DNA of 62,538 nucleotides, the filler included, from Deltaproteobacteria bacterium (GTDB lineage Bacteria > JAUYMQ01): assembly GCA_030698575.1 (NCBI GenBank). It is 11 parts of 11 records of this genome, joined end to end, with 100 filler letters (N's around TTAATTAATTAA, not from the genome) between each part and the next. Parts side by side here need not be neighbours in the genome. Positions count along the whole stretch, not along the records: positions 1 to 11,767 come from JAUYMQ010000091.1; 10 more parts are not named here. One strand, written 5' to 3'. A program made the position numbers and the translations under genes. Below are positions 1 through 62,538 of this stretch, in pieces. Positions within the stretch are counted from its first letter, which is position 1; every line of letters begins with the position of its first letter. The notes under the pieces were generated by a model. That model searched no databases. It was not told the DNA's origin and worked only from the letters and a program-made list of their open reading frames with translations.

Positions 1-342
1 CTCGATCTCACCGGACTGGACGAGGTCGAGCAGCTCCAGCACGCCGCCGGCGGCGAGGAGGGCGATCTCGTAGCTCCGGTCTCTTGCTTAAGTGTCGGGA
101 TCGTTCTTGTTGTTTTTCAGCGTCGCGGTCTGCTTCTCGCTATCGAGCAGCTGCTCGCCGTGGTTGAGCAGGATCTCCTCGGGGATGGCGGCGCGAGGGG
201 GGATCCTGCGAGTGCGGCCAAGGAGGCCGGTCGCTTCCAGGCCAGCGTGCACGGCCTCGAGCCGATCGGGATTCTCCGGATGCGCGTGGGGCGGCCTGTG
301 TTCGAGATAGCGCGGGTCGAGGACGACCCCGGTTCCGGCCAT
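1..342 (-). pseudogene. Histone deacetylase/acetoin-utilization-family protein, 5' part, with in-frame TAA at 88-90 (pseudogene or consensus error)
   Basis: ATG at 342 with GGGAGA RBS. Motifs HPENPDRL, EEILLNH and DPDT; after the TAA the same frame continues ARDRSYEIALLAAGGVLELLDLVQSGEIE, typical of HDAC-family proteins. Runs off the window start. Confidence 0.8.
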
Positions 343-439
343 GAAACCATCTCCCTGCGCGGTCGGCCGCGCCGCCGCCAACCGGGGTGACGCGAACCCG
401 CCTATCCTAGTCGATGAGCGGGCAAGGGGAAAGCGTCCG

Positions 440-469
440 TTGACACCCGCCTCCGCGCCTTCCTATCAT
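440..469 (+). promoter_or_regulatory. Putative sigma70 promoter
   Basis: TTGACA (440-445), 18-bp spacer, TATCAT (464-469), just upstream of the acyltransferase ORF. Confidence 0.6.
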
Positions 470-479
470 CCTTTGCCGG

Positions 480-1556
480 ATGAATCACGGGGGAACTGAA
501 TTGAGCAAGGATGAACGGACCATCGTCGCCGAGCGCGTTGCCGCCCTGGAGAGTCGTGTGAACGGCCTCATGGAGGCTCGCCGCGCCCGCGTAACCGGCG
601 GGAAGCGCGGGGCGCGATCCTCGAGCGCGGGCTCCGCCGAGATCGAGGCGACCCGTGAGCGGCTTGCGAAGGAACTGGCCGGGCTGGCCGCGCGCCTCGA
701 GAAATTCGAGCGGGCCGATGAGGAGCGCGGCCGCAAATCCAAGGACGGCAGCGGGAGCCTGTCGAGTTTCCGCGAGGTCGTCCGGCAGGCCAGGCGGCTC
801 GGCGACGCCGAGGAGATTGACGATTTCGGCCTCGACCGCGGCTTCTTCGAAACGGTCCGGCCGCTCGTCGATCTGCTCTACGATCGTTACTTCCGCGTCG
901 AAGCCGAAGGCGCGAAAGCGAACGTGCCCGCCGAGGGGCCCGCGATTCTCGTGGCGAACCGCGGCGGCCCGGTGGCTTACGACGCGCTGATGATCGCCGA
1001 GGCTGCCAGGCGGGCCCATCCCGGCCGGCGGATTCGCTTCCATGTCGATCCGCACCTTGGCTCCGCGCCCGGCATAGGACCGATCATGGTGCGCCTCGGC
1101 GGCGTCAAGGAGGCCGGGGACAATGCCGAGCGCCTCGTCGAGGAAGGGCAGCTGTTTCTCTTCTTCCCGGAGGGGTTCCGGGGGGCCGTGAAGACGCTCG
1201 GCGAGCGCTATCGGCTCGCCGAGTTCTCGACGGAGTTCGCCGAAGCCGCCGAGCGCCTTGGGGTTCCGGTAATTCCGGTCGCGCTCATCGGGTCGGAAGA
1301 GGCGCAGCCGGTCATCGGGGGTATCACGTTCCTCGCCCGTGCGCTTGGCTGGCCCGCCTTTCCCCTGGCCCCGCTCGGCGTGCTCCCTCTGCCGGTGAAG
1401 TTCAGGATTCGCTTCGGCAAGCCCCTCACACCTTCGGGGGCACGCGGGCGCGCCCTCAAGACCCGTGCGAGGGCCCTTCGACAACGGACGCGCGATTCGG
1501 TTCAGGCGAGTCTCCGAGACCTCCTGGCCAGCCGACGATCCGTCTTTCTCGGCTAG
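480..1556 (+). CDS. Lysophospholipid acyltransferase (PlsC fold, MGAT/DGAT2-like) with N-terminal coiled coil; catalytic His absent
   Basis: DDFGLD...YFRVE, ILVANRGGPVAYD (NH replaced by NR), FFPEG, GVPVIPVALIGSEE, PLPVKFRIRFGKP. Paralogous to the ORFs at 5110 and 6384. Start may be TTG at 501. Confidence 0.85.
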   Translation: MNHGGTELSKDERTIVAERVAALESRVNGLMEARRARVTGGKRGARSSSAGSAEIEATRERLAKELAGLAARLEKFERADEERGRKSKDGSGSLSSFREVVRQARRLGDAEEIDDFGLDRGFFETVRPLVDLLYDRYFRVEAEGAKANVPAEGPAILVANRGGPVAYDALMIAEAARRAHPGRRIRFHVDPHLGSAPGIGPIMVRLGGVKEAGDNAERLVEEGQLFLFFPEGFRGAVKTLGERYRLAEFSTEFAEAAERLGVPVIPVALIGSEEAQPVIGGITFLARALGWPAFPLAPLGVLPLPVKFRIRFGKPLTPSGARGRALKTRARALRQRTRDSVQASLRDLLASRRSVFLG

Positions 1557-1560
1557 GCCT

Positions 1561-2964
1561 TTGAACGATCCCGCGTCCTCAACTTTCCGCCGCTGCCTTC
1601 TCCTTTCAATTTTCGCCGTCCCGATTTATCTCGCGGCGCTTGGAGCGCCGGCGATCCACCGCCACCAGGAGGCACGGGTGGCCGAGGTGGCGCGTGAGAT
1701 GCGGGTTTCAGGCGATGCTCTCATTCCCCGCCTGAACGGCATGCTCCGGCTCAACAAGCCGCCGCTCGTCTACTGGGCCGCCCTGGGAGGGTACGGAATC
1801 TTCGGCGAAGTGAGCGAGCTTGCCGCCAGATTTCCGATGGCGCTCTCGGCGATCGCCTGCATCCTGCTGACCGCGGCTCTGGCCGCGCGCCTGTTCGGCC
1901 CGCGAGCCGGGCTCTTCGCCGGCGCCGTTCTTGCGACCACGCCGCTCTACGTCTCGCTCGGAAGGCGCGCTGAGACCGACGTGCCGATGACCCTCTTCAT
2001 CGTTCTGGCGATGTACGCCTTCGAGCGCGCGTTCCGCGAAAAACAGGCCGGCTGGCGATGGCTGTTCTTCGCGGCGATGGGCCTCTCCTTCATGTGCAAG
2101 GGCGTGCCCGGCGTGGTGGTCCCCCTGCTCGCGGCGATCCTCTACCTGTTGTGGGAAGGGCGCGCGCGTGAGCCGCTTCGTCTTTCCTTCCTGGGCGGTC
2201 TCCTCCTGACCGCGCTCATCATTGCGCCCTGGTACGCACTCGTCTGGGCGACTTTTCCCGACGCGGGGGAAGTCTTTCGGTTCGAGACCCTGCACCGCCT
2301 CGGCGCGGACGCGCCGCACGCCAATCCGTTTTATTTCTACTTCTACGTGACGCCGATCCAGGTCCTTCCCTGGAGCCTGGCGATCCCCCTCGTCTGGACG
2401 GCCCTGCGCGGCGACGAAAAAGCGCGCCGCGCCGCGCGGCTTCCGGCCGCATGGCTCGCGGGGGGGCTCGTGTTTCTGACGCTTCTCGAAACCAAGCAGC
2501 CGCACTATCTGGTCCCTCTTCTGCCCGCCATCGCCATTCTCATCGGCGCCGGCATCGACCGGGCTCTTGCCTCGGCGCGCTGGCCCTGGCTTACGGGCCG
2601 GCTTCTGGCTCGCTTCACGGCGGTGTTTTCTCTCGGCATCGTTCTTTTCGCCTTTTTCTTCGAGGCGCGGTTCGTCGAACGCGACTCCCCCCGGGGCGTC
2701 TGCGGCCGGGTGCTCGATGAGGTGGGCGAGCGGCCGCTCATCTACTACCGCTTCGACGATTCGGCTTGCACCTTCTATCTTAAGCGGACGGTTCACGTAG
2801 CCGCCGACGAGGCGCTTCTCATGAAGGCGCTTCAGCGCACGCCGGGCGCCCACGTGTTCACCCGCGAGGAGTACGCTGCGGGGCTGGAGCTCCCGAGCCA
2901 TCGGATCCTCTGGACGAGCGACGACTACAAGCGGCGGATGGTTCTTCTCGGTCCGCGCGGTTGA
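1561..2964 (+). CDS. ArnT/GT39-like (GT-C) integral membrane glycosyltransferase
   Basis: EARVAEVAREM...PRLNG...NKPPLVYW, MCKGVPG, KQPHYLVPLLP, many TM helices; probable TTG start at 1561. Confidence 0.85.
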   Translation: MNDPASSTFRRCLLLSIFAVPIYLAALGAPAIHRHQEARVAEVAREMRVSGDALIPRLNGMLRLNKPPLVYWAALGGYGIFGEVSELAARFPMALSAIACILLTAALAARLFGPRAGLFAGAVLATTPLYVSLGRRAETDVPMTLFIVLAMYAFERAFREKQAGWRWLFFAAMGLSFMCKGVPGVVVPLLAAILYLLWEGRAREPLRLSFLGGLLLTALIIAPWYALVWATFPDAGEVFRFETLHRLGADAPHANPFYFYFYVTPIQVLPWSLAIPLVWTALRGDEKARRAARLPAAWLAGGLVFLTLLETKQPHYLVPLLPAIAILIGAGIDRALASARWPWLTGRLLARFTAVFSLGIVLFAFFFEARFVERDSPRGVCGRVLDEVGERPLIYYRFDDSACTFYLKRTVHVAADEALLMKALQRTPGAHVFTREEYAAGLELPSHRILWTSDDYKRRMVLLGPRG

Positions 2965-3022
2965 GGGGCGAGGGCGCGGTGACACGACACCGCTCTTGCG
3001 GTCCGGCCGCGGCCTTCGCCGA

Positions 3023-3051
3023 TTGACACCCCGGGGCTTTTAAATTAATCT
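3023..3051 (+). promoter_or_regulatory. Putative sigma70 promoter of the SDR-parA-acyltransferase operon
   Basis: TTGACA (3023-3028), 17-bp spacer, TAATCT (3046-3051), in an AT-rich patch. Confidence 0.65.
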
Positions 3052-3282
3052 GCGACGTATCTAAAAGTTCAATGAATTTCAGAACCTAGGGCGGTTCCGG
3101 CGCATTCCGAAGGCGCCATCCGAGGGAGGCCGCCGGGCCGCGCCACGACGGAGCCGCGCGCGGAGCACCCGCAAGTCCGGTCACGACAGCTAGCCAGACA
3201 GTTTGCAGATACCCGGGTCGAGGCCCCGCGGGGCGGAGCATATCGCCCGGCGGCCCTGGTTCCCGATCTTGGAGCGTGTGCC

Positions 3283-4314
3283 ATGGAGAAGGAGAGCAGC
3301 AAGGGCGGGCGCGCGAAGCGGAGGCGCGGCGCTGAAGCCCGCGAGGGCGGCGCCCTGGCCCTGACGGGCGCCTCGGGATTCATCGGGTCGCGCATTCTCG
3401 GCCGGCTCGTCGAAAGCGCGGACGATCGCCCCATCCTCGTGATCGACAATCAGAAGCCGCCGGTCGAGCACCGGCGCATACGCTTCTTTCGGGTCGACTT
3501 CACTGAGCCGACCGCCGACGCGACGCTGGCCGCCATCCTGAAGAAGGAAGGGTGCGACACGTTCATCCACACTTCCTACCTGTCGAACCCGACTCACGAC
3601 CAGGCCTACGCGCATGAGCTCGAGGCAATCGGCACCATGCACGTGCTGCACGCCGCCAGCGAAGCCGGGATCCGAAAGCTGATCGTCGCAGGCACGACGA
3701 TGTCCTACGGCGCGCTTCCGTCCAATCCGAATTTCCTGACCGAGGAGCACCCCCTGCGGGCGAACAGTCGTGTCGCCTCGCTGCGCGATCGCGTCGAGGC
3801 CGAGCAGGAAGTCGCGCGCTTCTCGCGGAAGAACCCGGACACCATCGTCACGGTCCTCCGGTGCTGCTGGATCATGGGACCGACGGTGAGCGGCTTTGTC
3901 ACCACCTTTTTCAGCCGCTCCGTGGTGCCGACGCTCCTCGGATATGATCCGCTGCTCCAGTTCATTCACGAGGAGGACGCGGTCGATGCCTACGAGCGCG
4001 CGGTGATCCACGATTTCCGGGGGGCCTACAACATCGTGGGACGCGGCGTTCTGCCGCTCAGCACGCTGCTCAAGCTCGCAGGCAAGCCATCGATTCCCAT
4101 CCTGCACTTCGCGGCCTATCCCTTTGCCGAAGCGCTCTGGATGAGCCAGCTCAGCGAGGCGCCGGGACCCTACCTGGATTACCTCCGGTATCTCTGGGTG
4201 GCCGACGGGGACAAGGCGCGCATCGAGATGGGATTCGAGCCGAAGTACTCAACGAAAGAAGCCTGGATGAGTTTCGTGGGGGGCCGGAGGCTGCGCAAGT
4301 ATCAGAACCGCTGA
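3283..4314 (+). CDS. Extended SDR / NAD-dependent epimerase-dehydratase family protein (Rv0501-like)
   Basis: TGASGFIG Rossmann motif, LGYDPLLQFIHEEDAV, GAYNIVG; this family is typically found next to Rv0502-like acyltransferases. Confidence 0.85.
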   Translation: MEKESSKGGRAKRRRGAEAREGGALALTGASGFIGSRILGRLVESADDRPILVIDNQKPPVEHRRIRFFRVDFTEPTADATLAAILKKEGCDTFIHTSYLSNPTHDQAYAHELEAIGTMHVLHAASEAGIRKLIVAGTTMSYGALPSNPNFLTEEHPLRANSRVASLRDRVEAEQEVARFSRKNPDTIVTVLRCCWIMGPTVSGFVTTFFSRSVVPTLLGYDPLLQFIHEEDAVDAYERAVIHDFRGAYNIVGRGVLPLSTLLKLAGKPSIPILHFAAYPFAEALWMSQLSEAPGPYLDYLRYLWVADGDKARIEMGFEPKYSTKEAWMSFVGGRRLRKYQNR

Positions 4315-4354
4315 CGGCATTGGGGGGTGCCGTGGCTGCGGTTCCAGGGAGCCC

Positions 4355-5128
4355 ATGGTGCGCCGGATCGCCTTCATCAACGAGAAGGGCGGGAGCTGCA
4401 AGACCACGCTCGCCGTGAACCTTGGCGCGTTCTACGCCCACTACCGGCGCAAGCGCGTCCTGATCGTCGACATGGATCCCCAGGGACAGGTCGGCAAAGC
4501 GCTCGGCTTCGAGGTAAAAAGCCTCGACCAGACGATCCTCGATCTGCTCGAAGATCCGGATCGGCCCGTCCAGGAATTCATCCGTTCGTCCCGGGTGTCC
4601 AGCCTCGACATCATTCCGGCCAACAAGCGGCTGGCGGAGTACGCCTCGACGGCGGGCTCCCTTCCCGATCACCCGCACCGCCTGGCCCGCGCGCTGCGCC
4701 AGCTCGAGGGGTACGACTACCTGCTCTTCGATTCACCCCCGTCCCTGGGCGTGAGCATCCTCAACATCATGCTCGCCACCGAGGAGATCGTCATACCGGT
4801 ATCGCTCACCTACTTCGCGCTGGACGGCTGCGCGGAGATTCTCGACACAGTGGGACGGGTGCGGGAGCGCTACGGGAACGAGGCGCTGCGGGTGAGCCTG
4901 GTGGTGCCCGCCCTCTACCGGCGGACCCGGCTGGCCGATGCTATTCTCGAACGGCTCCGGGAGCACTTCCCCGACAATCTCTCGCAGACCGTCGTGGGCT
5001 ATGACGTGAAGGTGGACGAGGCGCAGAGTCACGGGCAGACTATCTGGGAGTACGCACCCACGAGCCGGGGCGCGGAGTTGTTCGCGCGCCTGGCGATGGA
5101 GCTGGAACGTTGGCCGGCGGCCCGCTAG
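4355..5128 (+). CDS. Orphan ParA/Soj-family ATPase
   Basis: NEKGGSCKTT deviant Walker A, VDMDPQG, FDSPPSLG, EAQSHGQTIWEY; no parB or parS nearby. Confidence 0.92.
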   Translation: MVRRIAFINEKGGSCKTTLAVNLGAFYAHYRRKRVLIVDMDPQGQVGKALGFEVKSLDQTILDLLEDPDRPVQEFIRSSRVSSLDIIPANKRLAEYASTAGSLPDHPHRLARALRQLEGYDYLLFDSPPSLGVSILNIMLATEEIVIPVSLTYFALDGCAEILDTVGRVRERYGNEALRVSLVVPALYRRTRLADAILERLREHFPDNLSQTVVGYDVKVDEAQSHGQTIWEYAPTSRGAELFARLAMELERWPAAR

Positions 5129-6363
5129 GAAACGATCCCCTCTCACGTTTGAGCACACCGGGCGAGCCCGCCCGGCGGGAGGCCACCGTGCGTCTGCTTC
5201 CCCGGCGCGAGTCCCCTCCCGGCGGCGAATCAGCCATGGGGAAGACGCCCGCGGAGGCGGGATCGGGTCGCGGCGGCGGCCCCGATCTGGAGGCCCTTGA
5301 ACGGCGCTTGGCCGAGATCGAGCGGCGACTCGACGATGAGCTGGCCGGACTGCGCCGCGGGGCGGTGCGGAGATCGAATCCGCCCGCCGAGCGCGAAGAT
5401 ATCGTCGGCGCCATCCGCGATTTCGACGATCGCCTGGTTGAGATAGCGAACCGGACCTCGCACCTGGCGAGAGGACAGCGCCGCGGGCTGTTCCGTGGCG
5501 CCCGGAACGTGGCCAAGCTGGCGGGCGAGCTGGTCACGCCGGACTACTACTCGCGGAAGCTCGCCGAGTTCGGCCTTCGAGATCGCTCGGTTCGGGTGGA
5601 CGAATTCGGGATGGATCCCGCCTACCGGGCGAGCATCCGCCCCTTCATGGAATTTCTCTTCAGGCGGTGGTGGCGGGTGCGCATCGAGGGAATCTCGAAC
5701 ATCCCCGAGCGAGGCGCCGCACTCCTTGTGGGCAATCATGCGGGCGTGATTCCCTACGACGCCGCCATGGTCTCTTTCGGCGTCGAGATGCGGCATCCTG
5801 CCAGGCGTCGCGTCCGGTTCCTCATAGAAGACTGGTTTTCGACCCTCCCCTTCGCCAGCCCGCTCATCGCGCGCGCGGGAGCGGTGCGAGCCAACCGTGA
5901 GAACGCCGAGCGGCTCCTCCGGACGGGACATCTTGTCGGCGCCTTTCCCGAAGGGACGAAGGGCTCGCTCAAGTACTACAAGGATCGCTACAAGGTTCAG
6001 CGCTTCGGACGGGGAGGCTCGGTGCGGCTGGCAATGCGGACGGGGGTGCCCATTATTCCCTTCGCGGTGGTGGGCTCCGAGGAGATCTATCCGGTGCTCG
6101 CGAAGGCCAATCTGCTTGCGCGCGCCGTCGGGCTCGGAGAGCTGCCGATCGCGGCGAACACGCTGCTGGGCCCGCTGGGCCTCATTCCGCTCCCCTCGAA
6201 GTGGATCATCCGCATCGGCAAGCCGATTGATGTGGCTCGCCGCGGCGCCCGGGGAGCCGAGAACGATATCCTGGTGAACAAGATTGCCAATGAACTGAGA
6301 GAGAACGTGCAGGAGATGGTCGACGACCTTCTCACCAGGCGAAAGAGCGCCTGGCGCGGTTAA
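5110..6363 (+). CDS. Lysophospholipid acyltransferase (MGAT/DGAT2-like) with N-terminal LGNDPL peptide and coiled coil
   Basis: TTG start overlaps the parA 3' end, with GGAG RBS at 5098-5101; GNHAGVIPYD, FPEG, RFGRGG, GSEE. Confidence 0.88.
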   Translation: MAGGPLGNDPLSRLSTPGEPARREATVRLLPRRESPPGGESAMGKTPAEAGSGRGGGPDLEALERRLAEIERRLDDELAGLRRGAVRRSNPPAEREDIVGAIRDFDDRLVEIANRTSHLARGQRRGLFRGARNVAKLAGELVTPDYYSRKLAEFGLRDRSVRVDEFGMDPAYRASIRPFMEFLFRRWWRVRIEGISNIPERGAALLVGNHAGVIPYDAAMVSFGVEMRHPARRRVRFLIEDWFSTLPFASPLIARAGAVRANRENAERLLRTGHLVGAFPEGTKGSLKYYKDRYKVQRFGRGGSVRLAMRTGVPIIPFAVVGSEEIYPVLAKANLLARAVGLGELPIAANTLLGPLGLIPLPSKWIIRIGKPIDVARRGARGAENDILVNKIANELRENVQEMVDDLLTRRKSAWRG

Positions 6364-6383
6364 CCTCGGGCAGGGACAAGGTT

Positions 6384-7613
6384 ATGGCCAAGTCGGTTCT
6401 GGGCTCCGATCCTCTGGCGCGCATGAAGGCGCGATCGCCGAAGCTCATCGATGAGGTGGCGGGGGAGCGCCCTGGAAATGAAGCGCCGGAAGCCGAGGGG
6501 CTGCCCGCGGAGATCTTCGAGCGCGCCGTCGACGATCGCATCGCGACCTTCGAGAGGCGCATCAAGGCCAAGCTCAACCGCTTCGATTCGGAGATCGAGG
6601 AGGAAATCGGCCAGGCGCGCAATCTCGATCCGACCCTCGAGCGCCGTCTCGGCGAAGCGCTCCATCGGATCGAAGGCCGCTTCCAGAAGCTCGGCTCGCT
6701 CGTCGGCGAGCTCGAGGAGGAAGAGCGCCAGGGGCTGCTGGAATCGATCATCGCCTTCGGCGACGCGTTCGAACGCGCCTTCCGGCTCGACACCTACCGC
6801 CACTACCTGAACAACTTCGGAATGCGCGACAGGAATTACGACGTCGACGAATTCGGCGTGGAGGTGGATGCGCACGCGTCGATCCAGCCCCTCGTGGAGT
6901 TCCTGTTCCACAAGTGGTGGCGCGTCGAGGTCGAAGGTATCGAGAACATCCCGGACGAGGGAGCCGCGCTGCTCGTGGCGAACCACGCGGGGGTGCTCCC
7001 CTATGACGGCGCGATGATCACTTACGCCGTGGAGCATCTGCATCCCGCGAGGCGGCGCGCGCGGTTCCTCGCCGAGGACTGGTCGGCCGAGATCCCATTC
7101 GCGACAAGCCTCGTCACCCGGCTGGGTGGGGTGCGCGGCAGCCGTGAGAACGCCGAGAGGATACTGCGCGCAGGCGAGCTGGTGACGGTATTCCCCGAGG
7201 GCGTGAAGGGGTCGGGGAAGTACTATCACGAGCGTTACCGGCTACAGCGGTTCGGGCGCGGCGGGTTCGTGCGGATGTGCCTCGAGACGGGCGCCGCCAT
7301 CATCCCCGTCGCCGTTCTGGGGGCAGAGGAGGCCCACCCCGTGCTCTACAAGGTGAACTGGCTCGCGAACCTACTTCGCGTTCCGTTCTTCCCCGTGAGC
7401 CCGACCTTCCCGTTGCTCGGGCCGCTGGGCCTGATCCCGCTCCCCGCGAAATGGACCATCGTATTCGGGGAGCCGATCACGCTCGAGAAGCACGGCCCGA
7501 CCGACGGGACAAACGATTTTCTGGTGAGCCAGCTGAAGGAGCGCGTCCGGAACGCCATCCAGCAGATGCTCAATGAGCGGCTCGCCGAGCGCCGGTCCAC
7601 CTGGCTCGGATGA
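6384..7613 (+). CDS. Lysophospholipid acyltransferase (MGAT/DGAT2-like) with N-terminal LGSDPL peptide and coiled coil
   Basis: ANHAGVLPYD, FPEG, RFGRGG, GAEE; acidic helical N-terminal region. Confidence 0.9.
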   Translation: MAKSVLGSDPLARMKARSPKLIDEVAGERPGNEAPEAEGLPAEIFERAVDDRIATFERRIKAKLNRFDSEIEEEIGQARNLDPTLERRLGEALHRIEGRFQKLGSLVGELEEEERQGLLESIIAFGDAFERAFRLDTYRHYLNNFGMRDRNYDVDEFGVEVDAHASIQPLVEFLFHKWWRVEVEGIENIPDEGAALLVANHAGVLPYDGAMITYAVEHLHPARRRARFLAEDWSAEIPFATSLVTRLGGVRGSRENAERILRAGELVTVFPEGVKGSGKYYHERYRLQRFGRGGFVRMCLETGAAIIPVAVLGAEEAHPVLYKVNWLANLLRVPFFPVSPTFPLLGPLGLIPLPAKWTIVFGEPITLEKHGPTDGTNDFLVSQLKERVRNAIQQMLNERLAERRSTWLG

Positions 7614-7743
7614 TCCCGCCGGCCGGTCTGCCAACCAGGAAGTGATACCTCTGGTTACACGATCTGGGCAAAAAACTTCCCATTTCGTTTGTGAAGAACT
7701 TGCACTGGCCGCGATTCTGTTGATTTGGCGGGCCACCCCGGCG

Positions 7744-7759
7744 TGGCCTGAAAATTGCA
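7744..7759 (+). promoter_or_regulatory. Putative sigma54 (-24/-12) promoter
   Basis: TGGCCTGAAAATTGCA with GG at 7745-7746 and GC at 7757-7758 (exact 12-bp spacing); AT-rich upstream region. Confidence 0.6.
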
Positions 7760-7871
7760 CTGTTTAGCTTGGCTTCGTCTGTCGTGAGGGGAAGTCGGCC
7801 ATCGAGAGGGGCCGTTTCACCGGCTGGTGGGTCCGGCCGCCAGGGCGCCGGGGGGCGATCAGGGAGCTTCC

Positions 7872-9545
7872 ATGTTGGATGCGTTTCAGATCCGGGTCCG
7901 TTTTCGGAAAGCCGGTCGTCTGCTGGTTGCCTCGGCGGGATTCATTTTCGCCGCCGCTCTCGTCACGCCCGCCCCGGCGGCGGCGGAGACCGAATTCCGC
8001 GCAATCGACGGGACGGGCAACAATCTGTCGAACTCCGCCTGGGGCTCCGCCGGCGACCAGCTGCTTCGGACGACCACGGTCGACTACGGTGACGGCGTAT
8101 GGACGCCGGCCGGCGCAGATAGGCCGAGCGCCCGCGAGATCAGCAACCTCGTCTGCGCCCAGGGCTCGCTCCTGCCCATCTCCGTTCCCGTGACGAGCTT
8201 CGTCTGGCAGTGGGGGCAGTTCCTCGATCACGACATCGACCTCACCGCGGGCGGCGCCCCGGCGGAACCCTTCGACATACCCGTGCCCCTGGGTGACCCC
8301 TACTTCGATCCCTTCGGGACCGGAACGCAGGTGATCGCGGTCGACCGCTCCGTCTACGATCCGGCTACGGGAACCGCCTCCGGCAACCCGCGGCAGCAGA
8401 TGAACCTGATCACGGCTTACATCGACGCGTCCAACGTCTACGGTTCCGATTCCGTTCGCGCCGCGGCGCTCAGAACGAACGACGGCACGGGGCGCCTGAA
8501 GACGAGCGCCGGTGATCTGCTCCCCTTCAACACCGGCGGTCTTCCCAACGCGGGCGGGACGAGCCCGAGCCTCTTCCTGGCCGGCGACGTGCGGGCGAAC
8601 GAGCAGGTGGGCCTCACGGCGCTGCACACGCTCTTCGTACGCGAGCACAACCGCGTCGCCGCGAGGATCCATCACCACGAGCCCGAGCTGTCTGACGACG
8701 AGATTTACGAACGGGCGCGGCGCATCGTGAGCGCCGAGATGCAGGTGATCACCTACAAGGAGTTCCTGCCGTACCTGCTGGGCCCCGGCGCGCTGGCCCC
8801 CTACACCGGCTACGATCCAGACGTCGATCCCGGGATCGGCAACATCTTCTCGACCGCTTCCTATCGCTTCGGCCACAGCATGCTTCCCGACGAGCTTCTC
8901 CGGCTCGACCAGAAGGGGGTGGACATCCCCCAGGGCAATCTGCCTCTCCGGAACGCCTTCTTCGCGCCCGGCGTGATCGTGAACGAAGGAGGGATCGATC
9001 CCCTTCTACGCGGGCTCGCCGCGCAGCGGCCACAGGAAGTCGACGCGATGCTCGTAGATGACATCCGGAACTTCCTCTTCGGGCCGCCCGGATCCGGCGG
9101 CTTCGACCTGGCCTCCCTCAATCTTCAGCGCGGCCGGGATCACGGGCTCCCGGGCTACAACCAGACCCGTGCCGACATGGGCCTGGCTCCGGCCGCCACC
9201 TTCGCGGACATCACTTCCGACCCGGCGCTCCAGGCGGCACTCCAGCAGGCCTACGGGACGGTGGATCAGGTGGAGGCCTGGGTGGGCGGGCTTTCCGAGG
9301 ATCACCTGCCCGGTGCGCTCGTCGGCGAGCTGGTCTTCACCGTGCTCAGGGAGCAGTTCGAAAGGCTGCGCGACGGGGATCGGTTCTGGTACGAGAATTC
9401 CTTCTCGAAGTCCGAGATCTCCCGGCTCGAGAAGACGCGGCTCTCGGACATCATCCGTCGCAACACCGGGATCGGGGGGGAGATCCAGAAGGACGTCTTC
9501 GTCCTGCGCGGCCAACATCTCCATCATCACGATCACGGCCACTGA
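7872..9545 (+). CDS. Secreted animal-type heme peroxidase (peroxidase-cyclooxygenase superfamily)
   Basis: Signal peptide; RAIDGTGNN, WGQFLDHDI, ITAYIDASNVYG, GDVRANE, REHN, RFGHS, QRGRDHG, LRDGDRFWYE; His-rich C-terminus. Confidence 0.93.
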   Translation: MLDAFQIRVRFRKAGRLLVASAGFIFAAALVTPAPAAAETEFRAIDGTGNNLSNSAWGSAGDQLLRTTTVDYGDGVWTPAGADRPSAREISNLVCAQGSLLPISVPVTSFVWQWGQFLDHDIDLTAGGAPAEPFDIPVPLGDPYFDPFGTGTQVIAVDRSVYDPATGTASGNPRQQMNLITAYIDASNVYGSDSVRAAALRTNDGTGRLKTSAGDLLPFNTGGLPNAGGTSPSLFLAGDVRANEQVGLTALHTLFVREHNRVAARIHHHEPELSDDEIYERARRIVSAEMQVITYKEFLPYLLGPGALAPYTGYDPDVDPGIGNIFSTASYRFGHSMLPDELLRLDQKGVDIPQGNLPLRNAFFAPGVIVNEGGIDPLLRGLAAQRPQEVDAMLVDDIRNFLFGPPGSGGFDLASLNLQRGRDHGLPGYNQTRADMGLAPAATFADITSDPALQAALQQAYGTVDQVEAWVGGLSEDHLPGALVGELVFTVLREQFERLRDGDRFWYENSFSKSEISRLEKTRLSDIIRRNTGIGGEIQKDVFVLRGQHLHHHDHGH

Positions 9546-9700
9546 GCGCCCTGCAACGTTTACATCCCGAATAACGCTTCCCGCCAGATGTCACTTTGAC
9601 GCGACAGGACTCAGGGCCTAGGATGGCTCCGGGTGGAGTTCCTGGCCGTTGGCCGCCCGATGATCGTCCGAGGTCCGCACCGTTTTAGGAGGGGGGAGAC

Positions 9701-10372
9701 ATGAATCCGCGAACACCGATCAGGAACGCAATCTGGGCCGTCACGATCCTGCTTGCCTTCGGAACGCTCGGAAGCAACGGGAGCTGCGCCGACATGGCGG
9801 GGCCGAATTACGGCCCCGGGAACCAGGGGGGCTACGGGCAGCCGGGCTCGGGAGGGGGCCAGACCTACAACCAGCCCACCTTCAACAATTACCGGGTCGA
9901 CTGGTGCCTCAACTGGGGGGCAAACTGCGGGGGACCCGCCGCGACGGAGTTTTGCCATCGTATGGGCTACTCGCAAGCCACGGCGTGGACCCAGGCCCAG
10001 AACATCGGGAGCTTCTCGCCCACCCTGTTGCTGGGCGACGGCGCCGTGTGCAACCAGCCGGGCTGCGACGGATTCGACAGCATCACCTGCACCAGTGGCG
10101 GAGCGCCTCCGGGCCAGGGGGGCGGCCAGCAGCAGGGTACCTTCTTCGAGGAGCCCGGCACCGACCGGCCGGGAATGAACTACCGGAACGTTGTTCTCAA
10201 CAACCCCGACCCCAAGAACTGCAAGAACCTCTGCCGGAAGGACGGGGCCGTCTGCCGTGCGTTCACCTATGTGAATCCCGGGGTGCAGGGGCCCCAGGCG
10301 CGCTGCTATCTGAAGAACGGGGTGCCGGCCCCGGTGGCCGACAACTGCTGCCACTCGGGCGTCAAAAAGTGA
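9701..10372 (+). CDS. Secreted Cys-rich protein with C-terminal PAN/Apple domain
   Basis: AGGAGG RBS, signal peptide, DWC...CG...A..FC...GY domain, DRPGMNY...C...C...CRAFTY...CYLK...CCHSG. Confidence 0.8.
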   Translation: MNPRTPIRNAIWAVTILLAFGTLGSNGSCADMAGPNYGPGNQGGYGQPGSGGGQTYNQPTFNNYRVDWCLNWGANCGGPAATEFCHRMGYSQATAWTQAQNIGSFSPTLLLGDGAVCNQPGCDGFDSITCTSGGAPPGQGGGQQQGTFFEEPGTDRPGMNYRNVVLNNPDPKNCKNLCRKDGAVCRAFTYVNPGVQGPQARCYLKNGVPAPVADNCCHSGVKK

Positions 10373-10373
10373 G

Positions 10374-10934
10374 TCAGGCGTTCGACCGGCGCCCGGAGGT
10401 AAAACTTTCCGCCAATTCCGGCGGCGCCGGTTCGAGATCAACGCCGAGTGTTTCCAGGAAGCGCGCGATCAGCATGTAGTAACCGATGGTGATCACGAGT
10501 TCCGCGATCTCCTGGGATGAGAACCGACCGAGCGCCTCGGCGAAGATCGGATCGGAGACCCGGACCTGGCGGACGCACTCGTCTGTGAAGCGGACGACGA
10601 GGCCCGCCGCATCATCGAGCCCGCCCGGCGCCTCCTCGCGAATCGCCGCAATCTCGTCATCGGTCACGCCGACCGCCCTTCCGATCGCCTCGTGCTGTGT
10701 CCACTCGTAGTCCGCGCGGGAGAGCACGGCCACGCGGAGGATGGCAATCTCGCGAAGGCGGGCGTCGAGCCTCTGCCGTCCAAGCACCGATGCGCCGAGC
10801 CGCAAGAGGTCGGGCATGCAGGTAGGCGCCTGGAGCATCATGCGCATCACGTTGAGCTTGACCGGGAGCTTCTCGAACATCGCTCGGGCCTTCTCCGGCG
10901 CTTCCTGTGGATCGGGATAGGGTATCCTGGCCAA
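10374..10934 (-). CDS. Carboxymuconolactone decarboxylase (AhpD-like) family protein
   Basis: TTG start with AAGGAGG; LREIAILRVA...YEWTQH...ELVITIGYY. Confidence 0.88.
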   Translation of the reverse strand: MARIPYPDPQEAPEKARAMFEKLPVKLNVMRMMLQAPTCMPDLLRLGASVLGRQRLDARLREIAILRVAVLSRADYEWTQHEAIGRAVGVTDDEIAAIREEAPGGLDDAAGLVVRFTDECVRQVRVSDPIFAEALGRFSSQEIAELVITIGYYMLIARFLETLGVDLEPAPPELAESFTSGRRSNA

Positions 10935-10988
10935 AGCTGTCCTCCTTGAGTTGTGGAATTTCAGGGATTTCCGGGAAGGAGAGCACGT

Positions 10989-11767
10989 TTGAAACGCCTC
11001 TGCTTTCTTATCATGGCTTTCCTCTCAATGTTATCCCTCACGGGCTGCGGGGAGCGCCCCGCCCCCCGGCCCAACGTCATTCTCATCACCGTCGACACCC
11101 TGCGCGCCGATCGGCTCGGCTGCTACGGCAATTCCCTCGGCCTCACGCCGAGCATCGACGCGCTGGCGCGCCGGAGCGCGCGCTTCGCTGCCGCATACGC
11201 ATCAGCCCCCTCCACCTTTCCCTCCGTTGTTTCGCTGTTGACGGGAAACCATCCCGAGAGCAGTGGCGCCGTGAACAACTACGGCTTCCTGCCTCCGGAC
11301 GTCCCGACAATCGCCGGGCATCTTCGCGGGATGGGGTGGCGGACGGCGGCCGTCGTGAGCAACTACGTCCTCTCGGAGCGCGCGGGACTCGGCGCGGGGT
11401 TCGACCGCTACGACGCGACCTTTCCGCAGACCGAGGCGGTGTGGAAGAATCCGGAGCGCATCGCAGCCGAGACGCGATCCGCGGCGCTGGCGCTGGTCGA
11501 CTCGTTCGACCGGGGCAGTTCGCCGCTCTTCCTGTGGGTCCACTTCCAGGATCCGCACGGGCCCTACGTGCCGCCGGACGATCTCGCGGACCGCTACCTC
11601 GAAGCTGAGCGCGCCGCGCCCGACGGACAGGTTCTGTTGCCCCTTTCGAATAACGTCCGCGGGCTAGGGGGGATCCCGACCTATCAGGTGGTCGCGGGCC
11701 GCAGGCACGCCGCGGAGTACCGCGCCGCGTACGACGGCGAGGTGCGCTACGCGGACGCCGAGATCGG
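10989..11767 (+). CDS. Sulfatase-family lipoprotein (3' truncated by spacer)
   Basis: Lipobox LTGC, NVILITVDTLRAD, TPSID, TFPSVVSLLTG, HFQDPHGPY, YDGEVRYAD. Confidence 0.88.
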
Positions 11768-11867
11768 NNNNNNNNNNNNNNNNNNNNNNNNNNNNNNNNN
11801 NNNNNNNNNNNTTAATTAATTAANNNNNNNNNNNNNNNNNNNNNNNNNNNNNNNNNNNNNNNNNNNN
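11768..11867. other. Artificial contig spacer; identical spacers at 16633-16732, 20623-20722, 24125-24224, 27043-27142, 30975-31074, 40620-40719, 44405-44504, 50104-50203, 56918-57017
   Basis: N44-TTAATTAATTAA-N44, a six-frame stop linker; genes are cut on both sides. Confidence 0.99.
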
Positions 11868-12017
11868 CTTGCACGCCGCCGGCAAGGCAGCGGAAACCAC
11901 GGAGAAACCAGGAAACGGCGACCAGCCGTCCTTGACCGGCAAGACGTTTGAGAACGCATCCGATGCATCCGGCGCAAAATCGGCCCGGTCGGGCTCGTAT
12001 TTGGGCCAGGGGAGCAT
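11868..12017 (-). CDS. Phage tail nozzle/packaged-DNA stabilization protein, N-terminus (truncated)
   Basis: MLPWPKYEPD...NVLPVKDGWSPFP; position after the adaptor gene. Confidence 0.6.
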
Positions 12018-12032
12018 CAGCCAAGACCGCCG

Positions 12033-12683
12033 CTAATCGCCGGAATTGATGTTGAAACCACCCACACTGACCAGGGCGGCATCGGTACGGAGCGGCGCAC
12101 CCGAGTTAGACCTGGCTTGAAGCCAGCGAACACCGGCAATGGCCTGCCGGAGCCGTGCCTCGTATTTCAGGGCAACCGCGTCGTCATCCTCCCAATTCGC
12201 GGCCTCGGCCAGAACCGCGAACAAATAAACATTGGGATGGTTGGTCAGCAGCCAGTTCGGGTCTGTCGTGGCCAGATCGAACAGCTTCTTGCGGTAGCGG
12301 AAAGAAAACGTATGAGCCTGATCGCAGGGCTTATCGAGGTCGATGTTCGATCCGTTGATCATCCATGCCGATGGCGTGCCGGATGTCGTGCCGAGTTCGT
12401 AATTCCCGGCGACGATGGGCGCGAGTCTTTCCCGTTCCCCGAACGTGGTCAGAAAAAGCGCGACCGGCTCCAGGAAATCGCTCGGCAAGGCAATCTCGCG
12501 CGAATCCAGCGTTCCGGCGAGGCTGGTATCGACCTCGGCGGTGCGAACCGCAAGCTCGACGTTCAGCCGCGATTCCGCCAGCGAAACGAACTCGTCGAGA
12601 CGGTCGGTGAAGGTCGTGTCGGCGCGCCCGCTGTTCCAGTTCTGAACAGCCGTTTTCAGTTCGGAAAGCGAGGTGATGGCCAC
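12033..12683 (-). CDS. Phage head-tail adaptor protein
   Basis: MAITSLSELKTAVQNW...FVSLAESRLN...LPSDFLE...NWLLTNHPNVYLFAVLAEA, typical podovirus adaptor. Confidence 0.75.
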   Translation of the reverse strand: MAITSLSELKTAVQNWNSGRADTTFTDRLDEFVSLAESRLNVELAVRTAEVDTSLAGTLDSREIALPSDFLEPVALFLTTFGERERLAPIVAGNYELGTTSGTPSAWMINGSNIDLDKPCDQAHTFSFRYRKKLFDLATTDPNWLLTNHPNVYLFAVLAEAANWEDDDAVALKYEARLRQAIAGVRWLQARSNSGAPLRTDAALVSVGGFNINSGD

Positions 12684-12701
12684 GGCGCGGTCTCCCGATG
12701 C

Positions 12702-14084
12702 TTACGCGGCGTTCTTCAGGGGCGGCCCGAGTCTGCCAACGCACCACGGACGCTGCTGCGTGCCGGCCGGCACGCATGTCATGTTCGGTCCACGTACCCG
12801 ATTCACATCGTCCATGATCACCGCCGCATCCGGTCGCACTATTTTGCGTTGTTCAACGCTTTCCTTCCTGATCGGCCATGAGCGATTGACTCCCCCTCCC
12901 CCGTTCCGACGTGGCCCGTCGATCACAACCATTGCCGCACCCAAGCCATCGATCTGCTTGCCGATGCTGTACCAGTCATCAATGACCGGCGCGCACAGAA
13001 TGCGTGCCTCAAGCTTGAATGCCTGAAGAACACGATCCACCCTTTCCGCCCAGAGCCGGTCCTGCTCGCATGCGACCAGTTTCAGCCCCCGCGTTTTCGC
13101 CGCCGCCGCCAACACCAGCGTCGTAAGCCCAGAACCGCATTCGAGGATTGTTGAACCCTCCGGCAGATTAAGGGCCATACGATAGGCCGCCTCAACGAAA
13201 TCCGGCGGCGCGGCCCACGGCTTGTTGCCCCATGTATTGGCCATTTCTTGAAATACGGCACTGTCAACATCGACCAGGGCATCGGGATCAAATTTGAATA
13301 CCTGCTCCTCCGCCGGCAATGGCTCGTCCGCTTTCTGCCGTGGCTTGGTCGCCGGATCGATGTCCGGGTCGATATGCCGTCGCTTATGCTCGTCTTTCTC
13401 AAGATACTGCGCAAATTTACCAACCCATCGGTGCTCGCCGATGTGGGAAAAAGTCATGTTCGGATCGACCACGACTTTGCCGCCTGCCGCAATCCAGCGC
13501 CGACAAAACGTCACGTCGCCGCCGTCGCGCGTCTGTTCTTTGGTATCTGGAATCGTGTTGAAACGCCGCTCGAAGAAGATCGCCGTCTTACCGGCCTTCG
13601 AGACATGCGGCCTCAATTTCTCGAACACCGAGCGCCTGATCCGCATGAAGCCGGTTGGCGCAAAGGATACTTCAAGCAAATCGTTTTCGCGGGCGTGCAG
13701 TATGCGACCGATCGGAAACTTGGTCGGTGTGCATTTCTTTGGATACGCGCCGGCAATCAAATCCTCGTCCCACGTCAAAAGCCGCATGAACGTCTCCGGA
13801 CTCCATTCCACATCGGCGTCGATGAAAACGAGATCGGTGCAGTTGCTCGTGAGGAAATCACGCACCAGAGCATTGCGACCGTCGTCCACATGGCATTCGC
13901 CGTGCATCATTCCCAGTTCGAATGGAATGCCATGCCGCGCAAGTTCGGCTGTCGTCTCGGCAAGTGATTTGGCGTAACCGATTCGGACTCCCTCGTAAGC
14001 GCTTGTAGCAATGAACGGCGAGGTGCCGATTGGCGGACGTGGCGGCGTTCGATAGACTGTTCCCATTAGGATATGTGTCTCCAT
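12702..14084 (-). CDS. Phage glycosyltransferase (GT-A-like) fused to a class I SAM methyltransferase
   Basis: N-terminal GRNALVRDFL...VFIDADVEW (DxD)...PTGFMRIRR...DVTFCRRW...HIG; C-terminal ILECGSGLTT...EQD...VIDGP...IMDD. Confidence 0.75.
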   Translation of the reverse strand: METHILMGTVYRTPPRPPIGTSPFIATSAYEGVRIGYAKSLAETTAELARHGIPFELGMMHGECHVDDGRNALVRDFLTSNCTDLVFIDADVEWSPETFMRLLTWDEDLIAGAYPKKCTPTKFPIGRILHARENDLLEVSFAPTGFMRIRRSVFEKLRPHVSKAGKTAIFFERRFNTIPDTKEQTRDGGDVTFCRRWIAAGGKVVVDPNMTFSHIGEHRWVGKFAQYLEKDEHKRRHIDPDIDPATKPRQKADEPLPAEEQVFKFDPDALVDVDSAVFQEMANTWGNKPWAAPPDFVEAAYRMALNLPEGSTILECGSGLTTLVLAAAAKTRGLKLVACEQDRLWAERVDRVLQAFKLEARILCAPVIDDWYSIGKQIDGLGAAMVVIDGPRRNGGGGVNRSWPIRKESVEQRKIVRPDAAVIMDDVNRVRGPNMTCVPAGTQQRPWCVGRLGPPLKNAA

Positions 14085-14090
14085 TGCAAT

Positions 14091-14117
14091 GGGGGCGGGC
14101 CACCACGACCCGCCCCC
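14091..14117. terminator. GC-rich hairpin between the repeat-protein gene and the GT-MTase gene
   Basis: GGGGGCGGG...CCCGCCCCC 9-bp stem; no strong U-tract on the minus strand. Confidence 0.4.
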
Positions 14118-14130
14118 GTTTCAGGCAAAA

Positions 14131-14646
14131 TCACGAAGAGGCAAACAAGCCGAGTGCCCGCGTCTTGGAGATCAGTTGGTTGATCGCCTTCGCTTGTGCA
14201 CGGCTGTCAGCAATCACCTTGTTCATCGATTCAGCAGAAAGCTGAACATCGGCGATAGCCTTGTTCATCGATTCTGCCGAAAGCTGAGCATCGGTGATCA
14301 TCCGGTTGATCGCCACGGCGTTGGCCGCAGAATCCGCGATGAGCCGATTGATCGCCTTCGCCTGTCCGGTGATGATCGCCCGCATCGTCGTTTCGGCCGT
14401 GATGCCTGTCGTCGCCTTCGTGGTGTCAACAGTGGTGATCGCGGTCGAATCCACGGTGGTGATGGCCGTCGAGTCCACCGTGGTAATCGCGGTCGAGTCC
14501 ACTGTCGTGATGGTGGTCGAGTCCACCGTGGTCACGACGGCTTGCTGCGTTGTGACGGTAGTGACGCCGAAAAAGGCCACCTTACCGCTGGACCGACCGA
14601 CGACTATACCATCGTCGTTGCCGGTATCGAGATATTCGATTGCCAT
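14131..14646 (-). CDS. Phage post-capsid (decoration/spike-like) protein with 8-aa Thr-rich and 14-aa coiled-coil repeats
   Basis: Directly after the coat gene; KVAFFG N-terminal motif, ALGLF C-terminus; (ITTVDSTA)x~5 and (QAKAINRLIADSAA)-like x5. Confidence 0.7.
   Translation of the reverse strand: MAIEYLDTGNDDGIVVGRSSGKVAFFGVTTVTTQQAVVTTVDSTTITTVDSTAITTVDSTAITTVDSTAITTVDTTKATTGITAETTMRAIITGQAKAINRLIADSAANAVAINRMITDAQLSAESMNKAIADVQLSAESMNKVIADSRAQAKAINQLISKTRALGLFASS
14170..14375 (-). repeat. About 42-bp degenerate tandem repeat, ~5 copies
   Basis: Encodes AKAINRLIADS / AVAINRMITDA / AESMNKAIADV / AESMNKVIADS / AKAINQLISKT. Confidence 0.8.
14419..14538 (-). repeat. 24-bp tandem repeat, ~5 copies
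   Basis: GTCGAGTCCACCGTGGT-type units encoding TTVDST(A/T)I. Confidence 0.88.
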
Positions 14647-14674
14647 TGTAGGAAGTCCTTCTGTTCAGGTCATG

Positions 14675-14709
14675 AAAAAGAGGGCCGCCCGCAGGCAGAC
14701 CCCCTTTTT
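14675..14709 (-). terminator. Rho-independent terminator after the coat gene (potentially bidirectional)
   Basis: Minus strand AAAAAGGGGGTCTGCC-TGCG-GGCGGCCCTCTTTTT. Confidence 0.75.
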
Positions 14710-14732
14710 CAGATTAGAACGATGTTCGATGA

Positions 14733-15920
14733 TTAGTTGTTGGCCCAGCGGCACGCCAGTTCTGCGCGTGTCGTCTTGTAGCCGTACAGCACATCGATAC
14801 GACAAGGGAGGTTGTCGTTATTGATGTCGTAGGCGCGGACGATGCGCATGGAGATGCCGTCGAGAACCTGCCGGGATGCGAAATCGACGCCCTTCGGCAT
14901 GATCAGATCGGCCGTCGCGAAGGCGAAGGCGTCACGGTGGAAGCCGAGCGAGATGTTGTGGACAGCGGAGACGCCGCCAACCTTTGTGACGGCCTTGTCA
15001 TTGGCCGCGCCGTTGGTGACGTTCTGCTTCGCCCCGGATGCCACGATGGACGGCGAGATCGCGATGGTCGTGGCGTTCGTGCTGGTATCCGCCGTCACCA
15101 CGAATTGCATCAGCGCTCCGGTGTCCACTTTGGTCTCGGGGTGAACCCGGTTGACGCCGGTAATGGTGATGATATCGCCGGCAAGGAGCGAGCCGGTGCC
15201 GGTATTGACCGTGAGAGACGCCCCGGTCTGCGCCGTCGCGTCGTCGGTCAGATAATCGCCGGTGCCGTCGTCGGTGCCCGTGGTGTGCGCCGGAAGCAGC
15301 GTGTTTTCCATGAAGGCGAAGCCGCCGGTACGGCCGATGTAGCCTTCCCGGTACTGCTTGGCCACTTCCTTGGTGTCATGGAAAAGGCCCTTCAGGGCAT
15401 CCACGAGATCGACATTGTCCTCGGTGTTGATCAGCATGGACAGGTCGTCCTGCGGGCAGAGATTGTCCACCAGCTTCTTGCGGACGTTGGCCACGCCGGC
15501 GAAGGTCGCCGAAGAACCGACATTGCTCACCTGACTGAACACGTCCTTGTACATGCTGAGAGCATCGGATTCGATGTTCGCGGCAAGCACGGACATGGCC
15601 GGCTTGAGGATGCGGTCGCTGAAATCGTCCAGCGACATGGTGAGGTCCGCCGTGGAAAAGTTCACGTCCACGCCCTTCTGGGTCGCGACCTGAAGGGTGA
15701 CGCTCGATTCCGCGGTGTCCTGGGTGTCCAGGGTCTTGCCGGTACGGACCGTGTACTGGTTCGGCAGCCGGATTTTCAGGCTGTCGCCGATCTTGGCGCC
15801 GGACTGGGCGAAGCTGTCATCGTAGGTCCGATTCACGTTCCCGACGAAGTTGAGCTTCTGGTGAAGAATCCGCAGCGCCTCGCGGGTCACTGCGGTTGGA
15901 GTGAGGAGAGAATTCGCCAT
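14733..15920 (-). CDS. Major capsid protein, P22 coat protein family
   Basis: MANSLLTPTAVTREALRILHQKLNF...GAKIGDSLKIRLP...FHRDAFAFATADL...RIDVLYG; AGGAG RBS. Confidence 0.93.
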   Translation of the reverse strand: MANSLLTPTAVTREALRILHQKLNFVGNVNRTYDDSFAQSGAKIGDSLKIRLPNQYTVRTGKTLDTQDTAESSVTLQVATQKGVDVNFSTADLTMSLDDFSDRILKPAMSVLAANIESDALSMYKDVFSQVSNVGSSATFAGVANVRKKLVDNLCPQDDLSMLINTEDNVDLVDALKGLFHDTKEVAKQYREGYIGRTGGFAFMENTLLPAHTTGTDDGTGDYLTDDATAQTGASLTVNTGTGSLLAGDIITITGVNRVHPETKVDTGALMQFVVTADTSTNATTIAISPSIVASGAKQNVTNGAANDKAVTKVGGVSAVHNISLGFHRDAFAFATADLIMPKGVDFASRQVLDGISMRIVRAYDINNDNLPCRIDVLYGYKTTRAELACRWANN

Positions 15921-16020
15921 TTCAAGGCTCCTTCTGGCAAACCGTCAGGGCACCGCTCGGGCATCCCATGACGATCCGCACTGGGACCGGGCGTCTCACG
16001 ACGCTCGATTCAGTTGACGA

Positions 16021-16632
16021 TCAGTAGTCGCGCTTAGCGGCCACCTGCTTGTTTCGCTGCCGCTGCCATTCGTCAATCGGAAGATCGTCGGTCAGGCCGG
16101 TCCTGGCCGGCGCGCGTCCTTGCGCGGGCTTGGTCAGCGGCTTGACTTCGGTCTTCGGCTTGGGCTTCACGGCGTCGCGCTGCGTCTTGCGCAGCTTGTC
16201 TCGTACCTGGGCGCCCTCGTAAGCCTCTCTCATCAGTTTCACGGCGCGCACGTCGCGGATCGCGGCTATTTCCTGATCCGTGTATCCGAGCGAGCGGGCG
16301 AACTGCGTCAGTTTGAGGTTGAGTTCGGGGCTCCAGTCCTTGATTTCTTTCGTCAGGGCGTTGCGGTATTCCTCCGCGCGCTTAGCGGCTTCGCGCTGCG
16401 CGACCTGAGACCGTTCCTGCTCCTTGGCCCGGATCGCCTCGACCTGATCGGTGCGGGCATCCCTGACCTGTTGATAGGCTCTGTAGTGCCGCTGGGCTGC
16501 GAGAGGGTCTTCCTCTTCCAGCTTGGCCCAATCGACATCTTTGTACTGCGCAAGGTGGTTGTCGTACGCTTGCAATTGGGCATAGTCGCCCAGCAACTCC
16601 TGGTGCGACTGGGCTTGCTGCTGGAAAGTCTT
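16021..16632 (-). CDS. Phage scaffolding protein, C-terminal part
   Basis: Helical, charged, VDWAKLEEEDP motif; basic C-terminus; immediately upstream of the coat gene. Confidence 0.7.
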   Translation of the reverse strand, partial: KTFQQQAQSHQELLGDYAQLQAYDNHLAQYKDVDWAKLEEEDPLAAQRHYRAYQQVRDARTDQVEAIRAKEQERSQVAQREAAKRAEEYRNALTKEIKDWSPELNLKLTQFARSLGYTDQEIAAIRDVRAVKLMREAYEGAQVRDKLRKTQRDAVKPKPKTEVKPLTKPAQGRAPARTGLTDDLPIDEWQRQRNKQVAAKRDY

Positions 16633-16732
16633 NNNNNNNNNNNNNNNNNNNNNNNNNNNNNNNNNNNNNNNNNNNNTTAATTAATTAANNNNNNNNNNNN
16701 NNNNNNNNNNNNNNNNNNNNNNNNNNNNNNNN

Positions 16733-18580
16733 TTCCGGCACGATCCGGAGGTCCAGGTGCTCCTCGCCACGGACGCCGCGGGCGAGGGCGTCAACCTCCA
16801 GCGCGCTCACCTCATGGTGAACTATGACCTGCCATGGAACCCGAACCGCATCGAGCAGCGCTTCGGGCGCATCCACCGGATCGGCCAGACGGAGGTCTGC
16901 CATCTGTGGAACCTGGTGGCCGAGGAGACGAGGGAAGGGGACGTCTATCGCACCCTGCTGGACAAGCTCGAGCAGGCGCGTCAGGCCCTTGGCGGCCAGG
17001 TGTTCAACGTCCTCGGCAAGCTCCAGTTCGAGGGCCGGCCGCTGCGCGAGCTGCTGATCCAGGCGATCCGCTACGGTGAGCAGCCCGAGGTGCGCGCGCG
17101 CCTCACGCAAGTGGTGGCCAACGCCTTCGACCGGAGCCAGCTCCAGGACCTGCTCGAAGAGCGCGCCCTCGCGCACGACGCCATGGACGCCAGCCGCGTC
17201 TACCGCATCCGCGAGGAGATGGAGCGGGCCGAAGCCCGGCGGCTCCAGCCGCATTACATCGAGTCCTTCTTCCTGGAGGCATTCCAGCGCCTCGGCGGCA
17301 CGGTGAAGCAGCGGGAGCCGAGGCGGTATGAAGTCACCCACGTCCCGGCGCCGGTCCGCAACCGCGACCGCCTCATCGGCGTCGGCCAGCCGGTGCTCCA
17401 CCGGTACGAGCGGATCGCCTTCGAGAAGGCGCTCGTGGCGCCACAGGGCCAGCCGCTGGCCGCCTTCGTCTGCCCGGGACATCCGCTGCTCGACGCCGCC
17501 ATCGACCTGATGCTGGAGCGGCACCGGGATCTCCTCCGGCGGGGCACGGTGCTTGTGGATGAGCGCGACCCGGGCATGGAGCCCCGTGTGCTCTTCTATC
17601 TGGAGCACGCGATCCAGGACGCGAGCTTGACCCGTTCCGGCGAGCGGCGCGTTGTGTCCAAGCGCATGCTCTACGTGGAGCTCGATGCCGCCGGCAAGGC
17701 CCGCCACCTGCACTACGCCCCCTACCTCGACTATCGGCCGCTCACAGCCGACGAGCCCACGATCGACGCCATCCTCGGCCGCCCCGAGTGCGCGTGGATC
17801 ACCCGCGAGCTGGAGCAGGCCGCGCAGGCCCACGCCATCACCCACGTCGTGCCCGAGCACCTCGAAGAAGTCCGCTCCCGCAAGCTGGCGCTGGCTGCCA
17901 AGACCGAGACCGCGGTCAAGGACCGGCTCACCAAGGAAATCACGTACTGGGACCATCGTGCCGAGGAGCTCAAGCTCCAGGAGCGGGCCGGGCGGCCGAA
18001 CGCCCGGCTGAACTCCGGCGAGGCCCGCAAACGCGCCGACGCGCTGCAGGCCCGCCTCGAGAAGCGCCTGGACGAACTCAAGCTGGAGCGTCAGATTGCT
18101 CCTCTGCCGCCTGTGATCCTGGGCGGCCTTCTAGTCGTGCCCGCAGGGCTCATCGCCGCGATGACGCGCCGTCCGCTCCCGCCGACGGCGGTGTCCGCGG
18201 ATACCCAGGCATCCGCCGCTCGAGCCCGCGCGATCGTGATGGAGATCGAGCGCAGCCTCGGCTTCGACCCAACCGACCGCGAGTACGACAAACGCGGCTA
18301 CGACATCGAAAGCCGTGTGCCCGGGACGGGGAAGCTGCGCTTCATCGAGGTCAAGGGTCGCGTGGCCGGGGCGGCCACCATCACGGTCACCAGGAACGAG
18401 ATCCTCTACTCGCTCAACAAGCCCGAGGACTTCATCCTGGCCATCGTCGAGTTCCTCGATGGCGACACACACCGCGTGCACTACATGCGCCGCCCGTTCC
18501 AGCGTGAGCCGGACTTCGGCGTGACGAGCGTGAACTACGACTTCGGGGACCTCCTGGCTCGGGCGGAGGGGCCGAGATGA
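16733..18580 (+). CDS. SNF2-family helicase C-terminal part with DUF3883 (PD-(D/E)xK-like) domain (5' truncated)
   Basis: ATDAAGEGVNLQ, NYDLPWNPNRIEQRFGRIHRIGQ; C-terminal GYDIES...FIEVKGR...VTRNE. Confidence 0.92.
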   Translation, partial: FRHDPEVQVLLATDAAGEGVNLQRAHLMVNYDLPWNPNRIEQRFGRIHRIGQTEVCHLWNLVAEETREGDVYRTLLDKLEQARQALGGQVFNVLGKLQFEGRPLRELLIQAIRYGEQPEVRARLTQVVANAFDRSQLQDLLEERALAHDAMDASRVYRIREEMERAEARRLQPHYIESFFLEAFQRLGGTVKQREPRRYEVTHVPAPVRNRDRLIGVGQPVLHRYERIAFEKALVAPQGQPLAAFVCPGHPLLDAAIDLMLERHRDLLRRGTVLVDERDPGMEPRVLFYLEHAIQDASLTRSGERRVVSKRMLYVELDAAGKARHLHYAPYLDYRPLTADEPTIDAILGRPECAWITRELEQAAQAHAITHVVPEHLEEVRSRKLALAAKTETAVKDRLTKEITYWDHRAEELKLQERAGRPNARLNSGEARKRADALQARLEKRLDELKLERQIAPLPPVILGGLLVVPAGLIAAMTRRPLPPTAVSADTQASAARARAIVMEIERSLGFDPTDREYDKRGYDIESRVPGTGKLRFIEVKGRVAGAATITVTRNEILYSLNKPEDFILAIVEFLDGDTHRVHYMRRPFQREPDFGVTSVNYDFGDLLARAEGPR

Positions 18581-19002
18581 CCACCCCCGACGAGTTCCAC
18601 GCCCTGCTTGACAGCCCCGAGGGAAGCCGCGTCGAGTTCAAGATGGCATCGCGGGGCTTCCACTTCGTTGAACACCTCATCGAACTCGGCGTTCTGGAGC
18701 CGGTCGGGCACGGCCGCGGGGCCCGGCTGCTTCTTTCGCGGCGCTTCTACCGCCACCTCGGCAAGGCCGGGGTCTACACGCGCAAGCGGGGACTCGACCG
18801 CGAGACGAACAAGGCGCTGCTGGTTCGCCATCTTCGGGAGAGCGGGCACGCGGGCTGTCCCTTATCCGAGTTGCAGCAGGTCCTCCCGGCCCAGTCGCGG
18901 GATCAACTCAAGCGTCTGCTCGCAGAGCTGCGCCGCGAAGGGCGCGTGCGGCTCGTCGGACTGCGCCGCGGGGCACGCTGGCTCGCGGGCGGAGGCGAAT
19001 GA
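18577..19002 (+). pseudogene. Internally deleted AlbA_2(Schlafen)/wHTH protein
   Basis: First ~30 aa (EGSRVEFK) match the start of an AlbA_2 domain and are joined directly to a C-terminal wHTH region (YTRKRGLDRETNKALL...LAELRREGRV...ARW); the core is missing. Confidence 0.65.
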
Positions 19003-19127
19003 ATGGTGCAGCGGACCGCACCGGAAATCCGCTTTTGCGCCATAAGATTGCGCCATATCGCCGTAACACCCTGGAATAGCACGACTTCTATGGTGCGTCT
19101 CGGGGCGGCGCCAAAAGTTCCGACGCA

Positions 19128-19286
19128 ATGACCACCCGTAAGAAGCTCATCGAGGTGGCGCTGCCGCTGGAGGCGATCAACAAGGCGTCGGCGCGGGAGA
19201 AGTCCGTGCGGCATGGGCAACCGGCCATGCTATCTGAGAGCCAGCCTCCGCGGCGGCTGCCGGCCGGGGCGGGGAAGCCAGCGTGA
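19128..19286 (+). pseudogene. DUF1156 (adenine-methyltransferase-associated) N-terminal remnant, 52 aa, absent from the ORF track
   Basis: [30 protein letters not shown] then decays (the family normally continues HPSTLHLWWARRPL); TGA at 19284-19286. Confidence 0.8.
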
Positions 19287-19299
19287 GAGGACACCATCC

Positions 19300-20622
19300 G
19301 TGATCACCAGGTTGTCGATCAGGAACTTCAAGCTGTTCGACGAAGTCGACCTCGAGCTCGGCGACCGCGTGGTGCTCATCGGCCCCAACAACGCCGGCAA
19401 GACATCGGCCTTGCAGGCGCTCGGCCTCTGGGACATCGGCGTCAAGCGGTGGGTCGAAAAACGAGGCGCCGGCAACGTACCGAAGGAGCGCCCTGGGGTA
19501 ACCATCAACCGGCGGGACCTCATCACGGTCCCGGTGCCGGCGGCGAACCTGCTCTGGCGCGATTTGCACACACAGGAAACCGCGCGCGGCGCCGGAACGA
19601 AAAAGGTCTACATCAACGTGACCGTCGAGGGTGTCTCCGGTGGCAAGCCCTGGAAATGCGGCTTGGAGTTCTACTACGCCAACGAGGAGTCACTCTATTG
19701 TCGCTCCCTGCCCTCGGCAGATGGCGGGCGGATGGAGGTTCCGCCGGAAGCTGCTCGGACCCGCATTGCCTACCTGCCTCCCATGTCCGGCCTCGCGGCG
19801 AATGAGACCCGGCTCGACGAGGGCGCGATCAACGTCCGTCTCGGCGAGGGACGCACCGCCGAGGTCATGCGCAACCTCTGCTACCAGGTGCTGCAGAGTG
19901 AGGAGGGGGACGCCAGGTGGCAGCGGATCACGGAGCGGATGGAAGCCCTGTTCGGCTCGCGGCTCGATCCGCCGGAATACATCAGGGAGCGGGGCGAGAT
20001 CGTGATGTCCTACCACGCGCGAGGCAGCGTCCGGCTCGACATCTCCTCCAGCGGCCGCGGCCAGCAGCAGACGTTGTTGCTGCTCGCTCACATGACGGTA
20101 AACCCCGGCGCGGTGCTGCTCCTCGACGAGCCGGATGCGCATCTGGAGATCCTGCGCCAGCGGCAGATCTACCAGGTGCTCGCCGAGACGGCCGCGGAGA
20201 CAGGCAGCCAGATCATCGCCGCCAGCCACTCCGAGGTCCTTCTCAACGAGGCGGCGGACCGCGACGTGGTGATCGCCTTTGTCGGCAAGCCGCACCGCAT
20301 CGATGACCGCGGCAGCCAGGTGCTGAAAGCACTCAAGGAGATCGGCTTCGAGCACTATTACCAGGCGGAGGAGGTCGGCTGGGTGCTCTACCTGGAAGGC
20401 TCCACGGATCTCGCGATCCTGCGAGCTTTCGCCACACGGCTGGGCCACGCCGCCAAGGCGGTCCTCGATCGTCCGTTTGTGCATTACGTCGGCAACCAGC
20501 CGCGTGAGGCGCAGAAACACTTCTACGGCCTGCGCGAAGCGAAGCCCGATCTCGCGGGCATCGCCCTCTACGATCGGCTGGAGCAGGAACCGCCTCCTGA
20601 TCCGCAGCTCATGCAGCTCATG
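19300..20622 (+). CDS. OLD-like ABC ATPase with C-terminal TOPRIM-like domain (3' truncated)
   Basis: GTG start with GAGAGGA; IRNFK, GPNNAGKT, SSGRGQQQ signature, LLLDEPDAHL, ASHS, YLEGSTD...LYDR. Confidence 0.82.
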
Positions 20623-20722
20623 NNNNNNNNNNNNNNNNNNNNNNNNNNNNNNNNNNNNNNNNNNNNTTAATTAATTAANNNNNNNNNNNNNNNNNNNNNN
20701 NNNNNNNNNNNNNNNNNNNNNN

Positions 20723-23700
20723 GCCGAGTCGAGTATGAGCTGGTGCCGCCGGCCGAGGTCCCCGAGATCCTTCTGCGCCCGTGTGCGCTCGATGGCATTG
20801 GCGGTGATCTCGCCGACGATGCGTAACAGCCGGACGGTTTCCTCTGACCATTCCCGTTCTCTCCGTACGGAATGAAAGCCGAGGAACCCGATCTGTTCGC
20901 CCTTGGAGAGCAGCGGCACGGCGACGAGGCTGCGGATCCCCTCCCGTTCGAACTCGTGCGCCAGCAGCTCACTCCCCGGCGGGAGATCCGAGAGGCGCGT
21001 TATCACCACTATTCCGGATTCGAGCAGCTCGCGAGCGAAGCGTGGTGCGGCATCTTGCGGCATTTTCCTCACGCGGTCGATCTTCGGCTCCACTCCCTCC
21101 GCGCACCACTCGTAGACGCTCTCGAGGATTCGCGGATCCCGGTCATAGAGAAAGAGCCGGCTGCGGTCGGACCGCGTGAATTCGCCTGTCAGGCGGATCA
21201 TCTCCTCGATGGCCTGGTCGAGGTTCTCGGGAACAACGCTGAGGAAGGCCTGTGAGATGCTCGCGATGAGCTTTTCAAAACCGACCTGGTAGGCCAGCGC
21301 CTTTTCCGCCAGCTTCAGCTCGGTGATGTCCTTCGCGTAGACCGTCGCGCCGCGGACCACCCCGCTTGCGACGACGGGGTTGAACGAAACGATGAAATAG
21401 TGTTTTTTCCCGTCAAGCCGCCAGGCCGTGTCCGCGGCGAAGCTTTCGCCGGCGAGGGCGCGGTCGAGCTGTGATCGCAGGTAGTCGCGTATCGGCTCCA
21501 TCGTGGGGCCCGTCAGGAGGTCGTCCGTCGACTTTCCCACCGCGGGTTCGGTCCGGAAAGCCTGTCGGAACTGCTCGCGGAAGAAGGAGTTGAACGCGAC
21601 AATCCGTTTCTCGGCGTCGACGGACCAGATCGCCTCGGAGGCGTTCTCGATGAGGGAGGCGAGCTTTTCCTCCGATTCCCTCACCTCGACTTCCGCCCGC
21701 TCGCGTTCGGCCACCTCCTGCTCGAGCGCCCCGATCACGTTGCGGAGCTCGGCCGTGCGCTCCTCGACGCGCCGCTCCAGTTCGTCCCTGGCGTCACGCA
21801 GCGCGTTCTCCGCCTCCTTCCTTGCCGTGATGTCCACCCCGGTCGAGATGCGCGATCCGGTCGGGAGCTTGAAGTTGGCCCAGAGCTGGACGCGGGGCGT
21901 GCCGTCCTTCGCCCTGGCCTCGTACTCACGGAACCGCCCGTCGGCGCGCTGGATGACCTCTAAAACCTTCGCCCGGATTTCGGGATCCGGATAAGAGAGC
22001 GCGAGCGGATCATCGCTTTCGAGGATCTCCTGCCGCGTCCAGCCGAGCGTCTTCTCGCACTCCTTGTTCCAGAGCAAACAGCGGCCGTTCTCGTCGAAGC
22101 TGTCGACGAGAATCGGCGCGTTCTCGAAGATGGCCCTGAACCGCTCCTCGCTGTCCATCAGGGCCTTGAGGTCCCGCTTCCGGGCCGTGATGTCCCGGGC
22201 GAACACGATGTAGCGTCCCCCCTCATCGTCCGGGAGATAGTTCACACTGATCTCGACGTTGATCTGGCTCCCGTCCTTTCGCCGGTGCCGGGTCTCGAAC
22301 CGGTGGCCCCCCCCGCGCCTGAGCGCCAGCAGGTTCCTGGCGATGGTCTTCTCGGAGGCGATCCCTTCGAGTTCGGGGAGCCCCATGCGCAGGATCTCGT
22401 CGCGTGAATAGCCGGTCATCACGCAGTAGGAGTCGTTCACCTCGATGAACCTGGCTTTCGCGTCGAGCACGAAGAAGCCGTCAATGGCCGTGCGCAGGAT
22501 GATCTCGTTGCGACGGTGGCTCTCGGTGAGCGCCTGGGTTCGCTCGTTGACCCGACGTTCCATTTCGGCGCTCGCCCGCCGACGATCGCTGATGTCCTCG
22601 ACCATCTCGAGTCCATATAGAGGTTTTCCCTCAGTGTCCCTTATGACGCTCGATGTGAGGCTCGCCCACAGCACTTCCCCGTTCTTCTTCAGGTAGCGTT
22701 TTTCCGTGGTGTAGGACGGGATCTCGCCGGCGAAGAGTCGGCGAACATGGCTCACGTTTTGGTCGATGTCGTCGGGGTGGGTGATATGAGCGAAGCGCCT
22801 TCCGATGAGGTCGGTCTCGGAGTACCCCAGCATTCTGCAGAACGTACTGTTGATCCGGAGGAAGGCGAAGTCGGGATCGACGAGAGCCATTCCCAGCGGC
22901 CCCTCCTCGAACACCTTCTGGAATCGCTGAGCGTTCTCACGCACAGCCTCCTCGGCGTTGCGCCTTACGGTGAGATCGGTGCAGAGGCCGGTGAGGCGCC
23001 AGCGACCGAGCCCGATCGGCTCGATGCGCACGTCTTCGTGGATCCAGCGCGTCTCGCCGGACACGTCGAGGCAGGCCAACTCCTGGCTGTAGGAAGGCTC
23101 TCCCTTCCGGATGGCTTCGGCCATGGCCCTGCGGGCGTTTTCGCCATCGGGATCGCTCCGGGACCGCAGGAAGGCCTGGCCATAGCCTTCGCCGCGGCGC
23201 AGGCGCAACGGGAGAAAGGCCTGCGCCGCCAGGTCGTCGAGCGGCGCCGGAGCCCACCTGGCGGAACTCCCGGGAGAGTCCACCGTGGCCTGCCAGAGCA
23301 GGCAGCGGGCGCTCGACAGAACCAACTCGAGAGCATTCTCGGTACGCCTTCGTTCCGTGACGTCCCGAAGAATCGAAACCAGCCACGGTCGCTTTCCTCC
23401 CCGAAGAACCCAGCTGGATACTTCGACGTTGAAGCGCGAAGCGTCCCTACGGACATGAGTGGCCTCGATTACGCTGTGCTGATTGCGGAGGAGTTTTCGG
23501 AGGAGGGATCTGAACTGGTTGCGGTAGGGCGGGGCGATGAATTCCGTCACATTCATCCCGCGGATCGCACGCTCGGGGTAGCCGTACCATCGGGCGGCGG
23601 CGCTATTCGCGTGGAGGAGGGTGCCTGCCCGATCGTAGACGAGGACAGCTTGCTCGGAATCTTCGAAGACTCGCTCCAGAAGGAGGCGCGTCAGCTCTTC

Positions 23701-23748
23701 GTCATCGTCGCGGGCGGACGGCTTGGGGCGGGCTTCGCCGCGGCTCAT
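20723..23748 (-). CDS. Multi-PAS/GAF sensor protein (output domain lost at spacer)
   Basis: About six PAS/PAC units ending RDVTERR, TDLTVRR, EDISDRR, RDITARK, VDITARK, KDITELK; two ERRVxERT helices; GAF (EWCAEG...SLVAVPL...GFLGF). Confidence 0.9.
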
Positions 23749-24224
23749 GGAGGTGGAAAGGGCCGGGGAGAGGGATCCGGAGAGGACAGAATCGAAGACG
23801 CGGCCTGCTTTCCGGCGAAGGGTCCCTGCCTCACGGGCGGGAAGATCGCCCAGCAGGGTGATGGTGCGATCGCGAAGCGCGCCAAGAAGAAGCGCGCGCG
23901 TGACGGGATCGGTCGTTCCCCGGTCGCGCCCTCGCGCCCAGGCGTACCTTCACTTCGGCCAGGAGGTTTCGGAGAAGGCGCCGCTCGCCGGCTGTCCGGG
24001 CCCCGGCGCCCGCCGCGGCGAGGCGCTTCTCGTTCAGCGCCAGCCAGCGGGCCAGGCGAAGGGCCGGCGTCCGGGCCTCCGGTTTCGCCCGGGGTGTGGA
24101 ACGCTTGGATCGCGGCTTGCGGGANNNNNNNNNNNNNNNNNNNNNNNNNNNNNNNNNNNNNNNNNNNNTTAATTAATTAANNNNNNNNNNNNNNNNNNNN
24201 NNNNNNNNNNNNNNNNNNNNNNNN

Positions 24225-24578
24225 GACTTCGACCTTGAGGAGGGCGAGATAGCGCTCGCCTTCCTTGGGCGGGCGGACCTGGCCCATGATCGTATCGCCG
24301 GTGCGCAGGTCGAACCGCTTGATCTGGCTGGGCGAGACGTAGATGTCGTCGGGGCCGTACAGGTAGTTCCAGTCGGGACTGCGGAGGAACCCATAGCCTT
24401 CGGGCAGAATCTCCAGGACGCCCTCGCCCCGAAGAACGGTGTCGGAGTCGAGCAGCGATTGCTCGATCCGGAATATGAGATCCTGCTTGCGGAGCCCGGA
24501 GTAGTTGGTGATGTTGAGGCTCTCGGCCATCGCGTGCAGTTCCGCGACGGACTTTCTCTTCAGTTCGGCGATATCCAC
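24225..24578 (-). CDS. rho: Transcription termination factor Rho, N-terminal part
   Basis: GTG start; LRKQDLIF, GEGVLEILPEGYGFLRS, DDIYVSPSQIKRFDLRTGD, RPPKEGERYLALLKVE. Confidence 0.96.
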
Positions 24579-24717
24579 GTGTGCTTCAGCTCCATGTTGC
24601 GATAAGGCGGGGGAAACCCCTGGGGGAGTGGTTCTCGTTGATAATGGAAACTTGGGAATGTGGCGGTGTGCGAAGGAAGGATAGTAGGCCGCCATCAACC
24701 GGGCGTCAAGACCGGCG

Positions 24718-25851
24718 GTGAGCCTAGCCCCCTTCCTGCTGGCGTGGCGGACCATCCCCCTCCACGACCGCGAAGTCGTTGACGCGCTTGTAGATCCCGC
24801 GCACGCCACGCCCTCCGCGCCGCTCGGCGCCGTACTCGCCGCGTGGCCCGGCACCTACTACTGGTCCGACGAGCCCGACGGCCGCCACCTCGTGCTCACC
24901 CGCGTCACGAGCCCGCGGCGCCGCGAATCGTGGGGATGGCACGCGCTGCTCGCGCTGATCACGCTGTTCACCACCACCGTCGCGGGATCGATGATTGCCG
25001 GCGGCGTCTCGCCCGACGTCGGCTTTGGATTCGGGGCCCTCGCCCAGGGCCTGGACTTCCTGGTACCGCTCTCCTGGGGCCTTTCGTTTTCGCTGCCGCT
25101 GTTTGCGATCCTGCTGTGTCATGAGATGGGGCATTACCTGACGGCGCGGTACTACCAGCTCGACGTTTCGCCCCCCTACTTCCTCCCCGGTCCGCCGCCC
25201 GTGCCGCCGCTCCCCGGCATCGGCACGCTGGGAGCCTTCATCCGGCTGCGCACCCTGCTCACCGACCGCCGCCAGCTGCTCGACGTCGGGGCGATGGGTC
25301 CGTTTGCCGGCTTTCTCGTCGCCCTCCCCACGCTCTGGATTGGCCTGGCGCTGAGCACGCCCCTCCCCGTGGACCAGACGCTGCCGTGGGAGCCGGTGGG
25401 TGAAGGGATGATCCTGCTGGTCGGGGGCGTCGGCGTCACACCGCTCGGCGACTCGCTCATCACGCTGCTGCTCCGCCAGCTCACGTTCCCGGAAGGCGGC
25501 ATCATTGGGCTGCACCCGGCGGCGTTCGCCGGATGGGTCGGCATGTTCGTGACCATGCTGAACCTGCTGCCGATGGGTCAGCTCGATGGTGGCCACATTC
25601 TGTTCGCGGCGCTGCCGCGCTGGCACCGCCGGGTGGCGGTCGGGTTCTGGATCTGCGTGATGTTGCTGGGGATGTTCTGGCGTGGCTGGCTGTTCTGGGG
25701 CTTCATCGTGCTGCTCTTGTCGCGCGGCCGATTCGTGCATCCGCCGGTGCTCGACGTCTATCGCCCCCTCCCGCCCTCCCGGCGCTGGCTCGCCTGGGCG
25801 AGCCTGGTGTTGTTCCTGCTTACTTTCGCGCCCGTACCGTTCCGCTCGTAA
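24718..25851 (+). CDS. Site-2 (M50) intramembrane metalloprotease
   Basis: HEMGH and NLLPMGQLDGGH; TM-rich. Confidence 0.92.
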   Translation: MSLAPFLLAWRTIPLHDREVVDALVDPAHATPSAPLGAVLAAWPGTYYWSDEPDGRHLVLTRVTSPRRRESWGWHALLALITLFTTTVAGSMIAGGVSPDVGFGFGALAQGLDFLVPLSWGLSFSLPLFAILLCHEMGHYLTARYYQLDVSPPYFLPGPPPVPPLPGIGTLGAFIRLRTLLTDRRQLLDVGAMGPFAGFLVALPTLWIGLALSTPLPVDQTLPWEPVGEGMILLVGGVGVTPLGDSLITLLLRQLTFPEGGIIGLHPAAFAGWVGMFVTMLNLLPMGQLDGGHILFAALPRWHRRVAVGFWICVMLLGMFWRGWLFWGFIVLLLSRGRFVHPPVLDVYRPLPPSRRWLAWASLVLFLLTFAPVPFRS

Positions 25852-25854
25852 GGC

Positions 25855-25924
25855 GTGCGCGGTAAGCGGTGAGCGGTACGCGGGCAGGCCGGCCCGCGCA
25901 CCGCGTACCGCGTACCTCTCGCAC
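25855..25924. repeat. Heptamer-based inverted repeat (REP-like hairpin)
   Basis: GCGGTAA-GCGGTGA-GCGGTAC-GCGG ... CCGCGCA-CCGCGTA-CCGCGTA-CC, bounded by GTGCG/CGCAC. Confidence 0.75.
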
Positions 25925-25950
25925 TATTGCATAACCTCAAGCCATCTACA

Positions 25951-26265
25951 ATGTTGTTTCAAACCAGCCCCTGGATCGGCATGCCAGCCCAACCTGTCCG
26001 ATACTCGCCCGCTGCAGCTTCTGATACGGTCCTTCACGACCTCGCTCCCATCCGCTTCGACGGTCAACCCATAGACATTCGTCTCTCCCTGCGCCGCAGT
26101 GAAGATGGCATGTGGCGGGGCCGGATTTTGTTCGGGGCGGAAGGCACCGAGGCCGAGCGCTCCAGCGCCGAAATCTTCTGCGCGACGTCGGAGCAAGACC
26201 TCTGGCAGTCGGTGCGCGATCTGCGCGATCATCACCTCCGCGACCTCTATCGCTCGCTGCTGTGA
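25951..26265 (+). CDS. Hypothetical protein
   Basis: Plausible globular ORF (WRGRILF...EIFC...LRDLYRSLL); its TGA overlaps the next ATG. Confidence 0.7.
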   Translation: MLFQTSPWIGMPAQPVRYSPAAASDTVLHDLAPIRFDGQPIDIRLSLRRSEDGMWRGRILFGAEGTEAERSSAEIFCATSEQDLWQSVRDLRDHHLRDLYRSLL

Positions 26266-26453
26266 TGGCGGATTCGCGGACCGCGATGTCGAAGCTGCGG
26301 CACGACTTGTCCAACCCCCTTGCGGCGATTCTCGCCGAAACCCAGCTGCTGCTGCTGTCCCCCGAAAAGCTCGATGCGGAAGCGCTCGCCGGGCTCAAGC
26401 AGATCGAGGATCTCGCGCGCAAGATGCGTCAGCTGCTCCAAGACATCGAGTGA
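26265..26453 (+). CDS. Stand-alone histidine kinase DHp (HisKA) mini-protein, 62 aa
   Basis: KLRHDLSNPLAAILAETQLL H-box plus second helix; TGATG coupling to the upstream gene. Confidence 0.8.
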   Translation: MADSRTAMSKLRHDLSNPLAAILAETQLLLLSPEKLDAEALAGLKQIEDLARKMRQLLQDIE

Positions 26454-26649
26454 GCCGGCGGCATCGCCCGCGGTACTGTCCGCCCACCGCGTGGTGGCAT
26501 CCCCGCCCCTTCTTTAATAGGGTCAGTCGGGGCGGAGCCCGGGTGATGCGCGTCATAGCCCGCCGCCGCGGCGCGCGGTAGCCTTCGCCCCTTGCGGGGC
26601 CTTCCACCCCCGGCATCTTTTCACCCCCTTCTCGCGGCGGAGTTGGCGC

Positions 26650-27042
26650 TTGGCCGGTCGGCGGTATCTGATCCTGGGTGTGAGCTGTTTTGGGGGCCTC
26701 GCGGGCCTGGCCTGTGCCGGCGGCCGGCCGGCACCCGTCACACCCGCTGAGATCCCCGCCCTTCAAGCCCGCGCCCGCCAGCAGCCCAACGATGCCCAGA
26801 TCCGGTTCCGGCTCGCCGCCGCGCTGCTCGCCGCCAGCCGCTGCGATACCGCCGTCGTCGTCGCCCGCTCAGGCCAGCTGCTGGCGCCGGCCGATCCGCT
26901 CGCGCCGATGATCATCGGCGGCTGCCAGGAGAAGGACGGCCGCTACGATCTGGCGTTTGCGACGTACACCGACTACGCGCGGCAATACCCGCAGGCGCGC
27001 GGCGTGGCCGCCGTGCGCGGCGCCGCGCAGCTCGCGCTGCGC
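26650..27042 (+). CDS. TPR-containing lipoprotein (3' truncated)
   Basis: GLAC lipobox followed by TPR-like helices. Confidence 0.6.
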
Positions 27043-27142
27043 NNNNNNNNNNNNNNNNNNNNNNNNNNNNNNNNNNNNNNNNNNNNTTAATTAATTAANN
27101 NNNNNNNNNNNNNNNNNNNNNNNNNNNNNNNNNNNNNNNNNN

Positions 27143-27530
27143 GGGGCGTCAGCGGGACGGATGCTTCCCAAAGGATGCGCCGGGTGCCGGGTTTGGCGAT
27201 CGCCTCGGCCGTCGTGATCACCGAGAATCCCGCGTCTCCGAGGCGGGCCGCCAGGCCCTTCTCGAGGAGCGCGAAGCGCGGGGCGTCCGCCGCGGAACCC
27301 CAGGGGCTCAGCTCGGACGCGCCGGCCGCCTGGATGCTTGGAAGCAGGAGAAGGGTCACCCGGGGCGCGCCGTCAGGGGAAGCCTGCACATTGTGAGCTG
27401 AGTCTGCGGGAGCGGCCTCGGCGGGAGGCGCGGGGGCGGCGACCGCCCGGGGGCTTCCCCAGGCGATCCCGAGGAGGGCCAGAAACAGCAGTCCGGTCAG
27501 GGGCCGGCCGGCGGCGGAGCGCTCAGCCAT
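27143..27530 (-). CDS. Hypothetical exported protein (3' truncated)
   Basis: ATG overlaps the dnaE end; signal peptide LTGLLFLALLGIAWG...AVAA. Confidence 0.55.
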
Positions 27531-30500
27531 GAGGATGCGCGGCCCCGGAGTCGTCGCCGTAGTCTTCGTCCTGATCGTAGCCGTCATACCCCTCGTAACT
27601 CTCGAATTCCTCGTGCCGCGCCAGGCTGGCGAGTTCATCCATGCCGAGCCCGGCGCCCGGATCGACGACGGCGCCCGCCGCAAGCCCCGGCCCGGCCTCC
27701 TTGCCGGGGAATGTCGCCGCCAGCTCTTTCTCGAGAGCCTCCTCGAGCGGCGCGCCAGGCTTCACACGGAGGGCATCGGGAAGCGCGATGATCGTTTCGC
27801 TGCGATTGGGCACCACCAGGTGAAGCACGCTGGGACAGGGGCCGGGGTGGGCCTTGAGGATTCCACGGAGCTTCTCGAAGTGCTCGCCCGTGAGGCCGGG
27901 CGCGGCGAGCCGCAGGTGGAAGGGAACGGTGAGCCGTTCCTGCACCTCGGCGAGGGGGAAGATGTCGCGCGCGATGATCTTGTCGGTCTCGCCGCCGTGC
28001 TCGACCGTGCCCGTCACGACGATGGGGGTTTCCGATTTCAGAAGCGTGCTGACCTCGGTGTAGATGGCGGGGAACACGATCACCTCGATGAAGCCGTCGA
28101 GATCCTCGAGCGAGACGAAGCCCATGAGCTGCCCCTTCTTGGTGCGCACCTCACGAAGCGACTGAACCACGCCCCCCATGCGTATCTCGCGGCTGTCCGC
28201 CAGCTCTGCGACGTCGATTGTCCGCGCGTCGGTGAAGCGCCTGAGCAGATCGGCGTGCTGCGCGAGCGGGTGGCCGGTGATGTAGAAGCCGAGCGATTCC
28301 TTCTCGTAGGCCAGCACCTGATTCTCGGGCCACTCGGGGACGGCCTCCATCGGCGGCCCCTCCTGCACGACCACCGACCCTCCGAAGAGATTGCCCTGCC
28401 CCGACGCGCGCTCCCGCTGCGCCTTCTGCCCCGCATCGAGCGCCCGATCGAGCGCCGCCATGAATCCTGCGCGAGTGGTGCCCTGAGCCCGCGCCAGGCC
28501 GTCGAAAGCGCCGCATTTGATGAGACTCTCCGTCACGCGGCGGTTCACCCGCCCGAGATCAACCCTGCGCGAGAAATCGTCGAGGGTCTTGAACGGCCCC
28601 CCCTCGTCTTCGCCGGCGGTTTCACGCGCCTCGATCATGGCCTCGACCGCGCCGCCGCCCACGTTTTTCACCGCTGCCAGGCCGAAGCGAATCTTCCCCT
28701 CGACGACCGCGAAGTCGCTCTGGCTCTCGTTCACGTCTGGCGGGAGGACGTCGATCTTGTGGTCGCGGCATTCGGCCATGTAGCGCATGATCTTGTCGGT
28801 GTTCTGCTTCTCGCTCGAGAGCAAGGCGGCCATGAACTCCACGGGATGATGCGTCTTCAGGTAGGCCGTCTGGTAGGCAATGAGGCCGTAGGCAGCGCTG
28901 TGTGATTTGTTGAAACCGTACTTCGCGAACTTGGCCATCTGGTCGAAGACCTTGAGCGCCTTCTTCTCGTCAATCTTGTTGCGCCGCGCGCCGTCGCGGA
29001 AGCGCTCGCGCTGCCGATCCATCTCTTCGGCGATCTTCTTCCCCATGGCGCGGCGGAGCAGATCGGCCTCGGCCATCGAGAACCCGCCAAGCTCGGCCGC
29101 GATCTGCATGACCTGCTCCTGATAGACGATGGTGCCGTAGGTGTCCTTCAGAATGGGCTCCAGCTCGGGCAGCGTGTACTCGACCTCGACCTTGCCGTGC
29201 CTGCGCTTCAGGAAGTCGTCGACCATCCCCGATTCGAGCGGCCCCGGGCGATAGAGGGCGAGCAACGCCACGATGTCTTCCATGCGCTCGGGCTTCAGCT
29301 TGATCAAGAGCTCCGTCATGCCGCTCGACTCGAGCTGGAAGACGCCGCGGGCGTCGCCGCGGCCGAGCAGCTCGTAGACGGGCCGATCGTCGAGGGAAAT
29401 CTTGCGGATGTCGAACCCTTCGAACCCGGGCTTCCGGCGGATCATCTTCACCGCGCGGTCGATGAGCGTGAGCGTCTTCAGTCCCAGGAAGTCGAACTTG
29501 ATGAGCCCGATCTTCTCGACGCTCTTCATGTCGAACTGGGTGACCACGTTCCCCTTGTTGTCCATGTAGAGGGGCACGTGATCGATGAGCGGGGTGTTGG
29601 AGATCACGACCCCCGCGGCGTGGGTCGATGCGTGGCGGACGAGCCCCTCCAGATTGCGCGCAGTCGAGAGAAGCTCCGCCACGGTCGCGTCAGTCTTCTC
29701 CAGATCCCGGAGCTTGGGCTGCTGGGCCACCGCCTCGTCGAGCGTGATGTTGAGCTGGTTGGGCACGAGCTTGGCGATGCGGTCGACATCGCCGTAGGGA
29801 ATGCTCATCACGCGCCCCACGTCGCGGATGACGGCCTTGGCCTGCATCCTTCCGAAGGTGATGATCTGCACGACGTTCGAGGGGCCGCCGTAGCGCTCCT
29901 GGACGTAGCGGATGACCTCGTCGCGCCCCTCGATGCAGAAGTCGACGTCGATATCCGGCGGGGTTACGCGCTCGGGGTTCAGGAATCGTTCGAAGAAGAG
30001 ATCGTAGCGGATGGGATCGATGTCGGTGATGCCCAGCGCGTAGGCCACAAGGCTTCCCGCGGCCGAGCCTCGCCCGGGGCCCACGGGGATGTCGCGGGAT
30101 TTCGCGTAGTGAATGAAGTCGGCGACGATGAGAAAGTAGCCCGCGTAGCCGCACTTCCCGATGACCGACAGCTCATGGGCGAGCCGGGTCCGGTATTCAT
30201 CGTGCAGCGTGCTATCGACCTCGGCCAGACGCTCGACGAGCCCCTGCTCGGCGCTCTCGATCAGGAAAGAGTCGAGCGTGTGCCCCTCGGGCACGGGCAC
30301 GTTCGGGTAGTGGTGGTTTCCCAGTTCGAGCTCGACGTTGCAGCGCTCGGCAATCTCGACGCTGCGCTTCACGGTATCGGGCATGTCTGCGAAGAGCGCG
30401 TACATCTCGTCGGGGCTCTTCAGGTAGTTCTCGTCGGACTCGAACTTGAAGCGATCGGGGTTGGAAAGCACGTCGCGGGTCTGGATGGCGAGAAGCGCGT

Positions 30501-30974
30501 CGTGCGCCTTGGCGTGCTCGCGCTTGAGGTAGTGGCAGTCGTTGGTCGCGACGACAGGCAGGCCCAGTTCGGCAGCGATGCTGATGAGTTCCTGGTTGAC
30601 CTCTTCCTGCCGGGGCGCGCCGTTGCGCTGGATCTCGATGTAGAAGCGATCGGGAAAGATCCGGGCGAGTGTTTCGGCCTCCTGGTAGGCCCGGTCGCGG
30701 TCGCCGTCCTGGATGTGTGTGGCCACCGCGCCGCCGAGGCAGGCCGAGAGCGCGATGAGGCCCTCGCCGTGCTCCTGCAGGAGCGCCCGGTCGACGCGCG
30801 GCTTGTAGTAGAACCCCTCCAGGTAGGCCAGCGAGACAAGGCGCACGAGGTTCTGGTACCCCTTCTTGTTCATCGCGAGGAGCACCAGGTGATTCGTGTC
30901 GGCGTAGCTGGCCCTCGATTCTTTATCGCGGCGATCGCCCGGCGCCACATAGGTCTCGCACCCAAAGATGGGCT
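27523..30974 (-). CDS. dnaE: DNA polymerase III alpha subunit (5' truncated)
   Basis: GFYYKPR, ATNDCHY, GPGRGSAAGS, PDIDVDF, KFDFLGL, YQEQVM, YGFNKSH, OB fold. Confidence 0.98.
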
Positions 30975-31074
30975 NNNNNNNNNNNNNNNNNNNNNNNNNN
31001 NNNNNNNNNNNNNNNNNNTTAATTAATTAANNNNNNNNNNNNNNNNNNNNNNNNNNNNNNNNNNNNNNNNNNNN

Positions 31075-31438
31075 GATGACGGCCATGCCCAACTCGCCAC
31101 CCGCCATTGCGGGCGTAGTCGATCTGCGAGGAGGTTTTATTCCGATTCTTGACATGCGCTGGCACACCGGGATCGCGCCGGACCATGCCGGGCCGAAAGC
31201 GCGCATCATCGTGACGATCCTGCGCGGCAGGCTGGCGGGCTTGCTCGTCGACGAGCTGCTCCCGGTCATGCGCATTCCTGCGTCGGAAATGAAAGCGCCC
31301 CCGCGAATGGCAAAGGATCTCGGCTACGATTTTATCACCGCCATGTGTACGCGTGACGGCGATCTCTACATGCTTATAAACGCGGACCGCATGCTCGACG
31401 ACGTCGGCGGCGAAGCTCCGGCAGGAGTCCCGGCATGA
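31075..31438 (+). CDS. cheW: CheW coupling protein (5' truncated)
   Basis: [16 protein letters not shown]...AGLLVD. Confidence 0.9.
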
Positions 31439-34038
31439 GCCAGAAAGCAAAGATAAACATCCAGACGAATCTCGTGGTGTGGCCCGCGTTCGTCTCTCTC
31501 CTGGCGACGGTTCTCGTCACGTTCTTCGTGGTGAGCCTGATCCGGTTCGATCCGGATCAGGTCAAGCACATGCTCCTCTTCGTGGCCGGCGTCTTCCCGC
31601 TGCTGTTCATTTCGTCCAGGGCGATAGTGCGCTCGCGCGAGCAGAGGATTATGCGCTACTGGAACGCGGTCCAGGAGGGGAAGCCTCCCGCTGACGAGAC
31701 GGAGGCGCGGCGGGTCTATACCCAAGTGATGAACCATCCCCGCTTCCTGCTGATCGTGGGTGTGGGCTTCTGGGGCGCGGGAACGCTCCTGGTGGGCGCT
31801 TTCATGTTCGCCTTCGAGGGCATCAGCGGATTCGACTTCCTGAAAATCTGCTTTTCGGGGTTCAGCCAGGGCATCATCGCCAGCATCTTCATGTTCTACA
31901 TCTCGAAGCAGTTCCTGAATCCGGTGCGGGCGTCCTTCCAGCGCTATCGGAGCATCCGCGGTTTCGGCGAGGGCGTCATACGCATCGGCCTTCGCGCAAA
32001 GCTGATCACGACCTTCGTGTCGATCGTCTTCGTGACCCTCGCCTTCTCGGCGCTCATGTTCTACGAGCAGACCCAGCGGGCCGTCGAGCAGGCAAAGATG
32101 GAAAGCTCGCGGGCGGTGTTCGAAAGCCTGCGGTCGGAACTCTCCCGCCTCCCCGTGGACAAGGCTTCGAATCTGAATCTGGGCGCCCTCGCGGACCAGG
32201 CCGGCATGGAGCCGGGATCCGCTGTAGCGCTCCTCGATCAGGCAGGTAAGCGCCTGGCTTTTGCTGGCGACGCCCACGGTATCGCCGCCCTGCGCACGCG
32301 CGATGGGAGCGGAGACGCGCCCAACGGCCAGGTGATCTTCGGAAAAGGCGTGCCCGGCAAGCCATGGCGCCTGGCCCTCTACACCCCCACGGGCCTCGCC
32401 TCGCACGCCGCAACGGTGCTCCACCGCACCCTTGCGCTCCAGTTCTTCACGAGCCTTTCCATCGCCGTCGGACTGGCTCTCCTGGCGGCGAACGAGGTCA
32501 ACCGGGCACTTCAGCGCATGGCGGAGTGGTCCAAGCGGATCGCGTCGGGTGATCTCACCACGCCCCTTCGGATCGAAAGCGAGGATGAGCTGGGTAGTCT
32601 CGCTGCGTCGCTTTCCGATATGTCATTCCGCCTTCGCGAAATGATCCTGCACGTGAAGGACAATACCAGCGGCGTCGAGGAAATGAGCGCCGAGGTGGCC
32701 ACGATGAGCCAGGCGGTCATGGAGTCGAGTGATGAGCAGAGCTCGAGCGTGCTCGATGCGACGAGCGTTTTCGAGCAGATGAACGCGTCGATAAAGGGCA
32801 TCGCAGAGCACACTGAGCACCTGAGCGTCTCGGCCGAGGAATCCTCCAGCTCGATCCTCGAAATGGGGGCGACGGTCGAGGAGGTCAGCGGAAACGTCGA
32901 GAGCCTGGGGCGCAGCGTCGATGAGTCGGTCTCGAGCATCGAACAGATGACCTCTTCGATTCACGAGGTTGCGCGAAACGTGGAGGGTCTGTCGGAGGTT
33001 GCGGAGGAGACAAACTGCTCGATGGAGGAGATGGCTGCGTCGATCCGGCAGGTGGAGGAGAACGCGAACGAGACGCACAACCTCTCGGTCGACATGGTCA
33101 GGGCTGCCGAGACGGGGAGTGAGCGGGTGCTTGCCACGATCTTGGGCATCGAGTCCATTCGCACCGGTTCGGAAGAGGCGCAGCAGGTCATTACGAAGCT
33201 TGGCGCGCGCGCCGAAGAAATCGGAGAGATCCTGAACGTCATCGACGAGGTGGCCGAAGAGACCAACCTGCTCGCCCTGAACGCCGCCATCATTGCGGCC
33301 CAGGCAGGAGAGCATGGCCGGGGGTTCTCGGTGGTTGCGGACGAGATCAAGGATCTGGCGGACCGCGTGGGCACGAGCACGAAGGAGATCGGCAAGCTGA
33401 TCAAGGCGGTCCAGGACGAATCCGGAAACGCGATCATGGTTGTCAAGCGCGGAGCCGAGCAGGTCGTGGAGGGTGAGCGGCTGTCACGCGAGGCAGGAAG
33501 GGCGCTGGACGAGATCACCGCCAGCGCTCGCCGTTCGGGGGAGATGATCGGCGAGATCGCGCAGGCCAGCGCGGAGCAGACCAAGGGCTCCCGCTCGGTC
33601 GTCAACGCGATGGAACGCGTGCGGGAGATGGTCGCACAGATCAAAGGCGCGATGGTCGAGCAATCGCGAGGCTCCGAACGGGTCATGACGGCATCGATGT
33701 CCATGCGCGATGTGGCGCAGCAGGTGCGCGGGACGATCCTCGAGCAGGCGCGCGGATCGGGTCGCATCACGACCAGCATCGAGAACATCCGGGACATGGT
33801 GCAGCAGATCAACGGCGCAATTCAGGAGCAGCTGCGGGGGACCGAGCAGGCGGTGGTCGCTCTGGAGCACATCCGCGAACGCGCCGAGCAGAATCAGGAC
33901 GCCGCGCTGAAGATGGGCGGTGTGGTCAAGGGAATGGTGTCCGAAGCGGACGTGCTCAAACAAGAAGTCGGTCGTTTCCAGCTCGGCGAGAGCACAGACG
34001 CTCCCGACGGATCGGCCGGAAACCAGGAGCCGGGCTGA
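31435..34038 (+). CDS. Methyl-accepting chemotaxis protein, multi-TM with HAMP and very long signalling hairpin
   Basis: HAMP (IASGDL...EDELGSLA); [34 protein letters not shown]. Confidence 0.95.
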
Positions 34039-34089
34039 CCCCGAGAGGCAGCCGGACTCCCTTTGTGAACTCTGCAGCTGAGGAATCTC

Positions 34090-35187
34090 ATGATTGTTGC
34101 GTGCCCCTCTTGCAAGGCGAAGTTCAGGATTGACGAAGGGCGGATCAAACCACCCGGTGTGCGCCTCCGGTGCGCCCGCTGCCAGAATCTGTTTGCCGTG
34201 CGCAAGCGCGTCGTGGAAAGCGCCGCGCCTGTCGGCCCCCCCAGGGAGAGCGTGGACCCGGCGCAAGGGAACGCAGCCGAAGGGAGGGGGCGAATACTGG
34301 TGGCCCACGGCGAGCCGGTTGTGGCGGCCGCGATGAGAGGGGCTCTCGAGAAGGCGAATTACGAAGTTCTGATTTCGGGGGACGGTGTCGACGCGCTCAT
34401 GAAGATCCAGCGGGAGCGGCCCGGCGTGGCGGTGATAGATGTCGCCCTCCCGAAGATGTACGGCTTCGAGATTTGCGAGTTTCTCAAGCGCAACGAAAGC
34501 CTGCGCTACGTCAAGGTCATTCTCGTGGCGACTGAACACAACCAGGGGCGCTACAGGCGCACGCCCGAGAATTATTACGGGGCGGATGACGTCGTCGAGG
34601 AGAGCGAGATCCCGGGCGAGCTGGCGGGCAAGGTCCACCGCCTGCTGCATGGCGGCGAAGATGCGGGCGCTACCGTGGAGCCGCCGGGGTCTGCGCCAGG
34701 TATTGACCATGAGGCCGCGGCCGGACTCGTCGAACCGGCGGCCGCCGAGATCGCGGCGCAGCCGGAAGAACGTCCTTTCGCAGAGCCGGAGGACCCGCTG
34801 CCCGAACCGGAGCGGGTCACCGCCGAAGATGATCCCCGGAAGGAAATGCGCGAGCGAGCCCGGAGGCTCGCACGCATCATCGTGAGCGACATCGCATTGT
34901 ACAACCCCGAGATCGTTGAGCAGGGACTTCGATCGGGCGGTCTGCCCGCCCTCATCCGGGACGATCTCGAGGAGGGGTACAAGCTCTTCAGATCCCGCAT
35001 CGACGAGGCAGTAGCTGCCGAGAGCGACTTCATTCGCGAGGCGCTCGACGCCTTCGTCGATCGCAAACGGCGTGATCTTGGCATCCCCGACGACGCGGAG
35101 GCCGGGACAGATCCGGCTGATGACGAGCATGCGGTAGCCGATGATATTCCGTCGGCGGAATTCGGGACCGGTCATGACGATTTTTGA
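34090..35187 (+). CDS. Zinc-ribbon (MJ0042-type) plus atypical receiver domain protein
   Basis: CPSC...VRLRCARC; receiver IDVALPKMYG; C-terminal ARRLARIIVSDIALYN helical domain. Confidence 0.85.
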   Translation: MIVACPSCKAKFRIDEGRIKPPGVRLRCARCQNLFAVRKRVVESAAPVGPPRESVDPAQGNAAEGRGRILVAHGEPVVAAAMRGALEKANYEVLISGDGVDALMKIQRERPGVAVIDVALPKMYGFEICEFLKRNESLRYVKVILVATEHNQGRYRRTPENYYGADDVVEESEIPGELAGKVHRLLHGGEDAGATVEPPGSAPGIDHEAAAGLVEPAAAEIAAQPEERPFAEPEDPLPEPERVTAEDDPRKEMRERARRLARIIVSDIALYNPEIVEQGLRSGGLPALIRDDLEEGYKLFRSRIDEAVAAESDFIREALDAFVDRKRRDLGIPDDAEAGTDPADDEHAVADDIPSAEFGTGHDDF

Positions 35188-37234
35188 GAAGGTCGAGGAA
35201 GCGCTGAACTGCGGCGACGAAGAGGCCCGGAGGGAGGCCGTGGAGTCTCTCTTCCAGGCCTCCGGGCCCGACGTCCTGCGCCTGCTCATCCGGGCGACCG
35301 GCGATGAGAGCTGGCGCGTCCGGAAGACCTCGGTCGAGGCCCTGCTGACTTACACCGAACCCGCCGAGGCGATCGATGCGCTCATTCACGGGCTCCATGC
35401 CGAGGACAATGCCGGACTCAGAAACGCTTGCGTCGAGACCCTCATACGCATGGGCGAGATGGCGGTGCTCGCCTTGCTGCCCCACGTCTCCTCGCCGGAT
35501 GAAGACGTCAGGAAATTCGTGATCGATATTCTCGGCGGAATCGGCGACGAACGCGCCGTTCCGGCGCTGGTGGGGGCGATGGGCGACTCGAACGAGAACG
35601 TTCGGGCGACCGCCGCGGAGAACCTGGGGCTGATCGGCAGTGAAGCCGCCGTCGCGTCCCTCCTCGACGCCCTTCGGCGCGACGACCTGCAGCTTCAGTA
35701 CGGCGCTCTGAGGGCCCTGTTCACGATCGGGCGGTCCGTCCCGCTGGATGCGATCACGCCGCTCCTGCAGAAGCCGCTTCTCCGGAAGCCCGTCTACGAA
35801 TGTCTCGGGAACATCCGCGATCTTGCGGCCGTCGAAGTCCTGGTGAAGGGACTGGGCGAGCGCTCGACGGCCAGCCGGGTGGCCGCGGCCGGCTCGCTCA
35901 TGAAGCTCTATCACGGTTCCGGTGACCGGGGTTTCCGGGAGGCGCTGGGTGAGCGCATCCGGCGAAACGTCCCCGCAGCCGACGTCGAGGCGCTCCTGCA
36001 GGATCTCGATTCGGCCGATCTGAACCGGCGCATGTCCGTGGCCCAGATTCTCGGGTTTCTCGGCGACGGAGCCGCAACCTTGCCGCTCCTGGAAGCCGCC
36101 GCCGACGAGCCCGTTTCGGCTTTCGCCCTCGACGCGATCGTGCGCATCGGCCGGCCGGCAAGGGACATCCTTGTTCAGAACTTCGGTGAGCTGCCTGACG
36201 AGCAGATGGCGCTGGCCTGCACGGCGCTCGGGTGCCTCGGCAGCGCATCCGCAATCCCTTCCCTTCGCCTTGCGATCGACAACGAGTCGCCCGGGGTCCG
36301 GGCGGCAGCGGCCGTTGCGCTGGGCCGGCTGGACGCCATTGAATCGCTCTCCCGCCTGACGGCGCTTCTCGCGGACGATTTCCCGGGGGTCCAGGAAGCC
36401 GCGGTAAAGTCGATCAAGGACCTTGCGAGCGTCCACGGACGCGAGGTGCTGGAGGCCGTTGCATCCATGACGCGCTCGTCCGGGGAGTTCATCCGGGCAA
36501 ACGTCGTGCGGGTGCTCGGCGCGGTCGGGCTCGATGAGGGGATCGAGCGTGTGCTGGATGCCATGCGCGACGAGAGCGCCGCCGTGCGGCAGGCTGCCCT
36601 CGAGGCGCTTGGCCGGCTTGAATTCGCAAGGTTCAGGGACACCTTTCAGCTGGCCCTGACGGACGAGAGCGCCGAGGTGCGCGCTATCGCCGCCGATCTG
36701 TGGGGACGCAGCGGCGATCCGCGTGCGGCCGAGAATCTGATGCTCATGCTGGATCACGAGGATCTCTGGGTCCGCTGCGCCGCGCTACGGGGCCTGGGGG
36801 AGTGCGGGGACGCGTCCCGGGCCGATGCTCTGCGGCTGGCGCTGGCCCAGGCGGACGGGATCGCGCTCATCACGGGGCTGGAAGCGCTTGTTACGCTGGT
36901 CGGGGAGAACGCCGCGGAGGATCTGATCAAGGCGCTCGATCGCGACGATCCCGAAGTTGTCCGCGTAGCGCTTCAGGGGCTCGAGCGCGTCGGATCGCCG
37001 AGGGAGCAGGAATGCCTCGGCCGCGCGCTCTGCAGGCTTCTTGGACATGAAGATTCGGACGTGCGCCTGATGGTTGCGCGGTTCGCAGGAATTCACCGGG
37101 TCCTCGAGACGCTTCCCGCGCTCACCGCGCGGCATGAGGGTGAAGGGGACCAGGCGGTTCGGGAGATGCTCGGCTATGCGATCGAAAGGGTTGGCGGCCG
37201 GGATGCGGAAACGCGCCGAAGAGTAGCTAGCTAA
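35174..37234 (+). CDS. HEAT/PBS-lyase repeat protein
   Basis: Repeated D-x-x-x-x-VR-x-x-A-x-x-x-LG units. Confidence 0.92.
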   Translation: MTIFEKVEEALNCGDEEARREAVESLFQASGPDVLRLLIRATGDESWRVRKTSVEALLTYTEPAEAIDALIHGLHAEDNAGLRNACVETLIRMGEMAVLALLPHVSSPDEDVRKFVIDILGGIGDERAVPALVGAMGDSNENVRATAAENLGLIGSEAAVASLLDALRRDDLQLQYGALRALFTIGRSVPLDAITPLLQKPLLRKPVYECLGNIRDLAAVEVLVKGLGERSTASRVAAAGSLMKLYHGSGDRGFREALGERIRRNVPAADVEALLQDLDSADLNRRMSVAQILGFLGDGAATLPLLEAAADEPVSAFALDAIVRIGRPARDILVQNFGELPDEQMALACTALGCLGSASAIPSLRLAIDNESPGVRAAAAVALGRLDAIESLSRLTALLADDFPGVQEAAVKSIKDLASVHGREVLEAVASMTRSSGEFIRANVVRVLGAVGLDEGIERVLDAMRDESAAVRQAALEALGRLEFARFRDTFQLALTDESAEVRAIAADLWGRSGDPRAAENLMLMLDHEDLWVRCAALRGLGECGDASRADALRLALAQADGIALITGLEALVTLVGENAAEDLIKALDRDDPEVVRVALQGLERVGSPREQECLGRALCRLLGHEDSDVRLMVARFAGIHRVLETLPALTARHEGEGDQAVREMLGYAIERVGGRDAETRRRVAS

Positions 37235-37266
37235 CCCGGCGGGAGCGCCGGGGCGGGTGGTCAAGA

Positions 37267-38169
37267 ATGGCTGTCGTGCCGAAATTCGAAAGTCTTCTGG
37301 AGGGCTCTGGCCTTGAGGCCAGGCTCCAGATGAATGACGAGGACTTCAAGCTTCTCCGGGATTTCATCCGCGCTGAGAGCGGGATCCATTTCGGGGAAAG
37401 CTCAAAGCCGATCCTCGAGAAGCGGATGTCCAGGCTCGTCCGCGCGCGCCGGATCCGCAGTTACCGCGACTACTACTACTTCCTCCGTTACGACAAGCGG
37501 AAGGATGAAGAGATGGATTCGGTCATCGACGCCGTCACGACGAACGAGACTTACTTCTTCAGGGAAGAGCGTCAGCTGAAGGCGTTCAAGGACGAAATTC
37601 TGCCCGAACTTCACGCGGAGAAGCTGTCGCGGGGCGACCGGACTCTCCGCATCTGGAGCGCCGGTTGCTCGAGCGGAGAGGAGCCGTACACGCTCGCAAT
37701 GCTCATCATGGAATCGAAGCTCTTCAACGATTGGCGCGTGGAAATATTCGGCAGCGACATCAACCGCCGGGTGCTCCAGATCGCCAGGAAGGGGAGTTAT
37801 GGCAACTCATCCTTCCGGGTCACGGAGAAGGGCTACATCGATCGGTACTTCAAGGAAGACGGCGGAAGGCGGCAGATAAGTGAAGATGTCAAGAAGCTCG
37901 TCAACTTCAGCTACATGAATCTCGTCGACCGACCAAAGATCAATCTCCTCCGCACGATGGACGTCATCTACTGCCGGAACGTCATCATATACTTCGAGCT
38001 ATCTACCAAGAAAGCGTTGATAGAGAGCCTGGGCGAGAGGCTGGCGCCGGGCGGGTTCCTCATGCTCGGCCATTCTGAATCTCTCATAAACATCACGTCT
38101 TCTTACGAGCTGAGGCACCTGAAGAACGATCTGGTTTACCAGAAACCCAGGAAGCGGCGCATTTTCTGA
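37267..38169 (+). CDS. cheR: Chemotaxis methyltransferase CheR
   Basis: TTNETYFFRE, IWSAGCSSGEEPYT, CRNVIIYF, LGHSE. Confidence 0.96.
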   Translation: MAVVPKFESLLEGSGLEARLQMNDEDFKLLRDFIRAESGIHFGESSKPILEKRMSRLVRARRIRSYRDYYYFLRYDKRKDEEMDSVIDAVTTNETYFFREERQLKAFKDEILPELHAEKLSRGDRTLRIWSAGCSSGEEPYTLAMLIMESKLFNDWRVEIFGSDINRRVLQIARKGSYGNSSFRVTEKGYIDRYFKEDGGRRQISEDVKKLVNFSYMNLVDRPKINLLRTMDVIYCRNVIIYFELSTKKALIESLGERLAPGGFLMLGHSESLINITSSYELRHLKNDLVYQKPRKRRIF

Positions 38170-38206
38170 GCCACTTCCGGGGAGAGAGCCGGGATACGAG
38201 GCGGGA

Positions 38207-39361
38207 ATGGCGAAAGGCAACGGAAATCGGCAGGGCATTCGGGTTCTGGTGATCGACGATTCGGCTTACAACCGCCGGACGATCACGAAGATGCTCGAAC
38301 GCTCGCCCTTCATCGAGGTCGTGGGAACGGCGAAGGACGGCGAGGAAGGATTGCGCCGCGCGCTGGACCTGCGACCGGATCTCGTGACGCTCGATCTCGA
38401 AATGCCGAAGCTCGACGGCTTCAGCCTGCTCCGGGTGCTCATGGTGCGGCAGCCCACGCCGGTTCTCGTGGTCAGCTCGCAGAGCGAGGGGGAGAACGTT
38501 TTCAAGGCCCTCGAGCTGGGCGCCGTCGATTTCATCTCGAAGCCCACCCGTGGAATTTCCAGCGAACTCGAAACGATCGGGGACGAGCTTGTCGGAAAGG
38601 TGCTGTCGATCAAGCAACTCAAGCTCGAAAATGCCCAGCACCAACTTGATTACGCCGCGAGCCGTGTCAGGGACGGCGCGAAATGGGCTTCGACGGCGAT
38701 GGCGGAAAACGCCGCCCAGCCGCGATGGACGCCCGGGGTCTTCAAGTTTTTCGCCATCGGTTCCTCGACGGGCGGGCCCGGCGCGATCACCTCCATCCTG
38801 CGCACCATCCCGGCCGATCTGCCGGCCGCGTTCGTCGTGGCGCAGCACATGCCTCCCGGCTTCACACGGCCCTTTGCGGAGCGGCTCGACAAGTTCACCG
38901 GGCTCGAGGTTCGAGAGGCGAAGGACGGGGATGCCATACGGCCGGGGAGAGTCCTCATCGCGCCAGGCGGGAAGAACCTGACCCTCGTGCGCCGGGGCAC
39001 GAAAGTGGTGACAGCCCTGGCCGACAGGGTCGAGAGCGATCTCTACGTTCCCTCGGTGAATGCCCTCCTTTCCTCGGCTTCGAAGATCTATGGCGGCGAC
39101 TGTGTAGCCGTGATCCTCACCGGCATGGGTGATGACGGCATGGAAGGCGTGAGGGAGATAAACAAGCGGAACGGCTTCACGATCGCCGAATCAGAGGAGA
39201 CCAGCGTTATTTTCGGAATGCCCAAGAAAGTCATCTCGACGGGGGTCGTTGATCGGGTGCTGCCGCTCTGGAAGATAAGCGACGCCATCGTCGGCTTTTT
39301 CACGCCGCGGGACGATTCCCCGAAAGGCGCGGAGAGATCCGGCGCGGAGGGGTCGCCATGA
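38207..39361 (+). CDS. cheB: Chemotaxis methylesterase CheB
   Basis: Receiver domain plus STGGP, QHMP, TGMGDDG, FGMP. Confidence 0.96.
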   Translation: MAKGNGNRQGIRVLVIDDSAYNRRTITKMLERSPFIEVVGTAKDGEEGLRRALDLRPDLVTLDLEMPKLDGFSLLRVLMVRQPTPVLVVSSQSEGENVFKALELGAVDFISKPTRGISSELETIGDELVGKVLSIKQLKLENAQHQLDYAASRVRDGAKWASTAMAENAAQPRWTPGVFKFFAIGSSTGGPGAITSILRTIPADLPAAFVVAQHMPPGFTRPFAERLDKFTGLEVREAKDGDAIRPGRVLIAPGGKNLTLVRRGTKVVTALADRVESDLYVPSVNALLSSASKIYGGDCVAVILTGMGDDGMEGVREINKRNGFTIAESEETSVIFGMPKKVISTGVVDRVLPLWKISDAIVGFFTPRDDSPKGAERSGAEGSP

Positions 39362-40194
39362 GCGCGCCGAAGCGGCCCGAAGACAAGGCCCACCAGTTCG
39401 ACAGGGCTGAGGAATTCCTTCAGATGTTCAAGAAGGGGGCTGAGTTCACCCAGGAGCTGCTGCGCGAGAACGAGCGGCTTCGCTTCAGGGCGATTGAGAT
39501 AGAGGAACTGCTCAAGGACCCCGCGCGCAAAGGGTCGGGCAGGGAGGGAGCAAAGCTCATCACGCGGATCGAGGAGCTCGAAAAGGAACGCCAGGAGCTC
39601 CTGAGGAAGTATGAGGAAGTAGAGTCGGAGAACAAGGATTTCGCCAGGCGGTATCTCGAAATAGAGGAGGAGAACAACAACCTCGCCAACCTCTATGTCG
39701 CCAGCTACCAGCTCCACTCCACGCTCGATTCCGACGAAGTCTTGCAGATCATCATCGAAATCATCATCAACCTGATCGGCGCCGAGGTCTTTGCCATCCT
39801 CCTGCTCGACGAGAAGACCGGCGAGCTGAAACCGGTCGCCAGCGAGGGCATTGGCAAGGGGGAGATCCCGCCCGTGCGTCCCGGCGACGGAAGGATCGGC
39901 CTGGTGGCGAAGGCGGGCGAGAACTACTTCGCGGAGCACGTTCCCCGGGACGGCCATGTGGATACGAATGAGCCGATCGTCTGCATCCCGCTGAGCATCA
40001 AGAAACACGTCATCGGGGTCATTGTGATCTACAAGCTGCTCCAGCAGAAACCGGAGTTCACGGAGCTGGATCACGAGCTTTTCACGCTGCTCGCAGGCCA
40101 TGCGGCCACGGCAACCTTCGCCTCGCGGCTCTACTCCGAGTCGGAGCGAAAGCTTTCCACCATTCAGGGTTTCATCGACCTGCTGACGAAATGA
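39358..40194 (+). CDS. Coiled-coil plus GAF domain protein
   Basis: Long EK-rich coil, NLANLYVASYQLHSTLD, CIPL...IGVIVIYKLL. Confidence 0.85.
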   Translation: MSAPKRPEDKAHQFDRAEEFLQMFKKGAEFTQELLRENERLRFRAIEIEELLKDPARKGSGREGAKLITRIEELEKERQELLRKYEEVESENKDFARRYLEIEEENNNLANLYVASYQLHSTLDSDEVLQIIIEIIINLIGAEVFAILLLDEKTGELKPVASEGIGKGEIPPVRPGDGRIGLVAKAGENYFAEHVPRDGHVDTNEPIVCIPLSIKKHVIGVIVIYKLLQQKPEFTELDHELFTLLAGHAATATFASRLYSESERKLSTIQGFIDLLTK

Positions 40195-40249
40195 GGACGG
40201 GCTCGGGCCGCGAAAAGCGACGATCCGGGAGCCCGATGGGAAGAGAAAA

Positions 40250-40619
40250 ATGGCCTACAAGATATTGATCGTCGAGGACTCGCCCACGATGCGCCAGGTG
40301 CTCAGCTTCGCCCTGAAGCGGCTCCGGCGGGTCGAGATCGTCGAGGCGCAGGACGGCGTGGACGGCTTGAAAAAGATCTGCCAGGAAAAATTCGACCTGG
40401 CGCTGATCGACATCAACATGCCGCTCATGGACGGTCTCAAGCTCGTGAAGCTCATCAGGAGCGATCCTCGCTGCAAGGACGTCCCCATTGCGATGATCAC
40501 GACGGAGTCGGCGCGCGAGGACCGCGAGCGCGCGCTCCATCTCGGCGCCAACGAATATCTCACCAAGCCGGTCGAGCAGCGGGACATCCTTCGCGTCGCG
40601 CGGAAGCTCCTCAAGATCG
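40250..40619 (+). CDS. cheY: CheY-like single-domain response regulator (stop lost at spacer)
   Basis: IVEDS, IDINMPLMDG, MITT, YLTKP. Confidence 0.88.
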
Positions 40620-40720
40620 NNNNNNNNNNNNNNNNNNNNNNNNNNNNNNNNNNNNNNNNNNNNTTAATTAATTAANNNNNNNNNNNNNNNNNNNNNNNNN
40701 NNNNNNNNNNNNNNNNNNNT

Positions 40721-40993
40721 GTTCAGTCGGCGGCGGTTGGCTTCGAGACGTTGAAGTACAAGACGGCCAACGTGATCTTCGACAACAACACCAACTTCGG
40801 TACCACGGCTGAAAAGGCGTTCTTCCTGAACACCGACTATCTCGGTCTGGTCCAGCATCCGCAAGCGCAGTGGACGCAGGACGATGAGCGGACGCCGGTG
40901 AACCAGGATGCCGTCGTGGTCCCGCTGTACTGGATGGGCCAGATGGTTGTGACAAACCGTTCTCTCCAAGGCGTCCTGTTCGACGCCTCTTAA
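40721..40993 (+). CDS. Phage major capsid protein, C-terminus
   Basis: GFETLKYK...FFLNTDYL...PVNQDAVV...WMGQMVVTNRSLQGVL. Confidence 0.82.
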   Translation, partial: VQSAAVGFETLKYKTANVIFDNNTNFGTTAEKAFFLNTDYLGLVQHPQAQWTQDDERTPVNQDAVVVPLYWMGQMVVTNRSLQGVLFDAS

Positions 40994-41058
40994 TAAGGAC
41001 TTGCGGGGTTTATAGGATGGGGCTAATGTAGGTCGTACCTTAACGGTAGGAGCTGCAT

Positions 41059-41727
41059 ATGTCCAAGCCACGAGGAATGACGATCAAGAACCGTGAGGGC
41101 CAGCGTAACGGTCGCCTCACGGTTCTCCAGCGAGCGGCGAACAAGGTGGAGCCATCCGGGGCAATCCGGGCTCAATGGCTTTGCCGGTGTGATTGTGGGA
41201 ATGAGGTTGTCGTTACCGGGCACGCTCTTGGCAAAGGCCACACAAAATCGTGTGGGTGCCTGAACCGGGAGAATGCCCCGAAGCATGGAATGGCTCGAGC
41301 GCGGATTTACCGCGTCTGGGTCCACATGCGGCAGCGGTGCGAGAATCCTCACTATACCCACTATGACCGCTACGGCGGCCGCGGGATCGCCGTATGTGAG
41401 CGTTGGCAGAGTTTCGAGAATTTCTACGCCGACATGGGGGGATGCCCGCTGGGCATGACCTTAGACCGGGAAGACAATGATCGAGACTACGAACCGGGGA
41501 ATTGCCGCTGGGCCACTAGGGTCGAGCAGTCAAACAACCGGGCCAATAACGTGCACATGACCTACAAAGGCCAGACAAAGACACTGGCCGAGTGGGGCCT
41601 GGTAACCGGGCTGGGCAAGTCAGTCATTATCGGCCGCCTTGCAAGCGGTTGGTCCATCGAGCGCGTCCTTACAGAACCGCTAGTTCCGCGCCACGAGCGG
41701 ACGCGACACCTACACAAGCCGCGTTAG
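41059..41727 (+). CDS. Free-standing HNH (His-Me finger) homing-endonuclease-like protein
   Basis: WLCRCDCG...TKSCGC, WVHMRQRC, YGGRGIAVCERW, TLDREDND..YEPGNCRWAT..EQ.NN. Confidence 0.88.
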   Translation: MSKPRGMTIKNREGQRNGRLTVLQRAANKVEPSGAIRAQWLCRCDCGNEVVVTGHALGKGHTKSCGCLNRENAPKHGMARARIYRVWVHMRQRCENPHYTHYDRYGGRGIAVCERWQSFENFYADMGGCPLGMTLDREDNDRDYEPGNCRWATRVEQSNNRANNVHMTYKGQTKTLAEWGLVTGLGKSVIIGRLASGWSIERVLTEPLVPRHERTRHLHKPR

Positions 41728-41749
41728 CATCCTCAACCATCCCTCACTC

Positions 41750-41771
41750 GGGCGGCTCTTCGGGGCCGCCC
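41750..41771 (+). terminator. cUUCGg-capped hairpin
   Basis: GGGCGGCTC-TTCG-GGGCCGCCC; weak U-tract. Confidence 0.55.
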
Positions 41772-41796
41772 TTCACCTTCATAGGAGACTGAAACG

Positions 41797-42258
41797 ATGT
41801 ATATCATTGGTATCAAGGCGGATGCCGCTGCATCCACCACGGCAGAGTTCACGCCCGGCACTGTCGGGGCGAACTATGACGGCGGCTTCAAGGTCTACAA
41901 GTACATGATGTACGACGAAGGCACGGCGGCTGTCGATGGCGTTGCCGGCGAGGTGGCATACTATGTTGCCGACACCGGATATGGCGCCAATACCGTCACG
42001 TCTGACCTGTCCGACTCCGACGAGGTAGGGGCCGGCGTGCTGCAGGTCAACATGAGCGATAATGAGTATGGCTGGTTCCAGATCAAGGGCTTTGCCACGC
42101 TCTCGATTGCCCTGACGGCAGCAACTGACGGTGCCCCGCAGACCCCGACTGGCTCGGGCGACGGGTCGCTGGACGATACCACGGCGGCGACTGACGCCGT
42201 GTGCGCGATCACCATCGACGCCTCGGCCAAGGAGATCATCTGCGACTTCCCGTACTGA
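41797..42258 (+). CDS. Probable phage capsid decoration/cement protein
   Basis: Acidic, Gly/Ala-rich beta protein (YKYM, YGWFQIKG) following the capsid gene; AGGAG RBS. Confidence 0.6.
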   Translation: MYIIGIKADAAASTTAEFTPGTVGANYDGGFKVYKYMMYDEGTAAVDGVAGEVAYYVADTGYGANTVTSDLSDSDEVGAGVLQVNMSDNEYGWFQIKGFATLSIALTAATDGAPQTPTGSGDGSLDDTTAATDAVCAITIDASAKEIICDFPY

Positions 42259-42281
42259 CGGGCGCAGACCACGCGAAACGG

Positions 42282-42307
42282 ACGGGGGCCGCGCTGGCCC
42301 CCGTTTT
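42282..42307 (+). terminator. Rho-independent terminator
   Basis: ACGGGGGCC-GCGCT-GGCCCCCGT followed by T-run. Confidence 0.65.
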
Positions 42308-42334
42308 CATTCCAACCAATTCAGGAGCCTCTTT

Positions 42335-43027
42335 ATGAGCGCCGCAACACAACTCGCACCGCGTATTCAGGTTCACAGGTTCTGGACCAAGATCACTGTT
42401 GACCCCAAAGACCCCAACGTCGTCAAGGAAGACGATTGGGTTGAGTACGGCCAGGTGGGCATGGGCGACCGTTCCAAGACGGTTGACAAGGTGGCCCGCA
42501 TCTTCAACGTCATTCCGTCCAATGACATGCAGAACCCCGCGATTCTGCTCGCCCACATGCGCAAGGCCGCCATCGAGCCGGCCTATACTGCATGGAAGGC
42601 GGGCCGGGAGACGCCGGTCAATGGCACGACGCTCGCGGTGCTCAACTCGCTGCCGCAGGAGGAAGCGGATTACCTGCGTCAGCATGGCGTCAAGGTCATC
42701 GAGGAACTGGCCCAACTGACGGATACTCACATCGAGCGGCTTAAGCTCCGCAACCTGCGCGTCTACATCGCCGAGGCCCGGCGCTATCTGGACGCATCTG
42801 ATACGCGCAAGTTCTCCGCCACGCTGGCCGAGAAGGATCGGGAGATCGCCAATCTGGAACTCGCCAAGAACGACCAGCAGGAGCAGATCAGGTCGCTCAT
42901 GCAGAAGATGGACGAGTTGGCCGGTATGGTGGCGGCACAGAACGTCGCCAAGGAAGGCGAGGCCAAGCGCGGCCCCGGCCGACCCCGCAAGGACGAAGCC
43001 AAGGCAGAGCAGACGGAGGCAGCGTGA
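42335..43027 (+). CDS. Phage hypothetical protein with coiled coil and C-terminal GRPRK motif
   Basis: AGGAG RBS; IEELAQLTD segment, coiled coil, KRGPGRPRK. Confidence 0.75.
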   Translation: MSAATQLAPRIQVHRFWTKITVDPKDPNVVKEDDWVEYGQVGMGDRSKTVDKVARIFNVIPSNDMQNPAILLAHMRKAAIEPAYTAWKAGRETPVNGTTLAVLNSLPQEEADYLRQHGVKVIEELAQLTDTHIERLKLRNLRVYIAEARRYLDASDTRKFSATLAEKDREIANLELAKNDQQEQIRSLMQKMDELAGMVAAQNVAKEGEAKRGPGRPRKDEAKAEQTEAA

Positions 43028-43149
43028 CCGTCGCCTTCCGCAACCATCCGCGCATCGGCTGGTACGGCCATTTGGCTACGCCGCGGCTAATCGTGATGTT
43101 CCATAAGTGGCGTCTGCGCTTTTATCGGCATGGGGATGTGGTCAGATGA
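43024..43149 (+). CDS. Small basic phage ORF, 41 aa, not in ORF track
   Basis: GTGA overlap with the upstream stop and ATGA overlap with the downstream start; MTVAFRNHPRIGWYGHLATPRLIVMFHKWRLRFYRHGDVVR. Confidence 0.55.
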   Translation: MTVAFRNHPRIGWYGHLATPRLIVMFHKWRLRFYRHGDVVR

Positions 43150-43847
43150 CATTGCTGACGGTCTGCCAGGATGCCTCTGTTGACCTGTCGCTGCCGGTCC
43201 CCGACGCGGTTATATCCGATACGGACCCGGCGGTGCGGTTGCTGTTACGTACCGCGCAAGAGGAAGGCCGCTCGCTCGCCGGGCGCCACACATGGCAGGC
43301 GCTGACCACCGAGCACACCTTCACGACCGTCGCGGCGGCCGAGCAGACCAGTTCGATCCCGTCCGACTTCGACCGGCTGATCATCGAAACCATGTTCAAC
43401 CGGGACCGGAACCGGCGGGTATGGGGGCCAATCGACAGCAACGAGTGGCAGGCGTATCAAGCCTCGCTCGTCACGCGCGTCGACCCGGCCTTCCGCATTC
43501 GTGGCGACACCATCCTGATCACGCCGACGCCTGATGCCAGCGAGACGGTGGCCTATGAGTACGTTTCCAAGAACTGGTGCGAATCGTCCGGGGGCACGGG
43601 GCAAGCGGCATGGGCGGCCGACACCGACACCGCGAAGCTGAACGAATCCGCCATGACGCTCGGCGTGGTGTGGCGCTGGCGCAAGGCCAAGGGGCTGGAC
43701 TTCTCGGCCGCCGAACGGGACTACGAGCGCATCGTCGCCGATCTCATCCTGCGTGACGGCTCCCGGCCCCGGCTGTCGTGTGGCCCGGTCATCTACGAGC
43801 GCTCGCCGGTGGCGCCGTGGGTGCCCGATACGCTTGTCGGGCTGTAA
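43146..43847 (+). CDS. Phage head-tail adaptor / tail tubular protein A-like
   Basis: MTLLTVCQD...WQAL...IPSDFDR...YEYVSKNW...LGVVWRWRKAKGLD. Confidence 0.78.
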   Translation: MTLLTVCQDASVDLSLPVPDAVISDTDPAVRLLLRTAQEEGRSLAGRHTWQALTTEHTFTTVAAAEQTSSIPSDFDRLIIETMFNRDRNRRVWGPIDSNEWQAYQASLVTRVDPAFRIRGDTILITPTPDASETVAYEYVSKNWCESSGGTGQAAWAADTDTAKLNESAMTLGVVWRWRKAKGLDFSAAERDYERIVADLILRDGSRPRLSCGPVIYERSPVAPWVPDTLVGL

Positions 43848-43850
43848 GCC

Positions 43851-44404
43851 ATGTACGAGGCCCTTGCGAGCTCATACAACAGGCCCGGCGGGAGCAGCAG
43901 CCCGGTCAGTCGCCAGCGCTCGCAGATCGTCACGCTACCGCCCCCTGTCGGCGGCTGGAATGCCCGCGATGCGGTCAGCGAAATATCGGCCGTCAAGACC
44001 AGCTTCCAGCAGGCCGAGGCGCTGGTGCTGGACAACTGGCTGCCCACCGCCGGCGGCATTCAGGTGCGCGGCGGCTATACCGAACACGGTACCGGCTTGA
44101 CCGGCGATTATGTCGAAAGCCTGATGCCGTATCACCCGGCCACCGGCACGGCCAAGATGTTCGCCGCCACGCCAACCATCATCTACGATGTAACCACATC
44201 GGGCGCCGGCTCCTCGTCGCAAACCGGCCTGACAAACGGCCGCTGGAGCCATGTGAACTTCTCCACCGCAGCCACGAGGGTGTTGTATATTTGCAACGGT
44301 GAGGACACGCCGCGCTACTGGAATAACACGTCGTGGACCAATAGCACCTTCTCCGGCTCCGGTCTCACGCTGACCAACCTCGATTATGTCCATGCGCATC
44401 TGTT
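43851..44404 (+). CDS. Phage tail nozzle / stabilization protein, N-terminus (truncated)
   Basis: LPPPVGGWNARD...LDNWLP...VRGGY...CNGED, beta-propeller-like start. Confidence 0.75.
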
Positions 44405-44504
44405 NNNNNNNNNNNNNNNNNNNNNNNNNNNNNNNNNNNNNNNNNNNNTTAATTAATTAANNNNNNNNNNNNNNNNNNNNNNNNNNNNNNNNNNNNNNNN
44501 NNNN

Positions 44505-46467
44505 GCGCGCCGATGTGCACCACCCGCCCGCGAATGCCCTCCACGTCGACGATGTCGCCGAGCTTGATGGGGCGTTCGAGCAGGAGAATGATGCCGCTGA
44601 TGAAATTGTTGATGAGATTCTGCGCCCCGAAGCCGAGGCCGATGGCCAGCGCGCCGCCCGCGAAGGCGAAGGCCGTGAGCGGGATCTGCACGAAACTGAT
44701 GGCCAGAAGGACGACACTCACGATGAGGATGGTGAAGAGCGCCTTGTCGAGGAGCGCAGCGACGTTCTCCTCGGCCTTGAAGCGGCTGGTGGCGACCTTG
44801 TGGACGGCGCGCGCTATCAGGCTCGAGGCCCAGATGCCGAAGCCCAGGATGAGAAGGGCCTGAAGCACCTTGGCCACCGTGATGGGGCGCAATCCCTTAA
44901 TCTCTTCCCCCTCGACTACGATCGTGTCCTCGAGGGTGAACAGCTCGAACCCCCAGAAGTCGCGTGCGAACCCGTGTGCCACTTTCAGAAACGAGAGGGC
45001 GCGCTCGGTGATCGGCACGCTGTGGCGGCGCTCGTCAATCTCCGCCTGCCAGATGTTGAGGAGCGTCTTGAGCTCGTTGACTTCCTCCAAACCCTGCCGG
45101 AGCGTCTCCAGGCGCTCCTCGTAGAAGCCAAGCACGGCCTCGGCTTCGGCGCGGTCCCCGTCGGCGGGTTTCCACCCAGCGAGCTTCCGCTTCTGACCGC
45201 TGATATCCGTGAGGGCCAGCTCCAGACGCGAGATGAAGAAATGTTCCCAAAGGTTGAGATCCTTGAACCCCACCTCGTTGCGCCGATGCACCTTCGTCAG
45301 CGCAGCGGGGTCGGTCTCCTGGCTGATCGCGTATCGATCCTTCCAGATTCGCTCCTCGGCATTCGTCCCCGTCAGGTAGTTCTTGAGGGACTCCATCAGG
45401 AGGGCCGCGGTCACGTACTCGGTCTCGCGCGTCTCGAGCGTCTTCTCGAGGCGCGCGTCGGTGTCGGGCCCCGCCCGGCCCGCGGCCCGGGCCGCCTTGA
45501 GCTTCTCCAGCGAGCCGCGGATTTCCGCCAGATCCGCGCCAATCCGCGACTGCCGCTTCGCCGCGGCATCGAGGTCCGCCTGGATCCGCGCCCGCGATTT
45601 CGCGATGCGAGCGAGCTTCTCGTCCAGCTCCTTCTTCGTGAAGGACGAATCGGCCCGGGCCGCCTCGATCTTGCGGCGGAGGAAGGCGAGCAGGGCCGAG
45701 TTTGCCTCGGTCCTCGCTACTATGTCTTCAAGGGAGGTGTTCGCCGCGTTCAGCCCCACGCCCGCCGAGCGCACCCGCAGCTTGGCCAGATCCAGCAGCC
45801 ACTGGAGGCGGTTCGCCTTGCTCTGATCCTTCTCGCCCTCGAGCGCTTCCGTCAGGCGGCGGACCTCCGGCTCGGCCTCGGCGAGCCTGTCCTCCCAGAG
45901 TACGCGCGCCGCCTCTTCGCGGAGCTTCTCGGCATCGAGTGAATCGAGGACGAGCTGGACGGCGAGAAGTTCCTGGCGGATGCGATCGACGAACTCGATG
46001 GGGTAGGGAGGCTTCTCGGGGAAGCCCTGCCACGCTTCGGCCTCGGCGGTGAGCTTGGCCCGCCGCACCGCGATCTCCTTCTTGCGATCGAGCGCGGAGA
46101 TGCGGGCGCTGAAGCTCCTGGCCAGATCCCCGAGCAGCCGGCGGCGCTCCTCGAGCTCATCCGGCCTGGCCGCGAGCTCCGCGGCGTGGGCGTCTCCCAC
46201 CCGATCCGCCGCGGCGAGATCAGCCTCGACCCCCTTCAGCCCCTCGCGCGCCTCGGCGATCTGCTCCTCAATGGAGGGCTCTGCGGTTGGCGCCTGCTCG
46301 GCCTTCCCGGCGTCTCCCCCCGCTTTCGGGAGAAGACCCCCGCCCTGGGCCACAGCGAACCCCGGGGCACAGAGGGCGGCGCAAAGAAGGACCGTGGCGG
46401 CAAGCAGAAAGAGCCGTGAAAGAACCGGCAGGAACCTCCGCGAGGGGTACGATGAATCGATGATCAC
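44505..46467 (-). CDS. MscK/MscS-family mechanosensitive channel with large periplasmic coiled coil (3' truncated)
   Basis: Signal peptide, coiled coil, GALAIGLGFGAQNLINNFISGIILLLERPIKLGD. Confidence 0.92.
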
Positions 46468-46727
46468 TAATACTCCTGGACAGACAGGCGAGGCGTGCCT
46501 CCCCGCGGCGCGGATCCTTCGGGCAATACACCGAAGGGGGACGCGAAAGCTAGCGCCATCGGGCCGGCACGGCCATCCCCCCGGCGGGCAGGGTCGTTGA
46601 CGCGCGAGTCACCCCTCTGTTACAGGAGAAAAGGGCGATCGGGCAACCCGGGACCGGCGGCGAGCTGTCACGCTGGGCAAGCCGCGAAACGCAGCTCGGA
46701 GCCCCTTCCAGCAGCCAAGGAGCCATC

Positions 46728-47918
46728 ATGGATTTCAATCTGAGCGCCCAGGAAGAGACCTTTCGCGACCAGCTGCGCGCCTGGCTCGCGAAAAACCTGC
46801 CGAAGGACGCCAGGCGGCTCGCCCGCGCGGGCGAGCACGCCCAGGAGGATCGCGTCCAGTTCCTGAAGGACTGGGCGAAGAAGGTCTACGACGGCGGATG
46901 GGCCGGGGTGAGCTGGCCCAAGGAGTACGGCGGCGTCGGCGCGACGCTCATGGAGCAGGTCATCTTCAACGAGGAGATGGCGCGGGCCGGCGCACCCGAG
47001 CACCTGAACGTGATCGGCCTCGGCATGACCGGACCGACGATCATTGCCCACGGCACCGAGGGGCAGAAGAAGCGTTACCTCGCGAAGATCCTCTCGGCCG
47101 AGGAGATCTGGTGCCAGGGTTTCAGCGAGCCGAACGCCGGGAGCGATCTTGCGGGCCTCCAGTGCCGCGCGGAGCGCGACGGCGACGATTTCATCGTCAA
47201 CGGCCAGAAGGTCTGGACGAGCCTCGCCCACATCGCCCAGTGGTGCATCCTGCTTGTCCGCACCGATAGCTCGGCCGCCAAGCATGCGGGCATCACCTAC
47301 CTGCTCGTCGACATGGCATCGCCCGGCATCACGGTCCGGCCGCTCGTCCAGATCACCGGTGACGCCGAGTTCAACGAAATCTACTTCGAGAACGTGCGCG
47401 TGCCGGTGGCCAATGTGCTGGGCGGCATCAACCAGGGGTGGCACGTCGCGATCACCACGCTCATGCACGAGCGCGGCACGCTGGCCATCGCGGTGCAGGT
47501 GCGCTTCCGGATGTTGCTCGACCAGCTTCTCGCCAAGGCGAAGAAGGTCGAGCGCAATGGCCGGCCCGTGACCGAGGATCCGATCGTGCGGCAGAAGCTC
47601 GCGCAGATGCACATCGAGGTCGAGTTGCTGAAGCCCAACGGCTATCGTTCGCTGACCAAGCTGCTCAAGGGCGAGCCGGGTCCCGAGGGTTCGATCGGCA
47701 AGCTCTTCTGGAGCGAGCTGAACCAGCGCCTGGAAGAGCTGGCGGTCGAGATCCTGGGGCCGTCGGCGCTGCTGCAGGCGGGATCAAAATACGCCGAGGA
47801 CGACGGCTTCTGGCTCTACCAGTTTCTCCGCTCGCGCGGCAACACGATCGAAGCCGGGACGTCGGAAATTCAAAAGAACATCATCTCGGAACGGGTGCTC
47901 GGACTGCCCAGGGGTTAA
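46728..47918 (+). CDS. Acyl-CoA dehydrogenase (FadE26/ChsE-like catalytic subunit)
   Basis: WCQGFSEPNAGSDLA, NGQKVWTS, TTLMHER, TIEAGTSEIQKNII. Confidence 0.93.
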   Translation: MDFNLSAQEETFRDQLRAWLAKNLPKDARRLARAGEHAQEDRVQFLKDWAKKVYDGGWAGVSWPKEYGGVGATLMEQVIFNEEMARAGAPEHLNVIGLGMTGPTIIAHGTEGQKKRYLAKILSAEEIWCQGFSEPNAGSDLAGLQCRAERDGDDFIVNGQKVWTSLAHIAQWCILLVRTDSSAAKHAGITYLLVDMASPGITVRPLVQITGDAEFNEIYFENVRVPVANVLGGINQGWHVAITTLMHERGTLAIAVQVRFRMLLDQLLAKAKKVERNGRPVTEDPIVRQKLAQMHIEVELLKPNGYRSLTKLLKGEPGPEGSIGKLFWSELNQRLEELAVEILGPSALLQAGSKYAEDDGFWLYQFLRSRGNTIEAGTSEIQKNIISERVLGLPRG

Positions 47919-47937
47919 CGGCAGCAGGGCCGCCGGG

Positions 47938-48011
47938 GGATTGCTTCGTCGCTACTCTTGCAGGATTTTCTCGGCCCGCGCTTCGCGCGAAACCTCGGGC
48001 CTCGCAATGAC
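47938..48011. repeat. REP-like element (GGATTGCTTCGTCGCT...CCTCGCAATGAC) with expanded centre
   Basis: Ends match the widespread GTCATTGCGAG/AAGCAATCC REP type; 46-nt internal segment. Confidence 0.65.
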
Positions 48012-48044
48012 ATGCGCTTCGTGACATGCGACAAGGAGATTTGA

Positions 48045-49190
48045 ATGGACTTCGGTTTCAATGAAGAGCAGGAGATGCTGCGGAACTCCGCAAGGAGCTT
48101 CTTCGAGAGGGAATGCCCCACCACCTTCGTGCGGAAGATGCTCGACGATCCGCTGGGATACTCGCCCGCGATGTGGCGCAAGATCGCCGAGATGGGCTGG
48201 ACGGGGCTCCTCTATCCGGAGAAATACGGCGGGCTCGGCCTCGGCATGGTCGATCTGGTGGTCGTGCTCGAGGAGATGGGCCGCGCGCTGCTCCCCTCGC
48301 CGTTCCTGTCGACCATCATCGAGGCCGGTTCGGCCATTCTCCTGGGCGCCACCGAGGCGCAGCGCAAGCGGCTTCTGCCACAGCTCATCTCGGGCGAGAA
48401 GACAGCCGCTTTCGCGCTTGCGGAACCGAACGGGAGCCTCTCGGCGGACGGCATCGCGGCGCGCGCAGTGGCCGACCGGCGGAGTGGCGGGTTCGTGATT
48501 GACGGCGTGAAGGCGCTGGTGCAGGGCGCGCCGGGCGCCGATCTGCTCGTAGTGGCCGCGCGCACGCGCGCAAAGGGGCCCGCCGAGAAGGCCGTCTCGC
48601 TCTTTCTGGTCGATGCAGGAACTCCCGGCGTGACGGTCACGCCGCTGCCAAGCGTTGATGGCACGCGCCGCGTGGGCGAGGTCAGGCTCCGGAGCGTGAA
48701 GGTCGGCAAGGATGCGCTTCTCGGGCGCGCCGACGCCGCCTGGCCGGTCGTCATGAAAGTCCTCGATCGCGCGAACGTCGCGCTTTGCGCCGAGCAGGCG
48801 GGCCTCGCGCAGATCTGCCTGGAACTGACTGTCGAATACGCGAAGACACGCGTGCAGTTCGGAAAGCCCATCGGCGTCTTCCAGGCCATCAAGCACCCCT
48901 GCGCCGAGATGCTGCTCGAGCTGGAGTCCTCGAAGTCGGCGGTCTACTACGCCGCCTGGGCCCTCGATCACGATCCCAAGGCTGCCCCGCTCGCCGTCGC
49001 GATGGCGAAGAGCTACGCGGGCGAGGCGGGCTATCGCATCGCCGCCCGAAGCATCCAGCTCCACGGCGGCATCGGCTTCACCTGGGAGCACGACCTGCAT
49101 CTCTATTTCAAGCGCGCCAAGACCACCGAGCTCACCTACGGCGGAGGCACGCATCACCGGGAGCAGGTGGCCCGGGCAATCGGCCTCTGA
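48045..49190 (+). CDS. Acyl-CoA dehydrogenase (FadE27-like partner subunit)
   Basis: RVQFGKPIGVFQAIKH, IQLHGGIGFTWEHDLHLYFKRA. Confidence 0.92.
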   Translation: MDFGFNEEQEMLRNSARSFFERECPTTFVRKMLDDPLGYSPAMWRKIAEMGWTGLLYPEKYGGLGLGMVDLVVVLEEMGRALLPSPFLSTIIEAGSAILLGATEAQRKRLLPQLISGEKTAAFALAEPNGSLSADGIAARAVADRRSGGFVIDGVKALVQGAPGADLLVVAARTRAKGPAEKAVSLFLVDAGTPGVTVTPLPSVDGTRRVGEVRLRSVKVGKDALLGRADAAWPVVMKVLDRANVALCAEQAGLAQICLELTVEYAKTRVQFGKPIGVFQAIKHPCAEMLLELESSKSAVYYAAWALDHDPKAAPLAVAMAKSYAGEAGYRIAARSIQLHGGIGFTWEHDLHLYFKRAKTTELTYGGGTHHREQVARAIGL

Positions 49191-49339
49191 TCGCCCAGCA
49201 GTTTCTGCGCGCGCCCGGCGGGGCGTTCCCGTTCCGCCGGTTGACTTCGGCCCCCGGAACACGCAACTATAGCTGCAAAGGCCCATTTTCACGGGGCCTG
49301 CGGACTTTTTCACCCTCCATCTCAAAGAGAGTCAACACG

Positions 49340-50103
49340 ATGGCACTGAGCGACGTTCTCGACCGCCTCCGGGCGATGAAGGAGGCCGGCCTGCTCGAGC
49401 GGGGCACGCCCGAGGGCACCCGGATGTTCCTGGGCAACCTGATCCGCCGCGACTTCCACCCCAGCACCATCTACGCCATGCACGCCGCGAACTTCCCCCA
49501 GAAGGAAGGGATCATCCACTTCGATCGGCGCCTCACCTGGGGTCAGGTGAACAGCCGCGTGAACCGGCTGGCGCACGGGCTTCTCTCGCTGGGTCTCAAG
49601 CCGGGCGATCGGGTGGCTTACATGCTCAAGAACTCGGTCGAATGGGTCGAGGCGCTGGCCGCCTGCAGCAAGATTGGCGTCGCCGCCGTGTTCGTTTCGT
49701 TCCGCTACACGGCGCCCGAAGTCGAATACCTGGTCACCAATTCCGAGGCCAAGGCGCTCATCTTCGGCGCTGAGTTCGAGAAGGTGATCAAGGAGGCGAA
49801 GCAGAACCTCCAGATTCCGGACGAGAACTACATCATCGTAGGCGCCAACGAAGGCTCCGGCTTCCGCCCCTACGAGGATCTCCTGTCGAGGGGGAAGGAC
49901 GAGGAGCCGGCACGCGAGTTGCGCAAGGGCGGCAGCCGCGTGATCATGTACACCTCCGGCACCACCGGGAAGCCCAAGGGCGCTGTCCGCGACGCCTCCA
50001 AGGCGGGCATCGGCACGCTCGTCGAGCTGCTCCGCATCGTCCCCTTCCGGCGCGACGACCGCCATCTCGTCGCCGCCCCGCTGTACCACGCCACCGGCTC
50101 GGG
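49340..50103 (+). CDS. AMP-dependent acyl-CoA synthetase (3' truncated)
   Basis: YTSGTTGKPKG, APLYHATG. Confidence 0.92.
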
Positions 50104-50203
50104 NNNNNNNNNNNNNNNNNNNNNNNNNNNNNNNNNNNNNNNNNNNNTTAATTAATTAANNNNNNNNNNNNNNNNNNNNNNNNNNNNNNNNNNNNNNNNN
50201 NNN

Positions 50204-50510
50204 CCTCCTCGGTGACCGCCGCGCCCTTGCGGGCCAGATGATCGCGAAGCGCGTCGTATCGCGCCGAAGAAAAACCCGCAGCGAAGAGTCCTTCGCCGCG
50301 GGCATCCAGGAAATCGCGTACCGGCCCCCGCCCGGCGGGCGCCAGCAGCTCGACCTCGCTTGCGCCGACGGCGAGCACGAGGCCGCGCGCGCCCAGGTGA
50401 GCGCTTTCGATCTCACGCCCTGGGCCGGCGCCGAGAAGCGCTTCGAAGGTCGCCGCCGCCTCCCGCGCGTTCCGGACGGCGACGAGAACGCGATCCGCAC
50501 AATCGAGCAT
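50204..50510 (-). CDS. VOC/glyoxalase family protein (3' truncated)
   Basis: DRVLVAVRN...VELLAP...FL..RGEGLF. Confidence 0.8.
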
Positions 50511-50519
50511 GAGGCCGCC

Positions 50520-51179
50520 CTACATCATTTCCGGACCGGCTTCCGGGTCCTTCGTCTCTTCGAACGAACGCTCCTCCGGCGTCTCGGACTTCATCGCCTC
50601 GTCCTCCTCCGCTGCGGGCACCTTACTGACCTCGTCCTCGAGCGGAGGTGGCGCCTCCGCCTCCACGGGTGCGGACTCGACCTTGCCCTCGAGCGAGACG
50701 GCCTCGCGGCCCCCGTAAGGCTCGCCGGGCAGGATCTGCTCGGCGACGCCGTAGTCGCGATAGGACTGGTAGCCGGGCTCGTCGTCCGCGAGGTACTGCC
50801 GCGCGTTTCCGCCCAGCGTCAGGAGGTCGTAGGTCATATCCACGACGCCGTTGAGCCCGTCGTTGAACGAGGCGCGGCGCGGGCCGAGAGCGAAGCCTTC
50901 CTCGCCTTCGGTGTAGTGATAGACGGGTGTCAGATCGAAGCGATCCTCGGGATCGGTTTCATAGTGAACGAGCGGGATGCTGAAGCTATGGTCGGTGAGC
51001 TGGATGCCGGGAATGCTGAAGCCGCCGTTGCCGACGAAGAGCACCGGCCAGAGTGAGAAGGAATCGTCGTCCCACCCCCAGAGCGGCGTATCCCAGCCCG
51101 CGCGCGCAGTGCTTGCGGCGGGGCCGAGCGTGAGCGCGAGAACGAGCGCGACCAGTACCCAGCGAGATGTGCGTGCCAT
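50520..51179 (-). CDS. Hypothetical secreted acidic protein
   Basis: GGGGAGG RBS, signal peptide ending ARA, acidic Pro/Glu tail. Confidence 0.7.
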   Translation of the reverse strand: MARTSRWVLVALVLALTLGPAASTARAGWDTPLWGWDDDSFSLWPVLFVGNGGFSIPGIQLTDHSFSIPLVHYETDPEDRFDLTPVYHYTEGEEGFALGPRRASFNDGLNGVVDMTYDLLTLGGNARQYLADDEPGYQSYRDYGVAEQILPGEPYGGREAVSLEGKVESAPVEAEAPPPLEDEVSKVPAAEEDEAMKSETPEERSFEETKDPEAGPEMM

Positions 51180-51252
51180 GCGTAACCTCCCCCATTCGGT
51201 GTCAGCCGGACGGGCGTGGGATGGGGGGCGCCCAATCCATCGAGCCAGCAGA

Positions 51253-52170
51253 TCAGTCGCCGCTTTGCATGAGCTGGACGACCTTGAGCGTGTCATCCTG
51301 AACAGCCTTCGGGATCGTGTAGCCGTCGGTGTTCATGATCTTGTCGATATTGTCCGCCACCCACTCGGGCGTGGGCTCGCTCTTCTTCGGGTTGGTGTAG
51401 GCTCCCTGCGTCTCGCCGATGAAGGCCCGCGCGACCATGCCACCGCCCACGACGAAGACCTCGCCGCTCTGCGCGCAGGAGTCGCTCACCAGGTAGGCGA
51501 CGAGCGGAGAGATCAGCTCGGGGGCGAAGAGATCGCCGGGCACGCCCTGCATCAGCCCCTCGGTCATTCGAGTCATGGCGATGGGTGCGATCGTGTTGCA
51601 ATGGATGTTGTACTTGGCGCCTTCCTGCCGGAGGGAGTTCGCGAAGCCCACCAGCCCGAGCTTGGCGGCGCCATAGTTCGTCTGCCCGAAGTTGCCGAAG
51701 AGCCCGGTGCCGGAAGTCGTGAAGACGATGCGGCCGTAGCTCTGCGCCTTCATGAGATCGTAGGCGGGCTTCGTGCAGTTGTATGCGCCCTTCAGGTGAA
51801 CGGCGCATACTGTGTCCCACATCTCTTCACTCATGTTCGAAAACGACTTGTCGCGCAGAATGCCGGCGTTGTTGATCAGAATGTCGATGCGGCCGAAGCT
51901 CTTGACCGCCGTGTCGATGATCGCGCGGCCGCCTTCCGCGGTCGCAACGCTGTCGTAGTTGGCCGCGGCCTCACCGCCGGCCTTCTTGATCTCGTCAACC
52001 ACGAGATCGGCCATGTTCTTGCCTGAGCCGGTACCGTCCACCGACCCGCCGAGATCGTTCACTACCACCTTGGCGCCCCGGGCGGCCAGCAGCAGCGCAT
52101 GCGCGCGCCCCAGGCCACCACCCGCGCCGGTCACGACGGCTACCTTGCCGTCCAGTCGGATGTTGCTCAT
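51253..52170 (-). CDS. SDR, MFE-2/hydroxyacyl-CoA dehydrogenase-like
   Basis: TGAGGGLG, VNDLGG, NNAGILRD, GNFGQTNYGAAK. Confidence 0.93.
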   Translation of the reverse strand: MSNIRLDGKVAVVTGAGGGLGRAHALLLAARGAKVVVNDLGGSVDGTGSGKNMADLVVDEIKKAGGEAAANYDSVATAEGGRAIIDTAVKSFGRIDILINNAGILRDKSFSNMSEEMWDTVCAVHLKGAYNCTKPAYDLMKAQSYGRIVFTTSGTGLFGNFGQTNYGAAKLGLVGFANSLRQEGAKYNIHCNTIAPIAMTRMTEGLMQGVPGDLFAPELISPLVAYLVSDSCAQSGEVFVVGGGMVARAFIGETQGAYTNPKKSEPTPEWVADNIDKIMNTDGYTIPKAVQDDTLKVVQLMQSGD

Positions 52171-52499
52171 CGCGAAATCCTCCCTCTCATCTCACTGGCC
52201 ACTGATTGCGACTGCCGCTGATTGCGACCGAAATGACCGCCTGCCGCGGGGTGCGTGAGCCACGCTCCCGTTCCTGCCATGCGGGGGGCTGGTCGAAAGA
52301 AAATGCTTAAATAACTGAAAGCGGGAACACGATAGCCCATCCCGGAGGCCCTTTCAATCCCGCGCCACGGTTGCCCGCGGCGGCGCTGCGGCTGTATAAA
52401 GGCGCCACGGCGCGACCGAAGCAGGGCCAGGTCGCGCCTGCTCGGGTCTCGATGCGGGCCACGTCACGCCAGGCCACGCCAGGTAGCGGAGGACGCGAC

Positions 52500-53525
52500 A
52501 TGCGATACGCCATCATGGGCGCGGGCGCCGTCGGGAGCTTGCTGGGCGGGATGCTCGCGCGGGCCGGCCTGCCCGTGGTCCTCATCGGCAGGGCGGCCCA
52601 TGTCGAGGCCGTTTCGCGGGACGGCCTCGAGGTCTCCGGCCTCGTCGGTCCCTTTCGGGTCCGGCCGGAAGCGACGGTTTCGCCTGAGGGAGTCAGGGAG
52701 GCCGACGCGGTCCTCCTCTGCGTGAAGTCCCAGGACACGCCTGCGGCCTGCGCCGCCATCGCCCCCTACCTGCCCGACGAAGCCCCTGTCATCTCCATCC
52801 AGAACGGTGTCCGGAACGTCGATCTCATCGACGAGAGCCCGCTCGGCCCGGGGCGCGGCGTGGGGGGGAGCGCGGTGTTCAACGCCGTTTTTCTCGAGCC
52901 AGGGCGCGTGCTGCTCACGACCTCCGGCGAGATCATCCTGGGCGCCGCATCCCGCGACGGACGGTTCGGCGATCGCATGGCCCGCGTGGCGCGCGAAATG
53001 CGCCAGGCCGGCCTCGAGGTGCGCGCCACGGGAAACATCGAGGCCGTGCTCTGGTCGAAGCTATTGATCAATCTGAACAACGGGCTCGGCGCGCTCACCG
53101 GCCAGTCGCTCGAAGAAGGAATGATGGATCCCGTCGCGCGGCGAATCTCCGCAGCGCTTCTGGCCGAAGGCATCCGGGTGACGCGCGATGCGGGCGTGCG
53201 GCTCGAGACCATCCCCAAGGTCGATCCCAATCGCATCCTGAAACTTTTGACGCTCCCGCTGCCCACCTTCCTCCTGCGGCGCCTGTTCCGCCTCATGGTG
53301 CGCACGCACCCGGAGGCGCGGTGGTCCACCTGGCAGAGCCTCGCCAAGGGCCAGCCGACGGAGATCGCTTACCTGAATGGAGAGATCGTGCGGCTCGCCG
53401 AAAGTTGTGGCGTCCACGCGCCCTACAACCGCGCCGTGCGAGACATGGTGATGGAGGCCGAGAAGAAGGGGGCCCCGCCGGGCTTCACCTCGTCTGAGGT
53501 CGGCCGGCGCCTCTCACTCGGCTAA
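52500..53525 (+). CDS. panE: 2-dehydropantoate 2-reductase family protein
   Basis: GAGAVG, CVKS, IQNG, WSKLLIN, STWQS...TEI..LNG. Confidence 0.85.
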   Translation: MRYAIMGAGAVGSLLGGMLARAGLPVVLIGRAAHVEAVSRDGLEVSGLVGPFRVRPEATVSPEGVREADAVLLCVKSQDTPAACAAIAPYLPDEAPVISIQNGVRNVDLIDESPLGPGRGVGGSAVFNAVFLEPGRVLLTTSGEIILGAASRDGRFGDRMARVAREMRQAGLEVRATGNIEAVLWSKLLINLNNGLGALTGQSLEEGMMDPVARRISAALLAEGIRVTRDAGVRLETIPKVDPNRILKLLTLPLPTFLLRRLFRLMVRTHPEARWSTWQSLAKGQPTEIAYLNGEIVRLAESCGVHAPYNRAVRDMVMEAEKKGAPPGFTSSEVGRRLSLG

Positions 53526-54581
53526 ACGGCAGGCCTTGGTGATCACCTTCTTCAGGTGATCAGGATTGATGGGCTTCTTGAAGACGCTTCCCTCGAGCCC
53601 CTCGAGTTTGCTGCGCTTGATGATGTGATCCTTGTCATAGTAGTAAGCCGTCATGAGGATCATGGCCATCGACGGGTTCGCCGCCTTGAGCTCCAGATAG
53701 AGATCGTAGCCGTCCATCCCCGGCATCACGACGTCCGAGAGCACGAGATCGAAGACGGCTTCCTTGCAGCGCTCGATGGCCTGCTCGCCCGAGCCGGCGG
53801 TTGTGACTTCGCACCCCTCCGATCGGAGGATCTGCATGATCGAGCTGGTCACGCTTTCATCGTCGTCCACCACCAGGATCCGCAGCCCTTTCAGATTGTG
53901 TCCGGTCTTGTCCTCCTGGTCCCATTGCGCCCCCCGGTGGCTCGCCACCAGGTCGATCATCTGTGCGCCGCGGAGATATTCCTTCGATGCGTACACGCCC
54001 GTGCGGGCCATCAGCTCCACGGTCTCGATGCGCATCCGGATCCGCTCTACCTCCGTGCGAATGGCCACGAGATTGTCTTCCACCATCCGCGCCGCATCGC
54101 CCTTCAGCGCGCTCCTGATGATCTCGAGATTGTTCCAGATGACGGTCAGGGGATTGTTGATCTCGTGGCTCAGGCCGACGGCGATCTCGCCGAGCGTCGC
54201 GAGCTGATCCTTGCGGCGGATCTCCCGCAGGTCCTTCGCAAAGCCGATCGATCCAATCTCCGTCCCATCGGTGTCATAAATGATCGCGCCGGTGATCGAG
54301 ACGGGAACCTGCTTGCCGTCCTTGGCGACGAAGACCGACTCGAAATTCATGATTCTCCCGTCGGGATCATCACGCATCGCCCGCATGACCTTCCGCGCCT
54401 CCTCGAGGCTCGGATAGAAGTTCGTGACGGGCTGATTGCGGACCGGGTCCCGGGCGTAGCCAAGCGTCTTCCTGACGCCGTCGCTGTAGAAGATCACCTT
54501 GCCATCGGCGTCCGTGGCGACGACGATGTCGAGGCTGCTCTCGAGAAGCCTGTCGACGTATTTGAGCGGAACCCTGTCCAT
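53514..54581 (-). CDS. PAS-DHp-receiver protein lacking the HATPase domain
   Basis: PAS, HEINNPL H-box, then directly VVDDDE...SDVVMPGMDG...KKP; no N/G1/F/G2 boxes. Confidence 0.85.
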   Translation of the reverse strand: MDRVPLKYVDRLLESSLDIVVATDADGKVIFYSDGVRKTLGYARDPVRNQPVTNFYPSLEEARKVMRAMRDDPDGRIMNFESVFVAKDGKQVPVSITGAIIYDTDGTEIGSIGFAKDLREIRRKDQLATLGEIAVGLSHEINNPLTVIWNNLEIIRSALKGDAARMVEDNLVAIRTEVERIRMRIETVELMARTGVYASKEYLRGAQMIDLVASHRGAQWDQEDKTGHNLKGLRILVVDDDESVTSSIMQILRSEGCEVTTAGSGEQAIERCKEAVFDLVLSDVVMPGMDGYDLYLELKAANPSMAMILMTAYYYDKDHIIKRSKLEGLEGSVFKKPINPDHLKKVITKACRLAE

Positions 54582-54675
54582 TCTTCTCCTGTGGTCTTCC
54601 TCTGTGGTCTGCTTCTCTGATCTGCCTCTCAGGAACCGTTCGCCCGGCCGGTTCCCGGCGAAGTGCGCGTCATGG

Positions 54676-55449
54676 TCAGTCCTCGTAGCGCGGCGACCGT
54701 CGCTCGAGGAACGCCGTCATGCCTTCGCGGGGGTCAGCGGTCTCGAATGTCCGATCGAACTCCTCGATCCCGGCCGCGATGCTCTCCTCCAGGTGCGACT
54801 CGTGCCAGCGGCGGAAAAGCCGCTTCTGCGCCCGGATTGCCGACGGCCCGCAGGCCGCGATCGACGCTGCCATCTCCGCCGCCGCCGCATCAAGCCCATC
54901 GGCCGGCGCCACGCGATCAATGAGCCCCCAGTGGCAAGCCTCGCCCGCGTCGATGAGAGCGCCTGTATAGAGAAGGTACTGCGCTCGCCCCCAGCCGACC
55001 ATGCGGGGGAGCAGCGCGGCCTCGATCACCGAAGGGATGCCCACCTTCACCTCCGGCATGCCGAACTGCGCGTCGGCGGCCCCGACGCGGACGTCGCAGG
55101 CCATGGCCAGCTCGAGGCCGCCGCCCAGCGCATAGCCGCTGACGGCGGCAATCACCGGAACTTCGAGGGTCCGGATGGCGGCGAAAGATTCAGCGAGCCC
55201 CGCGATGAATGCCCGTGCCGAACCAGACGAGAGATCCCTCATGGCGTGGAGATCGGCGCCGCCTACAAAGGGTTTTCCCGCCGCGCCGCTGAGGACCGCC
55301 ACCCTGAGGCCGCGCTTTCCGGCGAGGGATCGCACAGCGCCCTGCAACGAGGTGATGGCGGCCTGGTTCATCAGATTGAGCCTGCCCCGAAAATCCATCT
55401 CGATGCGCGCGATGGCCCCCCCCTCCAGGGAGACGTTTACCTCGCTCAT
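54676..55449 (-). CDS. Enoyl-CoA hydratase/isomerase
   Basis: GGADL, ALGGGLELAMACD, FGMPEVKVG. Confidence 0.93.
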   Translation of the reverse strand: MSEVNVSLEGGAIARIEMDFRGRLNLMNQAAITSLQGAVRSLAGKRGLRVAVLSGAAGKPFVGGADLHAMRDLSSGSARAFIAGLAESFAAIRTLEVPVIAAVSGYALGGGLELAMACDVRVGAADAQFGMPEVKVGIPSVIEAALLPRMVGWGRAQYLLYTGALIDAGEACHWGLIDRVAPADGLDAAAAEMAASIAACGPSAIRAQKRLFRRWHESHLEESIAAGIEEFDRTFETADPREGMTAFLERRSPRYED

Positions 55450-55712
55450 GCAGGCTCCAGACGTGCAGGCCGTGTCGTTTCAGGCAGGGGGCGTCGGCGG
55501 GACCGCGAAGTCATCACGCATCGTGTCATGAGGGTATCGCGCTATCTATAGCCCTCCCGCCTCCGATGTCAAAGAGTTTCCTTCCGCTCCCGGCGTTTCG
55601 GCGTCCGGGCGGCTGTGCTAACCTCGCGTCGGATCTCACCAACCACCCCCGTCCGCCCGGCGGATCCGGCCCCGCCAGCAGGCCGGCGACCTCCTCGGGC
55701 AAGCTACCGTTC

Positions 55713-56711
55713 ATGCCAATACTCCAAGACTTTCGCCACACCCCGGGGGCGCACTGCGGATCGACCGCGCTGGCCGACGTCGCGCGATTCCATGGCCTGG
55801 CCTTCACCGAGCCGCAGTGCTTCGGCATCGGCGAGGGGCTCGGTCTCGCCGTGGTCGAAGAGTCAGGCGGATCCCCATCGCACCTGCTCATGGGGCGCAG
55901 CCGCACCCTCGAGCGGCGCTTCTTCGAGAATCTCGGCGTGCCCTTCGGCTGGGTGAAGGAAGCGGACGACGCACGCGCATGGGAAGCGGCGCGCGCTGCC
56001 GTTGACGCGAACATCCCGCTGCTCCTCCGGACCGATCTTCACTATCTTCACTACTATAAATCGAAGACTCACTTCACCGGCCACGTCGTCGTGCTCGGGG
56101 GCTACGACGAGGAGCGCGGCGAGGCGCTCCTGGCGGACACCCAGTTCCCCGGACTGCAGAGCGTGCAAGTGGCCGATCTCGCCAGGGCCCGCACCTCGAG
56201 CCACGGAATGCAGCCGCTCCGGAATCACGCATTCCCCGTCGAGCGGCTCCCCGCGCCGCCGGATCTCGCGCCGGTGCTCAGGCGAGCCATCGCGGCGCAG
56301 GCCAGGGAGATGCTCGACGGGAAAGATCTCGGCAACGCCAAGACGCGCATCCTGGGCATGGAGCACCTCGCAAAGAGCTTTCCCGCCTGGGGCGGCGCGC
56401 CCGACTGGTCCTGGTGCGCGCGCTTCGCCTACCAGATCATCGAGAAGCGCGGCACGGGAGGGGGAAATTTTCGGAAACTCTATGCGTCGTTCCTGTCCCA
56501 GTCGGCGGCGACGCTGCCCGACCTGCCCCTCGAGGCCTGGGCGAGCCGTATGACGGAGATCGCCGAGGCCTGGACGGCGCTGGCCGAACACCTAAAGGCG
56601 CTGAGCGAAGCGAACGGGCCGGACGGTTTCGAGGAGGCCGCGGCGCGCATGGGCCGTCTGGCCGTCATGGAGCGCGCCTTCTTCGAGGAAGCTGCGGGAG
56701 TCTCACCATGA
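55713..56711 (+). CDS. BtrH_N/DUF4872 papain-like protein
   Basis: GAHCGSTAL, HFTGHVVVLGGYD, LADT, IEKRGTGGGNFRKLYASFL. Confidence 0.82.
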   Translation: MPILQDFRHTPGAHCGSTALADVARFHGLAFTEPQCFGIGEGLGLAVVEESGGSPSHLLMGRSRTLERRFFENLGVPFGWVKEADDARAWEAARAAVDANIPLLLRTDLHYLHYYKSKTHFTGHVVVLGGYDEERGEALLADTQFPGLQSVQVADLARARTSSHGMQPLRNHAFPVERLPAPPDLAPVLRRAIAAQAREMLDGKDLGNAKTRILGMEHLAKSFPAWGGAPDWSWCARFAYQIIEKRGTGGGNFRKLYASFLSQSAATLPDLPLEAWASRMTEIAEAWTALAEHLKALSEANGPDGFEEAAARMGRLAVMERAFFEEAAGVSP

Positions 56712-56917
56712 ACCGAGCGGTCCGCGTGCGCGTCATCTCGCTTCTTGCTGCCGCCGCCCTGCTGATACCCGCCCCCCCGGCGCACCCGGTGCCCGCAAGC
56801 GACGCCCCCGAGAGGGTGGTCGAGCAGGCGCGCTACGTCTTCGGCTGGAACGGTGTCACCGCGGCGATCGCGGAGTTCACGCTCGCCCTCAGGTTCCAGG
56901 AGGGCCGCCCCACCTTC
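56708..56917 (+). CDS. Exported protein, DUF3108-like N-terminus (truncated)
   Basis: Signal peptide; EQARYVFGWNGVTA. Confidence 0.5.
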
Positions 56918-57165
56918 NNNNNNNNNNNNNNNNNNNNNNNNNNNNNNNNNNNNNNNNNNNNTTAATTAATTAANNNNNNNNNNNNNNNNNNNNNNNNNNN
57001 NNNNNNNNNNNNNNNNNACTCCTCCTGAGTTTTATTGATCGGGGCGGCATCGATAAGCAGGGCGGCGCCCAGGGGGCGCCCTTTTCATCTCTGTGGCGCC
57101 CGGCGCGGCGAACGACATCCGTGCAGTTCCGCACTACCGGTTCAGCATAAACAAGGAGCAAGAAC

Positions 57166-57960
57166 GTGATTCGACTCTCGCGCTCCGTTGCATTCCGTCC
57201 ACTTTGCGCATCAGTTGCCCTCGTGGGGGTCCTGGCGCTCATCGCAGGATGCGCCCTGACGGTGGAACAGGAAAGGCAGCTCGGCGAGGACTTCTCTCGC
57301 CAGGTCGCGCAGGAAATGAAGGTCTTGCGGGATCCGATGGTCGTCGACTATGTCCGCCAGATGGGCGGCCGCCTGGCGGGCGCGGCCGGCCCGCAGCCCT
57401 TCCTTCTCACCTTCAATGTGGTGGTCGACAAGGATTTGAACGCATTCGCGGGACCTGGCGGCTACGTCTATGTGAACACCGGACTCATCATGAAGGTCAG
57501 AAGCAGCTCGGAGCTTGCCGGGGTAATGGCGCACGAGATCAGCCACGTAACCCTCCGCCACGTCTCCCAGGCGGTGGCGCGGCAGCAGCAGGCCTCCGGC
57601 CTTGGAGCCCTCGTGGGCGCCGTCACGGACAGCCAGACCGCCGGGAAGGTCGCGGGAACGGGGGTGGGGGTCTACAACCTTCGCTACGATCGCCAGGCGG
57701 AAGCAGGGGCCGATCGCGAGGGGCTGCTTCTCATGTACCGGGCGGGGTACGATCCGCGGGGCATGGTGAACATGTTCCAGTTACTGCAGAGTACCGGCGG
57801 CACCAAGGGCGGCTTCCTGTCCTCCCATCCGGCCACCGCCGAGCGCCTGCAGGCGATGCAGGCGTACATCGCGCAGCTTCCGCCCCGTGCGGGCCTCGTC
57901 TCCGACGACGGCCGGCTCCAGGGCGTGCAGTCGCGCATCCGGAGCATGGGGGGCGGCTGA
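57166..57960 (+). CDS. M48 family metallopeptidase lipoprotein
   Basis: IAGC lipobox, NAFAGPGG, HEISH, AEAGAD, SSHP. Confidence 0.92.
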   Translation: MIRLSRSVAFRPLCASVALVGVLALIAGCALTVEQERQLGEDFSRQVAQEMKVLRDPMVVDYVRQMGGRLAGAAGPQPFLLTFNVVVDKDLNAFAGPGGYVYVNTGLIMKVRSSSELAGVMAHEISHVTLRHVSQAVARQQQASGLGALVGAVTDSQTAGKVAGTGVGVYNLRYDRQAEAGADREGLLLMYRAGYDPRGMVNMFQLLQSTGGTKGGFLSSHPATAERLQAMQAYIAQLPPRAGLVSDDGRLQGVQSRIRSMGGG

Positions 57961-58018
57961 CAATGCACGGCCCGGCTGCGGGAGGGCCGCCCCTGATGGC
58001 CTCGGGAGAGGATTCACG

Positions 58019-59734
58019 ATGAGAGTGCTCACCGCCTTCGCGCGCTGGCTGCTCAGCTGGATCGGCTTTGGATTCCGACGGCTGGCGCGCACCCTCCTGG
58101 GCCCGCGGCGTGTCGACGTGGTGCGGCTCCGTCTCGAGGGGAAGCTTGCCGAAGGCGACGTGTCGCCCACGCCGTTCTGGTGGCGCTGGGAAAAGCGGAT
58201 CTACCTTCTCAGTGTCCTTGAACTTTTTGACCGCGCCGGGGCCGATCCGCGGGTGTCCGCGGTCCTGATCGAACCGAGCGGCCTCCGCGCCGGGTGGGCG
58301 ACGCTCCAGACGCTCCGGCGGGCCATTCTTCGCCTGAAGGAACGCGGGAAGAAGGTTGTTGTCTACCTGGAAGAAGGCGATAACGGGCTCGCCTATCTGG
58401 CAAGTGCGGCCGACCGGGTGGTCATGGCCCCGGCCGGCATGCTGCAGCTCACGGGGCTGCGCGCCGAGGTGCTCTTCCTCGCGGGAGCGCTCGAGCGGGC
58501 GCGCGTGGAGCCGGAGTTCGTGAGGCTCGGCGAGTACAAGTCGGCTGTCGAACCCTTTACACGAACGTCGCTTTCTCCCCCCGCGCGGGAATCGCTCGAT
58601 GCGATCCTCGACGATCTCTACGGACAGCTCGTCACCGGCCTCGTGGAAGGGCGCGGTCTGGCGCCTGAGCGCGTCCAGGCGCTGATCGACACGGGACCTC
58701 ACCGTGCGCCCGAGGCGAAGGAGGCCGGGCTCGTCGACGAAAACCTCTACGAGGACCAGCTGCCGGAGTATCTCGCCACATTGCTCGGCCGTCCCGGCGT
58801 CGAGCCGCCCGTCGTCGACGCGCCGACCTTCCTCCGCTACGCCACAGCTCTGCCGCCGCCCGGCGCACAGGTTCCTTTTCCGAGGGTTGCGCTGATCGTC
58901 GCCGAGGGAGTCATTCGCACGGGACGGGCCCGCCCCTCCCAGCTGGGGCGGGGCGTTTTCTCATCGAGCTTCGCCGAGGCGGTTCGGCACGCAGCCGACA
59001 ACGATGGCTTGTCCGCAATCATCCTTCGCGTGGACAGCCCCGGTGGCTCTGGTCTGGCAAGCGATCTTCTGTGGCGCGAAGTGCGGCGCGCGCGAGAGAA
59101 GAAGCCCGTGATCGTGTCCATGGGGGATGTCGCTGCTTCGGGCGGGTACTATCTGTCTATGCCTTCTGACTGGATTCTTGCCGAGCCGGCAACGCTCACC
59201 GGATCAATCGGTGTGATCGCGGGCAAGTTCAGCTTGAAGGGACTCTACGAGCGGATCGGGCTGGCAAAGGAAACCTTGGACCGGGGGGCCAGGGCGGGCG
59301 CGCACAGCGACTACCGCCCCTTCACCCCGGAGGAGCGTGAGAAGCTCGAGGCGGAGGTGCGCGCCTACTACGACGATTTCGTGGGGAAGGCGGCTGAGGG
59401 GCGCGGGCTCGGGATTGAAGAGATGGAGGCGGTGGCCCGCGGGCGTGTCTGGACCGGCCAGCAGGCGCTTTCACACCGGCTCGTGGACGAACTGGGCGGA
59501 ATCGTCGAGGCGATCGCCGTCGCGAAAAAAAGAGCGGGGATTCCGTCGGCGCAACCCGTCAGCATCGAGGTCCTGCCCAGGGCCCTGCCCAGCTTCCTCG
59601 CAGGCCTCTCCTGGAACCCGCTCCGCGCACTGCCCGCCGCGCTGCGCGACGTCGTGGACCTCGCAGAGACGCTGGGCGGCTTTCGCGAGGGCGAGCTGCT
59701 GGCGCTCCTTCCCTTCAAGATCGACATCAACTGA
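58019..59734 (+). CDS. sppA: Signal peptide peptidase SppA (two-domain S49)
   Basis: GEYKSA, VDSPGGS, AASGGYY, TGSIGV, GRVWTG. Confidence 0.93.
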   Translation: MRVLTAFARWLLSWIGFGFRRLARTLLGPRRVDVVRLRLEGKLAEGDVSPTPFWWRWEKRIYLLSVLELFDRAGADPRVSAVLIEPSGLRAGWATLQTLRRAILRLKERGKKVVVYLEEGDNGLAYLASAADRVVMAPAGMLQLTGLRAEVLFLAGALERARVEPEFVRLGEYKSAVEPFTRTSLSPPARESLDAILDDLYGQLVTGLVEGRGLAPERVQALIDTGPHRAPEAKEAGLVDENLYEDQLPEYLATLLGRPGVEPPVVDAPTFLRYATALPPPGAQVPFPRVALIVAEGVIRTGRARPSQLGRGVFSSSFAEAVRHAADNDGLSAIILRVDSPGGSGLASDLLWREVRRAREKKPVIVSMGDVAASGGYYLSMPSDWILAEPATLTGSIGVIAGKFSLKGLYERIGLAKETLDRGARAGAHSDYRPFTPEEREKLEAEVRAYYDDFVGKAAEGRGLGIEEMEAVARGRVWTGQQALSHRLVDELGGIVEAIAVAKKRAGIPSAQPVSIEVLPRALPSFLAGLSWNPLRALPAALRDVVDLAETLGGFREGELLALLPFKIDIN

Positions 59735-59792
59735 GCACGCCCGGCCGCCGCTGGTCCGGCGCGGCGCGCCCACTCCCTGATGGCGCTTCCAG

Positions 59793-62538
59793 ATGACTGC
59801 CAAGGCAATTGAAGTTCGCGGCGCCCGCCAGAACAACCTGAAGGATCTGGACATCGATCTGCCCCTCGAGCGGCTGATCGTCGTCACGGGGCTCTCGGGG
59901 TCGGGCAAGTCGTCGCTGGCGCTCGACACGCTCTACGCCGAGGGGCAGCGTCGCTACATCGAAAGCCTTTCGACCTACGCGCGGCAGTTTCTTGTCAGGC
60001 TTCCGAAGCCCGACGTCGACTCGATTCGGAACATTCCGCCCGCCATCGCCATCGTGCAGCACAACCCCGCGAAGAACAGTCGATCGACGGTCGGCACGAG
60101 CACCGAGGTTTACGACTACCTCCGGCTCCTCTGGGCCAAAGTCGGAACCGTGTGGTGCGCGGAGTGCGATCGGGCGGTCCGGGCCATGTCTCCCAGTCCC
60201 GCCGCGCTCCAGATCGTCGGCGAGCATACGGGCGGCAGGGCCTATGTCGTTTTTCCGGTCGGCAAGGCTTCCATTGATCAGCTGAAGGAACTTCCCGCCC
60301 GCGGATTCACCCGCTTCCTGGCGGGCGGCAAGATGCTCCGCCTTCCCGACAGCGCTGAGGACGCGGAGGCGTTGTGGCGCAAGCTCGCGAGAGCGCGGGA
60401 CGGGGCGGTGGTGGTCGATCGCCTCGCGATCTCGGAGGAGAGCCGCGGGAGGCTCGCCGAGGCGCTCGAGACGGCCTTTGCCGAGGGGAACGGGGTCGCG
60501 GAAGTCCGCCTGGTGGACGGTCCCACCCTCCGGTTCGTGAACGATCTTCGCTGCACGGGCTGCCACCGCGCCTTCGAGGCCCCGACCCCGAAGCTCTTTT
60601 CGTTCAACAGCCCCCATGGCGCATGTCCGACCTGCCGGGGGTTCGGCAACACGCTCGACTACGACGAACTGCTCATCGTCCCCGACAGCGGACGCTCGCT
60701 TGCGCAGGGGGCCATCGATCCGTTCACGAAACCGAGCCTCGCGCACTGGCAGCGCCGCATGCTGGCCGCGGCGAAAGGGGCGAAGGTGAAGGTCGACCTG
60801 CCCTGGCGGTCGCTCACGAAGCGGGAGCGGGAGTGGGTCATGCGCGGCGAGCGCACCCGGTCGGGGCAGGTGAAGCGCGGGGGATTCGGCGGTGCGCTCG
60901 GGCTGTTCGAGCGGCTCGAGGCCAAGCGATACAAGCTTCACGTGCGGGTGTTTCTCTCGCGCTACAAATCACAGAGCCCCTGCACGGACTGCGGCGGCCG
61001 GAGGCTCCGGGCCGAGGCTTACGCTGTAAGGCTCGGCGGCCTGGATATCGCGGCCGCCTGCAGGATGCCGGTCAACGAATCGCGCCGCTTCTTCGCGGAT
61101 CTCGCCCTCGATGCGCAGGAAGCCGACATCGCGCACGAGGTTTTGAAGCAGGTCCGCGCCAGACTCGAGTTCCTGGAGAAGGTGGGGCTCAGCTATCTCA
61201 CGCTCGACCGGCTGACCCGGACGCTTTCGGGCGGCGAGGCGCAAAGAATCCAGCTTGCGGGTCAGCTCGGATCGCAGCTGGCCGGCACGCTCTACGTGCT
61301 CGACGAGCCGAGCGTGGGTTTGCACGCCCGTGACGCCCGGATGCTGATCGAGATTCTCTTCAAACTGCGCGACAACGGAAACACCGTTGTCGTCGTCGAG
61401 CACGATCGGGAGGTGATCCGGTCGTCCGATCACGTGATCGAGATGGGGCCGCAAGCCGGCGAACGGGGCGGAGCCGTGGTGTGGCAGGGCGCCCGGGAGA
61501 GTTTCGAGGCCTCGCCCACGCTCACCGCGCGATACCTCCGGGGGGAATTGCAGGTTGCGTCGAGCGAGGCGCGGCGTCCAGGCAACGGGAAGATGCTCGT
61601 GCTGACGGGCGCCCGCGAGCACAATCTGAAGGATCTGACGGTTCGCATCCCGCTCAACCGCTTCGTCTGCGTGACCGGCGTCTCGGGATCGGGGAAGAGC
61701 ACGCTCGTCCACAGGACGCTCGTGGGCGCGCTTTCGCGCCATTTTCAGATGCCTGTTGCCGAAGTCGGCGCGCACGACACGCTCGAGGGCGCGGAGCACC
61801 TGAAGGGCGTCGCGATGCTCGACCAGGCTCCGATCGGCCGCACACCGCGATCCAACCCCATCACCTATCTGAAAGCCTTCGATGAGATCAGGAAGCTCTT
61901 CGCTGCCGAGCCCCTTGCCCGTTCGCGCCGAATCGGATCTGGAAACTTCAGCTTCAACGTTCCCGGGGGCCGTTGTGAGACCTGCACGGGCGAGGGCTTC
62001 GTCCGCATCGACATGCACTTCCTTGAAGACATCTACGTTCGCTGTGAAGCCTGCCGGGGCCGCCGGTACCGCGAGGAGACTCTCGCGATCCTTCACAAGA
62101 GGCTCAACATTCACGAAACCCTCCAGCTCACGGCGAGGCAGGCGCTGAACCACTTCGCCGATCACCCCAGGCTCAGGCGTGTTCTCAGGCTGCTTGTTGA
62201 AGTGGGGCTCGGTTACCTCCGGTTGGGGCAATCCGCGAACACGCTTTCCGGAGGGGAGGCCCAGCGGCTCAAGATCGCCGCCGAGCTGTCCCAGGCCGGC
62301 CGCCGCGATTTCCTTTACGTGCTGGACGAACCGACCACCGGTCTGCACATGGACGATGTGAGGAAGCTGCTTGCCGTGCTCGACCGGCTGGTGCGGGCCG
62401 GAAACACAGTCCTGGTCATCGAGCACAATCTGGATGTTATCCGGACCGCCGATCTCGTCATCGACCTCGGCCCGGAGGGGGGCGACGAGGGAGGCCGAAT
62501 CGTCGCCGAGGGACCGCCCGAAGCCATCGCCCGCTGTG
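59793..62538 (+). CDS. uvrA: Excinuclease ABC subunit A (runs off window; absent from ORF track)
   Basis: RGARQNNLK, GLSGSGKSS, LYAEGQRRY, FSFNSPHGACPTC, LSGGEAQRI, LDEPSVGLH, second GVSGSGKST and LSGGEAQRLK. Confidence 0.96.
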   Translation, partial: MTAKAIEVRGARQNNLKDLDIDLPLERLIVVTGLSGSGKSSLALDTLYAEGQRRYIESLSTYARQFLVRLPKPDVDSIRNIPPAIAIVQHNPAKNSRSTVGTSTEVYDYLRLLWAKVGTVWCAECDRAVRAMSPSPAALQIVGEHTGGRAYVVFPVGKASIDQLKELPARGFTRFLAGGKMLRLPDSAEDAEALWRKLARARDGAVVVDRLAISEESRGRLAEALETAFAEGNGVAEVRLVDGPTLRFVNDLRCTGCHRAFEAPTPKLFSFNSPHGACPTCRGFGNTLDYDELLIVPDSGRSLAQGAIDPFTKPSLAHWQRRMLAAAKGAKVKVDLPWRSLTKREREWVMRGERTRSGQVKRGGFGGALGLFERLEAKRYKLHVRVFLSRYKSQSPCTDCGGRRLRAEAYAVRLGGLDIAAACRMPVNESRRFFADLALDAQEADIAHEVLKQVRARLEFLEKVGLSYLTLDRLTRTLSGGEAQRIQLAGQLGSQLAGTLYVLDEPSVGLHARDARMLIEILFKLRDNGNTVVVVEHDREVIRSSDHVIEMGPQAGERGGAVVWQGARESFEASPTLTARYLRGELQVASSEARRPGNGKMLVLTGAREHNLKDLTVRIPLNRFVCVTGVSGSGKSTLVHRTLVGALSRHFQMPVAEVGAHDTLEGAEHLKGVAMLDQAPIGRTPRSNPITYLKAFDEIRKLFAAEPLARSRRIGSGNFSFNVPGGRCETCTGEGFVRIDMHFLEDIYVRCEACRGRRYREETLAILHKRLNIHETLQLTARQALNHFADHPRLRRVLRLLVEVGLGYLRLGQSANTLSGGEAQRLKIAAELSQAGRRDFLYVLDEPTTGLHMDDVRKLLAVLDRLVRAGNTVLVIEHNLDVIRTADLVIDLGPEGGDEGGRIVAEGPPEAIARC

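Follow-up and report, generated by a model that had tools for sequence, protein, structure and literature searches.

A ParA subfamily co-inherited with an N-terminal acyltransferase peptide: a candidate positioning system for lipid storage bodies

The operon described here, from a deltaproteobacterial genome (GCA_030698575.1; the window is a composite stretch of 62,538 nt), encodes an SDR, a ParA-type ATPase and two acyltransferases (AT1 and AT2) that share a short N-terminal peptide. We consider it on balance probable that these genes specify a ParA cargo-positioning system in which the enzyme itself is the adaptor and a lipid storage body is the cargo; the original interpretation of the locus, proposed in a first-pass annotation, is partly supported. 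The peptide is present in 65/65 scorable Myxococcota genomes that carry this ParA and in 5/5 further ParA-positive genomes. To our knowledge, no ParA-type motor has yet been found to space fat or storage bodies, and our literature search returned no publication on this ParA–acyltransferase system.

The four genes lie on the plus strand in the order SDR (3283–4314), parA (4355–5128), AT1 (5110–6363) and AT2 (6384–7613), with intergenic spacings of 40, −19 and 20 nt; ORF calling over 3283–7613 recovered the operon as first drawn. The SDR is an atypical extended member (Pfam Epimerase) with the Rossmann motif and without YxxxK, and is a conserved partner of the acyltransferases whether ParA is present or not. 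AT1 starts at a TTG codon, preceded by GGAG at 5098–5101, and its first 19 nt lie within the 3' end of parA, an overlap that had been noted; orthologues start at the same −18 position (ATG in L016, TTG in L017), which supports the TTG and rules out an internal ATG at 5236. Sequence inspection gives a possible sigma70-type promoter (3023–3051, plus strand). Of the site claimed there, the perfect TTGACA −35 (3023–3028) and the 17-nt spacer stand, but the −10 (TAATCT) is weak, matching at 3/6 positions, and a consensus promoter scan left the site below threshold and uncalled. A third, divergent acyltransferase paralogue, AT0 (480–1556, plus strand), has a coiled N-terminus without the peptide. 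The contig ends in a stretch (11510–11767, plus strand) that overlaps positions 1–258 of a second contig, C610 (98%). Via this overlap, genes for a phasin, a PhaR-like protein and three ArsA proteins can be placed outside the window, starting some 4.8 kb past AT2, and the same downstream region is contiguous in a sister genome (G002, locus L260). An Rfam scan of the contig yielded 0 matches. In one RNA run (share 0.08), a handful of short stretches match SDR, AT1 and AT2 almost identically; because it was seen as contigs only, we make no claim on the expression of these genes.

The ParA (Pfam AAA_31/CbiA) has the Walker A motif NEKGGSCKTT with K11 and K16, the aspartates D39/D41 and D126, a basic K219 and a near-invariant K91. 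Its subfamily is discrete: members score at least 362 bits on the subfamily HMM and other ParAs at most 216, and about 11 representatives exceed 275 bits among 1.84 billion. The features of ParA/Soj proteins are present, namely the signature and catalytic lysines of a deviant Walker A, the motif-2 Asp pair and the Walker B Asp. In Myxococcus xanthus numbering, K31 is kept in 80/81 members and K36, D58, D60 and D145 in 81/81; the P-loop Gly has become Cys in 68/81, and the N64 position holds H or Q. Judged from sequence only, the basic DNA-binding residues are kept as well. The R209 equivalent, whose role in DNA binding we presume, is K/R in 53/81, and the residue next to it is always Arg. The R238 equivalent, the residue implicated in non-specific DNA binding (PMC12462528), is K/R in 73/81. 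The C-terminus is short and variable, and the closest solved relatives are of the chromosomal ParA/Soj type (185 bits to 8RAY vs 57 to McdA).

Neither parB nor parS accompanies this ParA, in agreement with the first reading: parB is absent from the contig, and a whole-genome scan with a parS consensus (at most two mismatches) gave seven parS-like sites, none of them on this contig and two of them adjoining the genome's own chromosomal parAB on C345. A separate gene on C308 (elsewhere at L236 and L239), which we take to be PomZ-like, scores about 170 bits on the subfamily HMM. These sequence comparisons place the ParA in a compact subfamily, separate from both the chromosomal ParA and the PomZ-like gene of this genome. 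The system resembles PomXYZ of M. xanthus in being a ParA paralogue with a (here putative) non-DNA cargo in the same organisms, but the subfamily ParA is not the PomZ orthologue, the PomZ-like paralogue being a separate gene.

The common N-terminal LG[N/S]DPL peptide is confirmed on both enzymes (GPLGNDPLSRL in AT1 and SVLGSDPLARM in AT2, each at residues 4–14). We regard its coding segments, 5110–5151 (LGNDPL, partly within the parA 3' end) and 6384–6425 (VLGSDPL), both on the plus strand, as candidate ParA-docking tags. As a gauge of chance, a six-frame count over 5.75 M residues gives 29 instances of LG.DP[LF], or ~5e-5 per 10 positions. Contrary to the earlier statement that the N-termini are otherwise dissimilar, AT1 and AT2 are paralogues with 44% identity over their whole length, helical region included; the shared peptide is therefore a retained ancestral feature rather than two independent sightings. 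The acidic coiled coil ascribed to both is found in AT2 (32 D/E vs 25 K/R), but the AT1 coil is net basic (25 vs 31). The AT2 N-terminus is predicted to be disordered (pLDDT <50 for residues 1–41). Predicting the complex of a ParA dimer, ATP/Mg and AT2 residues 1–30 gave a score of 0.00 in two runs and is evidence neither for nor against a contact. An ESM Atlas search with AT2 residues 1–150 gave no usable match, a fold search with its helical region retrieved generic coiled coils only (Z about 5–6), and neither AT1 nor AT2 had a phasin Pfam match at E<=0.01. Two observations weigh against a ParA-docking role: the motif is absent from 104 of 120 acyltransferase homologues (ParA status being established for a minority of these), and DPF triplets are frequent in myxobacterial linkers. 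A Zn-ribbon neighbour was rejected as a partner: its DPF repeats are abundant (up to 16) in ParA-negative lineages too, and are absent here.

Chromosomal ParABS (M. xanthus ParA 8RAY; ParB KRALGRGLSALI) offers the nearest comparison for how such a peptide might be read. Besides the catalytic residues, the Walker-B loop (L150/G151/L152) is largely kept in the subfamily ParA, and both partner peptides start K/R-x-hydrophobic-L-G. In contrast, the equivalents of Y81, D110, E115, E117, L155, L187 and L192 are mostly changed, and the acyltransferase peptide has N/R-D-P-F where ParB has R-G-L-S. The likeness to the ParB LGRGL peptide suggested earlier accordingly extends to the K..LG start, but not to the rest of the peptide or to the ParA pocket. 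That pocket, which receives ParB R13 in M. xanthus ParA (Y81/D110/E117; PMC12462528), is mostly altered: the Y81 equivalent is Y in 8/81 members and E117 is kept in 9/81 (19/21 for each in canonical ParAs), and D lies outside the five commonest residues at position 110. K91 is K/R in 81/81, and the peptide Asp is conserved in 65/67. The acidic pocket for the ParB arginine is replaced, with K91 probably facing the conserved Asp of the peptide.

AT1 consists of the peptide, a disordered linker, long helices and a PlsC-fold acyltransferase domain (H210-x6-D217), and AT2 of a disordered segment (1–41), helices (42–145) and a PlsC/GPAT-fold domain with invariant H201 and D208. Both match Pfam Acyltransferase plus DAGAT and have the PF01553 domain and PlsC/GPAT (LPLAT) fold; we presume a kinship to mycobacterial Rv0501/Rv0502. 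The best structural match of AT2 is the phospholipid enzyme PlsC (5KYM; Z 16.7, rmsd 3.8, 202 aligned), and the DAGAT match is partial (25–31 bits vs a cut-off of 22). Fold, His-Asp dyad and DAGAT match are also points of likeness to human DIESL/TMEM68 and to DGAT2/MGAT. The dyad spacing is H-x6-D, not the HX4D of PlsC proper (PMC10593935), and TIGR00530, which describes the latter, scores 29–31 bits vs a cut-off of 103. DIESL has H130/D136, and the N-terminal peptide, linker and coil are extra here. This fold can make triacylglycerol (TAG) and inclusion bodies in Escherichia coli, as DIESL shows (PMC10482677). We conclude that the enzyme has a PlsC/GPAT-like fold, and that a neutral lipid is its putative, unproven product. 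This genome (G000, 91.6% complete) has no PhaC_N match and only a partial TIGR01836 match (E 6e-13); it has no clear PHA synthase or WS/DGAT, which counts against a defined storage polymer.

Gene neighbourhoods point to a storage body. At 76/80 subfamily ParA loci, parA adjoins a phasin-like, PhaR-like, ArsA or this acyltransferase gene (PhaR-like in 66, phasin-like in 56, ArsA2 in 56, acyltransferase in 11), as it does at 9/9 loci of a second sample (metagenome clade loci), compared with 0/71 control loci of non-clade ParAs; in most, the phasin-like gene lies directly upstream of parA. The storage-body cargo, originally a guess, gains independent support from the phasin-like, PhaR-like and ArsA neighbours, which were not visible to the first-pass annotation. 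It is unlikely, though it deserves the most weight among the alternatives, that the ParA–peptide contact is real while no storage body is moved, the cargo being foci of SDR and acyltransferase on the inner membrane, or ParA acting as an ATP- and nucleoid-dependent switch that sequesters and releases the enzyme. The co-occurrence data fit this equally well. It is also favoured by the enzyme's fold, that of membrane phospholipid acyltransferases, and by the genome's lack of any clear-cut PhaC or WS/DGAT, but the phasin-like/PhaR-like synteny is left unexplained. Somewhat less likely still, ParA would position PHA-like or lipid granules through a phasin-like or PhaR-like adaptor, with the acyltransferase peptide being secondary or binding something else. 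The low count of acyltransferases beside those of phasin-like and PhaR-like genes favours such an adaptor, as do PhaC-III-like genes, below the family cut-off, in 3/5 genomes tested (G041, G045, G195) and a genome (G197) that has ParA without the peptide; yet where parA is missing (as at L292), the phasin-like, PhaR-like and ArsA genes are still there in the usual order, while the peptide is lost.

For the peptide as the ParA partner, the case is made by co-inheritance, although the peptide/ParA contrasts represent only about 4–5 independent lineages. The peptide tracks ParA at the genome level, even where the genes are unlinked (Myxococcus). Among 15 acyltransferase orthologues in ParA-negative genomes, which are smaller MAGs of unreported completeness, 11 lack the peptide, 3 have it intact and 1 is half-deleted. 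In the last (G155), parA is cleanly deleted and an in-frame 51-nt deletion directly after GNDPF has removed half of the peptide. The intact cases are G183, G052 and G169; in G183, on a contig of 9.47 Mb, the space from phasin to phaR is occupied by other DNA instead of parA, with phasin and ArsA kept. Conversely, ParA-positive G197 has two acyltransferases without the peptide and no peptide match genome-wide. Where acyltransferase and parA are operonic, the adjacent enzyme lacks the peptide in 3/11 cases, and in 2 of those 3 an unlinked paralogue has it. In a second phylum, ParA occurs in 4/251 genomes and the acyltransferase in 5/251; the 4 shared genomes have the peptide and the fifth acyltransferase does not. 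No acyltransferase orthologue was found in the class of G121 (17 genomes, all already in the sample). At L302 and L306, where a different acyltransferase subfamily shares an operon with a subfamily ParA, it too has the peptide. The predicted co-occurrence therefore holds at the genome level and not at the operon level: the peptide is equally common in non-adjacent acyltransferases, but those genomes carry ParA elsewhere. In the 11 peptide-less ParA-negative genomes together with G234, ArsA is kept in 12/12 and PhaR-like in 11/12, and the SDR adjoins their acyltransferases; the peptide hence follows ParA and not these genes, and SDR, ArsA and PhaR are rejected as its partner. That peptide and ParA share nothing but history, having been inherited by the same lineages and having disappeared from the same reduced ones without any physical contact, while ParA serves an unrelated cargo, is improbable: the small number of independent contrasts and the genomes discordant in either direction fit it, but the paired deletion in G155, the peptide on a second subfamily in operons with ParA, and acyltransferase starts that overlap or abut parA in several lineages speak against it.

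In the positioning system that we favour, ParA would dimerise with ATP and bind the nucleoid non-specifically, as its retained catalytic and DNA-binding residues suggest. The acyltransferase would be its own adaptor: a flexible tether would carry the (K/R)xVLG[N/R/S]DP[F/L]xR peptide, and the coiled region would hold the enzyme in multimers. Co-inheritance and the analogy to ParB and McdB suggest that the peptide binds where the two ParA subunits meet and sets off ATP hydrolysis. The gene neighbours point to a catalytic domain seated on a membrane or on the monolayer of a phasin-coated neutral-lipid body. Bodies loaded with enzyme might then deplete ParA locally, repel one another, and be spaced or partitioned along the nucleoid.

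McdA/McdB of Synechococcus elongatus and Halothiobacillus neapolitanus, which spaces carboxysomes on the nucleoid, is similar in that a ParA-type ATPase without parS works with a partner on the cargo whose disordered N-terminal region is activating, as described in a 2025 review (PMC13052382). It differs in that here the candidate peptide is not on a small adaptor of its own but fused to an enzyme of 410–660 aa, the neighbours are storage-granule genes, and the ATPase is nearer to chromosomal Soj; no small McdB or carboxysome/BMC genes are among the annotated neighbours on the contig, C610 or the sister contig. PhaM/PhaF/PhaH also tie a carbon-storage inclusion (PHB granules) to the nucleoid, but they bind DNA passively and are not homologous to ParA. 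Myxobacterial acyltransferase linkers, rich in Ala/Pro/Lys (24/15/12%), presumably resemble PhaF-type tails. According to that review, none of the proteins known to position PHB granules is related to ParA, and energy use and an ATP-driven component in storage-granule positioning are left open (PMC13052382). There is perhaps slightly less than an even chance that the locus represents the first ATP-driven positioner of carbon-storage inclusions, in which a ParA borne by M. xanthus reads a charge-swapped ParB-like tag and the enzyme both builds and tows the lipid body, with the tag movable between acyltransferase paralogues and a second ParA–enzyme pair in some genomes. If true, the ParA/MinD family would gain cargo of a new class and a design in which the enzyme is the adaptor, and myxobacteria a candidate lipid-body acyltransferase; a tag of ~12 residues, orthogonal to ParB, would become available for placing cargo in cells. 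The locus supplies an ATPase, a candidate partner peptide and a host amenable to genetics. This host is M. xanthus, in which the parA is flanked by the phasin-like and phaR-like genes, and its developmental TAG bodies tend to be found at the two cell poles and in the middle of the cell (PMC3950526).

Two conserved elements, a discrete ParA subfamily and a short N-terminal peptide on acyltransferases, form a genuine paired signal that points to a ParA cargo system not described so far. In the window, an SDR gene (3283–4314), parA (4355–5128) and the acyltransferase genes AT1 (5110–6363) and AT2 (6384–7613) form a plus-strand operon; the four reading frames, their spacing, the AT1 start within the parA 3′ end and both LG[N/S]DPL-type peptides, all described in the first-pass annotation, were borne out on the sequence. 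The AT1 start, inside the parA 3′ end, is a TTG, which is supported because orthologues begin at the same position, one of them (at locus L016) with ATG. AT1 and AT2 share 44% identity over their full length and cluster together in the tree; the peptide was therefore retained in both after duplication while the linker diverged. The acidic coil ascribed to both enzymes is acidic in AT2 but not in AT1, and the sigma70 promoter placed at 3023 has a perfect −35 but a −10 matching at 3/6 positions and received no call in a promoter scan. No YxxxK occurs in any of the 33 SDR rows examined.

The source genome (G000, 91.6% complete) has a separate chromosomal parAB on contig C345, with two adjoining parS-like sites, and a gene on C308 that we take to be PomZ-like, so the window ParA is an extra paralogue; as the first-pass annotation noted, the locus has no parS, none of the parS-like sites (scored with a parS consensus) falling on the contig that carries it (1–11,767). 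The window ParA is a member of a discrete subfamily. The best 80 of its 283 GTDB relatives are 47–84% identical to it and include M. xanthus; most belong to records with Myxococcales or Deltaproteobacteria in the title. An HMM of 16 members gives the subfamily at least 362 bits, versus at most 216 bits for 24 other ParAs, and about 11 clusters exceed 275 bits among 1.84 billion representatives. In a FastTree phylogeny no canonical ParA falls inside the subfamily (basal support is low, 0.14), and source annotations read only ‘ParA family protein’ or similar.

The peptide tracks this ParA across genomes. The subfamily is present (ParA+) in 75 of 151 genomes of Myxococcota, the first phylum surveyed, and the 76 others (ParA−), re-searched with the subfamily HMM, gave canonical-level matches only. 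A catalytic-domain HMM excluding the peptide (E≤1e-85; two ParA+ genomes already examined were left out) matched acyltransferases in 67/73 ParA+ versus 23/76 ParA− genomes, the latter tending to be smaller and counted without completeness figures. LG.[DN]P[LF] lies upstream in frame in 63 of the 68 ParA+ rows and in another frame in two (apparent frameshifts); two further rows are truncated at a contig end and one is a second paralogue, so 65 genomes are scorable, and all 65 have the peptide. Its consensus (67 in-frame rows) is K/R-x-V-L-G-[N51/R13]-D65-P-F-x-R59, usually five residues from a Met. In Myxococcus the SDR–acyltransferase pair lies megabases away from ParA, and the acyltransferase still begins MAKGVLGNDPF. 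Eight of the 23 ParA− rows are paralogues by tree; among the remaining 15 orthologues, which offer few independent contrasts, the peptide is missing in 11 (three lineages), kept in three (G052, G169, G183) and half deleted in one (G155). The co-occurrence suggested earlier holds for the scorable ParA+ genomes and most ParA− orthologues, but not for the three that keep the peptide nor for the ParA+ genome G197, in which ParA adjoins an acyltransferase without the peptide and none was found elsewhere in the assembly.

In the second phylum, ParA was found in 4/251 genomes and the acyltransferase in 5/251 (9–10 candidates were scored per genome, and misses are possible). All four genomes with both have the peptide, one being the same sequence as locus L053 and two being seeds or their kin; the fifth (G234) has three acyltransferases, none with the peptide. 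The adjacent acyltransferase lacks it in 3/11 cis operons; in G195 and G196 it sits on an unlinked paralogue. Among the 120 nearest AT2 homologues, some of them fragments and with ParA status established for few host genomes, 104 show no such motif within residues 1–60. At loci L302 and L306 a ParA sub-branch shares an operon with a different, normally peptide-less acyltransferase subfamily, whose members there bear LG[S/R]DPF. A second subfamily ParA of G000 (C457:3092–3958, minus strand) joins this sub-branch with support of 0.9; it is 47% identical to the window ParA, an orphan, and upstream of cytochrome c genes. A fourth acyltransferase (C590:4388–5683, minus strand) has an N-terminal LGDDPF, and the two are possibly a second cognate pair.

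We compared 81 subfamily members with 21 canonical ParAs (M. xanthus numbering, register from 8RAY via L238). Catalytic K31, K36, D58, D60 and D145 are retained, 73/81 members have K or R at the position of DNA-binding R238, and L150-G151-L152 of the hydrophobic pocket are mostly retained while L155, L187 and L192 are mostly changed. The pocket of Y81, E82, D110 and E117, described in PMC12462528 as binding ParB R13, is largely substituted, and position 109 (K91 in the window ParA) is K/R in 81/81. From these residues we infer a working ATPase with an altered partner site, where a pairing of K91 with the Asp of the peptide may stand in for that of the ParB Arg with the acidic pocket. In the P-loop (4391–4405), the Gly before the catalytic Lys is replaced by Cys in 68/81 members, and further along comes the invariant cysteine of DGCAE; redox or kinetic tuning is possible.

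The AlphaFold2 model of AT2 is disordered over residues 1–41, has long low-confidence helices over 42–145 and a confident catalytic domain that matches PlsC 5KYM (Z 16.7, 202 residues aligned, rmsd 3.8) as well as plant GPAT and human GPAT1. H201 and D208 are invariant, an H-x6-D spacing that differs from HX4D in PlsC (PMC10593935) and from H130/D136 in human TMEM68, DIESL (PMC10482677). Because DIESL, with the same fold, is described there as yielding TAG and inclusions in E. coli, a neutral-lipid product is plausible by analogy.

We consider a physical ParA–peptide link probable; the cargo is the weaker step. We lean, by a little, towards a mechanism in which ATP-ParA would cover the nucleoid, acyltransferase oligomers on phasin-coated lipid bodies would display the peptide and set off ATP hydrolysis, and the bodies would follow the ParA gradient, becoming spaced and partitioned as carboxysomes are under McdAB, with lipid bodies as the cargo instead. 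We found no paper on this subfamily, this peptide or ParA positioning of lipid or PHA inclusions, most subscription papers and supplements (possibly holding lipid-body proteome or knockout tables) being outside the scope. A general model of N-terminal peptides is outlined in bioRxiv 2022.06.09.495121. Acyltransferase foci or an acyltransferase switch, with no moving body, are unlikely; that phasin or PhaR is the ParA adaptor is quite unlikely, and shared history of peptide and ParA alone is very unlikely. M. xanthus TAG bodies are described as 2–3 per cell, tending to poles and centre, variably (PMC3950526, PMC4048283, PMC12288465). G000 has no clear PhaC or WS/DGAT; among five genomes tested, a PhaC-III-like gene scoring under the cut-off is present in three and a WS/DGAT in three.

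Within 6 kb of 80 subfamily loci (own HMMs, seeded from locus L024) lie PhaR-like (PHB_acc_N) genes in 66, phasin-like in 56, ArsA2 in 56, Zn-ribbon in 50, window-type acyltransferase in 11 and SDR in 7. At least one of phasin, PhaR, acyltransferase or ArsA2 is near 76/80, many closely related, and in a separate metagenome sample near 9/9 subfamily versus 0/71 other ParA loci. The end of the contig that carries the locus overlaps C610 (258 nt, 98%), so a phasin (PF05597 above cut-off), a PhaR-like gene and three ArsA genes start about 4.8 kb after AT2; in the sister genome G002, AT0-PMT-SDR-ParA-AT1-AT2-CMD-phasin-PhaR-ArsA is unbroken on one contig (AT0, a third paralogue, is at 480–1556 in the window). 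The G142 lineage keeps ArsA-ArsA-phasin-PhaR-Zn-ribbon order with neither parA nor peptide, and the 11 peptide-less ParA− genomes plus G234 keep ArsA in 12/12 and PhaR-like in 11/12. PMC13052382 reports no ParA homology for PhaM, PhaF and PhaH and leaves energy use open. G183 has lost parA and retained the peptide, which counts against the link. In G155, a single case, about 800 bp with parA are gone from the phasin–phaR interval (the surrounding DNA matches that of a ParA+ relative at 96% identity), and an in-frame 51-nt deletion right after GNDPF removes the conserved QRGAA.

Throughout Myxococcota, whether ParA is present or not, a tandem ArsA-like ATPase pair (L024:3441–5509) is a constant neighbour of the phasin-like and PhaR-like genes and is possibly a granule-protein targeting module; the corresponding G000 genes lie at C610:2344–5749, the third ArsA having an HSP20 domain. 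The disordered linker of a syntenic Zn-ribbon/DUF3426 protein (L024:7650–10208 and homologues) contains as many as 16 DPF repeats, independently of ParA. Many peptide-less homologues (P0021–P0119) begin with another motif, [N/K]-V/I-[V/H]-[P/Y]-L/I (e.g. KVVPLR, NIHYLK), which suggests a swappable tag for another partner. In myxobacterial acyltransferases (L107, L108 and others) the post-peptide linker is rich in Ala, Pro and Lys (24, 15 and 12%, respectively, over the first 80 residues), a composition resembling that of histone-type nucleoid-binding tails. Only 1–11,767 of the window is context for the locus, separate contigs (C415, C417–C426) split by N runs following from 11,768; between AT2 and the CMD gene lie an animal-type haem peroxidase (7827–9545) whose C-terminus is rich in His and a PAN-domain protein (9701–10,372), both missing from the G002 contig.
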